Shown here piece by piece: positions 1 through 64,000 of a stretch of DNA of 64,000 nucleotides; position 1 is the stretch's first letter; every line of letters starts with the position of its first letter. Made by a program: the position numbers and the translations under genes. The stretch comes from Spirochaetales bacterium. Lineage in GTDB: Bacteria; Spirochaetota; Spirochaetia; JABEVK01. The notes below the pieces were generated by a model. It saw nothing but the letters and a program-made list of their open reading frames with translations, was not told the DNA's origin and did not search any database. The stretch is taken from contig JBAXAI010000017.1 in assembly GCA_037142615.1 (NCBI GenBank), forward strand, positions 13,437 to 77,436, written 5' to 3'.

Positions 1-2
1 GC

Positions 3-503
3 CGCAACAAAGGCCCGGCGTGGGACGCTGAGCAGTTCACCGGCCAGCCGTTTTTGTCGCTGACCTGGTGCGCTGCCGTGGCCGAAGTGCAAATCATCCC
101 CCACAGGGCCGAGGTGGAAATCGTGCGGCTGTCGCTGGTTGTCGATGCCGGTCCGCGCATCGACGAATCGGCCGCGCGAAACGCCCTGATCGAAGGCGTC
201 CAGATGGCCGTCGGCTGGACCCTCACCGAAGCGCTGGGCTGGGACCAGGGCGGGGTCGATACCGGACTGGGCCGCTACCGGTTGCCGGGGCCGCGGGAGT
301 TGCCACCCATCGAAATCCGCTTCCTCGAAAATGCCAACCAGACGAGGCCCCACGGTCTGGGAAATCTGGGAGCTCATGCCGTAGCTCCGGCGCTTCTGGG
401 CGCCATCCGGCAGGCGCTCGGCCAAGCCTCGTCGCTGAGTTCCATCCCCGTTTCGCGGAAAATGCTCGACGAGGCCTTGAGGCTGGGAGGCAACGCGCGA
501 TGA
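3..503 (+). CDS. Xanthine dehydrogenase-family molybdopterin-binding subunit, C-terminal part (5' end outside window)
   Basis: AEVQI...VVDAG...EGVQMAVGWTLTE...YRLP resembles the XDH large-subunit C-terminus; ATGA-coupled to a 2Fe-2S subunit gene. Confidence 0.7.
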   Translation, partial: RNKGPAWDAEQFTGQPFLSLTWCAAVAEVQIIPHRAEVEIVRLSLVVDAGPRIDESAARNALIEGVQMAVGWTLTEALGWDQGGVDTGLGRYRLPGPRELPPIEIRFLENANQTRPHGLGNLGAHAVAPALLGAIRQALGQASSLSSIPVSRKMLDEALRLGGNAR

Positions 504-985
504 AAGTGCATCTGATTCTCAATGGTGACGACGTGACCGTCACCGCCGAGCCCCGCGAGTCGCTGTTTGAAGTGCTGCAAAGCGAGGCGGGCCTCTTTGC
601 CGACAAAGTCTGTTGCGACCAGGGCGACTGCGGCCGCTGCCATTTGCTGCTCGACGGCCGCGAGGTGCCGGGTTGCCTCATCCCGTTCTTCCAGGTGCGC
701 GAGCGCGAAGTCGTTACCCCAGAAGGCTTTCGGAACACTGAGGAATACCGCCTCTTCCGGACCCTGCTCGACGACGAGGGTCTGGTCCCCTGCCCCGAAT
801 GCACCGAAGTCCAGGTGTTCCACCTTTTCTCGTTCCTGGAGCAGTTCCCTCAGGCCGACGCTGAGGAATGCCGTCTGGTGATCGGAGAAATCCCCTGCCG
901 CTGCGGCAGCCGGCCCGTGCTCGAACGCGGGGCCCGTCGTTGGCTCGAAGCCCGCAAGGAGGTCCCGCGTGGCCGCCGCCGTTGA
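500..985 (+). CDS. (2Fe-2S)-binding subunit of XDH/CODH-type complex
   Basis: MKVHLILNG..., CCDQGDCGRC...C and CPEC...CRC cysteine motifs; ATG at 500 overlaps the upstream TGA. Confidence 0.85.
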   Translation: MKVHLILNGDDVTVTAEPRESLFEVLQSEAGLFADKVCCDQGDCGRCHLLLDGREVPGCLIPFFQVREREVVTPEGFRNTEEYRLFRTLLDDEGLVPCPECTEVQVFHLFSFLEQFPQADAEECRLVIGEIPCRCGSRPVLERGARRWLEARKEVPRGRRR

Positions 986-1808
986 AGTCGCCCAGCCTCT
1001 GGTCTACAGCCCCCGAACGTTGAGTGAGACCTTGGCGTTTCTGTCGGCCAACCCCGGCTGCCAGATCATCGCCGGCGGTACTGCGCGGAATCCCGAAGTG
1101 GCCGTCGCGGTCAGTCTGCACCAGCTCGACGAACTCAAGAGGATCACCTTGGGTGAACGGGCCCTCGACCTGGGCGCGGGGGTTACCTTGGCGGCCCTGC
1201 TGGCGCTGCCCGATAGCCAGGTTCCCCGCGTGCTCAAAGAGGCACTGCGGTCCATCGGGACCTCGGCCCTGCGCAATCTGGCCACGTTGGGAGGAAACGT
1301 GTGTCAGAGGGGGTTCTTCGGTGACCTGGTTCCGGTCCTGTTGTTGCTCGGCGCGCAGTTTGAGCTTCGCGGGCAGCGAACCTCGCGCTGGGTGGCGGCG
1401 CAGGACTTTGGCGAGCACGGCCACGTCGAACTCAGTGGGGGCGAAGTCTTGGTGCGGGTTCGCCTGCCGCTCGAAGACCCTGGCGTGCATTTCTACCAAA
1501 AAATAGGAAGCTTCCGTTCGGCCTGGGACGAACGCTTGTCGATGGTCTGTCTCGCAACCCCCAAGAACGGGCTGATTTCACGGTTCCGCTTGGTTTTTTC
1601 GCTGCCCCAAAGCGGCTTGGTACGCCACCGCGACCTCGAAGCCGACCTGACCGGACAAAGGCTCCCGCTTTCGGCCCGCGAACGTGCCACGGTGTTGGAG
1701 CGGCTGGACGAGTACCTGGGTCACCTGCCACTTCCGGCCAGCGTCTTCCAGCGGGAGAGGATTTTGCACTTGGCGCGCTGGGTCCTCACCCGCTTGGAAG
1801 ACGACTAA
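969..1808 (+). CDS. FAD-binding subunit of XDH/CODH-type complex
   Basis: IIAGGT, LGAGVTL and LRNLATLGGNV motifs of the molybdopterin dehydrogenase FAD domain. Confidence 0.85.
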   Translation: MAAAVEVAQPLVYSPRTLSETLAFLSANPGCQIIAGGTARNPEVAVAVSLHQLDELKRITLGERALDLGAGVTLAALLALPDSQVPRVLKEALRSIGTSALRNLATLGGNVCQRGFFGDLVPVLLLLGAQFELRGQRTSRWVAAQDFGEHGHVELSGGEVLVRVRLPLEDPGVHFYQKIGSFRSAWDERLSMVCLATPKNGLISRFRLVFSLPQSGLVRHRDLEADLTGQRLPLSARERATVLERLDEYLGHLPLPASVFQRERILHLARWVLTRLEDD

Positions 1809-3601
1809 GCCTCGAGCTCTTGCTTTTCACGTTCGTCCAGGAACTGCTCGGTATACAGCTCAAAGTAGCGCCCCCGGCGGGCCATCAGTTCGCTGTGGTT
1901 GCCGTCCTCGAGGATGCGTCCCTTTTCGAGCAACAGGATGCGGTCGGCGCCACGCACGGTTGAAAGCCGGTGGGCGATCAGGAAGCTCGTTCGCCCGTGG
2001 AGCAGTTTCTCGACCGCCAACTGAATCAGGCGCTCGGTTTCGGTATCGACCGAGCTGGTCGCTTCATCGAGCAGGAACAACGCCGGATCGGCCAGCACGG
2101 CACGGGCCAGGCTCACCAGCTGTTTCTGCCCCGTCGAAAGGCGGCTGCCCCCTTCTCCAATGTCAGTGTCAAAACCCTTTTCGAGCTCCTGGATGAACTC
2201 CGTCGCCGACACTTGCTTGGCGGCCTCTTCCACCTCAGCGTCGGTGGCCGTGAGCCTGCCATAGCGGATGTTGTCGCGGACCGTTCCCCGAAAGAGTTGG
2301 GGGGTCTGGAGCACGTAGCCGAGGCGCGAATGCAGCCAGTGCTGACTCCGATCGCGGGTGTCGACCCCGTCGATGAGCACTTGCCCCGAGGTTGGTTCGT
2401 AAAAGCGGCAAAGCAGATTGATGATGGTGCTCTTGCCGCTTCCCGTCTCGCCGACCAAGGCGATGCTCTGGCCCGGCTCCACCACGAGCTGGAACCGTTC
2501 GAGGATGGGTTGCCCCGGCACGTACGAAAAGCTCACCTCGTGAAACTCGACCCGTCCCACCAGCGGCGGTTCGTTCGAGGTGTCGAGTCCAGGACGGTCG
2601 CGGATCTCGGGCTCGGCCTCCACCAGCGCCAGGAGTCGCTCCGCAGAGGTCTGGGCCTGCTGCAACTCACCCAGCACTCTCGCCAGCTCCCGCACGGGTT
2701 CAAAAAACTGAACCGTGTACGAGGCAAACGCTACCAGCGTGCCCAGGCTGAGCGCCCCGGCCAGCACCATGGGCGCGCCAAAGCTGAGGGCCAGCGCGGT
2801 GCCGAGACTGGCCAGCGTGAGCACCACCGGCAGGTAGAGCGCGCCGAACCAAGCCGAGCGCACCGACGCGTCGCGCAGGTTACCGGCCCGCACGCCGAAC
2901 TCGCGGCGGTTGCCGTCTTCGCGTCCGAGCACTTTGCTGCTGCGTGCGCCCTGAATCCCCTCCGAAAACGCCGCCGAAACCTCGGATCCCAGTTTTTTCA
3001 CCTGCCGGTACCACGTGAGCAGCGTCTTTTGGAACACCACGCTCACCCAAGCCAGCGGGGGCAGCACCGACAACGTGATGGCGGCCAGCAACGGATTGAG
3101 CACAAACAGCACGATGGTGATGGCCAGCATCATGGCTGCCCCCCACACCATGTCGACAATGCCCCACGAGATCACCTGCCCCAAGCGGGTGGCGTCGCTG
3201 GTCAGGCGGGCCAAAATCCAGCCGCCGGGGGTCTTGTCGTAATAGCTGAACGACAGATCCATCAGGCGGTCGAACCCGGCCTGCCTCAAGTCGTGGATCA
3301 GCCCCTGCTCGATCCAGCCGGCCACCCAGATCAGTGACCACACCAACGCACACTGCGCCAGCATGGCACCGCCGTACAAAGCCAGAAAGCCTTCGATTCC
3401 CTTCATCGACCGAGGAACCAAGAAGGTGTCCACAGCCACTTTGGTGAGGTAAGGGAAGCTCGTGTCGATGGCACCGACCGCAAGCATCACCAGGCCGAGC
3501 GCGACCAGGTGCTTTGTGTATGGCTTGGTGAACCTCAACAGTCCTTTCCACAGCTTCCAGTTCCAACGGGTCTGGAAGGCCTCGTCTTCCCAGTCGCTCA
3601 T
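1805..3601 (-). CDS. ABC exporter, fused TMD-NBD (heterodimer subunit with intact motifs)
   Basis: TM domain, Walker A GETGSGKS, signature LSTGQKQ, Walker B LLDEAT, IAHRLST; ATG at 3601 overlaps the upstream stop. Confidence 0.92.
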   Translation of the reverse strand: MSDWEDEAFQTRWNWKLWKGLLRFTKPYTKHLVALGLVMLAVGAIDTSFPYLTKVAVDTFLVPRSMKGIEGFLALYGGAMLAQCALVWSLIWVAGWIEQGLIHDLRQAGFDRLMDLSFSYYDKTPGGWILARLTSDATRLGQVISWGIVDMVWGAAMMLAITIVLFVLNPLLAAITLSVLPPLAWVSVVFQKTLLTWYRQVKKLGSEVSAAFSEGIQGARSSKVLGREDGNRREFGVRAGNLRDASVRSAWFGALYLPVVLTLASLGTALALSFGAPMVLAGALSLGTLVAFASYTVQFFEPVRELARVLGELQQAQTSAERLLALVEAEPEIRDRPGLDTSNEPPLVGRVEFHEVSFSYVPGQPILERFQLVVEPGQSIALVGETGSGKSTIINLLCRFYEPTSGQVLIDGVDTRDRSQHWLHSRLGYVLQTPQLFRGTVRDNIRYGRLTATDAEVEEAAKQVSATEFIQELEKGFDTDIGEGGSRLSTGQKQLVSLARAVLADPALFLLDEATSSVDTETERLIQLAVEKLLHGRTSFLIAHRLSTVRGADRILLLEKGRILEDGNHSELMARRGRYFELYTEQFLDEREKQELEA

Positions 3602-5331
3602 AGCAACCATTCCTTTTGCAGGGCGTTCTGCAGTTCGGCCATGCGCCGGTACAAACCCGGCTGGGCCGCCAGTTCGGCGTGGGTGCCCTGTTGCACCAGA
3701 CGGCCGTGTTCGAGCACCAAAATCACGTCGGCCTGCGCCAAGGTCGACAAGCGGTGCGAAATCAAAATGATCGTCCCAGACGACTTGCGGCTCGCCAAAC
3801 TCGCCCGGATCTGCGCATCGGTGTGGTTGTCGACGGCCGACAGCGAGTCGTCGAAAATCAGCACCGGTTTGGGCCTCACCAGCATCTGCGCGATGGCCGT
3901 GCGCTGGCGCTGACCGCCCGACAGGGTCACCCCGCGCTCCCCGAGCAGGGTCTTGTACCCTTCGGGAAAGCCGGTGATGCCCTCGTGGAACCGGGCCAGC
4001 GTCGCCGCATGAACGATCTCGTCGGCATGCGGCGTTTCGTGCGCCAGCCCGATGTTGTCGCCGATGGTTTTGGCAAATAACCACGGCTCTTGCAAAACCA
4101 GTCCTACCTGAGACCTCAGCTCTCGTTTGCTCAGCGTGGCGAGCTCGCGCCCGTCGAGAAGGATTTCTCCTTCGTAGGGTGACAGCCCTGCCAGCAATTG
4201 CACCAACGTCGACTTGCCGCTGCCCGTGGGCCCCAACAACGCTGCGGTTTGGCCAGCCTCGATGACGAAGTTCAGGCCCTCGAGAATGGTGCGGCCTTCT
4301 TTGTGCACGCTCACGTTGCGAAACTCGAGCCGGCCCTTCCATTCGGTGCCCGGGAACACTTCCCGTTCGCCGAGCTCCTCGGTGGGCTTGGCCAAGATTT
4401 CCTTGACCCGAGTCCACGACACCTTCGCCTTTCCGAGGTCGGTGAGCACGCGGCCCAACTGACGGATGGGCCACACCAGCATGCCGGTGAGCGTCATGAA
4501 CATGACAACCGTGCCTGTGGTGACCAGGCCAGCATTCACAAACACGATTCCGGCCGTCAACACAATGCCGAGTTGGAGCAGCGACAGCACGTTCACCAGC
4601 CCCCAATAGTAGGCGAACAGGTTGATCAGTTTGCGGGTCACCTGCCGGTAGTGGTCGTTCTCGGCGCCGAATCGTTGCCGCTCGAAGTCTTGACGGGCAA
4701 AGGCTTTAACGACCCGCACCCCCGTGATATTTTCTTGCAGGATGCCCGACAAGCGCCCTTCGGACTCGTCACTTTCCTTGAAAGCCTTTTCGACCTGATG
4801 GAAGAAGGCGTAGCTAAAAATGAGCACCACCGGAAGCAAGGGCACCGTGAACCAGGCCAACCGCGGTTCCAGAGCAAACAGCATGGGGAGTATCCACAGG
4901 GCCTGCAGACTGCTGTTGACCAGCTCGGGGAACTGAAGACCAGCCAACCGCCTCAACGTATCGACATCGGAGGTGCAACGCTGAACCCAGTCACCGGTGG
5001 GAGCTTTTTGCAGCTCATCCCAGGTCAACAACTGAAGGTGACCGTACAGCTGGTTGCGAAGATCCTTGGCAGCGTCTTCGGCGACCCGCTGGGTGCCGTA
5101 CCCCGACAGAAAGTTCAGGCCGGCCGCACCGAAGCTGAAGGCGAACATGCAGGCGATGGCCCAGGCGATGCTGTTGACCCAGCTCAAGGGACCAGGAAGC
5201 GTCCAAGCGGCACCGCCGAGCCCGCTATCAAGAATGGACCGTAACAGCAACGGTGGCAACGAGGAAAGGATGGTCCCCGCAGCGGCAGCCAACAGCGCCG
5301 CGACGTACAGGGGCAGGTATTTACGAAACAT
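3598..5331 (-). CDS. ABC exporter, fused TMD-NBD (subunit with degenerate Walker B)
   Basis: GPTGSGKS, LSGGQRQR, Walker B IFDDSLSAVD (E to D); start MFRKY with upstream GGAG. Confidence 0.92.
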   Translation of the reverse strand: MFRKYLPLYVAALLAAAAGTILSSLPPLLLRSILDSGLGGAAWTLPGPLSWVNSIAWAIACMFAFSFGAAGLNFLSGYGTQRVAEDAAKDLRNQLYGHLQLLTWDELQKAPTGDWVQRCTSDVDTLRRLAGLQFPELVNSSLQALWILPMLFALEPRLAWFTVPLLPVVLIFSYAFFHQVEKAFKESDESEGRLSGILQENITGVRVVKAFARQDFERQRFGAENDHYRQVTRKLINLFAYYWGLVNVLSLLQLGIVLTAGIVFVNAGLVTTGTVVMFMTLTGMLVWPIRQLGRVLTDLGKAKVSWTRVKEILAKPTEELGEREVFPGTEWKGRLEFRNVSVHKEGRTILEGLNFVIEAGQTAALLGPTGSGKSTLVQLLAGLSPYEGEILLDGRELATLSKRELRSQVGLVLQEPWLFAKTIGDNIGLAHETPHADEIVHAATLARFHEGITGFPEGYKTLLGERGVTLSGGQRQRTAIAQMLVRPKPVLIFDDSLSAVDNHTDAQIRASLASRKSSGTIILISHRLSTLAQADVILVLEHGRLVQQGTHAELAAQPGLYRRMAELQNALQKEWLL

Positions 5332-5441
5332 GGAAGTTCTCCAAAAGAAACCAGGACACCTGGCAAAAGGCATCGCGAAACCGACAAAAGGGGGAAAGGA
5401 CTACTGGGAGGCCACACCGAAGCGTTGGCCCACTTGTGCCG

Positions 5442-5504
5442 CTAGGAGCGCGGAACCAGCAGATACACCCGGTAAAGGGTCACAGGGACAGTGGTGCTTT
5501 TCAT
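5442..5504 (-). CDS. Putative 20-aa leader peptide (MKSTTVPVTLYRVYLLVPRS) of the ABC exporter operon
   Basis: GGAGG 8 nt before the ATG, downstream of a TTGACA-17-TATCGT promoter, followed by hairpins. Confidence 0.6.
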   Translation of the reverse strand: MKSTTVPVTLYRVYLLVPRS

Positions 5505-5538
5505 GTTGTGAACCTCCGGGTGGCGATAGGATTTGCCT

Positions 5539-5567
5539 ACGATAGCCCGACACTAGCGTGCTGTCAA
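5539..5567 (-). promoter_or_regulatory. Sigma70-type promoter of leader/ABC operon
   Basis: TTGACA-N17-TATCGT on minus strand. Confidence 0.65.
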
Positions 5568-5620
5568 CTCACCCTGAGCGTCCATGACAAAGATTTCATC
5601 CGCCGGTATACTGCCACGTC

Positions 5621-6163
5621 ATGCGCATCACCGGTGGGAAATACCGAGGAAGAATCGTTCAATGCCCCCCCGGGGTCATCCGACCCGCGATGGACCGCAT
5701 GCGCACCAGCCTGTTTTCCATTCTGGGGCCCTTGGACGGTCTGAGCTTCCTCGACCTGTTTTCAGGCTCGGGGCTGGTGGGCATCGAAGCCGCCAGCCGA
5801 GGCGCCGAACCCGTCGATCTGGTCGAAAAAGACTTCGGCAAGAAGGCCGTCATCCTGAAGAACCTGGCCATGGTCGACACGGCGATCAAGCTGCACCTGG
5901 CAGACGTCAAAGCCTTTTTGAAGCGAGCCGAACGCCGCTACGATGTCATCTACCTCGATCCGCCGTTCCCGCTGGAGGGCAAGCTCGAGGTGCTTCAGCT
6001 CATCGACGAACGCAACGTTTTGGCCGAAAACGGCTCGCTGCTGATGCACTACCCCGGTGAAGAGACTTACCCGGATACGGTAGGACGTTACCGCCGCTAT
6101 GACCACCGCGAGTACGGCCGCAGTCATGTAGTGTTCTACACGCAGGCCAACACGACCGAATAA
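5621..6163 (+). CDS. rsmD: 16S rRNA m2G966 methyltransferase
   Basis: MRITGGKYRG, RPAMDRMR, LDLFSGSG, EAASRGA, YLDPPF. Confidence 0.93.
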   Translation: MRITGGKYRGRIVQCPPGVIRPAMDRMRTSLFSILGPLDGLSFLDLFSGSGLVGIEAASRGAEPVDLVEKDFGKKAVILKNLAMVDTAIKLHLADVKAFLKRAERRYDVIYLDPPFPLEGKLEVLQLIDERNVLAENGSLLMHYPGEETYPDTVGRYRRYDHREYGRSHVVFYTQANTTE

Positions 6164-6201
6164 GCTTTCAAGTCGCGCCGATTTCGGTCGATACCTTGGG
6201 T

Positions 6202-7005
6202 ATGAAATCGGGAAAAGGCATGGACATATCGCTGGTCATCGGCTTCGTGACCGGCTTGGGCGGCATCTTGGTGGGGTACATCGTCGAAGGCGGTAACCCC
6301 GCCTCTCTCATCGGCGTCTCGGCCCTCATCATCATCGGAGCAGGCACCTCGGGAACCATTTTGGTCTCGTTCGGAATCAAGGGCTACATGTCCATTCCGG
6401 CGGGCGTGGGGGCGGCGATGTCGCCACCCAACGGACCGTCTGCCGACCTGGCGGGGCAAATCGTTGACCTTTCCGACAAAGCGCGCAAAGAAGGCCTGCT
6501 CTCGCTCGACGACATGGTGGAAGACATCGAAGACCCCTTGTTCCGCAAAGGCATCCGCATGGTTGTTGACGGCGTCGACCCCGAAGAAATCGAGAAGCTG
6601 CTCGAAACCGACATTGCGGTCTACGAACACGTCAAGAAGGAAGAGGCGGAAATCTTCGGCCAGATGGGCGGTTTTGCTCCGACGATGGGGATCATCGGTA
6701 CGGTTACCGGTCTGGTCTTGGTTCTTGGTAACTTGGCGGGCGACATCGAGCGCTTAGGTCACTCCATTGCGGCGGCGTTCATCGCGACGTTGTACGGAAT
6801 CGGTATCGCCAACGTGTTCGCCCTGCCGGTGGCCAACAAGCTCAAGGGCAAAATCAAGGTCGAAAAGCTGCGCATGGAAATGATCCTCACGGGGGTCTTT
6901 GCCATCCACAAGGGCGAAAGCCCCATGCTGGTTAAGGAAAAGATGCTGTCGTACCTCGAAGAAGAAGAACAGAAGCTGCTCGACAAGGGCGGAGCTGAGG
7001 ACTAA
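6202..7005 (+). CDS. motA: Flagellar stator protein MotA
   Basis: ARKEGLLSL, GGFAPTMGIIGTV, AFIATLYGI; start could also be 6220. Confidence 0.93.
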   Translation: MKSGKGMDISLVIGFVTGLGGILVGYIVEGGNPASLIGVSALIIIGAGTSGTILVSFGIKGYMSIPAGVGAAMSPPNGPSADLAGQIVDLSDKARKEGLLSLDDMVEDIEDPLFRKGIRMVVDGVDPEEIEKLLETDIAVYEHVKKEEAEIFGQMGGFAPTMGIIGTVTGLVLVLGNLAGDIERLGHSIAAAFIATLYGIGIANVFALPVANKLKGKIKVEKLRMEMILTGVFAIHKGESPMLVKEKMLSYLEEEEQKLLDKGGAED

Positions 7006-7764
7006 ATGGCCGCCAAAAAAGCGCCTGCCAAAAAAAAGAAGAAGGCCGTCGACGAAGAGAAAGAAAACTCAGAACGCTGGCTTCTGACCTACGCCGACAT
7101 GATCACCCTGCTGATGCTCTTCTTCATCGTGTTGTACGCCATGAGTCCCCGCGACCCCAAAAAGTTTGAGGACCTGGCGCAAACCTTCCAGACGGTGTTT
7201 CAGGGAGCCAACATGGGCTTCGTGTTCTCGGCCAGCAACTCGGTGGGCACCAAGGGCGAAATGCTTCTGGGCCGCCAGCAGACTGACCCGTCGAAAACGC
7301 TGCGTGAAAAGCGCAACGCCATGATGTCGCAGCTGGAATACCGCATGAAGAACATCATGCCGCAAAATCAGTACAAGGTGACCGAGGTGCAGGAAGGCAT
7401 CAAGATCACGCTGTTCAGCGACACTTTTTTTGACCCAGGTAGCCCCGAAGTTCACCCCGAAGCCGTGCCTTTCCTGGGCAAGGTCGCCGATGGGATCAAG
7501 GCCCTTCCCAACGCCATCCGCGTCGAAGGCCATACCGACGGCAGCACCATCGAGGGCAACAAGTTCTCCAAGGAATGGCAACTGAGCACCGAACGGGCCC
7601 TGAGCGTGCTCAACTTGTTCCTCAGCTATGGCTACCCCGAGGAACGCTCAGGCGTGGCCGGCTACGGAAGCACGCGTCCCGTGGCGACGAACACCACTCC
7701 CGAAGGTCAGGCGTTTAACCGGCGGGTGGATGTGCTGTTGCTGTGGGACAAATCTCAAATGTAG
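7006..7764 (+). CDS. motB: Flagellar stator protein MotB
   Basis: WLLTYADMITLL with conserved Asp; OmpA-like domain EGHTD...LSTERA...NRRVD. Confidence 0.93.
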   Translation: MAAKKAPAKKKKKAVDEEKENSERWLLTYADMITLLMLFFIVLYAMSPRDPKKFEDLAQTFQTVFQGANMGFVFSASNSVGTKGEMLLGRQQTDPSKTLREKRNAMMSQLEYRMKNIMPQNQYKVTEVQEGIKITLFSDTFFDPGSPEVHPEAVPFLGKVADGIKALPNAIRVEGHTDGSTIEGNKFSKEWQLSTERALSVLNLFLSYGYPEERSGVAGYGSTRPVATNTTPEGQAFNRRVDVLLLWDKSQM

Positions 7765-7780
7765 GTCGAGGTCGGCGCGC

Positions 7781-8500
7781 CTACTGCGGAGCAGCCCACT
7801 TTCCCTGCGGCCCCGGCACTACCACCAACTCCTTCAAGCGCGCCAGAAACTCCGTTCGCGGAATCTCTACCGCACCGAAACTGGCCAGGTAAGGGGTCTT
7901 CTGCTGGCAGTCGACCAACTGCACGCCCTGTTCGCGGGCTAACCAGGGCACCAGCGTGGCAAACCCGACTTTGGAAGCGTTGGGGGCACGGCTGAACATG
8001 CTTTCGCCGCAAAACACGCCGCCCAGATGGATGCCGTACAGCCCGCCGACCAGTTCGGGAGTGGCCCCAGGCCCCGGCACTCGCCAAACCTCGACGCTGT
8101 GGGCAAACCCCACCTTGTGCAGTTCGGTGTACGCGGGAAAGTAATCGCTGGTGATCCAGGTGCCGCGCTGGCCAGGTCTCCGGGTTTCGGAGCAGCCGTG
8201 CATCACGTCGGCGAACGCGGTGTCGAACGTCACGCGGTAGGGGTTCTTCTTCAGCAGTTTGGCCAAGCTTTCGCTCACATGCAGGTGCGGGGGCTCAAGA
8301 ACAAACCGCGGATCGGGGCAGAACCAGAACGGAACCTGCTCTTCGGTGAACCAAGGGAAAAGTCCCTGGCGGTAGGCCGACACCAGCATCCCAGGCGAAA
8401 GGTTACCCCCGGCGCCGACCAGCCCACTGTCATCGGCGCTGCTGGGATCGGGGAACTCGAACTCCTGGTCCCACTCCAGCCGGGGGAAAGCGTCAGCCAA
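7781..8500 (-). CDS. aat: Leucyl/phenylalanyl-tRNA-protein transferase
   Basis: AYRQGLFPWF, PDPRFV, TWI, AHSVEVW, LVGGLYG, GESMFS, NASK. Confidence 0.95.
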   Translation of the reverse strand: MADAFPRLEWDQEFEFPDPSSADDSGLVGAGGNLSPGMLVSAYRQGLFPWFTEEQVPFWFCPDPRFVLEPPHLHVSESLAKLLKKNPYRVTFDTAFADVMHGCSETRRPGQRGTWITSDYFPAYTELHKVGFAHSVEVWRVPGPGATPELVGGLYGIHLGGVFCGESMFSRAPNASKVGFATLVPWLAREQGVQLVDCQQKTPYLASFGAVEIPRTEFLARLKELVVVPGPQGKWAAPQ

Positions 8501-10793
8501 CCTTCACCTTGAGCTCGTCGCCTTCGACCTCGAGCACGGCCTTGCCACCGTGTTCCAGCTCGCCAAAGAGCACCGAGTCGACAAACCACGCCTTGACGTG
8601 CTCCTCGACGGTGCGGGCAATGTTGCGGGCCCCGTACTCGTCGGAATAGCCCTTGGTCGCCAACCAGGTGAGGGCCGCCGGGGTGACTTCCACGCTGATC
8701 TTCTTCTCTTCCAACAACTTACGGAACTCGTCGATTTCCTTGCTGACGATGTTCTCGATGATGTTCTGCGCCAGGCGATGGAACACCACCACCTTGTCGA
8801 GGCGGTTGCGGAACTCGGGAGCAAACGCCTTTTCGACGGCCCGCAACACTTCGGTGCCGGGGACCACTTTGCTCTCAAAGCCGATCATGCTCTTGCCGAT
8901 CTCGCGGGCACCGGCGTTGCTGGTCATGATGAGAATCACATTGCGGAAGTCGGCCTTGCGCCCTTGGTTGTCAGTGAGCGTGGCGTAATCCATGATCTGC
9001 AGCAAAATGTTGAAAATGTCGGGGTGGGCCTTCTCGATTTCGTCGAGCAGCACCACGGCGTGGGGCGTCTTGCGGATGGCGTCGGTGAGTTGACCGCCTT
9101 CGTCGTAGCCCACGTAACCGGGAGGCGAACCGATGAGGCGGCTCACGGTGTGTTTTTCCTGGTACTCGCTCATGTCGAAGCGGTGCACGGTGAGCCCGAG
9201 TTCGGCGGCCAAGCTTCGTGCCAATTCCGTTTTGCCCACACCGGTCGGTCCCACGAACAAAAAGCTCGCCACCGGTTTGCCCGGTTTTTTGAACCCGGCA
9301 CGGCTGCGCTTGATGGCGGCGGTCACCTCGGCCACGGCGGCGTCCTGGCCGAAGATCACGCCGCGCAGACGCTCAGCAAGCCCGGCCAGCTTGTCTTTTT
9401 CGTTGGTGGTGACGGTCTTTTCGGGAATGCGCGCGATGCGGGCGAGCACCTTTTCGACCTCGATCGGGGTGACGGGCCTGTCGATTTGCGCCTCGCGGTC
9501 GGGGTAGAGGAAGTTGGCCACCCACGCCCCGGCCTCATCGATCACGTCGATGGCCTTGTCGGGCAGGTGCCGTTCGGTAATGAACTGGTGGCTGAGGTCG
9601 ACGGCGCTGTGGAGAGCTTCGTCGCTGTAGGTGACTTTGTGGAACTCTTCGTACTTGGGTTTGAGTCCCTGAAGGATGAGGTAGGCCTCGTCGGTGGTGG
9701 GCTCGAGCACGTCGATCTTCTGGAAGCGGCGGCTGAGCGCACGGTCCTTGTCGAAGTACTTGCGGTACTCCTCGAAGGTGGTGCTGCCGATGCACTTGAG
9801 CTTGCCCGACGCCAGCGCGGGCTTGAGCAGGTTGCTGGCGTCCATGGATCCGCCCGACACAGCCCCGGCGCCGACGATGGTGTGAATCTCGTCAATGAAC
9901 AAAATGACCTTGGGCAAGGCTTGCAGTTCGCTGATCACCTTTTTGAGGCGTTCCTCAAAGTCGCCCCGGTAGCGGGTGCCGGCAATCAGGTTGCCCATGT
10001 CGAGGCTGTACACGCTGTACCCGCGAAGGGCCGGCGGCACCTGATCGGCGACAATGCGCTGGGCCAGACCCTCGGTGATGGCGGTCTTTCCCACCCCGGG
10101 CTCTCCCACGTGGATGGGGTTATTCTTCAGGCGGCGACACAGCACCTGGATGGTGCGTTCCAGAATGTCGGCACGGCCGATCAGCGGCTCGAGCTCACCC
10201 TTTTTAGCCAGGTCGGTCAGGTTGGTGGTGAACTGGTCGAGAAACGACTTCTTCTTTTTTCCTTCGGCCGGGGCAGACTCCGCCGAGGCTTCGGGCTCGT
10301 CATCGGTGCCGCCTTCCCGTTCCAACAGGTCCTCGAGGGCTTCTTCCTCGTCATCGGGGCCATGACTGAGAAAACGGGTGAGGCCCAGGCGGTCGACCCC
10401 TGCGCTGCGGAGCGCAAAAGCCGCGTAGCTGTCCTTCTCGTCGAGGATGCTCACCAGCACGTCGCCAGTTTCCACATCGTCCTTCTGGGCCGAAACCGTG
10501 TGCATGATAGCGCGTTCGATAACGGTCTGAAAACCCAGAGACTGGGTGGGCTCATCTTCGTCAGAAGGTTCGCCGACCACGTCCCTGGCAGGAACTTCTT
10601 TCGCCAGATAGCTTTCCAGCAGATCTCGGACGACCTTGACTTCGCCTCCGCACCCTTCGATCAGCTTGACCTGTGAGTCGAACTGAAGTGAGCACAGCAG
10701 CAGGTGCTCGGGGGTCAGGTACTCGCTTCGGCGGCTCTTGGCCTCTTCAAAGGCCAGATTGAAGATCGCCTGGAGTTCATGGGAAATTTTCAT
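8493..10793 (-). CDS. clpA: ATP-dependent Clp protease ATPase ClpA
   Basis: Two AAA+ modules ([16 protein letters not shown]), no M-domain, IGF loop, adjacent to clpS. Confidence 0.95.
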
Positions 10794-11101
10794 AGGGGCT
10801 CCACGGTGCACTTAAGGGGGTAATCGTTGTCCTGGGCCAGTTTGACCACCTCGTTGGCCTTGGTGGCCGCGATGTCATAGCTGTAATTGCCCACCTTGCC
10901 TTTGCCGCTGCGGTGAACGTCCATCATCTTCTTCAGAGCGTCTTGCTCCTGAAGCTGAAAGATCTTCACCAGCACGTAGACCACAAAGTCGCGGGTGGTG
11001 AAGTGGTCATTGTAGATGACGCAGGAGTAACGGGGCGGCTCGGTGACTTTGTCCCTGGTTTTTTCCAGCAGACCGGTGTCGTTGTTGGCTTGGTTTGCCA
11101 T
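10790..11101 (-). CDS. clpS: Clp protease adaptor ClpS
   Basis: PPRY...NDHFTTRDFVV...MMDVHRSG...YPLKCTVE. Confidence 0.95.
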   Translation of the reverse strand: MANQANNDTGLLEKTRDKVTEPPRYSCVIYNDHFTTRDFVVYVLVKIFQLQEQDALKKMMDVHRSGKGKVGNYSYDIAATKANEVVKLAQDNDYPLKCTVEPL

Positions 11102-11132
11102 GGCAACAATATGGCTTTGACCCCGTCAAAAG

Positions 11133-11957
11133 TCAAATCAGCGCGACACTCAACCAGTCGGCGGCGGGCCTAAGCGGGTCGCGAAGATGGCCCTCGTCCA
11201 GAACCACGGCTTGGCCCGGGAACTCGAGCCGCAGAAGGAAGAACACGCCACCCCCAGCCGCATAGGAATCTTGGCGCTGGCGGAGCAAGTTTCGCGTTTC
11301 GAAAACCCTCCGGCGCGCAAGATACTGAATAATGAGGGTGCCAGGCACGATGCGGTACTCCAGCGGAAAGAAGAAGACGATGCGGATCAACGGAATGCCG
11401 GCGAACGTCCAGAACACCGGCCCCAGCCAACTCTGCCAGGTCGCCAGCAGGGCTCCTGTCAAGGCCGTCCCCAGGGCAAACAGCGTCAGCGAAATCAACC
11501 CCACGAGCGTGCTGCGCAAGCGCAAGGCTTCGCCGGGCACCGGAAAAAGGTCGGGTCGATGGTCGCGGATCTGCTCAAGCAAGTCTTCGAAGCGCAACAA
11601 CTTGTGTGACAGTTTGAGCCGCCCTTCAGGAGACCTCAGGACGGTGTGAAGGTCGCAGGGAATTACCCTTACCTGCGTAAGGGCATCGAGGTGCAGGCGG
11701 CGCGCCCCCCCAAAACTTCGCAGGACCAACGACGTGCCTTCCTCGGACTCGTTCCAATGGACAGTTTCAAACGAGGCAACCCAGTTCGCAGCAAAAAAAC
11801 CACTGACCGCGAGGAAGGTCACAAACGCTACCCAACCGTAAGTGCCCCAGTAGGGCCCCGAAAACAAAACCATGACAAGGGCGACTCCCAGAAACAGGAG
11901 GCTCAGGGTCAGGTTGGTGAGGCGCTCGGGTAGACTCCTGCGGTAGGTTTTCGTCAC
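11133..11957 (-). CDS. Hypothetical membrane protein (two repeats of TM pair plus soluble beta-rich segment)
   Basis: 274-aa ORF filling the gap, four hydrophobic segments. Confidence 0.7.
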   Translation of the reverse strand: MTKTYRRSLPERLTNLTLSLLFLGVALVMVLFSGPYWGTYGWVAFVTFLAVSGFFAANWVASFETVHWNESEEGTSLVLRSFGGARRLHLDALTQVRVIPCDLHTVLRSPEGRLKLSHKLLRFEDLLEQIRDHRPDLFPVPGEALRLRSTLVGLISLTLFALGTALTGALLATWQSWLGPVFWTFAGIPLIRIVFFFPLEYRIVPGTLIIQYLARRRVFETRNLLRQRQDSYAAGGGVFFLLRLEFPGQAVVLDEGHLRDPLRPAADWLSVALI

Positions 11958-11991
11958 GGTGCGTGGTATACTAGCATCTTAAGGAGCTCCT

Positions 11992-12732
11992 GTGAACCGA
12001 CATTGCGGATCCGTCCTGACCCTTGTTGCCGCCTTGCTTTTGGCCCCCGCGTTGGGTATCCCGGCAGCGGCTGAAACCTTGATCGATCAACTCTATGCCC
12101 AGAGGCAGTTTGACTTGGCCGACGCCTACTGGCTTGCGGGCCAGAAGTTCACCGAACTCGGTCAAAAGGAGCGGGGCGCAGAGTTTCAGGCCAAGGCAAA
12201 GCACTTGTTTCCGGGTTATGTTGCCGGCAAGGCTCCCGAGTTTGCCGTGGTTCCCGAGGCCCAAGCGATCGCCGTGGCCGCCGTTCCGGAAACGCCCCGC
12301 ATGCCCGACGTCACGGTGGTCCGCGAGCAGAATCTTCAGGGTGAAAAGATCGCCAAACTCGCCTGGAACAAGCTTCTGCGCGGCTTCCTGAGTTCGAATG
12401 CCGATACCATTGCCTCGGTGCTGGCCGACAAGCTCACCCTACCCCGCGAAGGGAACCCCGAGGTACTCGCCACCGCCGGGATGACAACCCAAATCGAGGC
12501 CTTCTTTCAGGATCATGTGCTCGACGTGTCAGCTCCGGCGGACCTCTACGATCTGGCTTCCATGAAGTCATCGGAAGGGACCGAACCCGGATCGGTGGTC
12601 CTGACCGTAGCGGCGCAACCCGAAGCTCCTGCCGAACTGGAGACTCTTCTCCCCTTCTGGAAGCCTGTGCAGCAGTTTACTTTCGTGCGCAGCGGCGACA
12701 CCTGGAAGCTCGCTGCCATCAGCGGCGAATAG
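11992..12732 (+). CDS. Hypothetical exported protein
   Basis: AAGGAG RBS, signal peptide ending PAAA-ET. Confidence 0.75.
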   Translation: MNRHCGSVLTLVAALLLAPALGIPAAAETLIDQLYAQRQFDLADAYWLAGQKFTELGQKERGAEFQAKAKHLFPGYVAGKAPEFAVVPEAQAIAVAAVPETPRMPDVTVVREQNLQGEKIAKLAWNKLLRGFLSSNADTIASVLADKLTLPREGNPEVLATAGMTTQIEAFFQDHVLDVSAPADLYDLASMKSSEGTEPGSVVLTVAAQPEAPAELETLLPFWKPVQQFTFVRSGDTWKLAAISGE

Positions 12733-14757
12733 CTACTGCGGGCCGAAGTAGGTCAACTGGGCCCGACCGCTCTGCTTGAAGTTCTGAACCTCGACGGTCA
12801 CCGGTATGCTCCGGGTTCCGGCCTCCGGAGGGGTGATGGCTGTGTACTTCAAGCTATACAACCCACTCACCCGCTCGTTCACGGAGGCTTCAAACGGGCG
12901 CAGGTCTTTTTTGACCGACCAAGCCCTGCCCCCCGTGGCTTCCATCAAGTAGCTCAGCTCTGCGGCCAGCGGCGCGTCGTTCACCGAGGCTACGTCAAAC
13001 ACAATGCCGTTGTTTCTCAAGAAGGCCGCTGTTTCGGTCAGATTGAAGCGGGCAAAGCCCTTGGCGGCCACTGTACCACCGGTCACGTACACCACGGTAC
13101 GCCGCTTGAGCGAGGGAATCATCGAAGAGGCCGCTTGGAGGACAGCAAGGTCAAACTGCCCCGTGGTGGTCAGCGTTGCAGGATTCACCGCGGCGTTCTG
13201 GTTTTCGCTGACGCCCGACAACCGCTGGTTTTGCGGCAGCGGGTTGTTCCCCGCAGCGTAAAGCCATACACCGCCCCTGTCAGCGAAGGTTTGCGTAAAG
13301 AATCCTGTGGCCTCGCGGATACCGGCTTCCTCTCGGGCCATGGCAGGGTCGCGGTCAATGACCAGCGCCGTCTCGGACTCGTTGCTACGGTACCCTTGAA
13401 AGGCCAGCGTGGGGGTCACGAGGCGTTTTCCGCTCTCGCTGAGCACAAAATTGCCCACCTTGAGCCCGGTCACTGGGCGGCCCCAACGGTCCTCGACGGT
13501 AAAATCGACCGAAATCTCGGGGTAGGCCTTCGTATTCAAGCGGACAATCCGGACTACCAGGCCGCTGTAGATGGTCTGCCCTTCGGTCAACACGCGGATT
13601 TTGTTGTCGTCAAAATCGGCCAGCACAAGGTTGTGGTTCGCGTCGATGGCCGACGAGGTCACCTTGAGCCCTTGGTTCCAGTCGGGGTCAAACGGCACCA
13701 AAGTATCAGAGGCGGGGTCGAGGAACTGGACCCGGGTCTCGTCGCTGACCAGGAGTCGACCGTCGGTTAGCAACTGCAAGCTCTCGGGGGCCTCCAGCCG
13801 ACCGGCCGCGTAGGTTGCCAGCCAATTGCCGTTGGGATCGAAGGCAAGCACAGACTTCAGGCTCTTGTCGGCCACGTAGACCGTGCTTTCGGTGGCAGCT
13901 AGCCCCGTGGGATTCTTCAGGCCGGCGAAGCCGACCGCCGGTGCCCCAAAGCTGAGCAGGAAGTTCCCCTCGCGGTCGAACTTCTGCACGCGGGAATTAC
14001 CCCAGTCGCTGACGTACAAAGCACTGCCGTCGCTGGCCAAGAACTGCGGCCCCAGAAACTTGCCCTCAGCACGACCCTTGCCTCCGAAACTCTTGGTCTT
14101 CAGGCCGGTGGAATCCAAGATGCTGATCTGGTCGGTCAGGAACTCGCTGACATAGTATTTGTCGTCCAAGACCAGGACATCGAACGGTGCCTGCAAGCCG
14201 CCGACGCCAGCGACCAGTCGCTTGACGAGGTTGCCGCCGGCGTCGATCTGGATCACTTCCTCGGTGCCGAACCCGGCGATCAGGTAACCGCCGTCCGGCA
14301 AGGTACGAAGAGCGCTGGGACGCAGAAAGAGTGTCTTGCCCTGAACGTCCTTGGCTTTTCCCGAAAGCTCGTACAGGGGCAGGTAGCGATCAGGCCCCTG
14401 GGTCTCGCGGTCCAGACTGCGCCGAGCGTCGAGCACGTCGACCCACGCGGTGAGGAGCTCGTTCTTGACGCCGGTTTGAAGCACATGCTTCCACTCGTTG
14501 AGGGCCTGTTCCACCAAACCCGAAGCGTAGAGGGCCTCGCCCAGCCAGGAGCGGGCGGTGGCCGCTTCGGGCTTGGAAACGAGGGCTTTTTCGAAGGCCA
14601 GCACCGCCCGCGAGTATTGTCCGTTGTGAAAGGCCACGACCCCTTCGTGCACCGCTTCGTCGCTGCGTACCTGGTCGTAGTCGAGGGCCTTGGTTTGGGA
14701 ACCCAATGGCGAGGCCAACAGGAGTGCCAGCCAGGCGGTCGCCAACAGAGATTTCAC
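12733..14757 (-). CDS. Exported TPR + NHL-repeat + vWA-like domain protein
   Basis: Signal peptide, TPR helices, NHL repeats (YVSDWGNSRVQKFD), C-terminal GRPVTGL...vWA-like region; GTG overlaps upstream stop. Confidence 0.8.
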   Translation of the reverse strand: MKSLLATAWLALLLASPLGSQTKALDYDQVRSDEAVHEGVVAFHNGQYSRAVLAFEKALVSKPEAATARSWLGEALYASGLVEQALNEWKHVLQTGVKNELLTAWVDVLDARRSLDRETQGPDRYLPLYELSGKAKDVQGKTLFLRPSALRTLPDGGYLIAGFGTEEVIQIDAGGNLVKRLVAGVGGLQAPFDVLVLDDKYYVSEFLTDQISILDSTGLKTKSFGGKGRAEGKFLGPQFLASDGSALYVSDWGNSRVQKFDREGNFLLSFGAPAVGFAGLKNPTGLAATESTVYVADKSLKSVLAFDPNGNWLATYAAGRLEAPESLQLLTDGRLLVSDETRVQFLDPASDTLVPFDPDWNQGLKVTSSAIDANHNLVLADFDDNKIRVLTEGQTIYSGLVVRIVRLNTKAYPEISVDFTVEDRWGRPVTGLKVGNFVLSESGKRLVTPTLAFQGYRSNESETALVIDRDPAMAREEAGIREATGFFTQTFADRGGVWLYAAGNNPLPQNQRLSGVSENQNAAVNPATLTTTGQFDLAVLQAASSMIPSLKRRTVVYVTGGTVAAKGFARFNLTETAAFLRNNGIVFDVASVNDAPLAAELSYLMEATGGRAWSVKKDLRPFEASVNERVSGLYSLKYTAITPPEAGTRSIPVTVEVQNFKQSGRAQLTYFGPQ

Positions 14758-15431
14758 TTGGCTTTGCCTCCGAGAGCCCGTTCGACCTCGACCAAATGGA
14801 CCCGAAAGTCCACGTTGTCGGGTTGGGCATCGACGGCTTTTTGTAGGTAGAGCGCGCCCATTTTGTGCTGTCCCATACGGTAATACACCCACCCCAACGA
14901 ATCGAGATAGGCCGGGTTATCCTTTTTCAGCGTGAGGGCCTTGCGGCAGTACGCCAAAGCCTTGTCGAGCAGCACGCCTTCCTCGGCCAGGATGTAGCCC
15001 ATCGAGTTCAAAGCGTTGGCGTTGTCCGGATCAAGGGCCAAGGCCCTGTTGAGCCACGCGATCCCCTCTTTGCCGCGCCCGAGCGCCCACAGCACGTAGC
15101 CGTAGTTGGAAAAAACCTGAACCGACTCGACGCCCTCTTCGAGCATGCCTCGAAGAGCTGCCTCGGCTTCGGGGTAACGGCGATCCGTTGTCAAAAGGTA
15201 GCTGCGGATCATCTTGGCCTGAAGCAACTTGAGAAAGTTTGTCTCGTGCGAAATCAGAAGCACAAGAGCTGCCAGGGCCTCGTCGGAACGACCGAGCTTC
15301 GAATAGGAAAGCGCCTGGTAGTAGGCGGCCTCGGGCTCGTCTACCGGATCGACGTCTTCCAGAAAGTACAGGGCCTGTTCGTACATGCCCTGAACGAACA
15401 TCCTGACGCCCTCGTCGAAGCCTTCGCTCAC
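14754..15431 (-). CDS. TPR protein
   Basis: ALNSMGYILAE...AYLDSLGWVYY TPR motifs; GTG overlaps surE stop. Confidence 0.85.
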   Translation of the reverse strand: MSEGFDEGVRMFVQGMYEQALYFLEDVDPVDEPEAAYYQALSYSKLGRSDEALAALVLLISHETNFLKLLQAKMIRSYLLTTDRRYPEAEAALRGMLEEGVESVQVFSNYGYVLWALGRGKEGIAWLNRALALDPDNANALNSMGYILAEEGVLLDKALAYCRKALTLKKDNPAYLDSLGWVYYRMGQHKMGALYLQKAVDAQPDNVDFRVHLVEVERALGGKAK

Positions 15432-16153
15432 CAGGTTCCTCCGATCCAAGGGGCCGCAGTAGGTTGGGCAACCATCAGCGACAGCGCCACACACCCGCGT
15501 CGCACAAGGCCCCAGTCGGAGTCGTCGGGGATCTCGTCGTCACGGATCAGTCCCTCGACAAAACAATGCTGATCGCCGCGCGGGTCGGTGAAGGTAACCA
15601 CTTTGTCGAAGTACTTGCGCACCGAAGGAATGGCACTATGGCCGGCGAGTGGCAAGACCGGCTTTCCGGGAAGATTGATGTTCACGAAGTGCCCGGCGCG
15701 GCAAGAGGTCACAGCTTTTTCCCAATGCTCGGCGAGCCAACGGGCACCGGTGTCGAAGTCAAACGGTTGGTGAAACGACGCCAGCGAAACGGCCACCGAC
15801 GGCATACCCGCTAGCGCGCCTTGACGGGCAGCGGCGCAGGTGCCTGAGTAGACGACGTCGGTGCCCAGGTTGGGTCCGTGGTTGATTCCCGAAAGCACGG
15901 CGTCGATACTGGGAAGAAAGTCACCTCGCAGTCCGAGGAACACGCAGTCGGCAGGAGTACCCGAACAGGAAAAACGCCGTTCACCTTCGTGGCGGATGCG
16001 CACCGGGCCCTGGAGGTGTATGGCGTGGCTGGTGCCGGAGCGTTCGCCGTCGGGCGCCACAACCCACACTTCGTGCCGGGAGCCGAAGGCGGCTTCCAGC
16101 GCGGCCAAGCCGGCTGCCCCGATTCCGTCGTCATTGGTCAGTAGAATGCGCAA
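15428..16153 (-). CDS. surE: 5'/3'-nucleotidase SurE
   Basis: ILLTNDDG, GTPADCV, SGINHGPNLG, YSGT; TTG start after GGAGG. Confidence 0.95.
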   Translation of the reverse strand: MRILLTNDDGIGAAGLAALEAAFGSRHEVWVVAPDGERSGTSHAIHLQGPVRIRHEGERRFSCSGTPADCVFLGLRGDFLPSIDAVLSGINHGPNLGTDVVYSGTCAAARQGALAGMPSVAVSLASFHQPFDFDTGARWLAEHWEKAVTSCRAGHFVNINLPGKPVLPLAGHSAIPSVRKYFDKVVTFTDPRGDQHCFVEGLIRDDEIPDDSDWGLVRRGCVALSLMVAQPTAAPWIGGTW

Positions 16154-16176
16154 GGAACCCCTCCCCCGCGTTGATC

Positions 16177-17373
16177 TTAGCCTTCGTGTTGCATTTGGAC
16201 AAGCTGGTGTACTTGCGCGCCGGCCGAGGGTCGCAACGAAATCAGCTCGGCTTTGAAGCCGAAAATCCGCTCGTATTCTTCGGACTGGTGCTTGAACGAC
16301 TTCCACGCTTCGGGCCGAGCCAGGGCCAACACCGCGCCGCCGGACTCTTCACCAGTCATCCGGGCACCCGTCACCAGATCGGTTTCTTGCAGGCGTTTGA
16401 CCAGCCAGTCGATTTCGGGGCACGAGACTTCGTAGAGGTCGCGCAGGCTCTCGTGGGAGCGGTTCATCAACCTGCCGACGGAGGCAAAGTCGCCTTCGCG
16501 AAAGGACTCAAGGGCTTCTTGAGCGCGGGACATCTCGTCGATAACGTGGAGGCTGCGGCGGCGGGCCGACTCCGGCAAAGTTCCAACCCGATCGCGAAGG
16601 TCGGTCTTCGTGTAATCCCTCAGCGAGCGCCCTGGTCTTCCAGTCGCCAACAAGCGAAGGCAGGCCTCGCACTCGGCCCGGGCCCTTCCGGACGAAGAAT
16701 CGAACGAACTGGAGGGAACCCGGGAGTTGATCAACGTCATTTCGCCGGCTTCGGGGGGAAACGGGAGGTTTTCCCACTCAAAACTGCGCGTATCGAGAAA
16801 GAAGAGTTCGTCTTCCTGGCCAAAGGCCTGCACGTACGACGTGGCGGCCGTCGCAGGGAGGGATTCACCACCTTGAGCGAAGTAGGCGGTCTCGGCTTTC
16901 TGAGCCATTTGTATCAGTTGGAGCACCGGAAATCCCGTTCCAAAAAACTCGTTGAACGCGAAAGCCGACGCCAAACAGAGCGCCTGAGAGGAGCCAAGCC
17001 CGATGCCCTGGGGAATATCGCCGCAGATGGAGAGGTCCAGACCATCGATCCGGACACCTTGCTGCGCGAACGCGGCCAAAACCCCTTTGGGGTAGTTCGC
17101 CCAGCGGTCCTCTTTGCGGAACTTCAAGTTTGTGGCGGCGGTTTTTTTGCGCTCGTTGTATTCCCGGGAATGAAACCGGACCAAGGCGTCGGAGCGGGAA
17201 GACACGGTCACGTACACTCGCCGCGAAATAGCTGCCGACAAGAAAAATCCCTTGGCAAACTCGGTGTGGTCACCCAACAGGCTGACCTTGCCCGGAGCCG
17301 AGGCCAGCACGGCGGGAGCAGTGCCATACTCCTTGTGATGCACTTCGTGGCAGGCTTCGAGCTTTGGATTCAA
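16177..17373 (-). CDS. Galactokinase-like GHMP protein with degenerate motifs
   Basis: APGKVSLLGDHTEF, WANYPKG, IPQGIGLGSS, SHESLRDLYEVSCPEID, GARMTG; start uncertain. Confidence 0.8.
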   Translation of the reverse strand: MNPKLEACHEVHHKEYGTAPAVLASAPGKVSLLGDHTEFAKGFFLSAAISRRVYVTVSSRSDALVRFHSREYNERKKTAATNLKFRKEDRWANYPKGVLAAFAQQGVRIDGLDLSICGDIPQGIGLGSSQALCLASAFAFNEFFGTGFPVLQLIQMAQKAETAYFAQGGESLPATAATSYVQAFGQEDELFFLDTRSFEWENLPFPPEAGEMTLINSRVPSSSFDSSSGRARAECEACLRLLATGRPGRSLRDYTKTDLRDRVGTLPESARRRSLHVIDEMSRAQEALESFREGDFASVGRLMNRSHESLRDLYEVSCPEIDWLVKRLQETDLVTGARMTGEESGGAVLALARPEAWKSFKHQSEEYERIFGFKAELISLRPSAGAQVHQLVQMQHEG

Positions 17374-17445
17374 CCGGGGTTTCCTTGAGCCCAGTGTAAG
17401 GGCAAAAGCTGGATTCTTCAACTTTTTTTTCCTATAATGCGATCC

Positions 17446-19029
17446 ATGCTGTTTGCCTTGCTCTGGTCCGTGGGCCTCTCGTCGTTAGCGGTTTCACTGG
17501 CCCAACCGAACGACTTATTTCTGACAGGTTTGCCTTGGTTCGTGCTCGTGGGTTGGGTCCCGTTATTCTGGGCGCTGCGCAACAGCCTTTCCAACCGGAT
17601 GGCAGCGGGTCTGGGCGCGCTGTTTGGTCTTTTGACCACGCTGATGCAGGATTATTGGTTGGCGTTCTTTCAGGACTACGCCTTTTGGACCATCGCCGCA
17701 CCGGCGTTGGGCCTGGCCGGCTACGGGGCCCTTCTGGGGCCGATTCTGCGAACGTTGCTGCGAACCAGAAGCGACTGGCGACCTTTTGCCGTGGGAGCCC
17801 TCTGGGCTGTTTTTGAATACCTCAAGTCCAACGGTTTTCTGGGCTTTCCGTGGGGATTGGCCTCGTATCCTCTGCACGGCTGGCCCGTGTTCCTGCAGAT
17901 TCTCGACGTCACGGGCATTGGGTTCCTGACGTTTGTCGTGATTTCGCTCAACGCCTGGTTGGCCGAAACGATCGGGAGCTTTCCCCGACGTCAAAACCCG
18001 GGGCGGGCCACGTGGGGCGGAGCCCTCTTTCTGGCGGGACTGGTCGCCCTCACCGCTGGCTACGGGCTTCAAAAACTCGATGCACCGGCCGTCGCAGGCA
18101 AGAAAGTTCAGTTGCTGCTGGTCCAGCAAAATGCCGACCCATGGAAGTCGGGCGACGATTTGACTCCACTTCTCACCTCGGTCAAGGAGTCCCAGGAAGG
18201 CCTGAAACAAGCCCCGGGGACCGACCTCGTGGTGTGGAGCGAGACAGCCCTTCGCTATCCGCTCCAAGAATGGAGGCCGTACTACGAGCGCAACCCTGCC
18301 AAGTCGCCGCTGTTCAAGGTGATCCGGTCGGCCACCCCGTTTTGGCTTTTCGGAAACCCGTATTTTCAGGACTACAACCCCGAGAAGGGTCTGCGCGGCG
18401 GCGGCGTCAACGCCACGGTGCTGATGAACCCCCAGGCTCAGATTGTGGACTACTACGGCAAGATCCAGCAGGTGCCATTTGCCGAATACATCCCCTACTG
18501 GGAGGTTCCTGCGGTTCAGAACTTCTTCATCCACGTGGTGGGCCTGGCGGGAAGCTGGGAGCTCGGTCGCCAACTGACGGTGTTCCAGCTTCCTTTGGCA
18601 GCAGGAGGCCAGCTTCATTTTTCGACGCCCATCTGCTTTGAAGACGCCTTTCCGTGGATCAACCGAGCCATGGTGGCCAAGGGAGCCGAAGTGCTGATCA
18701 ACCTCACCAACGATTCGTGGTCGCACCGTGACTCCAGCCAGGAGCAACACCTCATTGCCTCGATGTTCCGTGCGGTAGAAAACCGGGTCCCCTTGGTCCG
18801 ATCCACCAACTCGGGGGTTACGGGGGTCATCGGACCCATGGGCACGTGGCTTGCCGGTCCCCTGCCCTCGTTCCAAAGCGGACACTTGAACGTCGAGCTG
18901 AACTTGCCAGAGGTGAGACCACTGACCTTCTACAACCAGTGGGGCGACTGGATTATTGCGGTGTTCGCGCTGGTATTGGTTCTGGTTCTTCTGGTAGGAG
19001 CCCTGCGTCCCGAGCGGAGAACACTTTGA
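17446..19029 (+). CDS. lnt: Apolipoprotein N-acyltransferase (copy 1)
   Basis: GFPW, nitrilase-fold triad WSETA / YGKIQQVPFAE / PICFED, NLTNDSW. Confidence 0.93.
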   Translation: MLFALLWSVGLSSLAVSLAQPNDLFLTGLPWFVLVGWVPLFWALRNSLSNRMAAGLGALFGLLTTLMQDYWLAFFQDYAFWTIAAPALGLAGYGALLGPILRTLLRTRSDWRPFAVGALWAVFEYLKSNGFLGFPWGLASYPLHGWPVFLQILDVTGIGFLTFVVISLNAWLAETIGSFPRRQNPGRATWGGALFLAGLVALTAGYGLQKLDAPAVAGKKVQLLLVQQNADPWKSGDDLTPLLTSVKESQEGLKQAPGTDLVVWSETALRYPLQEWRPYYERNPAKSPLFKVIRSATPFWLFGNPYFQDYNPEKGLRGGGVNATVLMNPQAQIVDYYGKIQQVPFAEYIPYWEVPAVQNFFIHVVGLAGSWELGRQLTVFQLPLAAGGQLHFSTPICFEDAFPWINRAMVAKGAEVLINLTNDSWSHRDSSQEQHLIASMFRAVENRVPLVRSTNSGVTGVIGPMGTWLAGPLPSFQSGHLNVELNLPEVRPLTFYNQWGDWIIAVFALVLVLVLLVGALRPERRTL

Positions 19030-20201
19030 AGCTGCCCTGGTGCACGGGTCTGCTCGCAATGGTGTCAGTGGCGCTGGTATCGGTGCCTCTGGCAGCGCAG
19101 TCGGTCTTCCCGGGCAATGCGCTGGCGCTGTTGCAGACGGGCCAAGTGGCCGAAGCCCGGGAGCTCGCCCTGGCCGCCCACGAGGCAGATCGCACCAACG
19201 TCGATGCCCTGGTGATCCTGGGTACGGCTGACCTTTACAGCAGCATGGTCTTGCGGCCCGACGAAACCATTTATCATCCGGTAGCCGACCTCAAGGCCGC
19301 CTGGAATCCGGTGCTTCCCTTGAGAGGAGTGCAGGCTGCGGCGGTCTGGTGGAAGGACGTACCCACGCTCGACCCTTCCCGCAATTCGGTTTGGGAGGAT
19401 CTTTCGGGCCTGTACTTCGACGCCGGAAGCCTCAAACAGGCTCTGGACTACGGGAGGCTCGCGGTGGCCGTTCCTGGGGTGAGCGGCGATACCCTTCACA
19501 GGGTGGCCTACCTGGCTGGTTTGGCGCAGGGGTGGCCGGAAATGGTCAGCCTCCTGCAAGGAATGACCGACTCGGCGAACGCAGCGAGGGAAGCCCTCCT
19601 GTATCGGGCTCTCGGTCTTTGGCGAACCAATGACCAAAACTGGAAGACCGCGATGAAGGCCTTTCTGGCGACCCCGGGCGCAGCGATGACCGGAACCAAG
19701 TTGGCGGCCTACCTTTTGAGCGACAAACCGCGCGACACCGACGCCGGCTATCAGGAACTGCTCACGGTAGAACCTGGGTTCCCCAACCTGCTGGTGAAAC
19801 AGAAGTATGCCGACCGTTTTTCGGAGCTGTTTGCCCCCCGGCTGGACCTGGCGAGGAACCTGGCGCAGTACGGCAATTACGACCGCGCCCTGGAACTCTA
19901 CATCGACCTGGAACGGCGCCAGCTCGCCAAGACTCCCGACGAAAAAGCCGCCCTCGCGCTCAACGCGGCGTGGGCCTGGGAATCGGCTGGGCGCTATCCG
20001 GAAGCGACAAATGCGTGGAAACTGGTCGCGGTGGCCAAGGATTTCTACGCCCGCAGCGCTGCCTGCTGGTTCCTGGGACGTTCAGCCCGTGAAGGCGGTC
20101 AACTGGCCGAAGCCCGCAGTTGGTGGACCCAAGTCGCCGACGAACCCGCCCGCAGCAAGTATGCCGCGTGGTGCGCCACCGAACTCAAGAAATTGAACTA
20201 G
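19026..20201 (+). CDS. Exported TPR-like helical protein
   Basis: Signal peptide, Ala-rich TPR-like helices; TTG overlaps lnt stop; start uncertain. Confidence 0.75.
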   Translation: MKLPWCTGLLAMVSVALVSVPLAAQSVFPGNALALLQTGQVAEARELALAAHEADRTNVDALVILGTADLYSSMVLRPDETIYHPVADLKAAWNPVLPLRGVQAAAVWWKDVPTLDPSRNSVWEDLSGLYFDAGSLKQALDYGRLAVAVPGVSGDTLHRVAYLAGLAQGWPEMVSLLQGMTDSANAAREALLYRALGLWRTNDQNWKTAMKAFLATPGAAMTGTKLAAYLLSDKPRDTDAGYQELLTVEPGFPNLLVKQKYADRFSELFAPRLDLARNLAQYGNYDRALELYIDLERRQLAKTPDEKAALALNAAWAWESAGRYPEATNAWKLVAVAKDFYARSAACWFLGRSAREGGQLAEARSWWTQVADEPARSKYAAWCATELKKLN

Positions 20202-20220
20202 CAGACTGCCGACAGAGGCG

Positions 20221-20366
20221 CAGCCGTCCGAGGCGCAGCCGGCGGCGCCTACTGTAGCAATGGCGACGTAGATCGTGTCGGCGGCAAAGCCGAGGCCGAG
20301 CGAGGAGCGCAGCCGTACGAGAGGTACGGCGAGCACCACAGCCGTCCGAGGCGCAGCCGGCGGCGC
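20221..20366. repeat. 28-bp direct repeat pair flanking a hairpin (REP-like element)
   Basis: CAGCCGTCCGAGGCGCAGCCGGCGGCGC at 20221-20248 and 20339-20366; GCCGTAC-GAGAG-GTACGGC hairpin at 20312-20330. Confidence 0.75.
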
Positions 20367-20372
20367 GAGATT

Positions 20373-22148
<1,776 letters not shown>

Positions 22149-22279
22149 GGCACCTCCAAGGAATGGAACTGGTCAAGGGTGTTTGCTTGGTAATGGTTTC
22201 AACGCTGATTTTTGGGGGGAATTGGAAAGTGGCCCATCTGGCCTGAAGCGTCTGCGTCAGCAGAGGCAAGAACTTGTTC

Positions 22280-22308
22280 ATTATCAAACAGGCGGGACCG
22301 CCTGTCAA
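22280..22308 (-). promoter_or_regulatory. rho promoter with overlapping palindrome
   Basis: TTGACA-N17-GATAAT; ACAGGCGG-GA-CCGCCTGT inverted repeat at 22288-22305. Confidence 0.6.
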
Positions 22309-22329
22309 GCGGTGAGCCCCCGCCAAGGC

Positions 22330-22743
22330 TCAGAGTGTTTCCAGCGATTGTTTGAGTTGCGTGGCCGTGGCCGAAAAAATGTCGAGGCTGTCGGAGTTCT
22401 TGAGCATTTCGACCTTGCCTTCAAAGACAACCCCGTCGTCCATCTTCAATTGCGACGTGCGGACGTTGCCGAACACCTTTCCGGTGGCGAGCATTTCCGT
22501 CTGTTCAGTGGCCTCGATGTTCCCCTTCACGGTCCCGGCCACAATGATCGAACCCACTCGGATGTCAGCCAAGACCTCGGCACCCTTGCCGATCACGAGG
22601 GCGCCGCCGGACTCGATAACCCCTTCGCATCGACCAAAGATCTTGAGCGAGTCGCGGAAACGCAAGGTCCCACGGAACACGGTTTCGGGTCCGAGAATGG
22701 TTTTGATGTCCTGATCGATCTGAAGGGGGGGCTTGGAACTCAT
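22330..22743 (-). CDS. Bactofilin (polymer-forming cytoskeletal protein)
   Basis: TILGPETVFRGTL...GKVFGNV...LKMDDGVVFEG beta-helix pattern. Confidence 0.9.
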   Translation of the reverse strand: MSSKPPLQIDQDIKTILGPETVFRGTLRFRDSLKIFGRCEGVIESGGALVIGKGAEVLADIRVGSIIVAGTVKGNIEATEQTEMLATGKVFGNVRTSQLKMDDGVVFEGKVEMLKNSDSLDIFSATATQLKQSLETL

Positions 22744-22961
22744 TTGTGGGTCATGGTGAAGACGCCGTCCCAGTCTTCCGGAGGGGGATTCTCGATCAGG
22801 TCGCGACAACGCCGGGCGTACTCTTTCGAGGGACCGTCCTTGGGATCAACCAGCAACGCCTGATCAAAAAGTTCGAGGGCTTTGGTAAACTCCATCAGTT
22901 TGTAACACTTGCGTCCGGCAGCGAACAAACGGAGTACTTCCTGTTTTTCGGCGCTAATCAT
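22740..22961 (-). CDS. Small TPR-like protein
   Basis: 73 aa, DPKDGPS...PPPEDWDGV, similar to the C-terminal TPR module of some adenylate cyclases. Confidence 0.8.
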   Translation of the reverse strand: MISAEKQEVLRLFAAGRKCYKLMEFTKALELFDQALLVDPKDGPSKEYARRCRDLIENPPPEDWDGVFTMTHK

Positions 22962-22977
22962 GCCCGGCTCCTTGAGT

Positions 22978-23694
22978 TCAGTGGCTGGTGCCGTTGAAAT
23001 GTTTCTGGAACTTCTCTTCCAGGTCCTGAAGGGTGACTTCCGACTGCTTGAGCTTGTCGCCCTCGGACTTCAACGCGTGGATCTCGTCCCGCAGGCCTTC
23101 GAGGGCAGCGAGCACTTCCTCGCCTTCCTTGATCACGAGTTGCTGAAAAGTCCCGACGTTCTTTTGGTTGGCGAGGTCGAGGCTTCGGGCCGTGGTGATC
23201 ATCTCGTCCATGGGCCTCTTGAGGTGATCGGTAAAGTACAACAGCGACTGGTTGAGGCTCTCAATGAGAGCGATACGCCGTTCGCGGTTGACAACCTGGT
23301 GAGCCAGTTCTTTATTGCGAAGCACCGCCCGGATTCGGGCCAGCACTTCGGAAAAATTAAACGGCTTGGTGATGTAGTCTTCGATGCCGAGCTCAAAACC
23401 TTCGATCTTGTCTTTCACGGCGTCCATCGCCGAGAACATGATGATAGGTATGTCACGGAATTGTTCGTAGGCTTTGCTTTTTTTGAGAATCTTGGTGAGT
23501 TCCCAGCCGGTCATCTTCGGCATGATGTTGTCGAGGATGATAAGGTCGGGTTTGTCCTGCTGGATCATCTCCAGGGCTTCCTCCCCGTCTTCCGCCATGA
23601 CGACTTCAAAACCAAGGCGGGACAGCATGACGTCGAAGAAGTCGAGATTGATGGGCTCATCGTCGACGATCAGGATTTTGCCTTTCAGTGACAC
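22978..23694 (-). CDS. Response regulator (REC + coiled-coil output, no evident DNA-binding domain)
   Basis: ILIVDDE, LIILDNIMP, DYITKPF; GTG start with GGAG. Confidence 0.9.
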   Translation of the reverse strand: MSLKGKILIVDDEPINLDFFDVMLSRLGFEVVMAEDGEEALEMIQQDKPDLIILDNIMPKMTGWELTKILKKSKAYEQFRDIPIIMFSAMDAVKDKIEGFELGIEDYITKPFNFSEVLARIRAVLRNKELAHQVVNRERRIALIESLNQSLLYFTDHLKRPMDEMITTARSLDLANQKNVGTFQQLVIKEGEEVLAALEGLRDEIHALKSEGDKLKQSEVTLQDLEEKFQKHFNGTSH

Positions 23695-23743
23695 GTTTCT
23701 CTCCAGTTGGATGATCTTCCTATAGGATGAAACCCTTGTCAAT

Positions 23744-25294
23744 CTAAATCGCCCGAGGGCGACCCCGCCACCGGCGCTCAAGGGCCCAAAAGGCGGGAAT
23801 TCCGAGCAAAAAACTAAGGAAAATCGCCCCAAAATCGCCCCAGCGGGTGTAAATCGTCGGCTTGCTGATACCCACCCAAACGGGGGCAGCCAGCACTCCG
23901 CGGACCCCGACGGCGAGGCTGGCGGTGACCCTTCCCCGCGAGTCGATCACCGCCGTTCGACCGTCGTTACCAGCGCGGACCAACGGCAAGCGGGTCTCTG
24001 CCGAGCGGAACACAGCCAGCGCCAGATGCTGATTGCGGGCGGCGGTTCCTGTGGTCCACGAATCGTTGGTCAGGTTGACCAGCAGGTTGGCTCCTGCAAG
24101 AGCGAAGGCCCTCGAGGCGTCAGGAAAAGCATCCTCGTAGCAGATGGGGGTTCCCAGTACCAACGGACCCGCATGCAAGACCTCGAACGTCGTCCCAGCC
24201 TCCCAAAAATGCGAGCCGTTGCGTTCGAGCAACTGACGCAACCAAGGAAGCTGGTCCTTCCAGGGCAGGCTCTCGGTAAAGGGCACCAAACGGTTCTTCA
24301 AGTACCGGTCGGCCCAACCGCCGTTCCACAGCAAGGCAGCGTTGTAGTCGAGCCGGGTCTTGCCGTCGGGGGCCAGCACGCCGTGGTCGTTGCCGAGGAC
24401 AAACGTTGTCGCTGAGTTAGCCAGAAAGACTTCGAGTCTCTTCACGAGCTGCCAGGAGGTTGGGTCGGGTCGGTAGCGGGTATGCCAGTCGATACCGGGG
24501 ACAAAGGCAGTTTCTGGCCACACGACCAGGTCAGGTTTGTCGGCCAGCGCCTTCGTGGACAGCTCAAGCAAGGTGTCGAGGGCGCCGCTGTAGGTTTCCA
24601 CCCCCCCCTTCCAGGGATCCTGGGCATTTTGAACCAGGGCTACCCGGACAGGCCCCCCTCCCTCGTCCTGTCCGAGAATCCACCAGCCGTAGCCGAAGTT
24701 GAGGACGAGCAGGACACCCGCCAGTGCCAGATCGAGCCAAGGCAACAGGGGCAAGGCCGCTCCGGCAGCAGAAACCAAGGCGAGCAGGTAGGTTAGTCCG
24801 GTAGTTCCCAGGAGATCAGCGGATTGAAAAGCGACGGGAAAGAAGGCCTGAGTCGAGGCGAGGCTTCCGTAGGGGAACGCAAGCCAACCGAGATTGCGCA
24901 CAGCCTCGAAGACCGCCCAGAGCGCCGCCTGGAACCAAATCCCAACGAGCCTGGACTTTTTCGGGGGCACCCAGCGCCAAAGCAGGCTCGAAAGCGCAAA
25001 AACCGCAGCGTACTGAGGTACCATCACAAGAAGTACAATGGGGAAGGCCAACGGGTGAAACCCCAACAGCCAAGAGCAGGAAGTGAGAAACAGGGTGGTT
25101 GCAAACAAGGCCCCACCGGCGGCGCTGGCAACCCAAGCATGGCGCCGGGTGAACCAGAACGATGGAAACAACGCTAGCCAACCGAACGCCGCCAAGCCCT
25201 CCGGAAACAGCTCGGAGGGCAACGCCAAGGCCAGGACGACGGCGCTCACTACGGGCGCCAGAAACTCCACAGCCCCAGGCAGAGGCTTGCGCAC
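23744..25294 (-). CDS. lnt: Apolipoprotein N-acyltransferase (copy 2)
   Basis: WPETA / YLKNRLVPFTE / PICYED triad, NLTNDSW. Confidence 0.92.
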   Translation of the reverse strand: MRKPLPGAVEFLAPVVSAVVLALALPSELFPEGLAAFGWLALFPSFWFTRRHAWVASAAGGALFATTLFLTSCSWLLGFHPLAFPIVLLVMVPQYAAVFALSSLLWRWVPPKKSRLVGIWFQAALWAVFEAVRNLGWLAFPYGSLASTQAFFPVAFQSADLLGTTGLTYLLALVSAAGAALPLLPWLDLALAGVLLVLNFGYGWWILGQDEGGGPVRVALVQNAQDPWKGGVETYSGALDTLLELSTKALADKPDLVVWPETAFVPGIDWHTRYRPDPTSWQLVKRLEVFLANSATTFVLGNDHGVLAPDGKTRLDYNAALLWNGGWADRYLKNRLVPFTESLPWKDQLPWLRQLLERNGSHFWEAGTTFEVLHAGPLVLGTPICYEDAFPDASRAFALAGANLLVNLTNDSWTTGTAARNQHLALAVFRSAETRLPLVRAGNDGRTAVIDSRGRVTASLAVGVRGVLAAPVWVGISKPTIYTRWGDFGAIFLSFLLGIPAFWALERRWRGRPRAI

Positions 25295-25297
25295 GAA

Positions 25298-25600
25298 CTA
25301 CTCGCGCAGTTCCCAGGTCTTCTTCTTGAGATCCTTGCCCGGACGGAACACGGTCACCCCGTGGTTCTGAACAGGCACCACTTCCCCGGTTTTGGGGTTG
25401 CGGGCTTTCTCGCGGCCCTTACGGGTGCGGATTTCGAAAGTGCCAAACCCACGGAGTTCGACCACGCGGTCGTCCATGAGAGCGTCTTTCACCTCGTCGA
25501 AGAACTGGTCGATCACCCCGTGGATGATCTTGCGGTTCACTTGGGTCTTTTCGAAAATGGCCTCGATGATCTCGGCCTTGGTCAGCTTGGGAGTGGACAC
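25298..25600 (-). CDS. HU/IHF-family DNA-binding protein (Hbb-like)
   Basis: VELRGFGTF, ARNPKTGE, FRPGK; lies directly after rpsT. Confidence 0.93.
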   Translation of the reverse strand: MSTPKLTKAEIIEAIFEKTQVNRKIIHGVIDQFFDEVKDALMDDRVVELRGFGTFEIRTRKGREKARNPKTGEVVPVQNHGVTVFRPGKDLKKKTWELRE

Positions 25601-25628
25601 AGAAGCTCCTCAAGGAAAAAGTTGGAAA

Positions 25629-25895
25629 TCAGGCGGAAACAGCAGCAAGACGTTTAGCGAGACGGGAAAGCTTGCGGGCAACGGTATTCTTGTGAACATG
25701 ACCCTTGCGGGCAGCCGTGGCGAGAGTCTTCTGAACTTTGACGAACTTTTCGCCGTTGGTCACCTTGTCGGAGTCGGCGATACCGTTTTCAAAGGTCTTG
25801 ACGGTGGTGCGAACCATGCTCCGGTACGCCTTGTTGGCAAGGCGGCGGGTGAGGTTCTGGCGGATGCGTTTTTTGGCAGATCGGGAATTGGCCAA
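25629..25895 (-). CDS. rpsT: 30S ribosomal protein S20
   Basis: ANSRSAKKRIRQ...KGHVHKNTVARKLSRL; TTG start after GAGGTG. Confidence 0.96.
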   Translation of the reverse strand: MANSRSAKKRIRQNLTRRLANKAYRSMVRTTVKTFENGIADSDKVTNGEKFVKVQKTLATAARKGHVHKNTVARKLSRLAKRLAAVSA

Positions 25896-26014
25896 GGAGA
25901 TCACCTCTCAGTAAGTTATTGTTTTACAACAGAAAAGGAAATTATCAAACTCTCGGGTCACCTGTCAAGAGAACACTGGAGCCCGAGCGCAGAATTCCGT
26001 ATATTGGGTTCAAC

Positions 26015-27742
26015 GTGCTGAAAACTTTCGCCTCTCTCCTCCCCTATTTGAAACGCTATGGCTGGTGGTACTTCGCCGGTCTACTTTGCCTTTTGGTGAC
26101 CAATGCCGGGCAAATCCAGTTCCCCCAATGGCTCAAGCAGGCGGTCAACCAGATCGCCAGCGGCCACCCGGACACCGAGGCCGTGGCGGGCCTGATGGTG
26201 GGCATGGCCGTGACAGCGCTGCTGATAGCCCTGGGGAGGATAGGTTGGCGGGTCTTCCTCATCGGAGCGGCCCGACGGATCGAAAAGGAACTGAGGGAAG
26301 ACCTCGTGAACCACCTGATGTCGCTCCCGGCTTCGTGGTTTGCCAACCAGCGTACTGGCGACCTTCTTGCCCGCGCCACCAACGACATGGAAGCGGTTCG
26401 AATGTCGATCGGCATGGTGCTGGTGGCCCTCACCGACGCGGTGACCATCTCGGGAGCGGTGCTGGTCTTCTTGCTGGTGCAAGACCCGGTGCTCGGGCTC
26501 ATCATTGTGTCGCCCCTGCCCGTGATCACCGTGCTCATCGTGGTTTTTGGGGGCCGAGTCGGCGTTCTGTTCAAAAAAGTGCAGGAAGAATACTCGGCGC
26601 TGAGCACATTTGTGCAGGAAACGCTGGCGGGAAGCCGAGTGATCAAGGCCTTTGTGCAGGAAGCGACGATGGACGCCAAGTTCCGTGCCGCGAATCAGGC
26701 TTACCTCAACGCCAACATGGAACTAGTCAAGCTGTGGGGGTTCTTCTTCCCCATCATCACGGCGCTGTCGGGGTTGTCCGCGCTGTTCCTGCTGTACTGG
26801 GGTGGCCAGGACGTGATGAGCGGCAAGTTGAGCCCGGGCGACTTTACCGCCTACCTTTCGTATCTGGGCATGCTGATCTGGCCGCTCATGGGTGCCGGCA
26901 TGGTGGTCAACTGGCTTCAGCGGGGCGCCGCGAGCTTGGCCCGCATTCGGGAAGTGATCGATACCCAGCCAGCCATCGTGGCCGAAGGCGATCTGCCCCG
27001 CCCGGAAACCTTTGACTTGGAAGTGCGCGGCCTGAGTTTCGCCTACGGTGAGGGGCCCGAAGTGTTGCATGGGTTGAATCTGACCGTCGGACAAGGCCAG
27101 TTTGTCGGCCTGCTCGGGCGTGTGGGGAGCGGTAAGACCACCTTGACGGCGCTGTTGCCCCGCACCTTTGACCCGCCGCCGGGAACGGTTTTTCTGGGCG
27201 GTCAGGACATTCGGAACTACCGCCTGAATGACCTTCGCTCGTGCTTCAGCGTGGTCCCGCAGTCGACGTTCCTGTTTTCCGACACGATCCGCAACAACAT
27301 CGCCTTCGCCCGGCCCGAGACGCCCGATGCCCGCCTGCGCGAAATGGCCGAGCTGTCGACCATCAGCCGCGACATCGATACCCTGAGCCACGGCTGGGAC
27401 ACCGAAGTAGGCGAACGCGGGGTAACGCTCTCGGGCGGTCAAAAGCAGCGGCTTTCGCTTTCGCGGGCGCTCAACGTCGATGCACCCATCTTGATCCTCG
27501 ACGACGCGCTTTCGGCTGTCGATCTCGAGACCGAGGAGAAAATCATCACCCACCTTCGGGAGACCCGCGCGGGCAAGACCAACCTGCTGATCAGCCACCG
27601 GGTGGCGACGCTGCGTCACTGCGACCTGATCGTGGTGCTCGACGATGGGCGCGTGGTCGACCAGGGCACACACGCCGAGCTCATGGCCCGCGACGGCTTT
27701 TACGCCGAGACCGCACGCTTGCAGCACGTGGAGAACCGATGA
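26015..27742 (+). CDS. ABC exporter TMD-NBD (subunit with degenerate Walker B)
   Basis: GRVGSGKT, LSGGQKQR, ILDDALSAVD. Confidence 0.92.
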   Translation: MLKTFASLLPYLKRYGWWYFAGLLCLLVTNAGQIQFPQWLKQAVNQIASGHPDTEAVAGLMVGMAVTALLIALGRIGWRVFLIGAARRIEKELREDLVNHLMSLPASWFANQRTGDLLARATNDMEAVRMSIGMVLVALTDAVTISGAVLVFLLVQDPVLGLIIVSPLPVITVLIVVFGGRVGVLFKKVQEEYSALSTFVQETLAGSRVIKAFVQEATMDAKFRAANQAYLNANMELVKLWGFFFPIITALSGLSALFLLYWGGQDVMSGKLSPGDFTAYLSYLGMLIWPLMGAGMVVNWLQRGAASLARIREVIDTQPAIVAEGDLPRPETFDLEVRGLSFAYGEGPEVLHGLNLTVGQGQFVGLLGRVGSGKTTLTALLPRTFDPPPGTVFLGGQDIRNYRLNDLRSCFSVVPQSTFLFSDTIRNNIAFARPETPDARLREMAELSTISRDIDTLSHGWDTEVGERGVTLSGGQKQRLSLSRALNVDAPILILDDALSAVDLETEEKIITHLRETRAGKTNLLISHRVATLRHCDLIVVLDDGRVVDQGTHAELMARDGFYAETARLQHVENR

Positions 27743-29520
27743 GCACGCCCGCCAACGACCTCATCCGAGGCGCCAACCTGCGACTTCTGGGCCAACTCAT
27801 GGGCACTTTGCGACCCTACTTCTGGCCCGTGCTCACTTCGGTGATCGCGCTGGCGATCGGGGCCCTTTCCGAGCTGGCGGTTCCCCTGCTATTGCAAAAT
27901 GGCATCGATAAGGGCTTTCTTGCAAAGGACTTACCTCATCTGACGCTCGTGAGCGCAGGCATTTTGGTTGCCATCGTCGTCACCATGCTGGCGTCGTTTT
28001 ACCAAGTGTACATGCTGTCAAAAATCTCGCAGTGCGTGATGCTCGACCTGCGAACCGCGCTGCTGGCCCGGTTCCAGCGCCAAAGCTCGGCCTCGTTGCT
28101 GGGGCATCCGCAGGGCAAACTGGTTTCGGCGGTCACCAGCGATGTTTCGACACTCAGCGACTTTTTCAGCACGCTGTTCACTTCGCTGCTCAAGGACTTC
28201 GTGATGATGTTCGGCGTGGTGGTGGCGCTGTTTCTGCTCAACCCCGTGCTGGCCTTCTGGACTGTCATCACCTTACCGCCAGTGTTGGTGTTGGTGGTGC
28301 TCTTTGGTCGCTGGAACCGCAAGGCCAACCGCCGCGTGAGGGCTCAGGTCGGGCGCGTTACGGCGTTTCTGGCAGAGCACATCCAGGGCATCGGCATCGT
28401 TCAGCTGTTCGGCCGCCAGCAGGCTGCCAAGGTGACTTTCAGTGTCGAGAACACGGCCTTGCTCGAGGCCAATCTGGCCGAACGAACTGTGAACGCAGTG
28501 TTCCGGCCGATCATTGACGTGTTGTGGGCCGTTTCGCTGGGCTTTCTGGTGTGGTTCGGCACCGACCTGTTCCTGCATCCGGTTGTCGGAGCTTCGTTGA
28601 CGGTCGGCGTGCTCATCGCGTTCATTACCCTCGTCACACGGTTCTACAATCCGGTGGCAAGCTTGGCAGAGAACTTCACTGCGTTGCAGTCAGCCTTGGC
28701 CGGGGCCGAGCGCGTGTTCCATTTCTTGGGCAGCGACGAAACGATACCCGACACGGGCGCCCTGACACTCGACGGTGCGCCGAACGGCAACATCGCCTTT
28801 TGCCAGGTACACTTCCGGTATCTGCCCGAAGAGCCCGTGCTGCAAGGTCTGGATTTTGAGGTACGAGAAGGCCAAACGGTGGCCCTCGTGGGCACGACTG
28901 GTGCCGGCAAAACGACCGTGACGAGCCTGCTGACCCGGCTCTGGGACGTTGATGAGGGCTGTATTCTATTGGGAGGGAAGGACTTACGCGAGTACCGTCT
29001 GGACTCTCTGCGGGGTGGAATCCAAAGTGTGTTGCAGGATGTGTTCTTGTTTTCGGGGAGCGTCTTCGACAACATTGACCTGGGGCGGGGGTTGAGCCGC
29101 GGACGCATTGAGGACGTGTGCCGTCAGGTTCAGGCGCACGAGTTCATCGCCAAGCTGCCTGCCGGGTACGATACCTTGCTCAACGAAGGTGCCACCAACC
29201 TGAGCACCGGCCAGCGCCAACTGATCTCGTTTGCACGCGTGCTGGCGCAAGACCCGCGGGTGCTCATCCTCGACGAGGCCACCGCCAACATCGACACCGA
29301 AACCGAGGGCAAGATCCAGAAGGCCTTACAGGTGCTGTTGCACGGCCGCACGAGCCTGGTGATCGCGCATCGGCTTTCGACCATCCGCAAGGCCGACCGC
29401 ATCCTGGTGCTCGACCGCGGCGTCATCGTCGAGGCAGGCACCCACGAAGAGCTGCTGAGGCAGGGGGGAATGTACGCCGACCTGTACAAGTTGCAGTTTG
29501 AAAAGGCCGGGAGCCCTTAG
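27739..29520 (+). CDS. ABC exporter TMD-NBD (partner subunit)
   Basis: GTTGAGKT, LSTGQRQ, ILDEATANID; ATGA overlap with the upstream gene. Confidence 0.92.
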   Translation: MSTPANDLIRGANLRLLGQLMGTLRPYFWPVLTSVIALAIGALSELAVPLLLQNGIDKGFLAKDLPHLTLVSAGILVAIVVTMLASFYQVYMLSKISQCVMLDLRTALLARFQRQSSASLLGHPQGKLVSAVTSDVSTLSDFFSTLFTSLLKDFVMMFGVVVALFLLNPVLAFWTVITLPPVLVLVVLFGRWNRKANRRVRAQVGRVTAFLAEHIQGIGIVQLFGRQQAAKVTFSVENTALLEANLAERTVNAVFRPIIDVLWAVSLGFLVWFGTDLFLHPVVGASLTVGVLIAFITLVTRFYNPVASLAENFTALQSALAGAERVFHFLGSDETIPDTGALTLDGAPNGNIAFCQVHFRYLPEEPVLQGLDFEVREGQTVALVGTTGAGKTTVTSLLTRLWDVDEGCILLGGKDLREYRLDSLRGGIQSVLQDVFLFSGSVFDNIDLGRGLSRGRIEDVCRQVQAHEFIAKLPAGYDTLLNEGATNLSTGQRQLISFARVLAQDPRVLILDEATANIDTETEGKIQKALQVLLHGRTSLVIAHRLSTIRKADRILVLDRGVIVEAGTHEELLRQGGMYADLYKLQFEKAGSP

Positions 29521-30026
29521 TGTCTCAGGTCAACGAGTAACCCGTTCAACTCGTCCACCTTGCGCAAAAGCTCGAGGTGGTCTTTCTGGTTGCTCAGCAC
29601 GTAGACCCCAAGCTTGTCGAGTTTGTCGTTGATCACCTGCAATAGGGCGTACTTGGGCTTTTTCATGTCTTTGCGCATTCGGCCCTCGACCTCGGTGAGT
29701 TCCAACGAGCTCGAGACAATCAGCTGGACAAAACGACCCACCGTTTTCTTGTAGGAAATCACGTTTTCGGGACTCGGATAACGCGCCAATTCCTCTCCGG
29801 CAAGGTGCACTTCATCGAGCAGAGATTCCAATTCGGCCTCGGTGGCCGCAAGAGCCCCGGCCGCCGTGGTGCCGATCGAAGGTGCTTCCTGTTCGCGGGT
29901 GCGGAGTAGCCCCAGGAAACCGGCGGCAGGTTTGGCGTCGGTTTTTTTGGGCTTGCGGGAGTCATCTCTGGAGGGTAGAAAGCCGGTCAGCGGTCCCAGG
30001 GGTCCGGGACCGCCCAACCTATCCAT
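29517..30026 (-). CDS. YaaR/DUF327 family protein
   Basis: LLDEVHLAGEEL...YKK.VGRF...VDELNGLLVDL. Confidence 0.85.
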   Translation of the reverse strand: MDRLGGPGPLGPLTGFLPSRDDSRKPKKTDAKPAAGFLGLLRTREQEAPSIGTTAAGALAATEAELESLLDEVHLAGEELARYPSPENVISYKKTVGRFVQLIVSSSLELTEVEGRMRKDMKKPKYALLQVINDKLDKLGVYVLSNQKDHLELLRKVDELNGLLVDLRH

Positions 30027-30498
30027 GGCTGGGGCCAAGGCCGGAGCTTTCGGCCAGGGCCACATCGGCGGGAGTCCGCACTTTAAGTCCCGTGTCGATC
30101 TTGAGGGTGTAGGCCTTTTGGGCCATCAACGGGTGTTCACCGGTTTCGCGGATGCGGGGAGTAGCGCAACAGGAACCGTCGATCACGACACCGTTGTCGA
30201 TCTGGATGCGTGGAGCGTACACGTTGCCAACCACCAATGCAGTCGACATCAACGTGATTTTCTCGCTGGCCGAAAGGTTGCCCTTGATGATACCGCCAAC
30301 CACGATGTCGCGGGCTGTGAGGTTGCCTTTGACGCGCCCGTGGCGGCCCACGAGAATGCGGCCCTCAGTCTGCGCGTTGCCCTGAAAGTCGCCATCGATA
30401 CGGAAAAAGCCGCTGACGCTGAGGTCACCCTTGAAGGACGAGTTTTCGCCGATGATGCTGTTGATGTAGACGGTCGGATCGCCTTCGGGACCCCGCAT
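30019..30498 (-). CDS. Bactofilin
   Basis: NSIIGENSSFKGDL...RIDGDFQG...VVIDG. Confidence 0.9.
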   Translation of the reverse strand: MRGPEGDPTVYINSIIGENSSFKGDLSVSGFFRIDGDFQGNAQTEGRILVGRHGRVKGNLTARDIVVGGIIKGNLSASEKITLMSTALVVGNVYAPRIQIDNGVVIDGSCCATPRIRETGEHPLMAQKAYTLKIDTGLKVRTPADVALAESSGLGPSHG

Positions 30499-31535
30499 CA
30501 CTCGGCCTTTTGGTCGAACAGGTCGCTCGAGAAGCTCAGGTACTTGGTCGGGTCAACCACCTGGGTGCCGATGCGCACTTCGTAATGCAGGTGAGGTCCG
30601 GTGGAAAGGCCGGTTGAACCCAGGAACCCGATGACCTGCCCACGCACGATATCTTGTCCTTTGGTGACTGCGATGCGGGAAAGGTGACCGTAGCGGGTCG
30701 AGAATCCGTAGTTGTGTTTGATGTCGATGTAGTTTCCAAAGCCCAGCGCTTCGTAGTCGGTTTTGAGCACCTTGCCGTTGGCCGTGGCCACGACAGGCGT
30801 TCCTTGTTGCTGGGCGATGTCGATGCCCTTGTGGAGGTACCACTGGCCCGTGAACGGGTGAACTGAGGGGCCAAAGGGAGTCGTGATCCAGCCGCGTACG
30901 TTGGCCAGCGGCCACAGCGTCGGAATGTCTAGCAACAAGGACTTTTGCGACGACAGAGCGCTGCTCACCTGGGCCAGCGGCCCCGTCGTATCAGCTAGGT
31001 ACGACTGAAGGTTCTTGAGCTCGCCGATTTCGCGGACGGCTCCCTGATCGACCTCCTGCAGACTCAAGAGCGAAGCGAGGTCGCCCCGCACTTGAGGGTC
31101 CACGGTAGGTTTATGGATGGGAACGCCAACCACGCTGAGCGTGGCGTTGAGTGAGTTCTCGAATTGCTTGGCCACGGTGCGCAGTTGCGCGACCTCTTCG
31201 CGAACGCGGTCGAGGTTGGACTGCGACGATTCCAGAGTGTCGGATTTTTGGGCCAAGAGCCGGTTGAGGCCGGTGTAGCTGGCGGAATACCAGAGCAACG
31301 CGGCCAGCAGACACGTGGCCAGAAGCGCCAAAAAACCAATGGCGAACACCGAGATCTTGAAGTTCACGATGCGCTTTTCCGAGTGAGGAATGAGCATGAT
31401 CGTGAAGTTCTGCCGCCCAACGGTCCAGACCCGCTTCCAAAAGGCCACCAAGCGTTGGAACAGCCCCCGGTAGCCCTTTTTGACACTTTGGGCTACCTGC
31501 GCCTCCATCTGTTTGTATTGCCTGACAGGTGACAA
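30498..31535 (-). CDS. M23 family peptidoglycan endopeptidase (TM + coiled coil + M23)
   Basis: HKGID, YGHL, STGPHLHYEV. Confidence 0.93.
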   Translation of the reverse strand: MSPVRQYKQMEAQVAQSVKKGYRGLFQRLVAFWKRVWTVGRQNFTIMLIPHSEKRIVNFKISVFAIGFLALLATCLLAALLWYSASYTGLNRLLAQKSDTLESSQSNLDRVREEVAQLRTVAKQFENSLNATLSVVGVPIHKPTVDPQVRGDLASLLSLQEVDQGAVREIGELKNLQSYLADTTGPLAQVSSALSSQKSLLLDIPTLWPLANVRGWITTPFGPSVHPFTGQWYLHKGIDIAQQQGTPVVATANGKVLKTDYEALGFGNYIDIKHNYGFSTRYGHLSRIAVTKGQDIVRGQVIGFLGSTGLSTGPHLHYEVRIGTQVVDPTKYLSFSSDLFDQKAE

Positions 31536-31700
31536 GCCCTATTCCCTCCGGAACACACGAACTCTATCTTGACAAGCTACCTTCAAAGAACCCCTTTGTC
31601 AATTCAAGGTTGACCAACCGGATCATCTGTTGTAAATTTGAGCCGAAGATCGTTTCTTCCCATCCCCGACAAGTTTGTTTTGCCTCTTCCGGAGCGTTCC

Positions 31701-32480
31701 ATGAAACTGTTTGACACACACTCGCATATGAGCCTCATCCATGACGACCACATCGAACAGTTGCTCTTGGCCCAGGAGGCCAAACGCGAAAACGTTCTAG
31801 GTATCCTGAGCATTACCAACAACATCCAGGACTTCTTTGTGGTCCACGAGAACCTCAAGACCGCGTCGAATATTTACTACGCTATTGGTGTTTCCCCGTC
31901 GGAAGTGTCACACCCTGGCCGCGATTGGGAACAGAAGGTGATGCAGGGGGCCCTACTCGACCGCGTGGTGGCCATCGGTGAAACAGGTCTCGATTACGAA
32001 AAGAAATACGGTGACAAGAAGAGTCAGATTGACCTGTTCCTGAAGCAGTTGGAGTTGGCGGGACGCCTGAACCTGCCCGTGATCGTGCACAACCGGGGGG
32101 CCGGCGACGACGTGCTGGCGATTCTGCGCGACAAGCTGCCCAGCCGGGGCGCCATTTTGCATTGCTACAGCGAGGACGTGGCCTTTGTGCACAAGGCTCT
32201 CGACCTGAACGTGTACATCAGTTTTGCCGGCAACGTGACCTACCGCAACGCCCGGACCATCCAGGAAACCGCCATCGAGATGCCGCTCGACCGCATGCTC
32301 ATCGAAAGTGAAAGCCCGTTCCTGATTCCCAGCGAACACCGGGGCAAGCGCAACAAGCCCAGCTACCTGCCCAGCACGCTCTACCACATCGCTGAACTGC
32401 GCAATGAAGACCCCGAGAGAGTGGCTGACCAGATTTGGGAGAACTCTTTGGCGGTTTTCGGGCTCACTGGCAAACTGTAG
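31701..32480 (+). CDS. tatD: TatD family hydrolase
   Basis: FDTHSH, AIGETGLDY, IVHNR, LHCYS, IESESPFL. Confidence 0.9.
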   Translation: MKLFDTHSHMSLIHDDHIEQLLLAQEAKRENVLGILSITNNIQDFFVVHENLKTASNIYYAIGVSPSEVSHPGRDWEQKVMQGALLDRVVAIGETGLDYEKKYGDKKSQIDLFLKQLELAGRLNLPVIVHNRGAGDDVLAILRDKLPSRGAILHCYSEDVAFVHKALDLNVYISFAGNVTYRNARTIQETAIEMPLDRMLIESESPFLIPSEHRGKRNKPSYLPSTLYHIAELRNEDPERVADQIWENSLAVFGLTGKL

Positions 32481-32496
32481 CTAGCCGAACTTAGCC

Positions 32497-33294
32497 CTAC
32501 AGGTCGAGCGTCACGCTCACCGGGCAGTGGTCGCTGCCCATGACCGACGGGTGGATTTCGGCGGCTTTGACCTTGTCTTTGAGGCTAGCCGAGACCATCA
32601 CGTAATCGATGCGCCAGCCTGAGTTGTTGGCGCGGGCGTTGCCGAAGTTGCTCCACCAGCTATAGTGACCGTTGCCTTGGGTGAAAAGGCGGAAGCTGTC
32701 GACGAATCCAGCATCGACCATGGCCTGGAAGCCCGAGCGCTCCTCGTCGGTGAAGCCGTGTTTGCCCCGGTTGCTCTTGGGGTTGGCGAGGTCGAGCTCG
32801 GTGTGGGCCACATTGAAGTCACCGCAAAACACCACCGGCTTGGTCTTTTCGAGCTGCTTGCAGTAGGCCAAGAAAGCCGGATCCCATTGCTTTTGGCGCA
32901 AGGGAACGCGACTGAGGTCTTCCTTGGCGTTGGGCGTGTACACCGTCACAACAAACAATTGCGGATATTCCACCGCCAGCACGCGGCCCTCCGTATTTGG
33001 GTCGCCGTACGCATCGGGAGCCATCGAGAACTGCTTCTGGATGTCGTCTGGGATTCCGTTGCGCACCGACAGCGGTGCCGTCTTGCTGAGCACCGCGGTG
33101 CCGGAGTAGCCCTTCTTGACGGCCGAGTACCAGAACTCCTGATAACCAGGCGCGTTGACGTCGGCCTCACCGGCCTGAGCCTTGGTCTCTTGCACGCAAA
33201 ACACATCGGGGTTGTTGCTGGCAAGAAAGGGGAGCAGCGCGTCTTTTTTGAGCACCGAACGGATGCCGTTGACGTTCCAGGACGTGATTTTCAT
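32497..33294 (-). CDS. xth: Exodeoxyribonuclease III
   Basis: SWNVNGIR, QETK, CGDFNVAH, GWRIDY, GSDHCPV. Confidence 0.96.
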   Translation of the reverse strand: MKITSWNVNGIRSVLKKDALLPFLASNNPDVFCVQETKAQAGEADVNAPGYQEFWYSAVKKGYSGTAVLSKTAPLSVRNGIPDDIQKQFSMAPDAYGDPNTEGRVLAVEYPQLFVVTVYTPNAKEDLSRVPLRQKQWDPAFLAYCKQLEKTKPVVFCGDFNVAHTELDLANPKSNRGKHGFTDEERSGFQAMVDAGFVDSFRLFTQGNGHYSWWSNFGNARANNSGWRIDYVMVSASLKDKVKAAEIHPSVMGSDHCPVSVTLDL

Positions 33295-33403
33295 CGGCAA
33301 AGGATAGCTTACCAGAAGAGTTTGAGTCCATGGGGCTCGAAGCCGGCCAGGCGACGGTCGCGACTGACGAGCACCAATTTGCGGGTAAAGCCAAGGCCGC
33401 CTT

Positions 33404-33452
33404 GACCCGCTTTTGGGTTGACCTGCCACTTGCTGCCAAGAACGGGAAGGTA
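33404..33452 (+). repeat. 49-bp direct repeat, copy 1
   Basis: GACCCGCTTTTGGGTTGACCTGCCACTTGCTGCCAAGAACGGGAAGGTA, identical to 35500-35548. Confidence 0.9.
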
Positions 33453-33767
33453 GTACTTTGCCGGTGAACCTGGGAAGTCACGAACGCGCCCTCGGTCGCG
33501 ATGTTCTTGGCCCAGCCCGAGTACGAAACCTTGCTCTGGCCATCGGTACCGCTTCCCGCCACAAGGCAGGCGGCCACCTGCTCTCCGGAACCCCATGACA
33601 CGTCCATCGCTTGATGCGCGACAGGTTTCCCGGCGGCGAATTCCTGCGCCGTCACAGCGAGTTTACCAGCTTGGGTAGCTCGTTCAGGTGCCAGGGTGAC
33701 CACGTTTCCGTCGATGGCACGAGACCAATAGAATCGACACAACAAGTGTTATAAGGGATACCTTCAT
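33453..33767 (-). pseudogene. Frameshifted lipoprotein gene remnant
   Basis: TTGACT-17-TAGTGT promoter, then MKVSLITLVVSILLVSC lipoprotein signal, stop after 27 codons; another frame continues IDGNVVTLAPE... Confidence 0.55.
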
Positions 33768-33925
33768 AGGAACGAACACTAGCGAAGGTGTGCCAGCGAG
33801 TCAATCCTCGACAGCCGTAAATCGTCGCTGCCTCTGGACTTAACGGGAATAAACCAGATCGGGGGCCACAGCGCGTTGAGGCTTGCACCCTTGACACCCA
33901 AGAAGGGGGCATCCAGACTGTCCGC

Positions 33926-35554
33926 ATGACCTTGGAGAACGCGCGAGATACTCCTGACTCCCAGGCAACGACACCGTTTGAAGCGTCCCTGCGGTGGCGG
34001 ACTCTGAACTATGTTTTGCTTGTCCTCTTCATCGCAGCCACAGCTCTGCTGCTCTACAACCTCCAGTTTGGCTCCATCTTCTCGCTTGTTTCGCTGGGCC
34101 TTCTTGACTCGCTATGCTTGGTCTCGTTTGGGCTCAATTCGCGCGGACATTACCGTTTTGCCGCGATCCTCTGCATCGTGGCAAGTCTTCTTGCTGTAAA
34201 CTTCAATGTCTACGACGGCTACGGTCTGTTTGATTCCGGCGTGGTCGCGTATCCGATCTTCATTATCCTCGGCGCGATGCTGCTGGGGCGTCGCACGGTG
34301 CCCTGGCTCTCGATTGCAGCCCTGGCTTCGCTGGGGTTGATCACCTACCTGCAGTGGTCTGGCTTGATTTCCGTCAGGGCCAAGGCAGAGAAGATCGGTG
34401 GGGTACTTCCCCTGAGCATTCTTACTTTGATTGCAGGCCTGCTGGTCAGTGCCATCATGGGGGCGATGGAACGAAGCTTGGGACAACTCAGGCGCGCCGA
34501 GTCGGAGCTACGCGTCGCCAATGGTTCACTCGAAGCAAGGGTCAACCAGAGGGAGGCCGAACTGCGTGAGCTTCAGGGACGTTTGATTGAAGATGAGAAA
34601 CTGGCCACCTTGGGCCGTGTGACAGCAGCCGTCGCGCACGAAATGAACTCTCCGATTGCCGCGATGGTCTCGATGTCGGGTAGCACGGAGGAGTCGCTGG
34701 CGCAACTGCAGAAGTCACTGACAGTTCTCGTGAGCCAAAGTACGCAGGAAGAGCGGGAGGCCTTCTTGGCCCTGCTCAATGCCCGGCAGACCTATCCACC
34801 CGGTTCCGAGCGAGATGCGCGCAAGCTGGCCTTGGCGGAAGTAGAGCGGTGGGGCTTTGCCGACGCTCCGGCATTGGCGGACCTGCTTCTCGGCTTTCGA
34901 GTCCCGGTGACGCAAGAAAACGCCCAGCGGATCGCTGTGGCGGTGACGACAACGGCAGGACGGGCATCGGCCGACGTCTTGTTCCGCATGGCAGACTTGG
35001 AAGAAGCGTCTCTTGTTATTCGCGACGCCGCCCTCAAGCAGAGTCGGGTCGTCGACTCCCTTCGGGCGAGTCTCCTTGCGGGGAACCCAACCTCGAGGGT
35101 GGAACTTGACCTAGCGGGAGAGGTCGGTGCTGCCGTGAAAGGTTTCGTTTCGAGGCAGAGGACCGAAACTGATGTCAGTTTCACTTCCCGGGGGAACGTG
35201 GTCGTCGAGGGAAACTCTGGTCGCTTGGGGCTGGTCTGGTTGAATCTCCTGAAGAATGCGGTGGAAGCGGCCGGCCCGTCGGGACGTGTCAGCGTAGAAG
35301 TGATTCCCTTGGCAACGACCGCGAGGGTGGAAGTTCGCGATTCGGGCCCTGGCATCCCCATTGAGAATCACAGCCAAATCTTCAAGCCCTTCTTCACAAC
35401 CAGGAGCCTAGGAACAGGTCTCGGTCTGGGCCTCACGACAGCCAACCGGGTCGTGCTGGACCATGGTGGTACCATCAGCTTTAGCAGCGAACCGGGAGAG
35501 ACCCGCTTTTGGGTTGACCTGCCACTTGCTGCCAAGAACGGGAAGGTACCCTAA
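33926..35554 (+). CDS. Membrane sensor histidine kinase (orphan)
   Basis: Multi-TM N-terminus, AHEMNSP H-box, NLLKNA, DSGPGI, FKPFFTT, GLGLGL. Confidence 0.92.
   Translation: MTLENARDTPDSQATTPFEASLRWRTLNYVLLVLFIAATALLLYNLQFGSIFSLVSLGLLDSLCLVSFGLNSRGHYRFAAILCIVASLLAVNFNVYDGYGLFDSGVVAYPIFIILGAMLLGRRTVPWLSIAALASLGLITYLQWSGLISVRAKAEKIGGVLPLSILTLIAGLLVSAIMGAMERSLGQLRRAESELRVANGSLEARVNQREAELRELQGRLIEDEKLATLGRVTAAVAHEMNSPIAAMVSMSGSTEESLAQLQKSLTVLVSQSTQEEREAFLALLNARQTYPPGSERDARKLALAEVERWGFADAPALADLLLGFRVPVTQENAQRIAVAVTTTAGRASADVLFRMADLEEASLVIRDAALKQSRVVDSLRASLLAGNPTSRVELDLAGEVGAAVKGFVSRQRTETDVSFTSRGNVVVEGNSGRLGLVWLNLLKNAVEAAGPSGRVSVEVIPLATTARVEVRDSGPGIPIENHSQIFKPFFTTRSLGTGLGLGLTTANRVVLDHGGTISFSSEPGETRFWVDLPLAAKNGKVP
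35500..35548 (+). repeat. 49-bp direct repeat, copy 2 (3' end of kinase gene)
   Basis: Identical to 33404-33452. Confidence 0.9.
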
Positions 35555-36723
35555 AACAGCAGGTTCAGCGTGATGACGGTGAGGTTGCTCTCGCGGATCT
35601 GGTTGACGAGGCTTTCGAAGTGGACGCCGACTTTTTGGCATTCCTCGGACAAGTAGCTGAGGTAGTACAAGCCGAGTTCGGTGTTGGCACCCGCGTCACC
35701 GGGGGTGTCTTTGTAAAAGTCCATCAGGCTGCGAAGTTTGACGTCGGCAGTTTTGGTTTCATCGACGCTCTTCTTGGTTTCGAGGAAGGCGGCGTCCTTA
35801 TTATAGATCTTGACCTGCAGTTTTTCGCGGCTACCGACGGCGCGGCTGGTCTCGCCCCCGACCTTCCAGCTGAGAAACACGTTCTGGCTGCGGGCCCGCA
35901 TTTCTTCGACGATCATTTTGCGCATTTCAGGGTCGTACATCACGGCCATCGGGTCGAGCGTTCCCTTGTAGCGGTTCTTGGCGAAAGTTTGCAGGTTGGT
36001 GTTTTCGGCCATGATGGCCAGTTCCATGGTCATCAGGCTCAGGTACTCGGCGATCTTGCTCTTGACCATGAAGTCCTTGAGGATGCCTTCGATCTCGTTG
36101 AGCAAGAGCGGCAAATCGTCGCTGTCTTTGAACTTGACAAGGATGAACCAGATGAACGGCCTGAGGGTGGTGAGGAACTTGTCGGCGAGAAAAATCTGGA
36201 TGTTTTTTTCTTCGGGCAACAGCGTGTCGTTGGCCTGAACGGTCTGCACGATGACCGCGAGGATTTCCTGCTTGATGGCGCCCACAATGGCACGGTTCTT
36301 GTCGAGCGATGCGGCGAGCGCAGTCTCGCCGAGATTGGTCTTTCGGTCGATGATGCTGCCTGAGTTGGAACGGTTCCACTTGCGCACCACCTCGGAGTCG
36401 ATGACCTTGGTGAACACGATTTCGTCGAAACGGCGGTAGAGGGTACCGTAGGTGATGAGCTTGGACAGGTCCATGACATCCTGGCGCTTGCTCATGAACT
36501 CGGGGCGGCTGATCTCCAGGTTCTGCACGTAGTTGATCAGGAGCATCTTCTGCACCGAGGCGGGACTGAACGTGTCGAAGTAAATGCCGTACTGCTCAAC
36601 ATCGTCGGCGAGCTTGAACTTGGTGAGTTTCTTGTTGCTCTTGATGAAGAAGTTGATGCCGTCTTCGTTGAAGATGATCTTCATCGGGAGTTCCAAGATT
36701 TTTTTTCGTTTTTCTTCGGCCAT
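35551..36723 (-). CDS. Hypothetical cytoplasmic protein, possible degenerate HATPase-like C-terminus
   Basis: 390-aa ORF with host-like codon usage; ELAIMAE and LGLYYL weakly recall the N and G2 boxes. Confidence 0.8.
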   Translation of the reverse strand: MAEEKRKKILELPMKIIFNEDGINFFIKSNKKLTKFKLADDVEQYGIYFDTFSPASVQKMLLINYVQNLEISRPEFMSKRQDVMDLSKLITYGTLYRRFDEIVFTKVIDSEVVRKWNRSNSGSIIDRKTNLGETALAASLDKNRAIVGAIKQEILAVIVQTVQANDTLLPEEKNIQIFLADKFLTTLRPFIWFILVKFKDSDDLPLLLNEIEGILKDFMVKSKIAEYLSLMTMELAIMAENTNLQTFAKNRYKGTLDPMAVMYDPEMRKMIVEEMRARSQNVFLSWKVGGETSRAVGSREKLQVKIYNKDAAFLETKKSVDETKTADVKLRSLMDFYKDTPGDAGANTELGLYYLSYLSEECQKVGVHFESLVNQIRESNLTVITLNLLF

Positions 36724-36733
36724 CAGAGCAACC

Positions 36734-37246
36734 TTACCAATGCTCGTACGAAACCAAACGGCCCAAAGGCAGGCGGCTGTGTTCCATGGTCATTGTTTCG
36801 CCGGGAAAACCCACGAGAAGTAGCAGGACCACTCGCATCGAGTACGGGACAGTGAGAAGATCACGAATCTCGTCTTCGTTGAAGGTTGTGTTGATGCAGG
36901 TGCCGAAACCTTCACGCACGGCCTGCAAACCCATGAAGGCGGCGCTCATGGCCAGATCGATAGGATAACTGAGCTGGCCATTGGGCATGCGGTAGTCGAT
37001 GTTGGTGCTGCAGACGGCGATGATAGCACTCGCCTGACCCACGCCGGGCTCGTTGTAGGCGGCTTCTTGGAACTTTCGTCGAAGCTCGGCGTCTTGAACC
37101 ACAACAAAACGCCAAGGCTGGCGGTTCTTGGCCGAAGGAGCGAGCCGACCCGCTTCGAGAATGCGCTGCAGCGCCTCGGGATCCATCGATCCTTCCCGGA
37201 ACTGGTGCACACTGTAGCGATTGAGGATTTCGGGAAGAAGGTCCAT
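36734..37246 (-). CDS. Nitroreductase family protein
   Basis: RYSV, APSAKNRQPWRF, GFGTC. Confidence 0.92.
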   Translation of the reverse strand: MDLLPEILNRYSVHQFREGSMDPEALQRILEAGRLAPSAKNRQPWRFVVVQDAELRRKFQEAAYNEPGVGQASAIIAVCSTNIDYRMPNGQLSYPIDLAMSAAFMGLQAVREGFGTCINTTFNEDEIRDLLTVPYSMRVVLLLLVGFPGETMTMEHSRLPLGRLVSYEHW

Positions 37247-37311
37247 TCAGTGTCCTTCGGGGCAGTATACACGAACTTGTGCAAGTGTCAAAGATGTCTT
37301 ATTTTAGTGTG

Positions 37312-39468
37312 GTGAAACGCGTCGCCTGGCTCCGTGTATCTTCCTTGCTGGCAACGCTCCTGGGGTTCTCGCTGACGCTGTCGGCGGCCCCGGCCAGCCT
37401 GCCCGACGCTTCCGATTTTCCAGCGGTGCTGAGCCGTTTGGAAGCTCAAGGGGTCCGTGGTGAAGGTAGCCCGGCAGAAGCTCGGGTGTTCCAGGACCTC
37501 AGAAAGTGGTTCGAGAGGCGCGCCGTCGGTCTCGTTGTCACGGATTTTCAGCAGCAGCAGGACTTTCATAGTTTCTCGAAGTCTTTGTGGTTCCGGGTGG
37601 CAGGGCGCAAACCAGGCGAGCTGGTGGTGGTGGTTCCCACCGACGGACTGCCGGGGCAAAGCAATAATGCAGGGCTCGCATGGGCCATAGCTTGGGCCGA
37701 TCGGGCGCTGAACATTCCCCCGCCGGTATCGATCACCTACTTTTTCACGGGGGCCCAGCGAGGCGCCGGGACGTTGATGGCCCGGGGCACGGGCCCCTTC
37801 CTCAAGGACTTCTTTCCAGAGACCCCCGCTGCGGCGGTCGTTCTTGACCTGGACAACCTGAGCACCCCGATCGACCTCAATACCGGGTCAGGCGCTTTTC
37901 CGTCGCCCATCTGGCTCAGCCAGGGCCTTCTCGAGGCGCTCCAGGCCGGGGGCTTCCTGCCCGAAATCCAGGGAACCCAGCCGCAGATTTTCCGCTTTGA
38001 CCTGCCTGAAAAGCGCAACCTGATGCAGCCTTGGTTCGACCGCGACATTCCCGCCTTGTTGCTGACCAACTCGGCCAGCCGGTCGTACCCGCCACCCGAA
38101 GTGGTCCAACGTGACTTTCCGCAGTCGATGACGAGGTTCCTCGATGCGCTGGCCACCGGAATCCCGGGCTATTGGGACAAGCATTACCTGTACTTTCACC
38201 TGGGGGACCTGAAGTTCTTTCTCAGCCAGCAAACCTATCTGATCGGATTGCTGGGCATTCTAGGCATCGTCCTGTTGGTGTTCCTGCTGTTTGCCACGTC
38301 GCTTCAGCGGGACCTGGGGTCGTTGCTTCGGGGCTTGTGGCAGTTGCCAGTATTCTTCTCGTTCTTGTTTCTGTTCCTCTATTCTGGAACGTGGTGGACG
38401 AGCGAACTGTTCATTGCCCGTGGTTTTCCAGACTTTTGGAAGTACAGCGCGTTGCCGGTGCTGTTGCTCAAAGTGAGCGTCGCTATCGGCTTGTATTTTG
38501 GCATCTTCCTGCAGTTCCGGCGGCTACCTTTGTCGCGTTGGCCGGGTTTCTACAGCTATGCGGCCCTGCTGGTGTTGGGTCTTGGGGTACTGGTTTCGGC
38601 GGCCATTGAGCTCTCCTTTTCGTTTTACTTCCTCTGGGCACTTGTTTTTGCCGCGCTCTTTCACCTGGTGCCGTGGAGGCCGTTGAAGTTCGTGGCCTTT
38701 GCGCTGTCGCCGTTGTGGTTCGTGAAGTCGTTTCTGGAAATCTTCTGGTTGGCGCCGGATCCGGAGATGATTCGCATCACCCTTGTGTCGGGATTCGCGG
38801 GCAATCTGGCCCTGGCGGCAGTGCTTTTTCCGTTCCTTTTGCTGGTCAATTCGTATCACTACACCCGCCATCAGCGGCAGGAGCGCAACGAGAAACACCG
38901 TTCACGGTTGAATCTGGGGGTGTGGGTGGCCACTTCGGCCGTGCTTTCGCTGGTGCTTCTCCGGCTTGATCCATTTGCCGGTTCAGCGGTGCCGCTCATG
39001 CGCCAGGAGACCCTGGACCTGTCGGCGGGTACACGCTACGAAGAGGCCTTTACCCCGGTGGCATCGGGTTTGCCGGCGCGCCAGGAACTGCCGTACCTCA
39101 ACGGCGTTTGGGACACTGTCGTGAGCCGTGAAGCGTTCCTGGACCGTCTGGTTTGGCGCATCCGGTTTCAGGCGTTTGAACAGCCCGAAACCGTGACGCT
39201 TTCACTGACCGGCGACAACAGCCTGCTTGTCTACGACGCCAACTTCCCCTACACCATTGACGCGACCGGGACAAAAGTCAGCATCCTCGTGGGCCGAACC
39301 CCACCCAAGGGCTTCGATCTTTCACTCACGCTGGGCGCGAAGGTGAAAGCCGACCTCAAGGTCAGCGCCCTGTTCACCGAGCCGAGCGACCGCGAATGGC
39401 GGTTGGGACGCTGGTACGACACCACCCGGCGTATCCGGGTCAGCGATGTGAGGAGTTTGGCGCCGTGA
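37312..39468 (+). CDS. Membrane protein with M28-peptidase-like periplasmic domain and multi-TM region
   Basis: Signal peptide, M28-like beta/alpha pattern, about 9 TM helices, soluble C-terminus; start uncertain (37279/37294/37312). Confidence 0.7.
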   Translation: MKRVAWLRVSSLLATLLGFSLTLSAAPASLPDASDFPAVLSRLEAQGVRGEGSPAEARVFQDLRKWFERRAVGLVVTDFQQQQDFHSFSKSLWFRVAGRKPGELVVVVPTDGLPGQSNNAGLAWAIAWADRALNIPPPVSITYFFTGAQRGAGTLMARGTGPFLKDFFPETPAAAVVLDLDNLSTPIDLNTGSGAFPSPIWLSQGLLEALQAGGFLPEIQGTQPQIFRFDLPEKRNLMQPWFDRDIPALLLTNSASRSYPPPEVVQRDFPQSMTRFLDALATGIPGYWDKHYLYFHLGDLKFFLSQQTYLIGLLGILGIVLLVFLLFATSLQRDLGSLLRGLWQLPVFFSFLFLFLYSGTWWTSELFIARGFPDFWKYSALPVLLLKVSVAIGLYFGIFLQFRRLPLSRWPGFYSYAALLVLGLGVLVSAAIELSFSFYFLWALVFAALFHLVPWRPLKFVAFALSPLWFVKSFLEIFWLAPDPEMIRITLVSGFAGNLALAAVLFPFLLLVNSYHYTRHQRQERNEKHRSRLNLGVWVATSAVLSLVLLRLDPFAGSAVPLMRQETLDLSAGTRYEEAFTPVASGLPARQELPYLNGVWDTVVSREAFLDRLVWRIRFQAFEQPETVTLSLTGDNSLLVYDANFPYTIDATGTKVSILVGRTPPKGFDLSLTLGAKVKADLKVSALFTEPSDREWRLGRWYDTTRRIRVSDVRSLAP

Positions 39469-39481
39469 ACCGGAGTCGGAG

Positions 39482-40672
39482 GTGATTTTTCACCTGGACC
39501 TCGATGCGTTCTTTGCGTCGGTGGAACAGCTCGATCACCCCGAATGGGTCGGCAAGCCGGTGATCGTAGGTGCGTTGCCGGGCCACCGGGGCGTGGTTTC
39601 CACCTGTTCGTACGAGGCAAGGGCTTTCGGCGTTCGGTCAGCCTTGCCGATTTCGAAAGCGTTTGCCCTCTGCCCGCAGGGGGTATTTGTAGCGCCGCAT
39701 TTTGGCCGCTACCAGGAACTCTCGCGGGCCGTGATGGAAATCCTGAGACAGCAGTCGCCGAGGTTCTGCCAGATGTCGATCGATGAGGCGTACCTGGACA
39801 TGCGCGGGATGGAAACGCTGATCGGTCCGCTCGAGGCTCACGCGGGTGCGCTCAAGAGGCGTATTCTCAGCGAAACTGGCCTCAAAGTGTCGGTGGGTAT
39901 CGCCCCCAACTGGTACCTCGCCAAAATCGCTTCCGACTTTGGAAAACCCGACGGACTGTTTGTGATCGAGCCCGACGACGTGGAGGCCTTTCTGGAGGCC
40001 TTGCCGCTGAAAAAACTGCACGGGGCCGGGGGCAAGACCCGTGAGCGCCTGGAAGAGGCAGGGTTCCGGAGCGTTGCAGCTTTGCGGCGGTTGAGCGCTC
40101 AAGCGCTGGAGGTGCTGTTGGGGCCTGGCGGCGGTAAGTTCGTTTGGCAGGCTTGCCGGGGCGAGGCGGACTACAACCCTTTCCGCGAGGCGCGCAGCCA
40201 CTCTATCTCGGCCGAAACAACCTTTGAGGAAGACACCGCCGACGAAGAGGTGCTGCTGGCCACGTTACAGAATCTATGCCAGGAAGTAGCCTTCCGCACC
40301 GCCTCTGAGGGCCTTGAAAGCCGCACACCGCACCTCAAATTGCGGTGGACCGACTTCACCACCGTCAGCGGACAAACCACGAGGGAGGCGCCGGTTTCTT
40401 CGTCGAGCGAACTGCTTCGGGTGGTCGAAGGTCTGTTCCGTTTGCGCTGGAAAAAGGGCCGCACGGTGCGACTGATCGGCGTCGGCCTGAGCAACGTGCT
40501 GCCGGCAGGCTCGGCGCGGCAGGAACTTCTTTTTGGCGACAGCAGCGAGGGTAACGACGCCAAGCAGGCCAAGGTGGAGAAGGCCATTGTGGAGCGGATG
40601 AAAAAAAAGCCCGGCGAACCGGGCATCACGAAAGCGAGTCTGTTGAAACCGGGCCGTGGGCCCAGGCCCTAG
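39482..40672 (+). CDS. dinB: DNA polymerase IV
   Basis: HLDLDAFFASVEQ, SYEARAFG, SIDEAYLD, LAKIASD, KPDG. Confidence 0.95.
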   Translation: MIFHLDLDAFFASVEQLDHPEWVGKPVIVGALPGHRGVVSTCSYEARAFGVRSALPISKAFALCPQGVFVAPHFGRYQELSRAVMEILRQQSPRFCQMSIDEAYLDMRGMETLIGPLEAHAGALKRRILSETGLKVSVGIAPNWYLAKIASDFGKPDGLFVIEPDDVEAFLEALPLKKLHGAGGKTRERLEEAGFRSVAALRRLSAQALEVLLGPGGGKFVWQACRGEADYNPFREARSHSISAETTFEEDTADEEVLLATLQNLCQEVAFRTASEGLESRTPHLKLRWTDFTTVSGQTTREAPVSSSSELLRVVEGLFRLRWKKGRTVRLIGVGLSNVLPAGSARQELLFGDSSEGNDAKQAKVEKAIVERMKKKPGEPGITKASLLKPGRGPRP

Positions 40673-40690
40673 TCACAACGAACAGGGTGA

Positions 40691-41146
40691 CTAAACGGCG
40701 AGTTCTTCCTTGGTGGGATCCCAGAACTGCCGGGCCTTGCCGTCGAGGATGGCCTGCAGGGTAAGGCTGGAAAAATACCCCTGGATCTTGTCGGCAGCAG
40801 CCTTCCAGACGTCGTAGGAAAGGCACTCATCCTGCTCGGTGCAGACGGGCGTTTCTTCATTGCACGAGGTGCAGGGAGTCAGGTCGAGCCCCTCACCGAC
40901 GGCATCGAAGATATCCTTGACCGACACCTTGTCGCGAGGCTTGTCGAGGGTAAAACCGCCCCCGGGGCCGCGAACCGAAGCGATGATCCCCGCCTTCTTG
41001 AGCTTAAAGAACAGTTGCTCCAGAAACTCGGGACTGATCTTTTGGTCGCCAGCAATTTCCTTGATGGAAATGGGCGACCCTTCGGAGTGTATTGTGAGGA
41101 ACAAGATTGCCTTGAGGGCATACCGTCCTTTGGTGGTGATCCGCAT
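40691..41146 (-). CDS. Rrf2 family transcriptional regulator
   Basis: MRITTKGRYAL, FLEQL, SVRGPGGGF, Cys-rich segment CTSC...C...C. Confidence 0.93.
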   Translation of the reverse strand: MRITTKGRYALKAILFLTIHSEGSPISIKEIAGDQKISPEFLEQLFFKLKKAGIIASVRGPGGGFTLDKPRDKVSVKDIFDAVGEGLDLTPCTSCNEETPVCTEQDECLSYDVWKAAADKIQGYFSSLTLQAILDGKARQFWDPTKEELAV

Positions 41147-41194
41147 AAACTGATTATGACACGGACAGTCATCAAAAGACAAGTGAAGATTGCG

Positions 41195-42391
41195 TCAAGT
41201 TCGTTGAAAGAGCACGGCGCGCCAGCCCCGGTACTTCTCGTCGCGTTGTTTGCGAAGTCCTTTGTGGGCCTCGAGAAAACGGGCCAAATCGGTTGAGGTG
41301 CCGTTGATCAGCAGGGGTGCTCCCGCGGGCAGCAGGTCCACCAGTGCCGTGCGGGCTTCGTCGACCCAAGGGACCTCTGGCTCGGAGTGTACCTGGAAGA
41401 CGGCACCCTGAACTTCGCCCAGTCTTCCGGCAAGGAACTGGGGTCCCGCGACCGGGTGAGTCACGGCCTCGGGCAACTGGCAGGCGGTGGCCCGGAGCGC
41501 CAGCACATCGTTGCCGGCCAGGTGCAGGGTTCCCCCCGGTGCCAAGGCCGAGGCCAGCAAGGTGGCGACGTGGCCCTGGACGGGTTCCCAAACAAGCAGT
41601 GAGGCGCGCTTCCAGATCGGCAGTGCCAGAAGGGCCTCACTGACCTTCCAGCGGTAGTCGAGGGCATCGAAGTTAGGAAGGCCGAAGTAGGTGTTCTGCG
41701 AGAAGGTTTTCGTCCCGACGGCGAAGGTCATGGTTCCTCTCAAGTAGGCCGCAGGGAACGGGGTTGCGGCTCCCTGGGGAACTTTTTTCGAGGGCCAGAC
41801 GGCTGGACGCCGGTAATGGAACACCCGGTAGGCAGGGCTCTCTTCAACGTAAACCACCTGAGCCCCGCAGTCGCCCAACACCTCGACGGCCCACGCAGCC
41901 AGGGTCGACACCAGGACGATCGCGACCAGCCCGCCGGGTGAGATCTGCTGCAAGGAGCGGCAAAAGAAGTCACGAAGGACGCGTTCACCGGCCTTGGCGG
42001 GCAGATTCGACACGATGAGGTCCCAACCGCCGCCGGGAACCGGGGTTTCGAGCAGCAAACCTGGCATTACCGCAACAGCGACGTTGTTGAGGCGGGCGTT
42101 TTCGGCGGTGAAGGCAACGGCAAGAACCAAACGGTCGGTCGCGGTGACCGCGAGGCCCGGTCGGTGGTGGGCCATGGCGACCGCCAAAGGGCCCACGCCG
42201 CAACCCGCATCCAGAGCGTTTCCCTGCACGGGGATGGCCTCCTGTTGGGCCAGCGTCTTGAGCAGAAGCATGGTGCCGTCGTCGATTCGGTTCGACGAGA
42301 ACAACGCGTGGCTGAGGTGAAACCGCATTTCGGTGCCCGAGAACTTCATGTTGACCGTGCGGGTCACAGCCCGCTCGGGAAAGGCGCTCAT
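41195..42391 (-). CDS. RsmC-like SAM-dependent methyltransferase with C-terminal extra domain
   Basis: LFSSNRIDDGT, LDAGCGVG, IVSNLP. Confidence 0.82.
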   Translation of the reverse strand: MSAFPERAVTRTVNMKFSGTEMRFHLSHALFSSNRIDDGTMLLLKTLAQQEAIPVQGNALDAGCGVGPLAVAMAHHRPGLAVTATDRLVLAVAFTAENARLNNVAVAVMPGLLLETPVPGGGWDLIVSNLPAKAGERVLRDFFCRSLQQISPGGLVAIVLVSTLAAWAVEVLGDCGAQVVYVEESPAYRVFHYRRPAVWPSKKVPQGAATPFPAAYLRGTMTFAVGTKTFSQNTYFGLPNFDALDYRWKVSEALLALPIWKRASLLVWEPVQGHVATLLASALAPGGTLHLAGNDVLALRATACQLPEAVTHPVAGPQFLAGRLGEVQGAVFQVHSEPEVPWVDEARTALVDLLPAGAPLLINGTSTDLARFLEAHKGLRKQRDEKYRGWRAVLFQRT

Positions 42392-43362
42392 GGGCGGAAG
42401 AGGTTGCCCAAGAAGCGCTCGGCTTCGGTCACGGCCTTGCCAAGCATCTGATTTCCCGCGTCGGCAGACCGGTTCAGGTCGGCCTTCCAGTCGTCGAAGG
42501 CCTCTTTGGCGTCGGTGGCGGGGTTGGGCGCTGCCTCGCCCTCGCGGGGGTAGGTTCCAGCCAGAATGGCGGCGTACGCTGGGTCGCGCGACCACCGTTC
42601 CAGTTCGGCCACCCTGGGCACCAGCAGAGGATGGCTGAGCTCGAGCACATTGAGCACCTTGTACAGGCTGTCGAGCAGGTCGGGCGCGGCGTCGTAGTCG
42701 GCGGCCTGCTTGAGCACTTCGGCTTCGTCGAGAAGACTCTCCTGGCCCGGATAGGCGATCCGCAGGAGCGCCCGTCGCGCAGCTTCCGGGTTCTGGCACA
42801 CCAGAGCACCGGCGCGATCGCAAGAGAGCTCACTCTTGCGCTCCCAGTCCTTGAGCGCGGCCACCAAAGGCAGGCGGACCCACTGCGAGGCCTGCGCCAG
42901 CGACAGCGACACGTTGGTGAGCAGCCACAGCACCGTGCGGTACACCATGTGTCCGGCCTTGATGTGGGCCAGTTCATGGCCGAGCACGGCCAGCAACTCG
43001 TCTTCGGTCAGTTCGCGGTAGAGTCCCGAGCTGACCACCAAGAACGGCTGGTCAAACCCGACGGCCATGGCATTAAGGCCCAGCCCCGGAGCCACGAAAA
43101 CTTCGGGAACGGGGCTGACGTCGAGCACACGGCAGGCTTCGGCGACGGCAGCGTGAAGCTGGGGAAACTGCAACGGGGTAGCCCGGAGCGATGATCCCAG
43201 CCAGTGCAAACGCAGGGCGCGGTCGGTGGTGAGGCCGCCCATGTTGGACAGGAACTCGGGAAGACCTGGAATGCCCCGGAGCAGCGAGAAGGCAGCTTTG
43301 TCGGCGGGATGTTCCCAGGCGCGGGGGGCGATGGCTTCGAGACGGACGCGTTGAGTGCTCAT
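42388..43362 (-). CDS. M48 family zinc metallopeptidase
   Basis: LNAMAVG, HELAH, ELSCDRAG, SHP. Confidence 0.92.
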   Translation of the reverse strand: MSTQRVRLEAIAPRAWEHPADKAAFSLLRGIPGLPEFLSNMGGLTTDRALRLHWLGSSLRATPLQFPQLHAAVAEACRVLDVSPVPEVFVAPGLGLNAMAVGFDQPFLVVSSGLYRELTEDELLAVLGHELAHIKAGHMVYRTVLWLLTNVSLSLAQASQWVRLPLVAALKDWERKSELSCDRAGALVCQNPEAARRALLRIAYPGQESLLDEAEVLKQAADYDAAPDLLDSLYKVLNVLELSHPLLVPRVAELERWSRDPAYAAILAGTYPREGEAAPNPATDAKEAFDDWKADLNRSADAGNQMLGKAVTEAERFLGNLFRP

Positions 43363-43426
43363 GAGGCTAGGGTACCCCTAATGCTGCGGGTTGGCAATTC
43401 CCTTCGCCTGCCGTTAGGATAGCACC

Positions 43427-44584
43427 ATGAAAACGTGGAACAGCCCTTGGGGCGATTTCGAGCTGGCGCGGGAACCCTACGACCGGGACCCGGCCCTTCA
43501 AGCCTGGAGCGCCGCCGATGCGCTTCTTGCCCGACACGCCCTCGAAACCCCAGAAAAAAAAGACACACCGTACGTGGTGTTCAACGACGCCTTCGGTGCC
43601 CTGACGGTGGTGCTGCGCAGTCAAGGTCGCTACGTCATCCAGGTTTCCGACTCAGCACTCAGCCAGCGTTGCACCTTGGTCAACCTTGACGCCAACAACC
43701 TCGACAACGCGCCCCTGCAACTGCTCGACAGCTTGACGGTGCCGGTCCTGAAGCCGGAGTCTCCGCCACCAGTGGTGCTGCTCCGCCTGCCCAAGACGCT
43801 GGCGCTTCTGGAGTATCAATTGCATCAGGTGCGGCAGTTTGCTCCGCTGGGAACCGTCGTCGCGGCCTCGGCGATGGCGAAAGATATCCACACCAGCACG
43901 CTCGAAACCTTCGAAGCGTTGTTGGGGCCCACCACGTCGAGCCTGGCCGAATCGAAGGCCCGGCTCATCCTGAGCACGCTGACCGACCAAGCGGTGGCGA
44001 AGAATCCCTACCCGACCCAATGGCACTTGCCGTCGTTGCACCTTCACCTGGTCAACCATGCGGCGGTCTTTTCGCGCGAAGGGCTCGACGAAGGGACCCG
44101 CCTGTTGCTGCAGCACTTTCCGAAGATTGGTCCCGAGATCAGGACCCTCGTCGACCTCGGCTGCGGCAACGGCATCTTGGGCTTGGTCGCGGCCCAACGC
44201 TCGGGGCGGATCGAGATCTTCTGTGTGGACGAGAGTTTCATGGCCACTTGCTCGGCCCGCGACAGTTTTCGGGCCAGCGAGATGGGAGGCAGGGCGCAGT
44301 TTTTGACCGGCGACGGTCTGGAAGACTTTGAAGCCCAGTCGGTTGACCTCATTTTGTGCAATCCGCCGTTCCACTTTCAAAACGCGCAGTCGCTCGAGGC
44401 GGCCTACAGCATGTTCGACGACGCCAAACGGGTGCTGCGACCGGGTGGTGAACTGTGGGTGGTGGCGAACAGGCATTTGGGGCACCACAAGGCGCTGGCT
44501 GAGCGCTTCCCGCAGGTACGCACCGCGGCGCTCACCGACAAGTTTATTGTTTTGCGGGCGGTGATGGCGATATCACCAGAGTGA
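43427..44584 (+). CDS. rlmG: 23S rRNA m2G1835 methyltransferase
   Basis: LQAWSAAD, NDAFGAL, LPKTLALLE, VFSREGLDEG, DLGCGNG, CNPPFH. Confidence 0.9.
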   Translation: MKTWNSPWGDFELAREPYDRDPALQAWSAADALLARHALETPEKKDTPYVVFNDAFGALTVVLRSQGRYVIQVSDSALSQRCTLVNLDANNLDNAPLQLLDSLTVPVLKPESPPPVVLLRLPKTLALLEYQLHQVRQFAPLGTVVAASAMAKDIHTSTLETFEALLGPTTSSLAESKARLILSTLTDQAVAKNPYPTQWHLPSLHLHLVNHAAVFSREGLDEGTRLLLQHFPKIGPEIRTLVDLGCGNGILGLVAAQRSGRIEIFCVDESFMATCSARDSFRASEMGGRAQFLTGDGLEDFEAQSVDLILCNPPFHFQNAQSLEAAYSMFDDAKRVLRPGGELWVVANRHLGHHKALAERFPQVRTAALTDKFIVLRAVMAISPE

Positions 44585-45650
44585 CGGTGTCGGTCGGTTC
44601 CAGGCCAGAAAGAACGACGGGTCCCGCCTCGGTGAGCAGTTGAGGAGCCTTGCCTTCGGACCTCAACACGAGCGACCACCCGGCCTCGCCCGAGGCGACA
44701 AAGGTCTGCAAACCGGTCGGATTTTTGGGCGCGGCGAGGTAAACCGCACCATCGGGTTGCCAGACCCAAGGCAAACGGTCGCCAGTCGCCCGCTCGGACC
44801 AAGTACCAGCCGCCAAGAAGGCACCGGGGGCGAGCTCGACCCCGGCCGCGAGCGCCAGCCGCGAGGCGAACACCCCGCCCGAGCGGGGCTCGGGGGGTCC
44901 GGGGGGAGCCAGCCACTGGCCAGCCAGAGGCAACCCCCGCCACACCAGAAACTGCGCCGGCAGACCTTCGGCGGCGCCCCAGCCCGCAGCAACCCAGCCC
45001 GGGGCCCCGATGTCGGGGTTCCAGAGCACCGCCGACAGCCGACCCGGGACAGGGCCGAGCACGGTTTCGTCGGCCGTTTCGACCAAAGGGAAGCCGTCGC
45101 CCGAACGCCCGGCCAGCGCGAGTTCACCCTCGGGACCAACGGCCACCGCAGCGTAGGTTCGGCCGTCGTCCCAAGCTTTGGACTGCGTTTTTTGCCCCGC
45201 CGACCAGAGTTCCCAGCGGGGGTGCGACGTGGTAGCGCCGTACACCAGCGCCAGCGCGTCGCCCTGGCGAAACAGCAAGTCGGGCCGTACCACCGAAAAG
45301 TCCTCGCGCTGCAGGCTCCGGTTCTTGATCGGAACTGACTCGCCTTCCTTGGCGGCCAGGCCCAGCTGAACCTCGAGCGTGAACGCCCGGACACGCTCTT
45401 CGCTCCCGAAGCCTTCGACCGAATAGCCCCACAGGTGCCATACCGGGTCTTTGTCGCCGCTCAGCTCGCCGCCGACCAAAATATCGTGACTCCAAGGGTC
45501 CGAGACCACGATTTTGGTGCCGTCTTTCCAGAGAAAAAGATGACCGGCACCGTCGGTGCCCGCCAGGTCGGGCAAAAGGGCCTTTTTGTCGGCCGCAGCC
45601 AGGGGGATCAGCGAGGTGGCCAAGAGCAGAAAGACGAGGGAGCGGCTCAC
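44544..45650 (-). CDS. Hypothetical exported protein
   Basis: Signal peptide after a GTG that overlaps the suhB stop; beta-rich sequence. Confidence 0.7.
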   Translation of the reverse strand: MSRSLVFLLLATSLIPLAAADKKALLPDLAGTDGAGHLFLWKDGTKIVVSDPWSHDILVGGELSGDKDPVWHLWGYSVEGFGSEERVRAFTLEVQLGLAAKEGESVPIKNRSLQREDFSVVRPDLLFRQGDALALVYGATTSHPRWELWSAGQKTQSKAWDDGRTYAAVAVGPEGELALAGRSGDGFPLVETADETVLGPVPGRLSAVLWNPDIGAPGWVAAGWGAAEGLPAQFLVWRGLPLAGQWLAPPGPPEPRSGGVFASRLALAAGVELAPGAFLAAGTWSERATGDRLPWVWQPDGAVYLAAPKNPTGLQTFVASGEAGWSLVLRSEGKAPQLLTEAGPVVLSGLEPTDTVTLVISPSPPAKQ

Positions 45651-46462
45651 CCCAGGTGCTCCCGCTGGTAGTCGCCCCAAGCGGGCAAAAGCGCCAGCAT
45701 TTGGGGGTGCAGGGCCCGAGTACCGCAGACCAACGCCGTCTTGCGCAGGGGCAGGGGTTGGCCAAGCGCGTCGCTGGTGAGGGCCCCGGCCGTGCGGGCG
45801 ATGTACTCACCGGCCGCGAAGTCCCACGCGTTGAGGCCGATCTCGAAGTAGCCGTCGATGCGGCCGGCGGCCAGGTAGCACAGATCGAGCGCCGCTGAGC
45901 CGAAACGGCGGATGCCCATGATGCCCTGGTCGTAGAACGACGAAATCGCGTTGAGCGTCAGGTCGATGTTCTTGCCCCGGTCGTAGTAGAAGCCGGTCAC
46001 CAGCAAGGCCTCGGGGAACGTGGCCACCTGCGACGCCCGGATGGGGCTGTCGTTCAAAAAGGCGCCCTGCCCTTCCACGGCCCAAAACGTTTCGTCGACG
46101 ACAGGGTTGCTCACTAAACCGAATACCGGCGCACCGTGGTGGTACACCGCGATCGAGCAGCTGAAGTAGGGAATGCCGCGCGAGTAGTTGGTGGTGCCGT
46201 CGATGGGATCGACCACCCACAGCCACTCGCTGTTGCGGCCGGCGTTGCCGGATTCCTCACCCAGAAAGTTGTGACCGGGAAACGCGTCGAGCACGGTGCT
46301 CGCAATCACCCGTTCGCTCTCTTCATCGGCCTCGGTGACCAGGTCGTTGGTGCGCCCTTTGTTGCGCACCTTGGTGCCTTCGCGCAGGCCCCGGAGCTGG
46401 ACCTCACGGGCGGCGGCGGCGGCTTTCTTGGCAACATCGGCGATTTCGTTTAAGCTGGGCAT
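45647..46462 (-). CDS. suhB: Inositol monophosphatase family protein
   Basis: DLVTEAD, GEE, WVVDPIDGTTNY, RRFGSAALDL, WDFAAG. Confidence 0.93.
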   Translation of the reverse strand: MPSLNEIADVAKKAAAAAREVQLRGLREGTKVRNKGRTNDLVTEADEESERVIASTVLDAFPGHNFLGEESGNAGRNSEWLWVVDPIDGTTNYSRGIPYFSCSIAVYHHGAPVFGLVSNPVVDETFWAVEGQGAFLNDSPIRASQVATFPEALLVTGFYYDRGKNIDLTLNAISSFYDQGIMGIRRFGSAALDLCYLAAGRIDGYFEIGLNAWDFAAGEYIARTAGALTSDALGQPLPLRKTALVCGTRALHPQMLALLPAWGDYQREHLG

Positions 46463-46510
46463 GTTCTGAGTCTAGCGTATTTTGCTGCGCTTCGAGGAGT
46501 CCCCCGCCCC

Positions 46511-47785
46511 ATGGCCAAAGTTCCCGCCCGTCTGTTTCACCTCCCCCTACTGTCGCTGGTGGGAACGCCTTGGCTCCACGATTCCGAAGACAAGAATTAC
46601 TGGGTCAGCTTTACCTGGGAAGGGACCCCGTTCCCGCTGACCGAACTGGGCGTGCTCGAAACCGGACGAACCTTCCACGTCAAGAACATGATAACCAACG
46701 CCGAGGGCAAGGCGAAGTTCCAGTTCAAGGGCATTCCTGAAAAGGCCCTCACCGCCGGCTTGAAGCTCTACGACGCCAGCTGGCCGATTCGCCACGAACG
46801 CAAGGCGTACCTCATCCCGCTGGGCGCCCAGAACCAGGCGCTGAACGCCGTCAAGGGCGTGCTCCAGGGCCGCCTGCTGGGCGAAGAAGGTGTCGAGGTC
46901 GACCTGCACAAACTCGACGCCGGCAGCGACAAGTTCCTGCTGGCCGTCACCGCGCGGCGGTTGCTGCCTTGTCTGGTGGGCCAGGTATACACCGTGGTTC
47001 CGGCCACCGGTGCCGCGTTCGACGCCGCCCTGCTCACCTGCGGCACTCTGGAACCGCGCGACCTGGCCGACTTTGTGAAGAAAGCCTTCCGGTTCCCGGG
47101 CCTGCCAACGGTGAACGCGCTGTACTCGATCAACCTGCGGGTGCACGGCTGGGTGGTGCTTCCGCCGTCGATGAAAGACGAGGAGTTCGAGGAGTCTGAG
47201 GGCGCCGGCGCCGTGCGCATCATGACCAAGGCTCTGGCCCACTTCACGAAGAAGGCCCGCAACGCGGCCGCGCAACCCGGGGGCATTGCCACGGCCGCGT
47301 TGACCGAGAAGATGGCCCTTCCACCGGCCGTGTTCCACTTTTTGAGCGAGTTCCTCGTGGGACGTGGCGACCTCAAGGTGGTTGACGGCTACTACCTGCC
47401 CACCGCCGACCCGCTCACCTACCTGAGCCCCATCGCAAAGAAGGCGCTTCAGCAGCTCGACGACGCGGGAGCCGCCGGTCTGGACGCAGCCAACGAGCCC
47501 AACGCCCTGTTTAAGCGCACCTACGGCGAGTTGGCCCGCATGGGGCTTGCCATCCAGACCGAGACCCCGTGGCTGTACAGCCTGACGGGTTGGGCGCAGC
47601 TCGCCGGGCAGCTCTGCGGGCCGGGAACCCTAGGCAAGACCTGGCAGATCGCCGACGTCAAGGACCTGCTGGGCATTACCCGCAAACCCATCCTCGGCCT
47701 GCTGAACAAGCTCGAGGAACAGGGCTATTTGGAACGCAAGGAAGACCACCGGTTGGTGGTGAAGGAACTCCAGCCCGCCCCATAG
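46511..47785 (+). CDS. Protein with SelB-type C-terminal winged helix, lacking a GTPase domain
   Basis: C-terminal VKDLLGITRKPILGLLNKLEEQGYLERKEDHR resembles SelB WH4; no P-loop. Confidence 0.65.
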   Translation: MAKVPARLFHLPLLSLVGTPWLHDSEDKNYWVSFTWEGTPFPLTELGVLETGRTFHVKNMITNAEGKAKFQFKGIPEKALTAGLKLYDASWPIRHERKAYLIPLGAQNQALNAVKGVLQGRLLGEEGVEVDLHKLDAGSDKFLLAVTARRLLPCLVGQVYTVVPATGAAFDAALLTCGTLEPRDLADFVKKAFRFPGLPTVNALYSINLRVHGWVVLPPSMKDEEFEESEGAGAVRIMTKALAHFTKKARNAAAQPGGIATAALTEKMALPPAVFHFLSEFLVGRGDLKVVDGYYLPTADPLTYLSPIAKKALQQLDDAGAAGLDAANEPNALFKRTYGELARMGLAIQTETPWLYSLTGWAQLAGQLCGPGTLGKTWQIADVKDLLGITRKPILGLLNKLEEQGYLERKEDHRLVVKELQPAP

Positions 47786-47791
47786 GAGAAC

Positions 47792-48067
47792 GTGATGCGC
47801 TGGTTTTGGCAGTCCGAAGACAACAACGCCCTGACCGAGAACGCGGCGTTCATAACGCTGGCCCAGATCGCCCGCGAGAATGACAGCGAGGCGTCGCGCA
47901 TCGTGCGCTCGCTGGTGGAGCGCCCCACTTCGGAGCGCGTGCTGCTGGTGGAAAAAGTGGCACGCCAGTTCGAGGCCGGGGGCGCCGACGCCCAGCTGGT
48001 GCAAGCCCTGCGGTTCCTGGCCCGCGACCCCGTGGCCGAGCGGCTACGGCAGCTGATGAACCCCTGA
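47792..48067 (+). CDS. Small hypothetical protein
   Basis: AGGAG RBS, helical 91-aa ORF directly after the SelB-like gene. Confidence 0.7.
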   Translation: MMRWFWQSEDNNALTENAAFITLAQIARENDSEASRIVRSLVERPTSERVLLVEKVARQFEAGGADAQLVQALRFLARDPVAERLRQLMNP

Positions 48068-49042
48068 CAGCCTGGCCTGCGCCTCGCGGTCGAGCAAGTC
48101 CTCGTAATCCCACGGGCGGTTGAAGCTCGGCGCCTGGTTCTCGCCCTCGCTTCCCGGCAAGTTCAAACTCCCATTTCCCAGAAGGGCTTCCCAGTCCACG
48201 GAAGCGTCGGCCAGCGACGCCAAAGCCGCCCGGGCCTCGATCACGGCCCGGTCAAACAGCTCGACGAAACTCTCGTGGCGGACTTGGCCCGAGACCGGGT
48301 CTTGCCACGGGCTGTGATCCAGATTGAGGAAGTCGAGCCCGGGCAACGCAATCGGGTGAAAGTAGTGCAGCGCACCGTGGAGGGCCCCCCGGGCCGCGTG
48401 TTCGGGGTTGCTCGGCGACGTGAAGGCCAAAAAGCCGCGCGTGTCGGCCACGGCGTTGCGCAGCCTCTGCTCCACATCGGCGCGGGCCGACAACTGGGGG
48501 AACACCTCGTGCAGGGCCTCGGCCCACGCAGGCCACAGGTCGGCAGGAAAGTCGGCCGGTCCCGGCAGGTCGTCTTGCCACGAGCACGAGACCAACGGAG
48601 CACCCGGCTCGGGCGAGCGGAGCTTCCAGAGCTCCACGTCGAGGATGCGCTCGAGGAACATGTGGGCGTGCTTGAGCCGGTCGGTGCGCGGGTCACCGGG
48701 CACCTTCCAGCCCGAAAAGTACACCACGAAAGGGTGGCCCTGGCGGTCGAGGAACCCGTGAGTGGCCATGCCCGCCAGCAGCGCCAGCCCCGGGTGGTCG
48801 GGGCCCCAGCCGCGCGCCAGGGCCTCGCGGCGGAAGCGCGACAAAAAGCTGCCCCACCCCCGCCGGTGCAGCCGCGTGCCGTAGAGGAACCCCGCCGGCT
48901 TGGTGCGCCGGTTGTGGTAGAACAGGTCGGGCCCTTGGCAACCCAGGCGGAAGGCCGGCGTGTGCGCGAGCCCGGCCAGTCTGACGGGAAGGGCCGAGGA
49001 CGCCGCGAGACCGTGCAGGATGTGGCTGAGCTGCGAAGGCAT
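48044..49042 (-). CDS. Zinc-dependent phospholipase C family protein
   Basis: N-terminal MP....H, LGCQGPDLFY, H...D...HP.V, H...E..LD. Confidence 0.85.
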   Translation of the reverse strand: MPSQLSHILHGLAASSALPVRLAGLAHTPAFRLGCQGPDLFYHNRRTKPAGFLYGTRLHRRGWGSFLSRFRREALARGWGPDHPGLALLAGMATHGFLDRQGHPFVVYFSGWKVPGDPRTDRLKHAHMFLERILDVELWKLRSPEPGAPLVSCSWQDDLPGPADFPADLWPAWAEALHEVFPQLSARADVEQRLRNAVADTRGFLAFTSPSNPEHAARGALHGALHYFHPIALPGLDFLNLDHSPWQDPVSGQVRHESFVELFDRAVIEARAALASLADASVDWEALLGNGSLNLPGSEGENQAPSFNRPWDYEDLLDREAQARLSGVHQLP

Positions 49043-49077
49043 GGTCCATGGTACCACACTTCGCCCTCCGGCCCGAG

Positions 49078-49106
49078 TTGACTTTTTTTTGGGCCCATGC
49101 TAAAAA
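49078..49106 (+). promoter_or_regulatory. tRNA promoter
   Basis: TTGACT-N17-TAAAAA with extended TG. Confidence 0.55.
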
Positions 49107-49117
49107 CTTCCCTGCAC

Positions 49118-49190
49118 GCCGCTGTAGCTCAGTTGGTAGAGCAGTGGATTGAAAATCCACGTGTCACCAGTTCGATTCTGGTCGGTGGCA
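49118..49190 (+). tRNA. tRNA-Phe(GAA), CCA not encoded
   Basis: Cloverleaf with GCCGCTG/CGGTGGC acceptor stem, AGTTGGTAGAGC D arm, TTGAAAA anticodon loop, GTTCGATT T loop. Confidence 0.97.
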
Positions 49191-49196
49191 AGCGTG

Positions 49197-49230
49197 AACC
49201 GCCCTTGGGAAACCAAGGGCGGTTTTTTTT
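49197..49230 (+). terminator. Intrinsic terminator after tRNA-Phe
   Basis: AACCGCCCTTGG-GAAA-CCAAGGGCGGTT followed by a T run. Confidence 0.92.
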
Positions 49231-49436
49231 GTTAAGGCGGGGTGTCGACGCCGTCGGGGTCTCGTTGGATTCTTTGGACCGACTTGCCCCCAAACCACAA
49301 GACTGAATGTCGAAACGCTGGAAAGCGTAGGCCCCAGTGACTCTGTCGACAGGAGTGCTTGTCCACGCTTGGGAGCCGACAATGGCTGGGGTCAGCGACC
49401 TTGTTCGACTTTTCCAGATGGGGTTGCATCCTTGAG

Positions 49437-50576
49437 CTAGCGAAGGACACTGGTCTCGAACACGACCGGTGGCGTTCCGTCGACCTCGAGCGTGTCATGG
49501 CTGTTGGCTCCGTAGTTGACTAGATCAGGGTCGTATTGGTAGGTCGTGTTCTGCAAATTGGCGGCGACAACCAGTGACGTCAGTCCTGACGCATTCGTGA
49601 GGTCGACATCTTCGTTCATTCCTACGACCAAAAAACAGCGGTAGTCACAAGATCCGGTATCTCCAAGCGGGTCCGTCGATCCCAAAGGGTCGACAATAAA
49701 GTCGATTCCTAGCGCAGAATTGGGCGCGGTACTGGCGTACTTGGTCAGGTAGTTGTAGAAATAGCCGCCGACGGTCGCTTGATCAACTCCTGAGTTTGCA
49801 GAAGCGACTGCGATCATTGAGTTTATTTCCGTGTTGAAGGGGTCAGCCATCCAATCCGCCGCACTCGATCTTGATCTTGGGTCAACCATGGAAGGGGCGT
49901 TGAGACCGGGGTAGTGGTTGCGAGGCGTTACAAGGTATGTGAAGTTTTTGCCAACAACCGAAGCGGGAACGAACATGATGTAAGCGATGCCACTGAAGTA
50001 GCCGGTAGAATCAGTGCCGTATTTGAGCCAGTGATCCGGCAACGTAGCGTAGTACCCCGCAGCCTTGTACGTATTGCCCTTATATGTGAATGAGATTAGG
50101 CAATCCTCGACTCCTGGGAAGTTGCCAGGCACGGATCCATAGACCGCTGGCATCAGCATGAGCGCTTCGTTAATCACCTGGCCGGAGAGACTGGCGCCAT
50201 ACGCGTAAAAGGTTCTCGGGGTACTGGAGTTGGTCATTGTGGCCCAATCCGCCGGGTTGCCCACGCCGCCCGCGGAGAGCGAAAGCGTGATGGGCGTTAC
50301 CGTGTTTGAACCATTCTGACTGACAAAGACCGACGGGTTATTGGTGACAACGCCGACATTCATCACAATGTCTGTCGGTGGGACAGTTGCGACTGCCTTT
50401 GTAACCGAGTCAGCTTGTCCGAAAACCAGTTCGAACATGGGAGTTTGATTCGCTTTCTCGTCTGAAACCGGCGAATCGGAAGGTCCATTCGGACCTAATC
50501 CTGATCCGGTGCCTAGGTCGCCGCAACTAGCTAGCAACAGCACGAAACCAAAGGCCCAGATTACCGTACGTTTCAC
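49437..50576 (-). CDS. Hypothetical lipoprotein, lower GC than flanks
   Basis: AAGGAGAGG RBS, lipobox LLLASC, G/P/S-rich tether. Confidence 0.85.
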   Translation of the reverse strand: MKRTVIWAFGFVLLLASCGDLGTGSGLGPNGPSDSPVSDEKANQTPMFELVFGQADSVTKAVATVPPTDIVMNVGVVTNNPSVFVSQNGSNTVTPITLSLSAGGVGNPADWATMTNSSTPRTFYAYGASLSGQVINEALMLMPAVYGSVPGNFPGVEDCLISFTYKGNTYKAAGYYATLPDHWLKYGTDSTGYFSGIAYIMFVPASVVGKNFTYLVTPRNHYPGLNAPSMVDPRSRSSAADWMADPFNTEINSMIAVASANSGVDQATVGGYFYNYLTKYASTAPNSALGIDFIVDPLGSTDPLGDTGSCDYRCFLVVGMNEDVDLTNASGLTSLVVAANLQNTTYQYDPDLVNYGANSHDTLEVDGTPPVVFETSVLR

Positions 50577-50803
50577 TTCCCTCTCCTTGCAAACTCGCCG
50601 AAGGACCCCACGTTAGGCTCAGACAGGCTGAGTTGGAACGATTTCAAGCTGCCGCGAATCCCTATCGGAAAATTCAGCAAGTTTACTTAATTTTATCCCC
50701 ATTAGGACCCCTGTCAACTCTCTTACCAAGCACTGCGCAAGCTAAGGCAGATCGGTTGCCTGATATTCCATGAAGTCTCGACGGCGACGGGAAATGCGGG
50801 AGC

Positions 50804-52009
50804 CTACTCCACCAGCAGTTGCAGCCAGCTGACGTCGTCGAGACGCGGGACGGCCCCTTGGTGCGCCGCCAGCGCGGCAAGCAGGGTCTCGGGCAACGCC
50901 TGGGGGTTGCCGGGCGCGCTGGCCAGGCGCCACACGCTGGCGTCGCCGAACTCGTGGCCTTCGGCGCTGACCTGCTCGGTGAGCCCGTCGGTGTACAGGC
51001 ACACCAGGTCGCCCGGCTGCAAGCGCAGGCGGTAGAGCGTTGGCTCGAGCCCCAGATCGATGCCCAGAGGCAAGTTCATGTTGGGGAACCGCAGGGGTCG
51101 GATCTTGCCTTGGCGGACGAGAAACGAATGCCCATGGCCCATGTCGGCCAACGTGAGCTCGCGGTTCTCGGCGTCGTAGGTGAGAAAAATGCCTGTCAGG
51201 TACTTCTCGAGGTGAAACGTGTGGATGAGGGCCTCGTTGACCTGCAACAGCAACCGCTTGAGCCCTTTGCGAAAGTCGTAGAACCGCAGCACGCCCCACA
51301 ACAGAGAGGTGAGAATGGACGCCGCGACGCCCTTGCCCGAGACGTCGCCAAGAGCGACGAAGACCTTCTGACCGCCGAGGGGAATGACGTGGTAAAAGTC
51401 GCCGCCCAGGCCTTTGGCCGAGTGCGAGAACGCCTGGGTGAACCAGCCCAGTCCGCTTTCGCCGGAACGCAGGGGAACCAACCGCACCTGGAGCTGGCCG
51501 GCGAGCGCGATGTCTTCCTGCGTCATCCGCGAAAGCCAGGTGAGCAGGTCTTTCGAGGTGAAGATGCCCGTGAAGCGTCCCTCAGCGTCGTTCAACAAGT
51601 AGTACTGGACCGTGTGGGCCTCGAGGTCCTCACTCAATTCCTCGGCAACGGTGAACAGGTTGGCATTCTGGTCAAACGACCGCACCGCCTCGACGACCGA
51701 GCTGGCCGCCTTTCGCGAAAGGACCTCGACGCCAAAGGGCTTGCCCAGCAGGCGGAACAGGTGCTCCCGGGTCACGAGGCCAAGAGCCTTGCCTTCCGCA
51801 TCGATGACGCCGACGGCCTGACGGCTGGGTTCCTGAAATAACCGGGCCAGTTCGTCGACCCGGCAGTCGGCGCGCACGCCTTCGAAAAGGTCCGCGACTC
51901 GAACGAGGCTGGTGCCGTAGACCCGTCCGGGACGCGTGCTGATAAGAGCGGCCGAAGGCAACGCTGTGGAGGGAGGCAGGACGTCGGGAGGGGCGCTGAG
52001 GGATTCCAT
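50804..52009 (-). CDS. CBS-pair + PP2C (SpoIIE/RsbU-type) phosphatase
   Basis: Two CBS-like repeats, GGDFY, GDVSGKG, YTDGLTE, DDVS. Confidence 0.9.
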   Translation of the reverse strand: MESLSAPPDVLPPSTALPSAALISTRPGRVYGTSLVRVADLFEGVRADCRVDELARLFQEPSRQAVGVIDAEGKALGLVTREHLFRLLGKPFGVEVLSRKAASSVVEAVRSFDQNANLFTVAEELSEDLEAHTVQYYLLNDAEGRFTGIFTSKDLLTWLSRMTQEDIALAGQLQVRLVPLRSGESGLGWFTQAFSHSAKGLGGDFYHVIPLGGQKVFVALGDVSGKGVAASILTSLLWGVLRFYDFRKGLKRLLLQVNEALIHTFHLEKYLTGIFLTYDAENRELTLADMGHGHSFLVRQGKIRPLRFPNMNLPLGIDLGLEPTLYRLRLQPGDLVCLYTDGLTEQVSAEGHEFGDASVWRLASAPGNPQALPETLLAALAAHQGAVPRLDDVSWLQLLVE

Positions 52010-52031
52010 GACGCGAGGCTGGTCCGACAGC

Positions 52032-52085
52032 GTGAGATTTTCATGAGTTGGGCGCGGGAAAACGCAATTCTCATCAAAAGGTAAC
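52032..52085. promoter_or_regulatory. Two divergent PHO-box-like repeats
   Basis: Minus: CTCAT-N6-CTCAC (52047-52032), N10, CAGCCT. Plus: CTCAT-N6-GTAAC (52070-52085), N10, CAAGTT. Confidence 0.6.
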
Positions 52086-52119
52086 GGCTTGGGCGCAAGT
52101 TGCCCGCAGGAGGAACCTC

Positions 52120-52461
52120 ATGCAGATGGACTTTCAGCCCGGGCGCAGGCCGGACCAGCTGGTCACCGTGCTCTCAGGAGACCTGGACCTGTACGTCGCC
52201 CCGGCGTTCGCTCAGGCCGTGACGAGCCGCATGGACGCCGGCGCCTCGCGTGTGGTCATCGACTTCGGCGAGGTCAACTACCTCGACTCTTCTGGGGTCG
52301 GGGCCCTGATCCGGCTGCTTCAGAAGGCCAAGCTGCTCGGAGGGGAACTCCGCGTTGCCCGCCTGTCGGGAACGCCCCGCAAGGTGCTCGAGATGAGCAA
52401 CATCCTCTCAATCCTCAAGACGGTGCCCGACGTCGAAACGGCCTTGCAGGGCTGGACGTAA
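52120..52461 (+). CDS. STAS anti-sigma factor antagonist
   Basis: LSGDLD, YLDSSGVGAL phospho-Ser motif; AGGAGG RBS. Confidence 0.92.
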   Translation: MQMDFQPGRRPDQLVTVLSGDLDLYVAPAFAQAVTSRMDAGASRVVIDFGEVNYLDSSGVGALIRLLQKAKLLGGELRVARLSGTPRKVLEMSNILSILKTVPDVETALQGWT

Positions 52462-52462
52462 C

Positions 52463-52987
52463 ATGACGCCTTTCATCATCCGCAAGTTGATTGTCGACGA
52501 CCGCAACGAACTCTTTGAGGCCCAGGGAATGCGGTACCAGGAGTTTCCGTCAGACCTCGGCCGCGTGCGGGACTATGCGGCAGAGATCCTTCGGGACTGC
52601 CCCGACGCGTTTCGGGAGGGCAACCTGCTCGAGCAGCAACTGTCGGAACTCCTCAAGAACGGCATCAAACACGGGAATGGAAGTGATCCGTCGCGCGCCC
52701 TCAAGGTGTGGTTTGACCTGCGCAAGCGCGCCCGGTTCATCGTCGAGGACCAGGGCGAGGGTTTTGTCGGCCTCGAGGAATGGAACGCCTTCTTCCAGCG
52801 CCGGCAACGCGCGCTCTACGAGCAGGACTTCGACGCCTTCTTGAGCCTGGCCTCGTACCGGGGGCCTCACTCGGACGACACCGACGGCGGCAATAGCCTC
52901 ATCGCGGCCCTCGAGTACTGGAACGGCGGCATGATCTACAACGGCAAAAAGAACAAGGTCGGCGTGGTGCGCTGGTTCTCGGCCTGA
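52463..52987 (+). CDS. Anti-sigma/RsbW-like HATPase kinase
   Basis: SELLKNGIKHGN N-box, VEDQGEGF G1 box, atypical G2 (GGNSL). Confidence 0.82.
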   Translation: MTPFIIRKLIVDDRNELFEAQGMRYQEFPSDLGRVRDYAAEILRDCPDAFREGNLLEQQLSELLKNGIKHGNGSDPSRALKVWFDLRKRARFIVEDQGEGFVGLEEWNAFFQRRQRALYEQDFDAFLSLASYRGPHSDDTDGGNSLIAALEYWNGGMIYNGKKNKVGVVRWFSA

Positions 52988-54784
52988 TCACTCGCTGTCT
53001 TCAGACAGCTTGAACTGGTCGGTGAGCCCACGCACCGTGGAAACCGAGGTCGCCATGGTGTGAGCGACGTGTGAGAGGTTTTCCACCACGCCGTCGATTT
53101 CCCGGGCACCCGTGTCGATGAGGTGGGTACTTTGCTGGATCTCCAGGCTGAGCTGCACCAAGCGGGTCATCTCTTCGAGGATGGTCTGTGTGCCGAGGGT
53201 CATTTCCTCCGAACCAGACGCGATTTCGCTCGAAAGGCCTTGGATGTTCGCGAACACCGTGAGGTTGCGCTCGTTGCTTTCGAGCTGGACCACCAGCGTT
53301 TTCTGCACTTCGTCCTGGAGGCCCGCGACCTCGGCGATCTGCTGCGCGATGACCGTGAAAGCCTGGCCCGACTCGGCGCTGGCCGCGTCGACCCGCCGGA
53401 TTTGCCCTGTGATGTCCTTGAGCACACTGGCGGTTTGACGAGCCTGGGTCGAAGCCAACTCCGCCAGCTTGCGCACCTCATCCGCGACCACGGCGAACCC
53501 CTTGCCGGCGTCGCCAGCGTGCGCGGCCTCAATGGCAGCGTTCATGGCCAGCAGGTTGGTCTGGCTGGCGATCGAGGTGATGACCTCGTTGGTCTCGAGC
53601 AGGCTGGCTGACTTGCCGTTGATGTCGCGCACCAATTCCAGGACGGTCTCCATCTTTTCCTGCCCTTCGGAGGATTCCTGCTGAAGGAGCCCAAACTGAT
53701 GGGTCGACTGCTGCACCTTCTCTGCCAGCGACCGCAGTTCGACAGCCATGGTGCGGACAGTCTCCGCAGCTTGCTGGACCTCACGGCTTTGGGTCTGCAC
53801 GCTCTGATGGAACGACGCGACGTTCTTGTTGATTTCTTCGACCGAGGCCGAGGTTTGCGTGATCGACGCGCTCTGAGCCGTCACCCGATCGAGCACGTTG
53901 CCGATGTTGCCGGCAATGGAGGAGAGCGAGGTCACCGTCGCTTCGGTAGCCAGTTCGAGTTGCTGCGAGCTGGAGGTCAGGCCGATCGTCGAACTGCGGA
54001 CAGCCTTGAGCAGGTGGTCGAGCTTGCCGGTAAACGCGTTGAAGAGCCTGCCCAGTTCGCCGAACTCGTCGCGCCGGCGCTCGTCAAGCCGCCGGGTCAG
54101 GTCGGCTTCGGCGCCGGCCATTTGTCCCAGAAGCGTGGTCTGCGCGCGCAGCGGGCTGAGTGCCGAACGCCGGGTCCAGAATTGCAGGAGCAAGCCGACG
54201 AGCACTCCGAACAGTCCGACAACAAGGTTGACTTTGAGGCTCAGATCGCCGAGGTCCCGGTAGGCCTGGGCGTGAGTCTCGACCTGAGCCCGAAACGACT
54301 CGCCCAGCTTGAGGAAGTTTTTGCGCATCACGTTTCGCTGCAGGTCCATGTTGCGGTCGATGCGGCGAAGTTCGTCGCTCAGGTTGGCATTCTTCTTGAG
54401 CAGCGGCAGCAACGAACCCTCGACGATCTCGGTGAGGTTCTCGAACGCAAACTTGGCGGTGTCGTACAGGTCCTGGTCGTCGGGGTTCTCCCCGAGGAAG
54501 GCCGCGAAGTCGTCCAGACTTTTCGCCACGGCGGCCTTGGAGTCGGCCCAGTCGCTGTCGGGGGTATCGCTGCCGTTGATGATCAGGTCGGCGATACGGC
54601 TGTAGATGACCTCGCCCAGGCGGGAGTTGGCGATGGCCGCCGTCGCCGCCTGCGTCGAGGCCTGTCCAGCGGCTTGTTCGCGGTTGAGCAGGGTTGTCGT
54701 GACAAACTGGCTGCCGATCAACACGATGACCAAAAGCATCGAAAGTAGCGAGCTCGCCAGCAACTTCACGCGTAAGGTGACCAT
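52988..54784 (-). CDS. Methyl-accepting chemotaxis protein
   Basis: 2 TM, helical sensor, [41 protein letters not shown]. Confidence 0.95.
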
Positions 54785-54870
54785 TCTATCTCCATTATCT
54801 CCATAATATAACAAGCGGCGAAGAAAATGAAAAGTGGGGTAAAGTTGGGGACGGCTGACCCCAAAGGAAA

Positions 54871-54895
54871 CGGGTCCGGCTCTTTGCCGGACCCG
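54871..54895 (-). terminator. Terminator after ugpB-like gene
   Basis: CGGGTCCGGC/GCCGGACCCG 10-bp stem followed on the minus strand by TTTCCTTT. Confidence 0.7.
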
Positions 54896-54912
54896 CCTCG
54901 GGGAACGCCGAG

Positions 54913-56250
54913 CTAGTTGGTCAGCGCGTTGTACTCGGCGAGCTCGGAGCTCGACTTCTTGGCGGCATCATCCAGGGCCGCCTGGGCGGTAGAGAACTTG
55001 CCCGACAGGAACTGGTCGATGGCCACCTGGGTGTTGGCCCGCGACTTGACGAAGGTGCCGAACGCGGCGCCCTGCGTGGCGGGCAGCGCCGGCGAGTCAT
55101 GGAGCTGGTCGACAGCCACCTGGAACTGGGGGTACTGCGCCAACGTGGCCTTCATGTCGGCCTGGGCGTACGACGCCTTGCGGACGGGGTAATAGCCGGT
55201 GCTCGAGGCGAAGAAGGCCTGGGTCTCGGGCGAGGCGGCGAACTTGGTGAAGTCCCAGGCGCCGGCCTGCTGTTCGGGGGAGCCGGTGCTGGTGAGCCAC
55301 AGCGACGCGCCGCCGATGATGACGCCGCCCTTGGCGCCGGCTGGCCGCGGGAAGTAGGCCACGCCCACGTCGACGCCCTTGCCAGCGGTCTTGGCGTTGG
55401 TGAGGTAGCCGCGCAGGCCCGCGATGCTCTGGACAATGATCGACACTTCGCCGTTGACGAAGGCCGAGTCGCGGGCGGTGCTGTTGGCGCCGCCGTCCAT
55501 GCCGTAGCTGCGCGCCACGCCGTCATCGAGGGTCTTCTTGAGGAAGTTCAACCAGCTGACGCCGGCGGCGTTGTTGAAGGTGAGCTTGGTGGCGCGGTCG
55601 GTGCGGCCGTTGTTCGGGTCGGCGTACAGGGCGGCCTGGAGGGCCAGCTGCTGCTCGAAGTACCAGCCGTAGATGGTGTAGCCCAGGCCGTAGCGGGTCA
55701 CGTTGCCCGAGGCGTCCTTCACGGTGAGTTTCTTGGCCGCGGCAAGCAGCTCGTCGTAGGTCCAGACCTTCTTGTTGAGGTCGAGACCGGCGGCTTTGAA
55801 CGCGGTGCGGTCAAAGTACATAACCGGTGTCGAGGTGTTGAACGGCATCGACCAGAGCTTGCCGCCGAGCGTGTAGTAGCTGGCCACGGCGGGTTCGAGG
55901 TCGCTGGCGATATCGAGCTTGTCGCGGGTGATGAGGTCACCAACGGCCACGACCTTCTTGGTGTCGATCATGCGCTGGGTACCGACGTCGTACACCTGCA
56001 CCACGTTGGGCAGTTCACCGCCGGCGAGGCTGGTGTTGAGCTTGTTGATGGTGGCGTCGTAGTCGGGCTGGCTGACGGCCTCGACCACGTACTTGGTCTG
56101 GCTGGCATTGTACTTGTCGACCACCTGCTTGACGACTTCGCCGTTGAAGCCGGTGAGGCCGTACCAGAAGGTGATTTTGGTCTGCGAGAAGCCCAGGGGG
56201 GCGGTGGCAAGCACCGCGAGCCCGAGGGCGAGACGGAACAGGTTTTTCAT
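54913..56250 (-). CDS. ugpB: ABC substrate-binding protein, UgpB-like (glycerol-3-phosphate/glycerophosphodiester)
   Basis: [33 protein letters not shown]; context with permeases and GDPD. Confidence 0.8.
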
Positions 56251-56272
56251 TGGTTATCTCCCTTGAGCCTGC

Positions 56273-56347
56273 AGTCTGCCCGGCTCGCGTGAGTTTCGCG
56301 TTTGGCGCCGATGAAACTGCGTCAGGGGACTGTGAGGAACTGGTGAG
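56273..56347 (-). promoter_or_regulatory. PHO-box-like array and -10 for ugpB
   Basis: CTCAC, CTCAC, CTGAC, TTCAT, CAAAC, CTCAC at ~11-bp spacing, then N10 and CAGACT. Confidence 0.7.
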
Positions 56348-56353
56348 GTGGAC

Positions 56354-57175
56354 CTAGCCCTTGACGGCACCGGCCGTGAGGCCTTCCACAAGCTGCCGCT
56401 GCCCAAGGAAGAGCACCAACAGCGTAGGCGCCAGCACGATGAGCGTGGCCGCCATGGGCAGGTTGAAGCTGGCGATCTCGGACGAGCGGAAGGCCGTGAT
56501 GCCCACCTGCGTCGTCCGCCACTCGGAGTGGTCGATGACCAACAGCGGCCAGTAGTACTGGTTCCAGGTGTTCAGGAAAGCCCAGATGGCCAGGGTCGCC
56601 AAGGCCGGCTTGATGAGGGGCACGAGGATGCTCCACAGGAAACGTCCGTGTCCGCAGCCCTCGAGCACGGCGGCCTCCTCGAGCTCGTGGGGCACCACCA
56701 ACAACGCCTGCCGGAGCAGGAAAATGCCGAAGCCCGAGGCGAGAAAGGGCACAATGAGTGCCTGGTAGCTGTCCTTCCACCCCCACTTGGCGATGGTCAG
56801 GTAGTTGGGAAGGATGGTGCTTTCCCACGGAATCATCAGGCTGGCCAGGAACAGAAAGAAAAAGAAGGTGCGCCCGCGAAAACGGAACAGGGCCAAGGGG
56901 TAGGCCGCGAGCAGCGACACCAACAACTGACCCGCGGTGACGGTGAGGCTCACCACCCACGAGTTGAGGATCCAGCGGGCCATCAGCGGCTCCTTCTGGA
57001 AGACCTGGACGAAGGCGCTTGGGTCGAGCCGCGAGAAGTCGGGCACCAGGCGCGGTGACACCGTATCCCCCTGCACGGCGATGCTCAGGGCGAACAGGAG
57101 GGGCAGCAGGATCAGCGTCGCGGCCAGGGTGAGGCCGGCGTACAAACCAGCCAGCTTCCAGGGGAGGGCTTTCAT
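56354..57175 (-). CDS. ugpE: ABC permease, UgpE-like
   Basis: ELEEAAVLEG EAA loop, WNQYYWPL. Confidence 0.82.
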   Translation of the reverse strand: MKALPWKLAGLYAGLTLAATLILLPLLFALSIAVQGDTVSPRLVPDFSRLDPSAFVQVFQKEPLMARWILNSWVVSLTVTAGQLLVSLLAAYPLALFRFRGRTFFFFLFLASLMIPWESTILPNYLTIAKWGWKDSYQALIVPFLASGFGIFLLRQALLVVPHELEEAAVLEGCGHGRFLWSILVPLIKPALATLAIWAFLNTWNQYYWPLLVIDHSEWRTTQVGITAFRSSEIASFNLPMAATLIVLAPTLLVLFLGQRQLVEGLTAGAVKG

Positions 57176-58044
57176 TGGTAGTGCACCCGGCCGTCGAAGC
57201 AGTACTGCGCCAGCGACAACACCAGCAGCAGCGCGAAGAGCACCACCGACAACGCTGCCGCGAAGCCATAGTTGTTCTCGGTCCAGAACGCGGTGAACAG
57301 CGCGAACACGAGCACGTTGGTTGATCCGTCCGGGCCAACGCTGTCGATGAGCACCTTGAACTGCGTGAAGGCCTGGAAGGCGCCAATGGTCGACGTGATC
57401 AAAAGAAACAACAGCGTGGGCGTGAGCAACGGCAGAGTCACCCGCCAAAAGGTCGTCCACGCGTTAGCGCCGTCGATGCGGGCGCTCTCCCACAGGTCCT
57501 TGGGGATGGCCTTCAGGCCGGCAAGCAGGATGATGAAGGCGAAGCCCAGGCTGGTCCAGATGGTCATGGCCGCCACGGCCGGAAGCGCTGTCGCGGCGTC
57601 GGTGAGCACGTGGTCGAACAGCTTGAGGCTGGGGCTGTAGAACAGCGACCAGATGACCCCGGCGCTGGCGAGGCTGATCGCCAGGCTCGAGGTGAAGATG
57701 GTGCGGTAGACGCCAATGCCCTTCACCTTGGCGCTGGCCAGCAACGCCAGACCCAAGGCCAAGATCAGCGTCAGCGGTACCACCATGAGCGTGAACTGGA
57801 ACGTGGTGACAATGCTGCGCAGCCATTCGTCGCCAAGGGCGGTGTCGCCCACGTTGAGGATGCGCTGGTAATAGCCCAGGCCAAACCACTTGGCCGGTTC
57901 GAAGGTGTTGCGGTCGACCAGGAACAGCGACAGCTGGATCGCCCTCGCGAAAGGCAGAAAAGAGAACACCGTGAACAGGACGAGCGCCGGGGCCATGTAG
58001 GCCAGCGCCAACCAGGGGATGTGGCCGCGTCTGGTGGTGTGCAT
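57172..58044 (-). CDS. ugpA: ABC permease, UgpA-like
   Basis: LAGLKAIP..LWESARIDGA, TLPLLTPT. Confidence 0.82.
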   Translation of the reverse strand: MHTTRRGHIPWLALAYMAPALVLFTVFSFLPFARAIQLSLFLVDRNTFEPAKWFGLGYYQRILNVGDTALGDEWLRSIVTTFQFTLMVVPLTLILALGLALLASAKVKGIGVYRTIFTSSLAISLASAGVIWSLFYSPSLKLFDHVLTDAATALPAVAAMTIWTSLGFAFIILLAGLKAIPKDLWESARIDGANAWTTFWRVTLPLLTPTLLFLLITSTIGAFQAFTQFKVLIDSVGPDGSTNVLVFALFTAFWTENNYGFAAALSVVLFALLLVLSLAQYCFDGRVHYQ

Positions 58045-58050
58045 GGCCCT

Positions 58051-58093
58051 ACGCTAGCCGCGCCGCGTGAGGATCCCGTCAGGAAATGGTGAG
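58051..58093 (-). promoter_or_regulatory. PHO-box-like array and -10 for ugpA (overlaps parA stop)
   Basis: CTCAC-N6-CTGAC-N6-CTCAC-N10-TAGCGT-N6-ATG. Confidence 0.72.
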
Positions 58094-58813
58094 GATCTCG
58101 TGCCAAAGGGCCCCGTAGAGCTCACTGACCTGCCGACTTCGTCTCCACATGCGGGTCTGGCTCTGGTCGAGCGTACGCTCGATATCGGCAAGCAGGGGGA
58201 CCGACGCCCGGAGAAACCCGGGCGGAGGAGCCTCGAGTAGCTGGCGGTGAGTGCCTTTTCGCCGGTCTACCATCGACAGGAAGGGGGCCAAGAGTGGGGG
58301 GTGGCGGTCGAGCTCGCTCACGAACCCGCGGACCTGTTCCCAGGTGCGGAAGCCCAGTGCCGAGGGAACTACCGGCACCACCAGCGTGTCGGCCGCACGG
58401 AACAGGGCCTCCGAAAGCAGGGTGAGCCCCGGCGGACAGTCGAGGAAGATGACGCCAAACTGCTGCCGCAGCGGCTTGAGCCAGTCAGAGAGCAGTTTCC
58501 GGGCGTGGCCCTGCTCCTGCAGCATGGTGTCCCAGTGGCGGAACGACTGGTCGCAGGGAATCAACGCAAGGTTCCCGATGGCGGTGGGGCGAACTTCGGA
58601 GACCCAGTCGCGCTTGCCGGCCAGCAGTTTGCGGGCCGAGACCTCGGTTCCGGTCTCGTGCCGCAGGAAGTACGAGGCGGCGCCCTGCGCATCGAGGTCC
58701 CACAACAAGGTGGGTACGCCCAACAGGGCCGAGGTCCACGCGAGGTGAACCGCGCTGGTCGTCTTGCCCGACCCCCCTTTGCTGGTGTAGACGGCGTACA
58801 CTTGGGTGTTCAT
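58079..58813 (-). CDS. Orphan ParA/MinD-family ATPase
   Basis: Deviant Walker A KGGSGKTT, WDLDAQG, FLDCPPG; ATGA overlap with the upstream gene; no parB nearby. Confidence 0.92.
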   Translation of the reverse strand: MNTQVYAVYTSKGGSGKTTSAVHLAWTSALLGVPTLLWDLDAQGAASYFLRHETGTEVSARKLLAGKRDWVSEVRPTAIGNLALIPCDQSFRHWDTMLQEQGHARKLLSDWLKPLRQQFGVIFLDCPPGLTLLSEALFRAADTLVVPVVPSALGFRTWEQVRGFVSELDRHPPLLAPFLSMVDRRKGTHRQLLEAPPPGFLRASVPLLADIERTLDQSQTRMWRRSRQVSELYGALWHEILTIS

Positions 58814-59715
58814 GCGGGGCTCCTTCGGGGGTTCTTGGGTTCGGGTTCGGCCTCGGCGCAGTCCTGCAGGCTCAGGGCACCGAGGCGCACCACGTCGCCC
58901 CAGTCGGCTGCCGAGGCCAGCGGGATGATGCGCCGCTCGCGCTGCGACGACTCCTGCCACCGATTGGCGATGCGGGCGACGCGAAACGGAAACAGCAGCA
59001 GGTTGGCGATTCCCTGCTCGCGTTCGTAGGGAAGCAGCAGCGGATGACCGCAGATGCTTCCGCTGAGTCCAGCCTCCTCAAGCGCCTCGGCTTTGGCGAC
59101 CTGTCTCGGCGTCCGGCCCGGCTCGGGCTGCCCCTTCGGAAAAATCCAACGGCGCCGGTCGCGGGTCGACACCAAGACCAGGTCGACACCGCGCCGGGTG
59201 GGCCGGAAGGGGATGACGCCGTACGACCAGGAGCCCCGCCCCACCTTCCACAGGCAAGGAGGCTCGCTCGCCGCTGCGAGCTCGCGAGGTTCAAATCGGC
59301 GATCGTAGGTGAGCTCGGGTCCGAAGGTTTCGGGCGGGACGAACCCGGTCCGGCTGTCGCGGTCGGGAAACCCCACCTCAACCGTCACGAGACCCGCCAG
59401 GGCCCCCTCGAAGCGGCGGATCAGGCCGGACCTGCCCGCGACCTCGCAGGCCTCTTCGCGGTAAGTCGCCCGGCGCCCACGCGTACGGGGCCAGAGGGCG
59501 TCGAAGGCCTCGCCAGAAACGGGTTCCGACCACGACGGCGAAGCCGACAACCGTGGCTGAAGGCTCAGTTGGTACCGGCCCTCGGCCTCGACCAGGCCAA
59601 TGTCCCAGTCCCCGGTGTTGTCGAGAAAGCCGAGCCCCGTGAGGCCCGGGTTGGGCCCCGCAAGCCTGGCGGCCGAAGGGTCATACAGAAAGGTTCTTGT
59701 CTGGCTACGGTTCAT
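58810..59715 (-). CDS. CYTH-like (degenerate) + Nudix hydrolase fusion
   Basis: CYTH C-terminal pattern GLVTVEV...FVPPETFGPELTYDRRF; Nudix WIFPKG...EALEEAGL. Confidence 0.82.
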   Translation of the reverse strand: MNRSQTRTFLYDPSAARLAGPNPGLTGLGFLDNTGDWDIGLVEAEGRYQLSLQPRLSASPSWSEPVSGEAFDALWPRTRGRRATYREEACEVAGRSGLIRRFEGALAGLVTVEVGFPDRDSRTGFVPPETFGPELTYDRRFEPRELAAASEPPCLWKVGRGSWSYGVIPFRPTRRGVDLVLVSTRDRRRWIFPKGQPEPGRTPRQVAKAEALEEAGLSGSICGHPLLLPYEREQGIANLLLFPFRVARIANRWQESSQRERRIIPLASAADWGDVVRLGALSLQDCAEAEPEPKNPRRSPA

Positions 59716-61096
59716 GGCGGTACCTCAGACCCTGACGGAAGGCCTTCGACCCCAGAACCCGGGCGGCCTCGACCGCGCCCCGCTTGAGCTGTTCGTGCTC
59801 GGCAGCCAAAGAGCCCAAGAGCAGGCCAAAGGCCAAGGGATCCACCGAGGCGCCCCCGCTGCGGACTTCGGCCACCTGCCGCTTGAGGTGTTCGAGAAGA
59901 ACGGACCGGTCCTGAAAGTCACCCAGGGCCTGCTGGGTGCCCTTGAGCAGAATGAGCAGGTGCCTCCCTTGGGGAACGAGGGCACCTAGCCCCTCGAGAA
60001 CGTAGCGCAACCGCTTGGAGGCAACCCGCAGTTCGTGAAGCTGCACGTCGCCCGGCTCATCGCCGAGGGCTGCCAGGTCCTTGCGCAAGCGACGAGCCAC
60101 GCCCAAGAACCGGTTGGTGGTCAGCTCGCCCAACGTGAGAGGCTCACCGCGGGCCCCCAAGGCCCCGGCCAGCGAGACGATGTCGCTGCACAGCCGGGCG
60201 TAATCGGCTGACCTCAGCCACCGGCAGACCCGGGCCCGCTCGGCCGAGGCCTGGGCGACGGTCGCGGTCTGCCAGCCTTCCAGGGCCAGTCCCTCGCCCC
60301 ACGGCAGCCGCGCCCGGAGCGCGGGCAGGTCGAGCTCCAGCACCTCGAGGTCGCGCAGCGCATTGGTCTCTTGCTGAAGCCGCCTCAAGACATCCTTGAG
60401 CCGCGCCCACTCCGGCAGCCCTCGCCAAGGGATGCCCAGCGAGCACCACGAGCGGGCGCGGCGAAGGTGTACACGGTACTGGTGCAGGCACTCCGTGTCG
60501 ACGTTGTCCAAGACCCCGGCCTCGTACTGCCGGGCGACGCGAAAGCTATCGAGCAGCCGGGTGGCGATGCATGCGGCGGCCGGTTGGGATGCCTCGAGCT
60601 CGGCGGCCTGGGGCCCCTCAAACCGGTGCCCGGAGGGAACCCAACTTGGTAGGTCGGCGGACGCGCTCAGCATGCCTTCGGCGACAAACATCTGTTCGAA
60701 CGCCTTCAGGCGCTGTTCGTCGTCGGAACGCAACACCAGCCAGGACCGACGGCGAGCCTTGACGATGTGACCCTCGACGAGTGGGCGACCTTCGGCTTCC
60801 CAAGCCACGGTGCGGACTCTCAGGGTCAGTTTGCCTAGGTAGACAGGGGCCTGCAAGCCGAACTCGCCGGCGTCGGCGCTCAAGGGGAACAGTGCCGGCG
60901 GTGCCACGCGGGCAAACCCGCTGGAAGTCCTGACCCACACCTGTCCTCGGGCTTGCCAGCGATGGTCGTAGGTGTCGAAACACTGGGCTTCGACGACGGA
61001 CTCGGGCCCGAGCGTTCCGGGGAACCGAAGAAAGAAGTACGTGAGGTACGACGACAGCGAACCGACCCGGCCAGGCAGAAAGACTGCGGTCCTCAC
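59705..61096 (-). CDS. CHAD domain protein with N-terminal CYTH-like remnant
   Basis: CFDTYDHRW; LHQYRVHLRRARS, LRDLEV, LHELRVASKRLRY, LGDFQD; start uncertain. Confidence 0.85.
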   Translation of the reverse strand: MRTAVFLPGRVGSLSSYLTYFFLRFPGTLGPESVVEAQCFDTYDHRWQARGQVWVRTSSGFARVAPPALFPLSADAGEFGLQAPVYLGKLTLRVRTVAWEAEGRPLVEGHIVKARRRSWLVLRSDDEQRLKAFEQMFVAEGMLSASADLPSWVPSGHRFEGPQAAELEASQPAAACIATRLLDSFRVARQYEAGVLDNVDTECLHQYRVHLRRARSWCSLGIPWRGLPEWARLKDVLRRLQQETNALRDLEVLELDLPALRARLPWGEGLALEGWQTATVAQASAERARVCRWLRSADYARLCSDIVSLAGALGARGEPLTLGELTTNRFLGVARRLRKDLAALGDEPGDVQLHELRVASKRLRYVLEGLGALVPQGRHLLILLKGTQQALGDFQDRSVLLEHLKRQVAEVRSGGASVDPLAFGLLLGSLAAEHEQLKRGAVEAARVLGSKAFRQGLRYRHEP

Positions 61097-61118
61097 GATG
61101 GGGCAGCCAACCGGTCCC

Positions 61119-61394
61119 TCAGTCGAACGCCGGAAGAGAAACGGGCTGGCGCAGCCGCGAGCGGGGACGCTGTTGATTCTGCGCGTCAATGGTTTGGTAG
61201 GCGGCCTGCAGGCGGTCCTTGGTGAGTGCATCAAGGCTTTCGAGGAACTCGTGCCATTCGGTGGGTGAATTGCAGGCCTCGAATCCGCGGCGACGCAGCG
61301 GCACGTCGAACTGGTTCCGGGCCTCGTCGTCTTCCAGGAGCCAACGTCCGAGGTCACAGAGGTTCTGAACTTCCAACCGCCGAGGTTTCCACAT
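61119..61394 (-). CDS. Small hypothetical protein upstream of the CHAD gene
   Basis: 91-aa ORF with ATG preceded by a TAGGCT -10-like hexamer and a PHO-like box. Confidence 0.55.
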   Translation of the reverse strand: MWKPRRLEVQNLCDLGRWLLEDDEARNQFDVPLRRRGFEACNSPTEWHEFLESLDALTKDRLQAAYQTIDAQNQQRPRSRLRQPVSLPAFD

Positions 61395-61429
61395 AGCCTA
61401 AAGCCTAGTCTCAATCGCAAGCCGGAATT

Positions 61430-61445
61430 GTGAGAAATTGGTTAG
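61430..61445 (-). promoter_or_regulatory. PHO-box-like repeat upstream of small ORF-CHAD unit
   Basis: CTAAC-CAATTT-CTCAC on minus strand. Confidence 0.55.
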
Positions 61446-61456
61446 TTCATTCGGCT

Positions 61457-63142
61457 TCACTCGCTTGGAACAGCGCCTTCCCAGAGAGGCAGACGTACCC
61501 GGAACACCGTCTTGCTGGGCACCGACTCGAAGGTGAGCTTGCCCCCGTGCTCGTCGACGATGGTCGAGACGATCTTGAGACCGAGGCCCATGCCCTCGCC
61601 GTTGGCCTTGGTGCTGAAGAACGGTTCGAGTACTTTTTCCTGAATGTCGGGCGGAATCCCCGGGCCAGAGTCCTTCACCTTCACCAGGGCCCAGGTCTTT
61701 CCGGAATCGACCTCGATCGAAAGCTTTCCCGAGGGCCCCATGGCCTGGATGGCGTTCATGACAAGATTGCTCCACACCTGCATCAGACGGTCGGGGTTCG
61801 CCTTGACCCAGGGACCTCGGTCGGGAAACTCCTTGCTGATCTTGATCCCCCGAGGGATTTGGCTCCGGTAGACCAAGAGGACGGTCTCGAGGTTGTGGGA
61901 GAGGTCGACAGCCACGACGGCGGTGTTGGCCTTCGGATTTTTGGCGTACCGGCGTAGCCCGTCGACCTGGTCGGCAAGTTTGGTACCCGAGAGGCGGACG
62001 ATCGACACCGCGCGCTCCCACTCCACAAGCACCGTGGCGCTTTGGAGGAGCGCCTCGGCACCCGGAGCCAAGAGCAGGGGCAGCCACGAATCGCGCAGTT
62101 CGTGCAGGCCCAAATCGGCGAGCACACGGGCCTTGGCTTCGGCATCGGGAAACCCGAAGTCCTTCAGGCGGCGGGCAAAGTCCTTGCGCAGTTCGCGCAC
62201 GCGCCGGGAGTCGAGCAGGTCGATGTCGGTTTGGGCCTGATCGATCACCTCGAGGAGCAAGGCCGCCTGATCGGACCCCAGCCTCGGAATCAGGTGGGTC
62301 CAGTCGGCCAGGATGCGGTTCGTGTGCGCTGTCAGGTGGTTCGCCGAGGCTTGGAGGGCGCCGAGCGGTGTGTTCATTTCGTGCGCGATGCCGGCCACGA
62401 TGCGCCCGAGCGATGCCAGTTTTTCGCCCTCGGCCAGCGATACGCTGGCCCTCTCCAAACGCTGCTGGCTTTCGACCAAGTCGGCGGTGCGCTGCTCGAT
62501 GAGGACTTCCATTTCTTTCTGCGAACGGGTGTGAAGGTGTGTGGTGCGCTGGAACACGGTCTGCAGGTACGCCAAGAGACCGGTCAACGCGCCGCTGATC
62601 AGAACGAACCGCGCCAGGGCCCCCAAGAGCTCGGCGTCATCCGCGGCAGAGAGCTTGGGATAGAGAAGGTAGAGCACGCTGAGAAACTCGGCAACGAGCG
62701 ACGCCAGAAAGCCGAACCAGAGCGACCAAGTGGACGCACCGAACAGCGTCTGCAGCACCAGGTTGACGAGCACAAAGGTGAGAAAATAGTCCGAAAGCAG
62801 AGGCGTGAGGGTGGTCTCCGGGGCCAAGAGCACCGAGAAGTAGCGGGCTACGAAGAGCAGAGGCAGGCCCCAGCCGTACACCACCAAGGCGCGGCTCACG
62901 TGGTTGCGCCGTACGAGGTCGAGGGTGATGGCTTGCCAGGCAGCCAAACCAAAGCCCACCAGCAGGGTGGCCGAGGCGGCGGTTGCCAAACTGTAGGCAA
63001 GGACCACCAGAACCAGCCCCAGACCAACCCACAGCACCGACACGAACAGCCTGGTGCGCGCCCTTTCCCAGTACGATTGCGGCGGCACCTGCCCCAGGGT
63101 CAAGTCAACGAGACGCGAGAACCAGGAAAACAACGGGGTCAC
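61457..63142 (-). CDS. Membrane sensor histidine kinase (orphan)
   Basis: About 6 TM, AHEMNTP, NLVMNA, DSGPGI, EPFFSTK, GMGLGL; GTG overlaps the GDPD stop. Confidence 0.92.
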   Translation of the reverse strand: MTPLFSWFSRLVDLTLGQVPPQSYWERARTRLFVSVLWVGLGLVLVVLAYSLATAASATLLVGFGLAAWQAITLDLVRRNHVSRALVVYGWGLPLLFVARYFSVLLAPETTLTPLLSDYFLTFVLVNLVLQTLFGASTWSLWFGFLASLVAEFLSVLYLLYPKLSAADDAELLGALARFVLISGALTGLLAYLQTVFQRTTHLHTRSQKEMEVLIEQRTADLVESQQRLERASVSLAEGEKLASLGRIVAGIAHEMNTPLGALQASANHLTAHTNRILADWTHLIPRLGSDQAALLLEVIDQAQTDIDLLDSRRVRELRKDFARRLKDFGFPDAEAKARVLADLGLHELRDSWLPLLLAPGAEALLQSATVLVEWERAVSIVRLSGTKLADQVDGLRRYAKNPKANTAVVAVDLSHNLETVLLVYRSQIPRGIKISKEFPDRGPWVKANPDRLMQVWSNLVMNAIQAMGPSGKLSIEVDSGKTWALVKVKDSGPGIPPDIQEKVLEPFFSTKANGEGMGLGLKIVSTIVDEHGGKLTFESVPSKTVFRVRLPLWEGAVPSE

Positions 63143-63873
63143 TCCGGTTCCTGTCGGCGCCGGAACGCCACCGCCCGCTCGGTCTCGTTGGTGATCAGGC
63201 CGTCGCAGTAGGGCCAGACGAGTTCCATCTCGGCCTCGGTGTTCACTGTCCAGACGAGCACCTTGACGCCGTACACCTGGCGCACGACGAAGGCCGTGAG
63301 CGTGGCCCGGGCGCGGCTGACGTTCTGGAAGTACAGGACGGGAACGTTGACCGACCAGGGGCGGTAGCGCCGGATGAGCGCCTGCACACTGGGTGCCCCG
63401 GGCGCGATGTGGCGTTGATCGAACAGGAGGGCCGTGCGGTAGCCCAGCTCGCGCCACGGGGGAAGCAGGGTGTGCTCGAACGATGAGATCAGCACGTTCT
63501 CAGGGTCGTAGTGGGCGCGGACAATCGCGTCGAGGGCGGTAGCGTCGCCGGGCGCAAGGGTCTCTTCCTTGAGTTCCAAGTTGAGCAGGATGGTCCTGGG
63601 AAGAGCCCGCAGCCAGTCCTTCAGCTCAGGGATCTCGACCGGCAGGTGGCGCCACACGGCCGCGTCAACATCGGCAACCTTGTCGGGCCGGCCGCTCAGG
63701 CGCTCGAGCGTGTGGTCGTGGAAGACAATGTAGGCGTCCTTGGCCTTCTGAACATCGAACTCCAGCCCGTCGGCGCCGGCCTCGAGGGCCAAACGGGCCG
63801 AGGTCAGGGTGTTCTCGGTGGCGCGCGGCGGGTAGCCGCGGTGGCCCAGGATGAGTTTGAGTTGCTGCTTCAT
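63139..63873 (-). CDS. ugpQ: Glycerophosphodiester phosphodiesterase (UgpQ/GlpQ-like)
   Basis: GHRG, ENT, EFDV, HD, NLELK, ISSF, WTVN, DGLITN. Confidence 0.9.
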   Translation of the reverse strand: MKQQLKLILGHRGYPPRATENTLTSARLALEAGADGLEFDVQKAKDAYIVFHDHTLERLSGRPDKVADVDAAVWRHLPVEIPELKDWLRALPRTILLNLELKEETLAPGDATALDAIVRAHYDPENVLISSFEHTLLPPWRELGYRTALLFDQRHIAPGAPSVQALIRRYRPWSVNVPVLYFQNVSRARATLTAFVVRQVYGVKVLVWTVNTEAEMELVWPYCDGLITNETERAVAFRRRQEPE

Positions 63874-63913
63874 GGGCGCACTGTAGCCCGGTCGTTCGCG
63901 CTTGGGAATGCGC

Positions 63914-63940
63914 CTCACAGATTTCTCACGCGAGTCTGAC
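63914..63940 (+). promoter_or_regulatory. PHO-box-like array pointing out of the window
   Basis: CTCAC-N6-CTCAC-N6-CTGAC. Confidence 0.6.
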
Positions 63941-64000
63941 ACGACCCTAGCCCGATCTTCTCACGAGGCGTTCGATGCTGACGTTTTCGGACCTGACGAA

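Follow-up and report, generated by a model that had tools for sequence, protein, structure and literature searches.

Why should a ParA-family ATPase with no parB nearby be encoded in overlapping order with genes for the handling of polyphosphate (polyP)? The window, by which we mean the whole 64,000-nucleotide stretch of Spirochaetales DNA analysed here, raises this question through a set of four minus-strand genes: a 91-residue open reading frame (61119..61394), a CHAD gene (59705..61096), a CYTH-Nudix fusion (58810..59715) and an orphan ATPase (58079..58813). The reading we favour, with a probability of roughly 0.45, is that these genes form a Pho-regulon operon for polyP granule handling in which the ATPase would space or segregate the granules.

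The four genes, the 11-nt overlap of CHAD with CYTH-Nudix, the ATGA overlap of CYTH-Nudix with the ATPase and the KGGSGKT and DRRK motifs of the latter had all been described in a first-pass annotation of this DNA and were confirmed in the sequence. The first gene is separated from the CHAD gene by 22 nt, and the GTG start of the latter at 61096 is backed by homologues that begin there; a 571-residue frame from 61420, an upstream extension of the CHAD frame, was rejected on the same evidence. GC3 of the operon genes, at 0.81-0.84, is like that of their neighbours. The host genome also carries ppx-ppk1, ppk2 and a separate soj-parB pair, and the claim that no parB lies nearby is borne out by the position of the only parB of the genome on another contig (C22), beside its own soj. 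A sigma-70 scan returned 0 promoters, while 2 terminator-like sites were seen against 3.3 in shuffles. The operon is flanked by an ABC transporter of two permeases and a solute-binding protein (54913..58044, minus strand; Pfam BPD_transp_1 and SBP_bac_8) and by a glycerophosphodiester phosphodiesterase (GDPD) gene (63139..63942, minus strand; PF03009, 5e-25).

Regulation offers a first clue to function. The first gene is preceded, at a distance of 36 nt, by a probable PhoB-type box of two 11-bp-spaced CTAAC/CTCAC repeats (61430..61445, minus strand). It matches the E. coli PHO consensus at 11 of 18 positions and, since some 12,000 positions in the genome do as well and the match is thus unremarkable, the E. 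coli scan was replaced by a local matrix, trained on three other arrays only with the operon box excluded. By this matrix the operon box scores 11.1, the site before pstS 11.3 and that before phnD 14.8, and a score of 11 is reached in only 19 of 2147 upstream regions. Similar sites adjoin the CHAD gene in three relatives, with scores of 10.1, 12.3 and 14.1 (G001, G003 and G005, respectively). The pattern itself occurs 8 times against 0.87 expected, a count which is no independent test because the pattern was read off these same sites. The PHO-like box of the first-pass annotation thus stands as a real, organism-specific 11-bp direct repeat of CTCAC type, though as a poor fit to the E. coli consensus. 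A response regulator and kinase pair adjoining phoU reads, from its sequence, as phoBR. The repeat common to the operon and the pstS and phn promoters, together with this putative PhoBR, would place the operon in the Pho regulon, and it looks to be induced by phosphate starvation, presumably through PhoB binding at the box. Three-repeat boxes lie nearby: one with the same motif overlaps the ATPase stop codon (58067..58093, minus strand), its probable targets being the ABC permease genes downstream, a second falls within the ABC transporter region (56321-56347) and a third is found at the GDPD gene (63914-63940, plus strand). Box and nearby GDPD gene suggest a glycerophosphate (ugp-like) role for the transporter.

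The ATPase (244 residues; Pfam AAA_31, 1e-24) falls in a clade that a quick tree sets apart from Soj-like rows with SH-aLRT 100, and is only 23% identical to the genome's own Soj. K12, KGGSGKT, D39, D41 and D125 are invariant within the clade, and residues K12, G13-G14, G16-K17-T18, D39, D41 and D125 mark the protein as a member of the ParA/MinD superfamily. A C-terminal membrane-targeting helix of MinD/FlhG type is absent, the protein ending five residues after LWHE, and its NCBIfam MinD score is far under the cut-off. Two DNA-binding arginines are described for B. subtilis Soj in the literature available in part to us (R189 and R218), and were mapped here by motif and outgroup columns rather than through an aligned B. 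subtilis sequence. The first is kept as R185, in DRRK, in the window protein, in 25/25 polyP-adjacent rows and in 67/91 clade rows; the position of the second is D210 in the window and E, A or D in the clade, as against R in 15/15 outgroup rows. Net charge is +9.6 in the clade and -3.5 in 15 Soj-like rows, with the window copy less basic than its clade at +4. On a basic surface for McdAB-like nucleoid binding these observations point both ways: DRRK and a positive net charge are kept, but the second arginine is lost. Clade-specific residues are W38, R92, R156, H189 and E212.

These residues also bear on another reading, in which the ATPase acts on polyP itself instead of the nucleoid. Its basic surface would bind the granule in the ATP state, and its cycle would load, remodel or regulate CHAD, Ppk and Nudix proteins, setting granule size or turnover and not position. 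This would account for basic residues peculiar to the clade that lie away from the Soj DNA face (columns 53-67, 75, 92, 156, 184-190, 213 and 218), for the invariance of H189 alongside loss of the second arginine, and for neighbours that interchange among CHAD, ppk1 and ppk2, with polyP as their shared ligand. We nevertheless think it unlikely, given the retention of the first arginine in 67/91 clade rows, the use of DNA or membrane as matrix by other A/D ATPases and the loss of several of the clade's basic residues from the window copy.

That granules are the cargo is suggested chiefly by gene neighbourhoods. CHAD, ppk1 or ppk2 lies alongside 25 of 90 clade loci and none of 72 other ParA-family loci, of which 49 have 1 kb or more of upstream sequence. 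A metagenome scan yielded mostly non-clade ParAs, which served as controls; two truncated rows below the score cut (L040 and L041) may be further clade members. The orphan ATPase is thus encoded with genes for its proposed cargo, as in McdAB, and the clade is associated with polyP genes far more often than chance would allow. The adjoining gene is CHAD at 18 loci, ppk2 at six and ppk1 alone at one, mostly upstream, on the same strand and often overlapping. Because the CHAD label changes 13 times on the tree, at least five of the changes being forced by well-supported branches, the association does not reflect one recent lineage. Two Paracoccus plasmids carry the same four modules in another order, CHAD-ParA-CYTH-Nudix; in P. 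aestuarii DSM 19484 and P. marcusii an RHH gene precedes them (RHH-CHAD-ParA-CYTH-Nudix).

The association of this clade with CHAD and ppk, which the first-pass annotation had proposed to examine, extends to whole genomes, with the proviso that related genomes do not count independently and that sampling was uneven in both sets: in the same phylum, represented by 201 genomes, CHAD is found in 13/17 carriers against 10/184 non-carriers, and in a proteobacterial sample in 53/61 against 69/190, leaving 4/17 and 8/61 carriers with no CHAD match. PolyP kinase, on which the proposal depended, is encoded by all 17 carriers in the phylum (ppk1 in 13, ppk2 in four), ppk1 being present in 65/184 non-carriers. 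Other parts of the earlier proposal fared less well. As the clade also occurs in proteobacteria, Acidobacteriota and Actinomycetota, the notion that a long cell creates the need for it is superfluous. Nor does the system appear obligate: among 11 family relatives (three of them less than 90% complete) seven keep CHAD and none the ATPase, so that close kin would manage granules without it.

At the remaining 65 of 90 loci, including all 12 from Acidimicrobiia, there is no CHAD or ppk neighbour. In those Acidimicrobiia loci that were checked, the ATPase gene comes after an ABC solute-binding gene; small Lys-rich helical genes recur as neighbours at six spirochaete loci, and an RHH gene does so in Paracoccus. 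The two sets of small Lys-rich proteins match one another weakly, at 10-16 bits, with an HHalign probability of 2% and reversed controls at 0-2 bits. Such loci and recurring neighbours, along with the position of the operon inside a wider cluster of boxes, are what one would expect if the ATPase moved something other than the granule, be it some other complex or, under phosphate stress, a task in the nucleoid or the cell cycle, and were merely co-regulated with polyP genes. This we consider doubtful, since the neighbours specifically encode kinases and proteins of the granule, overlap in order, recur in several phyla and are never found next to control ParAs, and since co-occurrence persists when the genes are apart.

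The CHAD protein (463 residues; PF05235, 1e-34) comprises a degenerate CYTH/TTM-fold N-domain (approximately residues 1-170) and the CHAD domain (approximately 175-455). A predicted model of a one-residue variant, with pLDDT 92, finds its best folds in CtCHAD (6qv7 and 6qva), TTM folds being weaker matches. H205, R208, R212, R248, R364 and Y365 align with the polyP ligands of CtCHAD; the expectation that the protein binds polyP is accordingly consistent with its residues, and the CHAD fold and His/Arg pore mark it as a putative phosin, predicted to localise to granules.

The 301-residue fusion matches Pfam NUDIX at 1e-5 and has no Pfam match for CYTH, the CYTH half being shown by homologues, by a profile match to NE1496 (4e-40) and by fold. 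In this half 24 of 59 conserved columns are changed, among them ExExK, RxR, three basic residues (K53, K85 and R87) and the second glutamate of ExE, motifs whose roles in CYTH/TTM triphosphatases are described in the accessible part of PMC8233210: ExExK reads SxTxT, and R40, R42, K53, K85, R87, E98 and E115 are replaced. The losses hit tunnel residues with the CYTH fold retained. The catalytic residues are intact in 17/17 aligned homologues, and G005 shows a comparable loss. Judged by its residues, the CYTH half is catalytically dead in this genome, and a role as an active triphosphate enzyme is not supported. The Nudix half has only 3/53 conserved columns changed, all conservatively, an intact Nudix box and a better profile match to DIPP3/DIPP1/Ddp1 (3e-12) than to Ap4A hydrolases (4e-7). 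It is likely of DIPP/Ddp1 type and predicted to cut polyP; ApnA and inositol pyrophosphates are further substrates of Ddp1. This fits the suggestion that the Nudix fusion mobilises polyP. Decay of the operon in this genome, with the ATPase a remnant, would explain the lost CYTH residues, the long branch of the ATPase subclade and its absence from 11 relatives, but is very improbable when all frames are open, overlaps, box, ATPase motifs and neighbour-like GC3 are kept, homologues at 79-83% identity occur in other assemblies, and the CYTH losses fall on tunnel residues of a preserved fold and are paralleled in G005.

The 91-residue helical protein gave six hits, five of them full-length homologues at 31-49% identity; the other, P0202, is a spurious repeat protein. 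It belongs to a small unnamed family with no entry in Pfam, NCBIfam or Atlas, is unlike the small Lys-rich genes that precede ParA in other spirochaetes, and was not found at any other clade ParA locus scanned. Its gene is divergent to CHAD in G003 and G005, both lacking a clade ParA, and so is linked in this lineage to CHAD rather than to ParA. Presence without ParA makes it an unlikely adaptor for the ATPase, the role first given to it.

Under granule spacing or segregation by the ATPase, phosphate limitation would lead a PhoB-type regulator to induce the operon. The CHAD protein would coat granules and the Nudix domain cut polyP chains, with the dead CYTH half acting in structure or docking. 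The ATPase would dimerise on ATP and use its basic surface to bind nucleoid DNA as a polyanionic matrix, until a partner on the granule, in all likelihood the CHAD protein, released it; granules would thereby be spaced or segregated as McdAB does carboxysomes. The ATPase may thus be an optional layer on a CHAD and CYTH-Nudix core, with the 91-residue protein not serving as adaptor. The operon is a good candidate for an ATP-driven machine organising polyP granules. More tentatively, and with the odds somewhat against it, the clade could be a dedicated and widespread 'polyP ParA', the first ATP-driven granule organiser, with CHAD, or Ppk1/Ppk2 at loci that lack an adjacent CHAD, as granule-bound activators and polyP as a possible second matrix. 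In the present lineage it would be under PhoB control and work with a bacterial Ddp1-like endopolyphosphatase that has a non-catalytic CYTH docking module.

In the accessible part of a 2025 review, energy use in polyP granule localisation is said to remain to be seen (PMC13052382), and a 2026 paper, likewise available in part, describes both the function of phosins and the molecular grounds of polyP organisation as unresolved (PMC13556221). The question is directly testable now that an ATPase clade and a candidate partner can be named and a compact operon is at hand in a cultured host, Paracoccus aestuarii DSM 19484. If true, the proposal would add a new cargo for the ParA/MinD family and a function for phosins, and would be relevant to bacteria that accumulate phosphate; a Ddp1-like polyphosphatase in bacteria would be a further result in its own right.

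Comparison with known systems shows where the locus departs from them. The first-pass annotation had suspected that CHAD/ParA neighbourhoods were already in print, and a folD-ppk-parA-CHAD neighbourhood has indeed been published for Acidithiobacillus, its parA read as a partition gene; the available text of those papers gives synteny alone (PMC6416229, PMC10892726). There too parA adjoins a CYTH-CHAD gene, with ppk alongside, but in the window ppk lies elsewhere and a CYTH-Nudix fusion stands between CHAD and parA. Like the phosins CtCHAD, PptA and YgiF, the CHAD protein has the CHAD fold and polyP-binding residues, and like YgiF a TTM-like N-domain; unlike known phosins, this N-domain has no CYTH signature, and an ATPase and a Nudix fusion are encoded along with the protein. 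The two halves of the fusion have their best sequence, fold and PDB matches in NE1496 (NeuTTM) for CYTH and DIPP1/DIPP3/Ddp1 for Nudix, from which they differ in being fused and in the dead CYTH half. Published polyP spacing, as far as the accessible text of two sources goes, involves AlgP, chromosome segregation or McdA-independent means (PMC13052382, PMC13556221). AlgP of Pseudomonas aeruginosa also organises granule spacing (PMC13052382, PMC9239181), but is described there as a histone-like tether with no known ATPase, and is unrelated in sequence to the operon proteins. With Soj/ParA of ParABS the window ATPase shares the deviant Walker A, signature lysine, switch I aspartates, Walker B and first arginine, and differs in having no adjacent parB and an acidic or small residue in place of the second arginine. 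McdA is likewise an orphan ATPase of ParA type that has no parB, is encoded among genes associated with its cargo and bears a basic patch instead of a membrane helix. The window ATPase belongs to a different clade, with a profile match to McdA (6NON) of only 7e-20; no carboxysome genes or McdB partner were found at the clade loci scanned, and S. elongatus McdA, according to the available part of PMC13556221, does not position polyP. Unlike that of McdAB, the proposed cargo here is the polyP granule.

The putative polyphosphate (polyP) operon comprises four minus-strand genes, as the first-pass annotation had described: a 91-aa ORF (61394-61119), a CHAD protein of 463 aa (61096-59705), a CYTH-Nudix fusion of 301 aa (59715-58810) and a ParA-type ATPase of 244 aa (58813-58079), with end-to-start overlaps of 11 nt and ATGA. 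No parB lies near the ATPase, again as described, the genome's soj-parB pair being on another contig. The genome (4.27 Mb, 76 contigs, 97% complete) also holds both ppx-ppk1 and ppk2. We consider the combination of a polyP operon, a PHO-type box and a ParA of one particular clade to be real. Elsewhere in the window, at 50804-52987, a CBS/SpoIIE-like phosphatase gene adjoins an anti-sigma-antagonist-like gene and a small kinase-like gene, a trio that, judged from sequence alone, looks like a partner-switching module.

We regard the clade as undescribed and polyP-linked. A profile built from 44 of 120 listed homologues, picked regardless of their neighbours, scores clade members at 216-355 bits and Soj-like proteins at about 100-185. 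A quick maximum-likelihood tree with 106 rows splits the 91 of the clade from the 15 outgroup rows at an SH-aLRT of 100; in it the window's ATPase joins a long-branched group adjacent to other rows from its phylum. Neighbourhoods were drawn from 19 GTDB loci, 80 metagenome loci, 8 loci from a clade profile search, all 17 remaining clade places found in 201 sampled genomes of the phylum plus two from the clade profile search, and 40 of the 63 clade places in a 251-genome proteobacterial sample; counts leave out the window and three duplicates. Of 90 clade loci, 25 have CHAD, ppk2 or ppk1 immediately next to the ATPase; none of 72 other ParA-family loci does. These counts come from local CHAD and PPK profiles, which were built partly from the same loci and may overlook diverged neighbours. 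The 25 comprise 18 with CHAD (three also with ppk1), six with ppk2 and one with ppk1 alone; on the tree, CHAD adjacency needs 13 changes, at least five of them forced. Genome-wide, CHAD is found in 13 of 17 carriers of the ATPase in the phylum against 10 of 184 non-carriers, and in 53/61 against 69/190 in the proteobacterial sample, where one genus seems over-represented. All 17 carriers in the phylum have a polyP kinase (ppk1 in 13, ppk2 in the other four). Both patterns agree with the granule role proposed for the ATPase at first pass.

Nine plasmid records also contain a match, and six were examined. Two Paracoccus plasmids carry a small RHH-like gene, CHAD, the ATPase, an intact CYTH and a DIPP-like Nudix; CHAD or ppk was not seen in the available stretch of the other four, two of which end at the record edge. 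The first gene of the Paracoccus operons (L181:4296-4484, L182:2285-2473) encodes 62 aa, RHH-like and ParG-like in size, with an RHH_1 match (E 0.0035) below the cut-off. In two genomes (L116, L121) the order is thymidylate kinase-like, small helical gene, metallophosphoesterase, CHAD, ATPase.

The best explanation as a whole, to which we give a probability of about 0.45, is a phosphate-induced operon whose ATPase spaces or segregates polyP granules. Gene content, residues, box and association are observed; regulation, localisation, partner and movement we infer as follows: phosphate limitation would induce the operon, the phosin (the CHAD protein) would coat granules, the Nudix would trim polyP, and the ATPase would cycle on the nucleoid until released by a granule-bound partner, the granules thereby being spaced or segregated, as McdAB does carboxysomes.

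The catalytic residues of the clade ATPase are invariant in the alignment, and the C-terminus of the window's ATPase has no room for a membrane helix. DNA binding by Bacillus subtilis Soj uses R189 and R218 (10.1101/2025.07.02.662783; PMC3778016). Mapped via motif and outgroup columns, the first arginine position is shared by the clade: it is R185 in the window's ATPase, flanked by extra basic residues, and is kept in 25/25 polyP-adjacent rows and 67/91 clade rows. The second, unlike that of Soj, is acidic or small (D in the window's ATPase; E, A or D across the clade). A basic loop following switch I is particular to the clade, and net charge is +9.6 in polyP-adjacent rows, +6.7 in other clade rows, +4 in the window's ATPase and -3.5 in the outgroup. 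Judged from these residues, the ATPase should bind a polyanion: DNA, polyP or both. It might act directly on polyP or on granule enzymes, a rather unlikely reading that the clade's own basic residues and its altered second arginine position favour; the retained first Soj-type arginine sits better with movement on the nucleoid.

No CHAD or ppk neighbour is found at 65 of the 90 clade loci, including all 12 from Acidimicrobiia. The Acidimicrobiia ATPases (L007-L018) form a basal subgroup, most following an ABC solute-binding gene and none adjacent to a polyP gene; they possibly serve another cargo. Within the window's family, this CHAD subfamily occurs in 7 of 11 relatives and the ATPase in 0 of 11, and in the four relatives examined CHAD stays coupled to CYTH-Nudix, with different genes behind; CHAD plus CYTH-Nudix therefore forms the core, to which the ATPase is an optional addition. 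Contigs of the same length suggest that in other assemblies the ATPase may occur together with CHAD and an intact CYTH-Nudix. The unpaired loci and ATPase-less relatives speak against a simple obligate system. The unpaired loci would also suit an ATPase with another cargo, linked to polyP genes by co-regulation only, an equally unlikely reading against which the genome-wide association with CHAD stands.

The CHAD protein, modelled as a one-residue variant, folds like CtCHAD, with a TTM-like N-domain without CYTH motifs, and by alignment and spacing keeps H205, R208, R212, R248, R364 and Y365, the polyP ligands of CtCHAD (PMC6537752). The N-half of the fusion belongs to the NE1496 triphosphatase family, and the best matches of the C-half are DIPP/Ddp1 hydrolases, enzymes able to cleave polyP (PMC8064635). 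In the Nudix half, 3/53 conserved columns are changed. The CYTH half has lost 24/59, among them every signature acidic and basic residue of the tunnel (motifs from PMC8233210), despite which its fold is kept; an active triphosphate enzyme is not supported in the window's genome, where it is a predicted pseudoenzyme. In a relative's fusion (G005, L176:4697-5593) the CYTH motifs are similarly degenerate and the Nudix box is intact. That the operon is decaying in the window's genome, as the CYTH losses might hint, is improbable, the fold being kept and a similar loss recurring in G005.

The PHO-like box survives as an organism-specific 11-bp direct repeat, but is a poor match to the PHO consensus of Escherichia coli. 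Three-repeat arrays lie at 58067-58093, 56321-56347 and 63914-63940, and two repeats form the operon's site (61430-61445). Trained on just the three arrays, with the operon site left out, a matrix scores that site at 11.1 and the regions upstream of pstS and the phnD/phnC transporter at 11.3 and 14.8; 19 of 2147 upstream regions score at least 11. Comparable sites lie next to the CHAD gene in three relatives (G001, G003, G005), and the matrix scan gave no notable site before ppx-ppk1, ppk2 or phoU. The natural reading is a PhoB-type box, presumably bound as such. The repeat has CTCAC/CTGAC/CTAAC variants, and its regulon spans an ABC transporter, GDPD, pstS and phnDC (including sites at C49:24132 and C42:18322 in the window's genome), with more high-scoring sites on contigs C26, C1 and C69. 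A membrane histidine kinase (61457-63133) lies between GDPD and the operon, whose box is just past the kinase stop codon.

The 91-aa ORF represents a real small family. In two relatives that lack the ATPase its homologue lies divergently to CHAD, and the family is absent beside CHAD in G001 and from all other clade loci scanned; linked to CHAD without the ATPase and missing from those loci, it is not a good candidate for the adaptor. That part of the granule proposal is not supported, while the polyP-gene association and the retained CHAD ligand residues favour a role at granules. A small Lys/Ala/Pro-rich helical protein, matching no Pfam family, follows CYTH-Nudix in G003 and G004 (L174:501-815 and L175:4556-4897, both minus strand), and a homologue with a histone-H1-like tail resembling AlgP lies near the phn genes in the window's genome (C42:13084-13452). 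At six spirochaete loci without adjacent CHAD (L109-L114), a gene for a 95-137-aa Lys-rich helical protein, weakly resembling that of G003 and G004, is directly upstream of and coupled to the clade ATPase; we rate it above the 91-aa ORF as a possible adaptor.

A ppk-parA-CHAD order is reported in Acidithiobacillus, as synteny only in the text available (PMC10892726, PMC6416229). The main text of a survey of Halothiobacillus neapolitanus A/D ATPases does not mention CHAD or polyphosphate, and full-text searches returned no paper proposing or testing a ParA for polyP granules, although subscription papers or supplements could hold one. The locus adds regulon evidence and an apparently dead CYTH joined to a Ddp1-like Nudix; it also shows that close kin do without the ATPase, and it sets aside the small ORF as adaptor. 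Granule spacing is credited to AlgP in Pseudomonas (PMC9239181) and is McdA-independent in Synechococcus elongatus (PMC13556221), and its ATP dependence is called unknown (PMC13052382). If the function holds, this would extend the ParA/MinD cargo systems by a new variant, differing from McdAB in that the proposed cargo is the polyP granule rather than the carboxysome.
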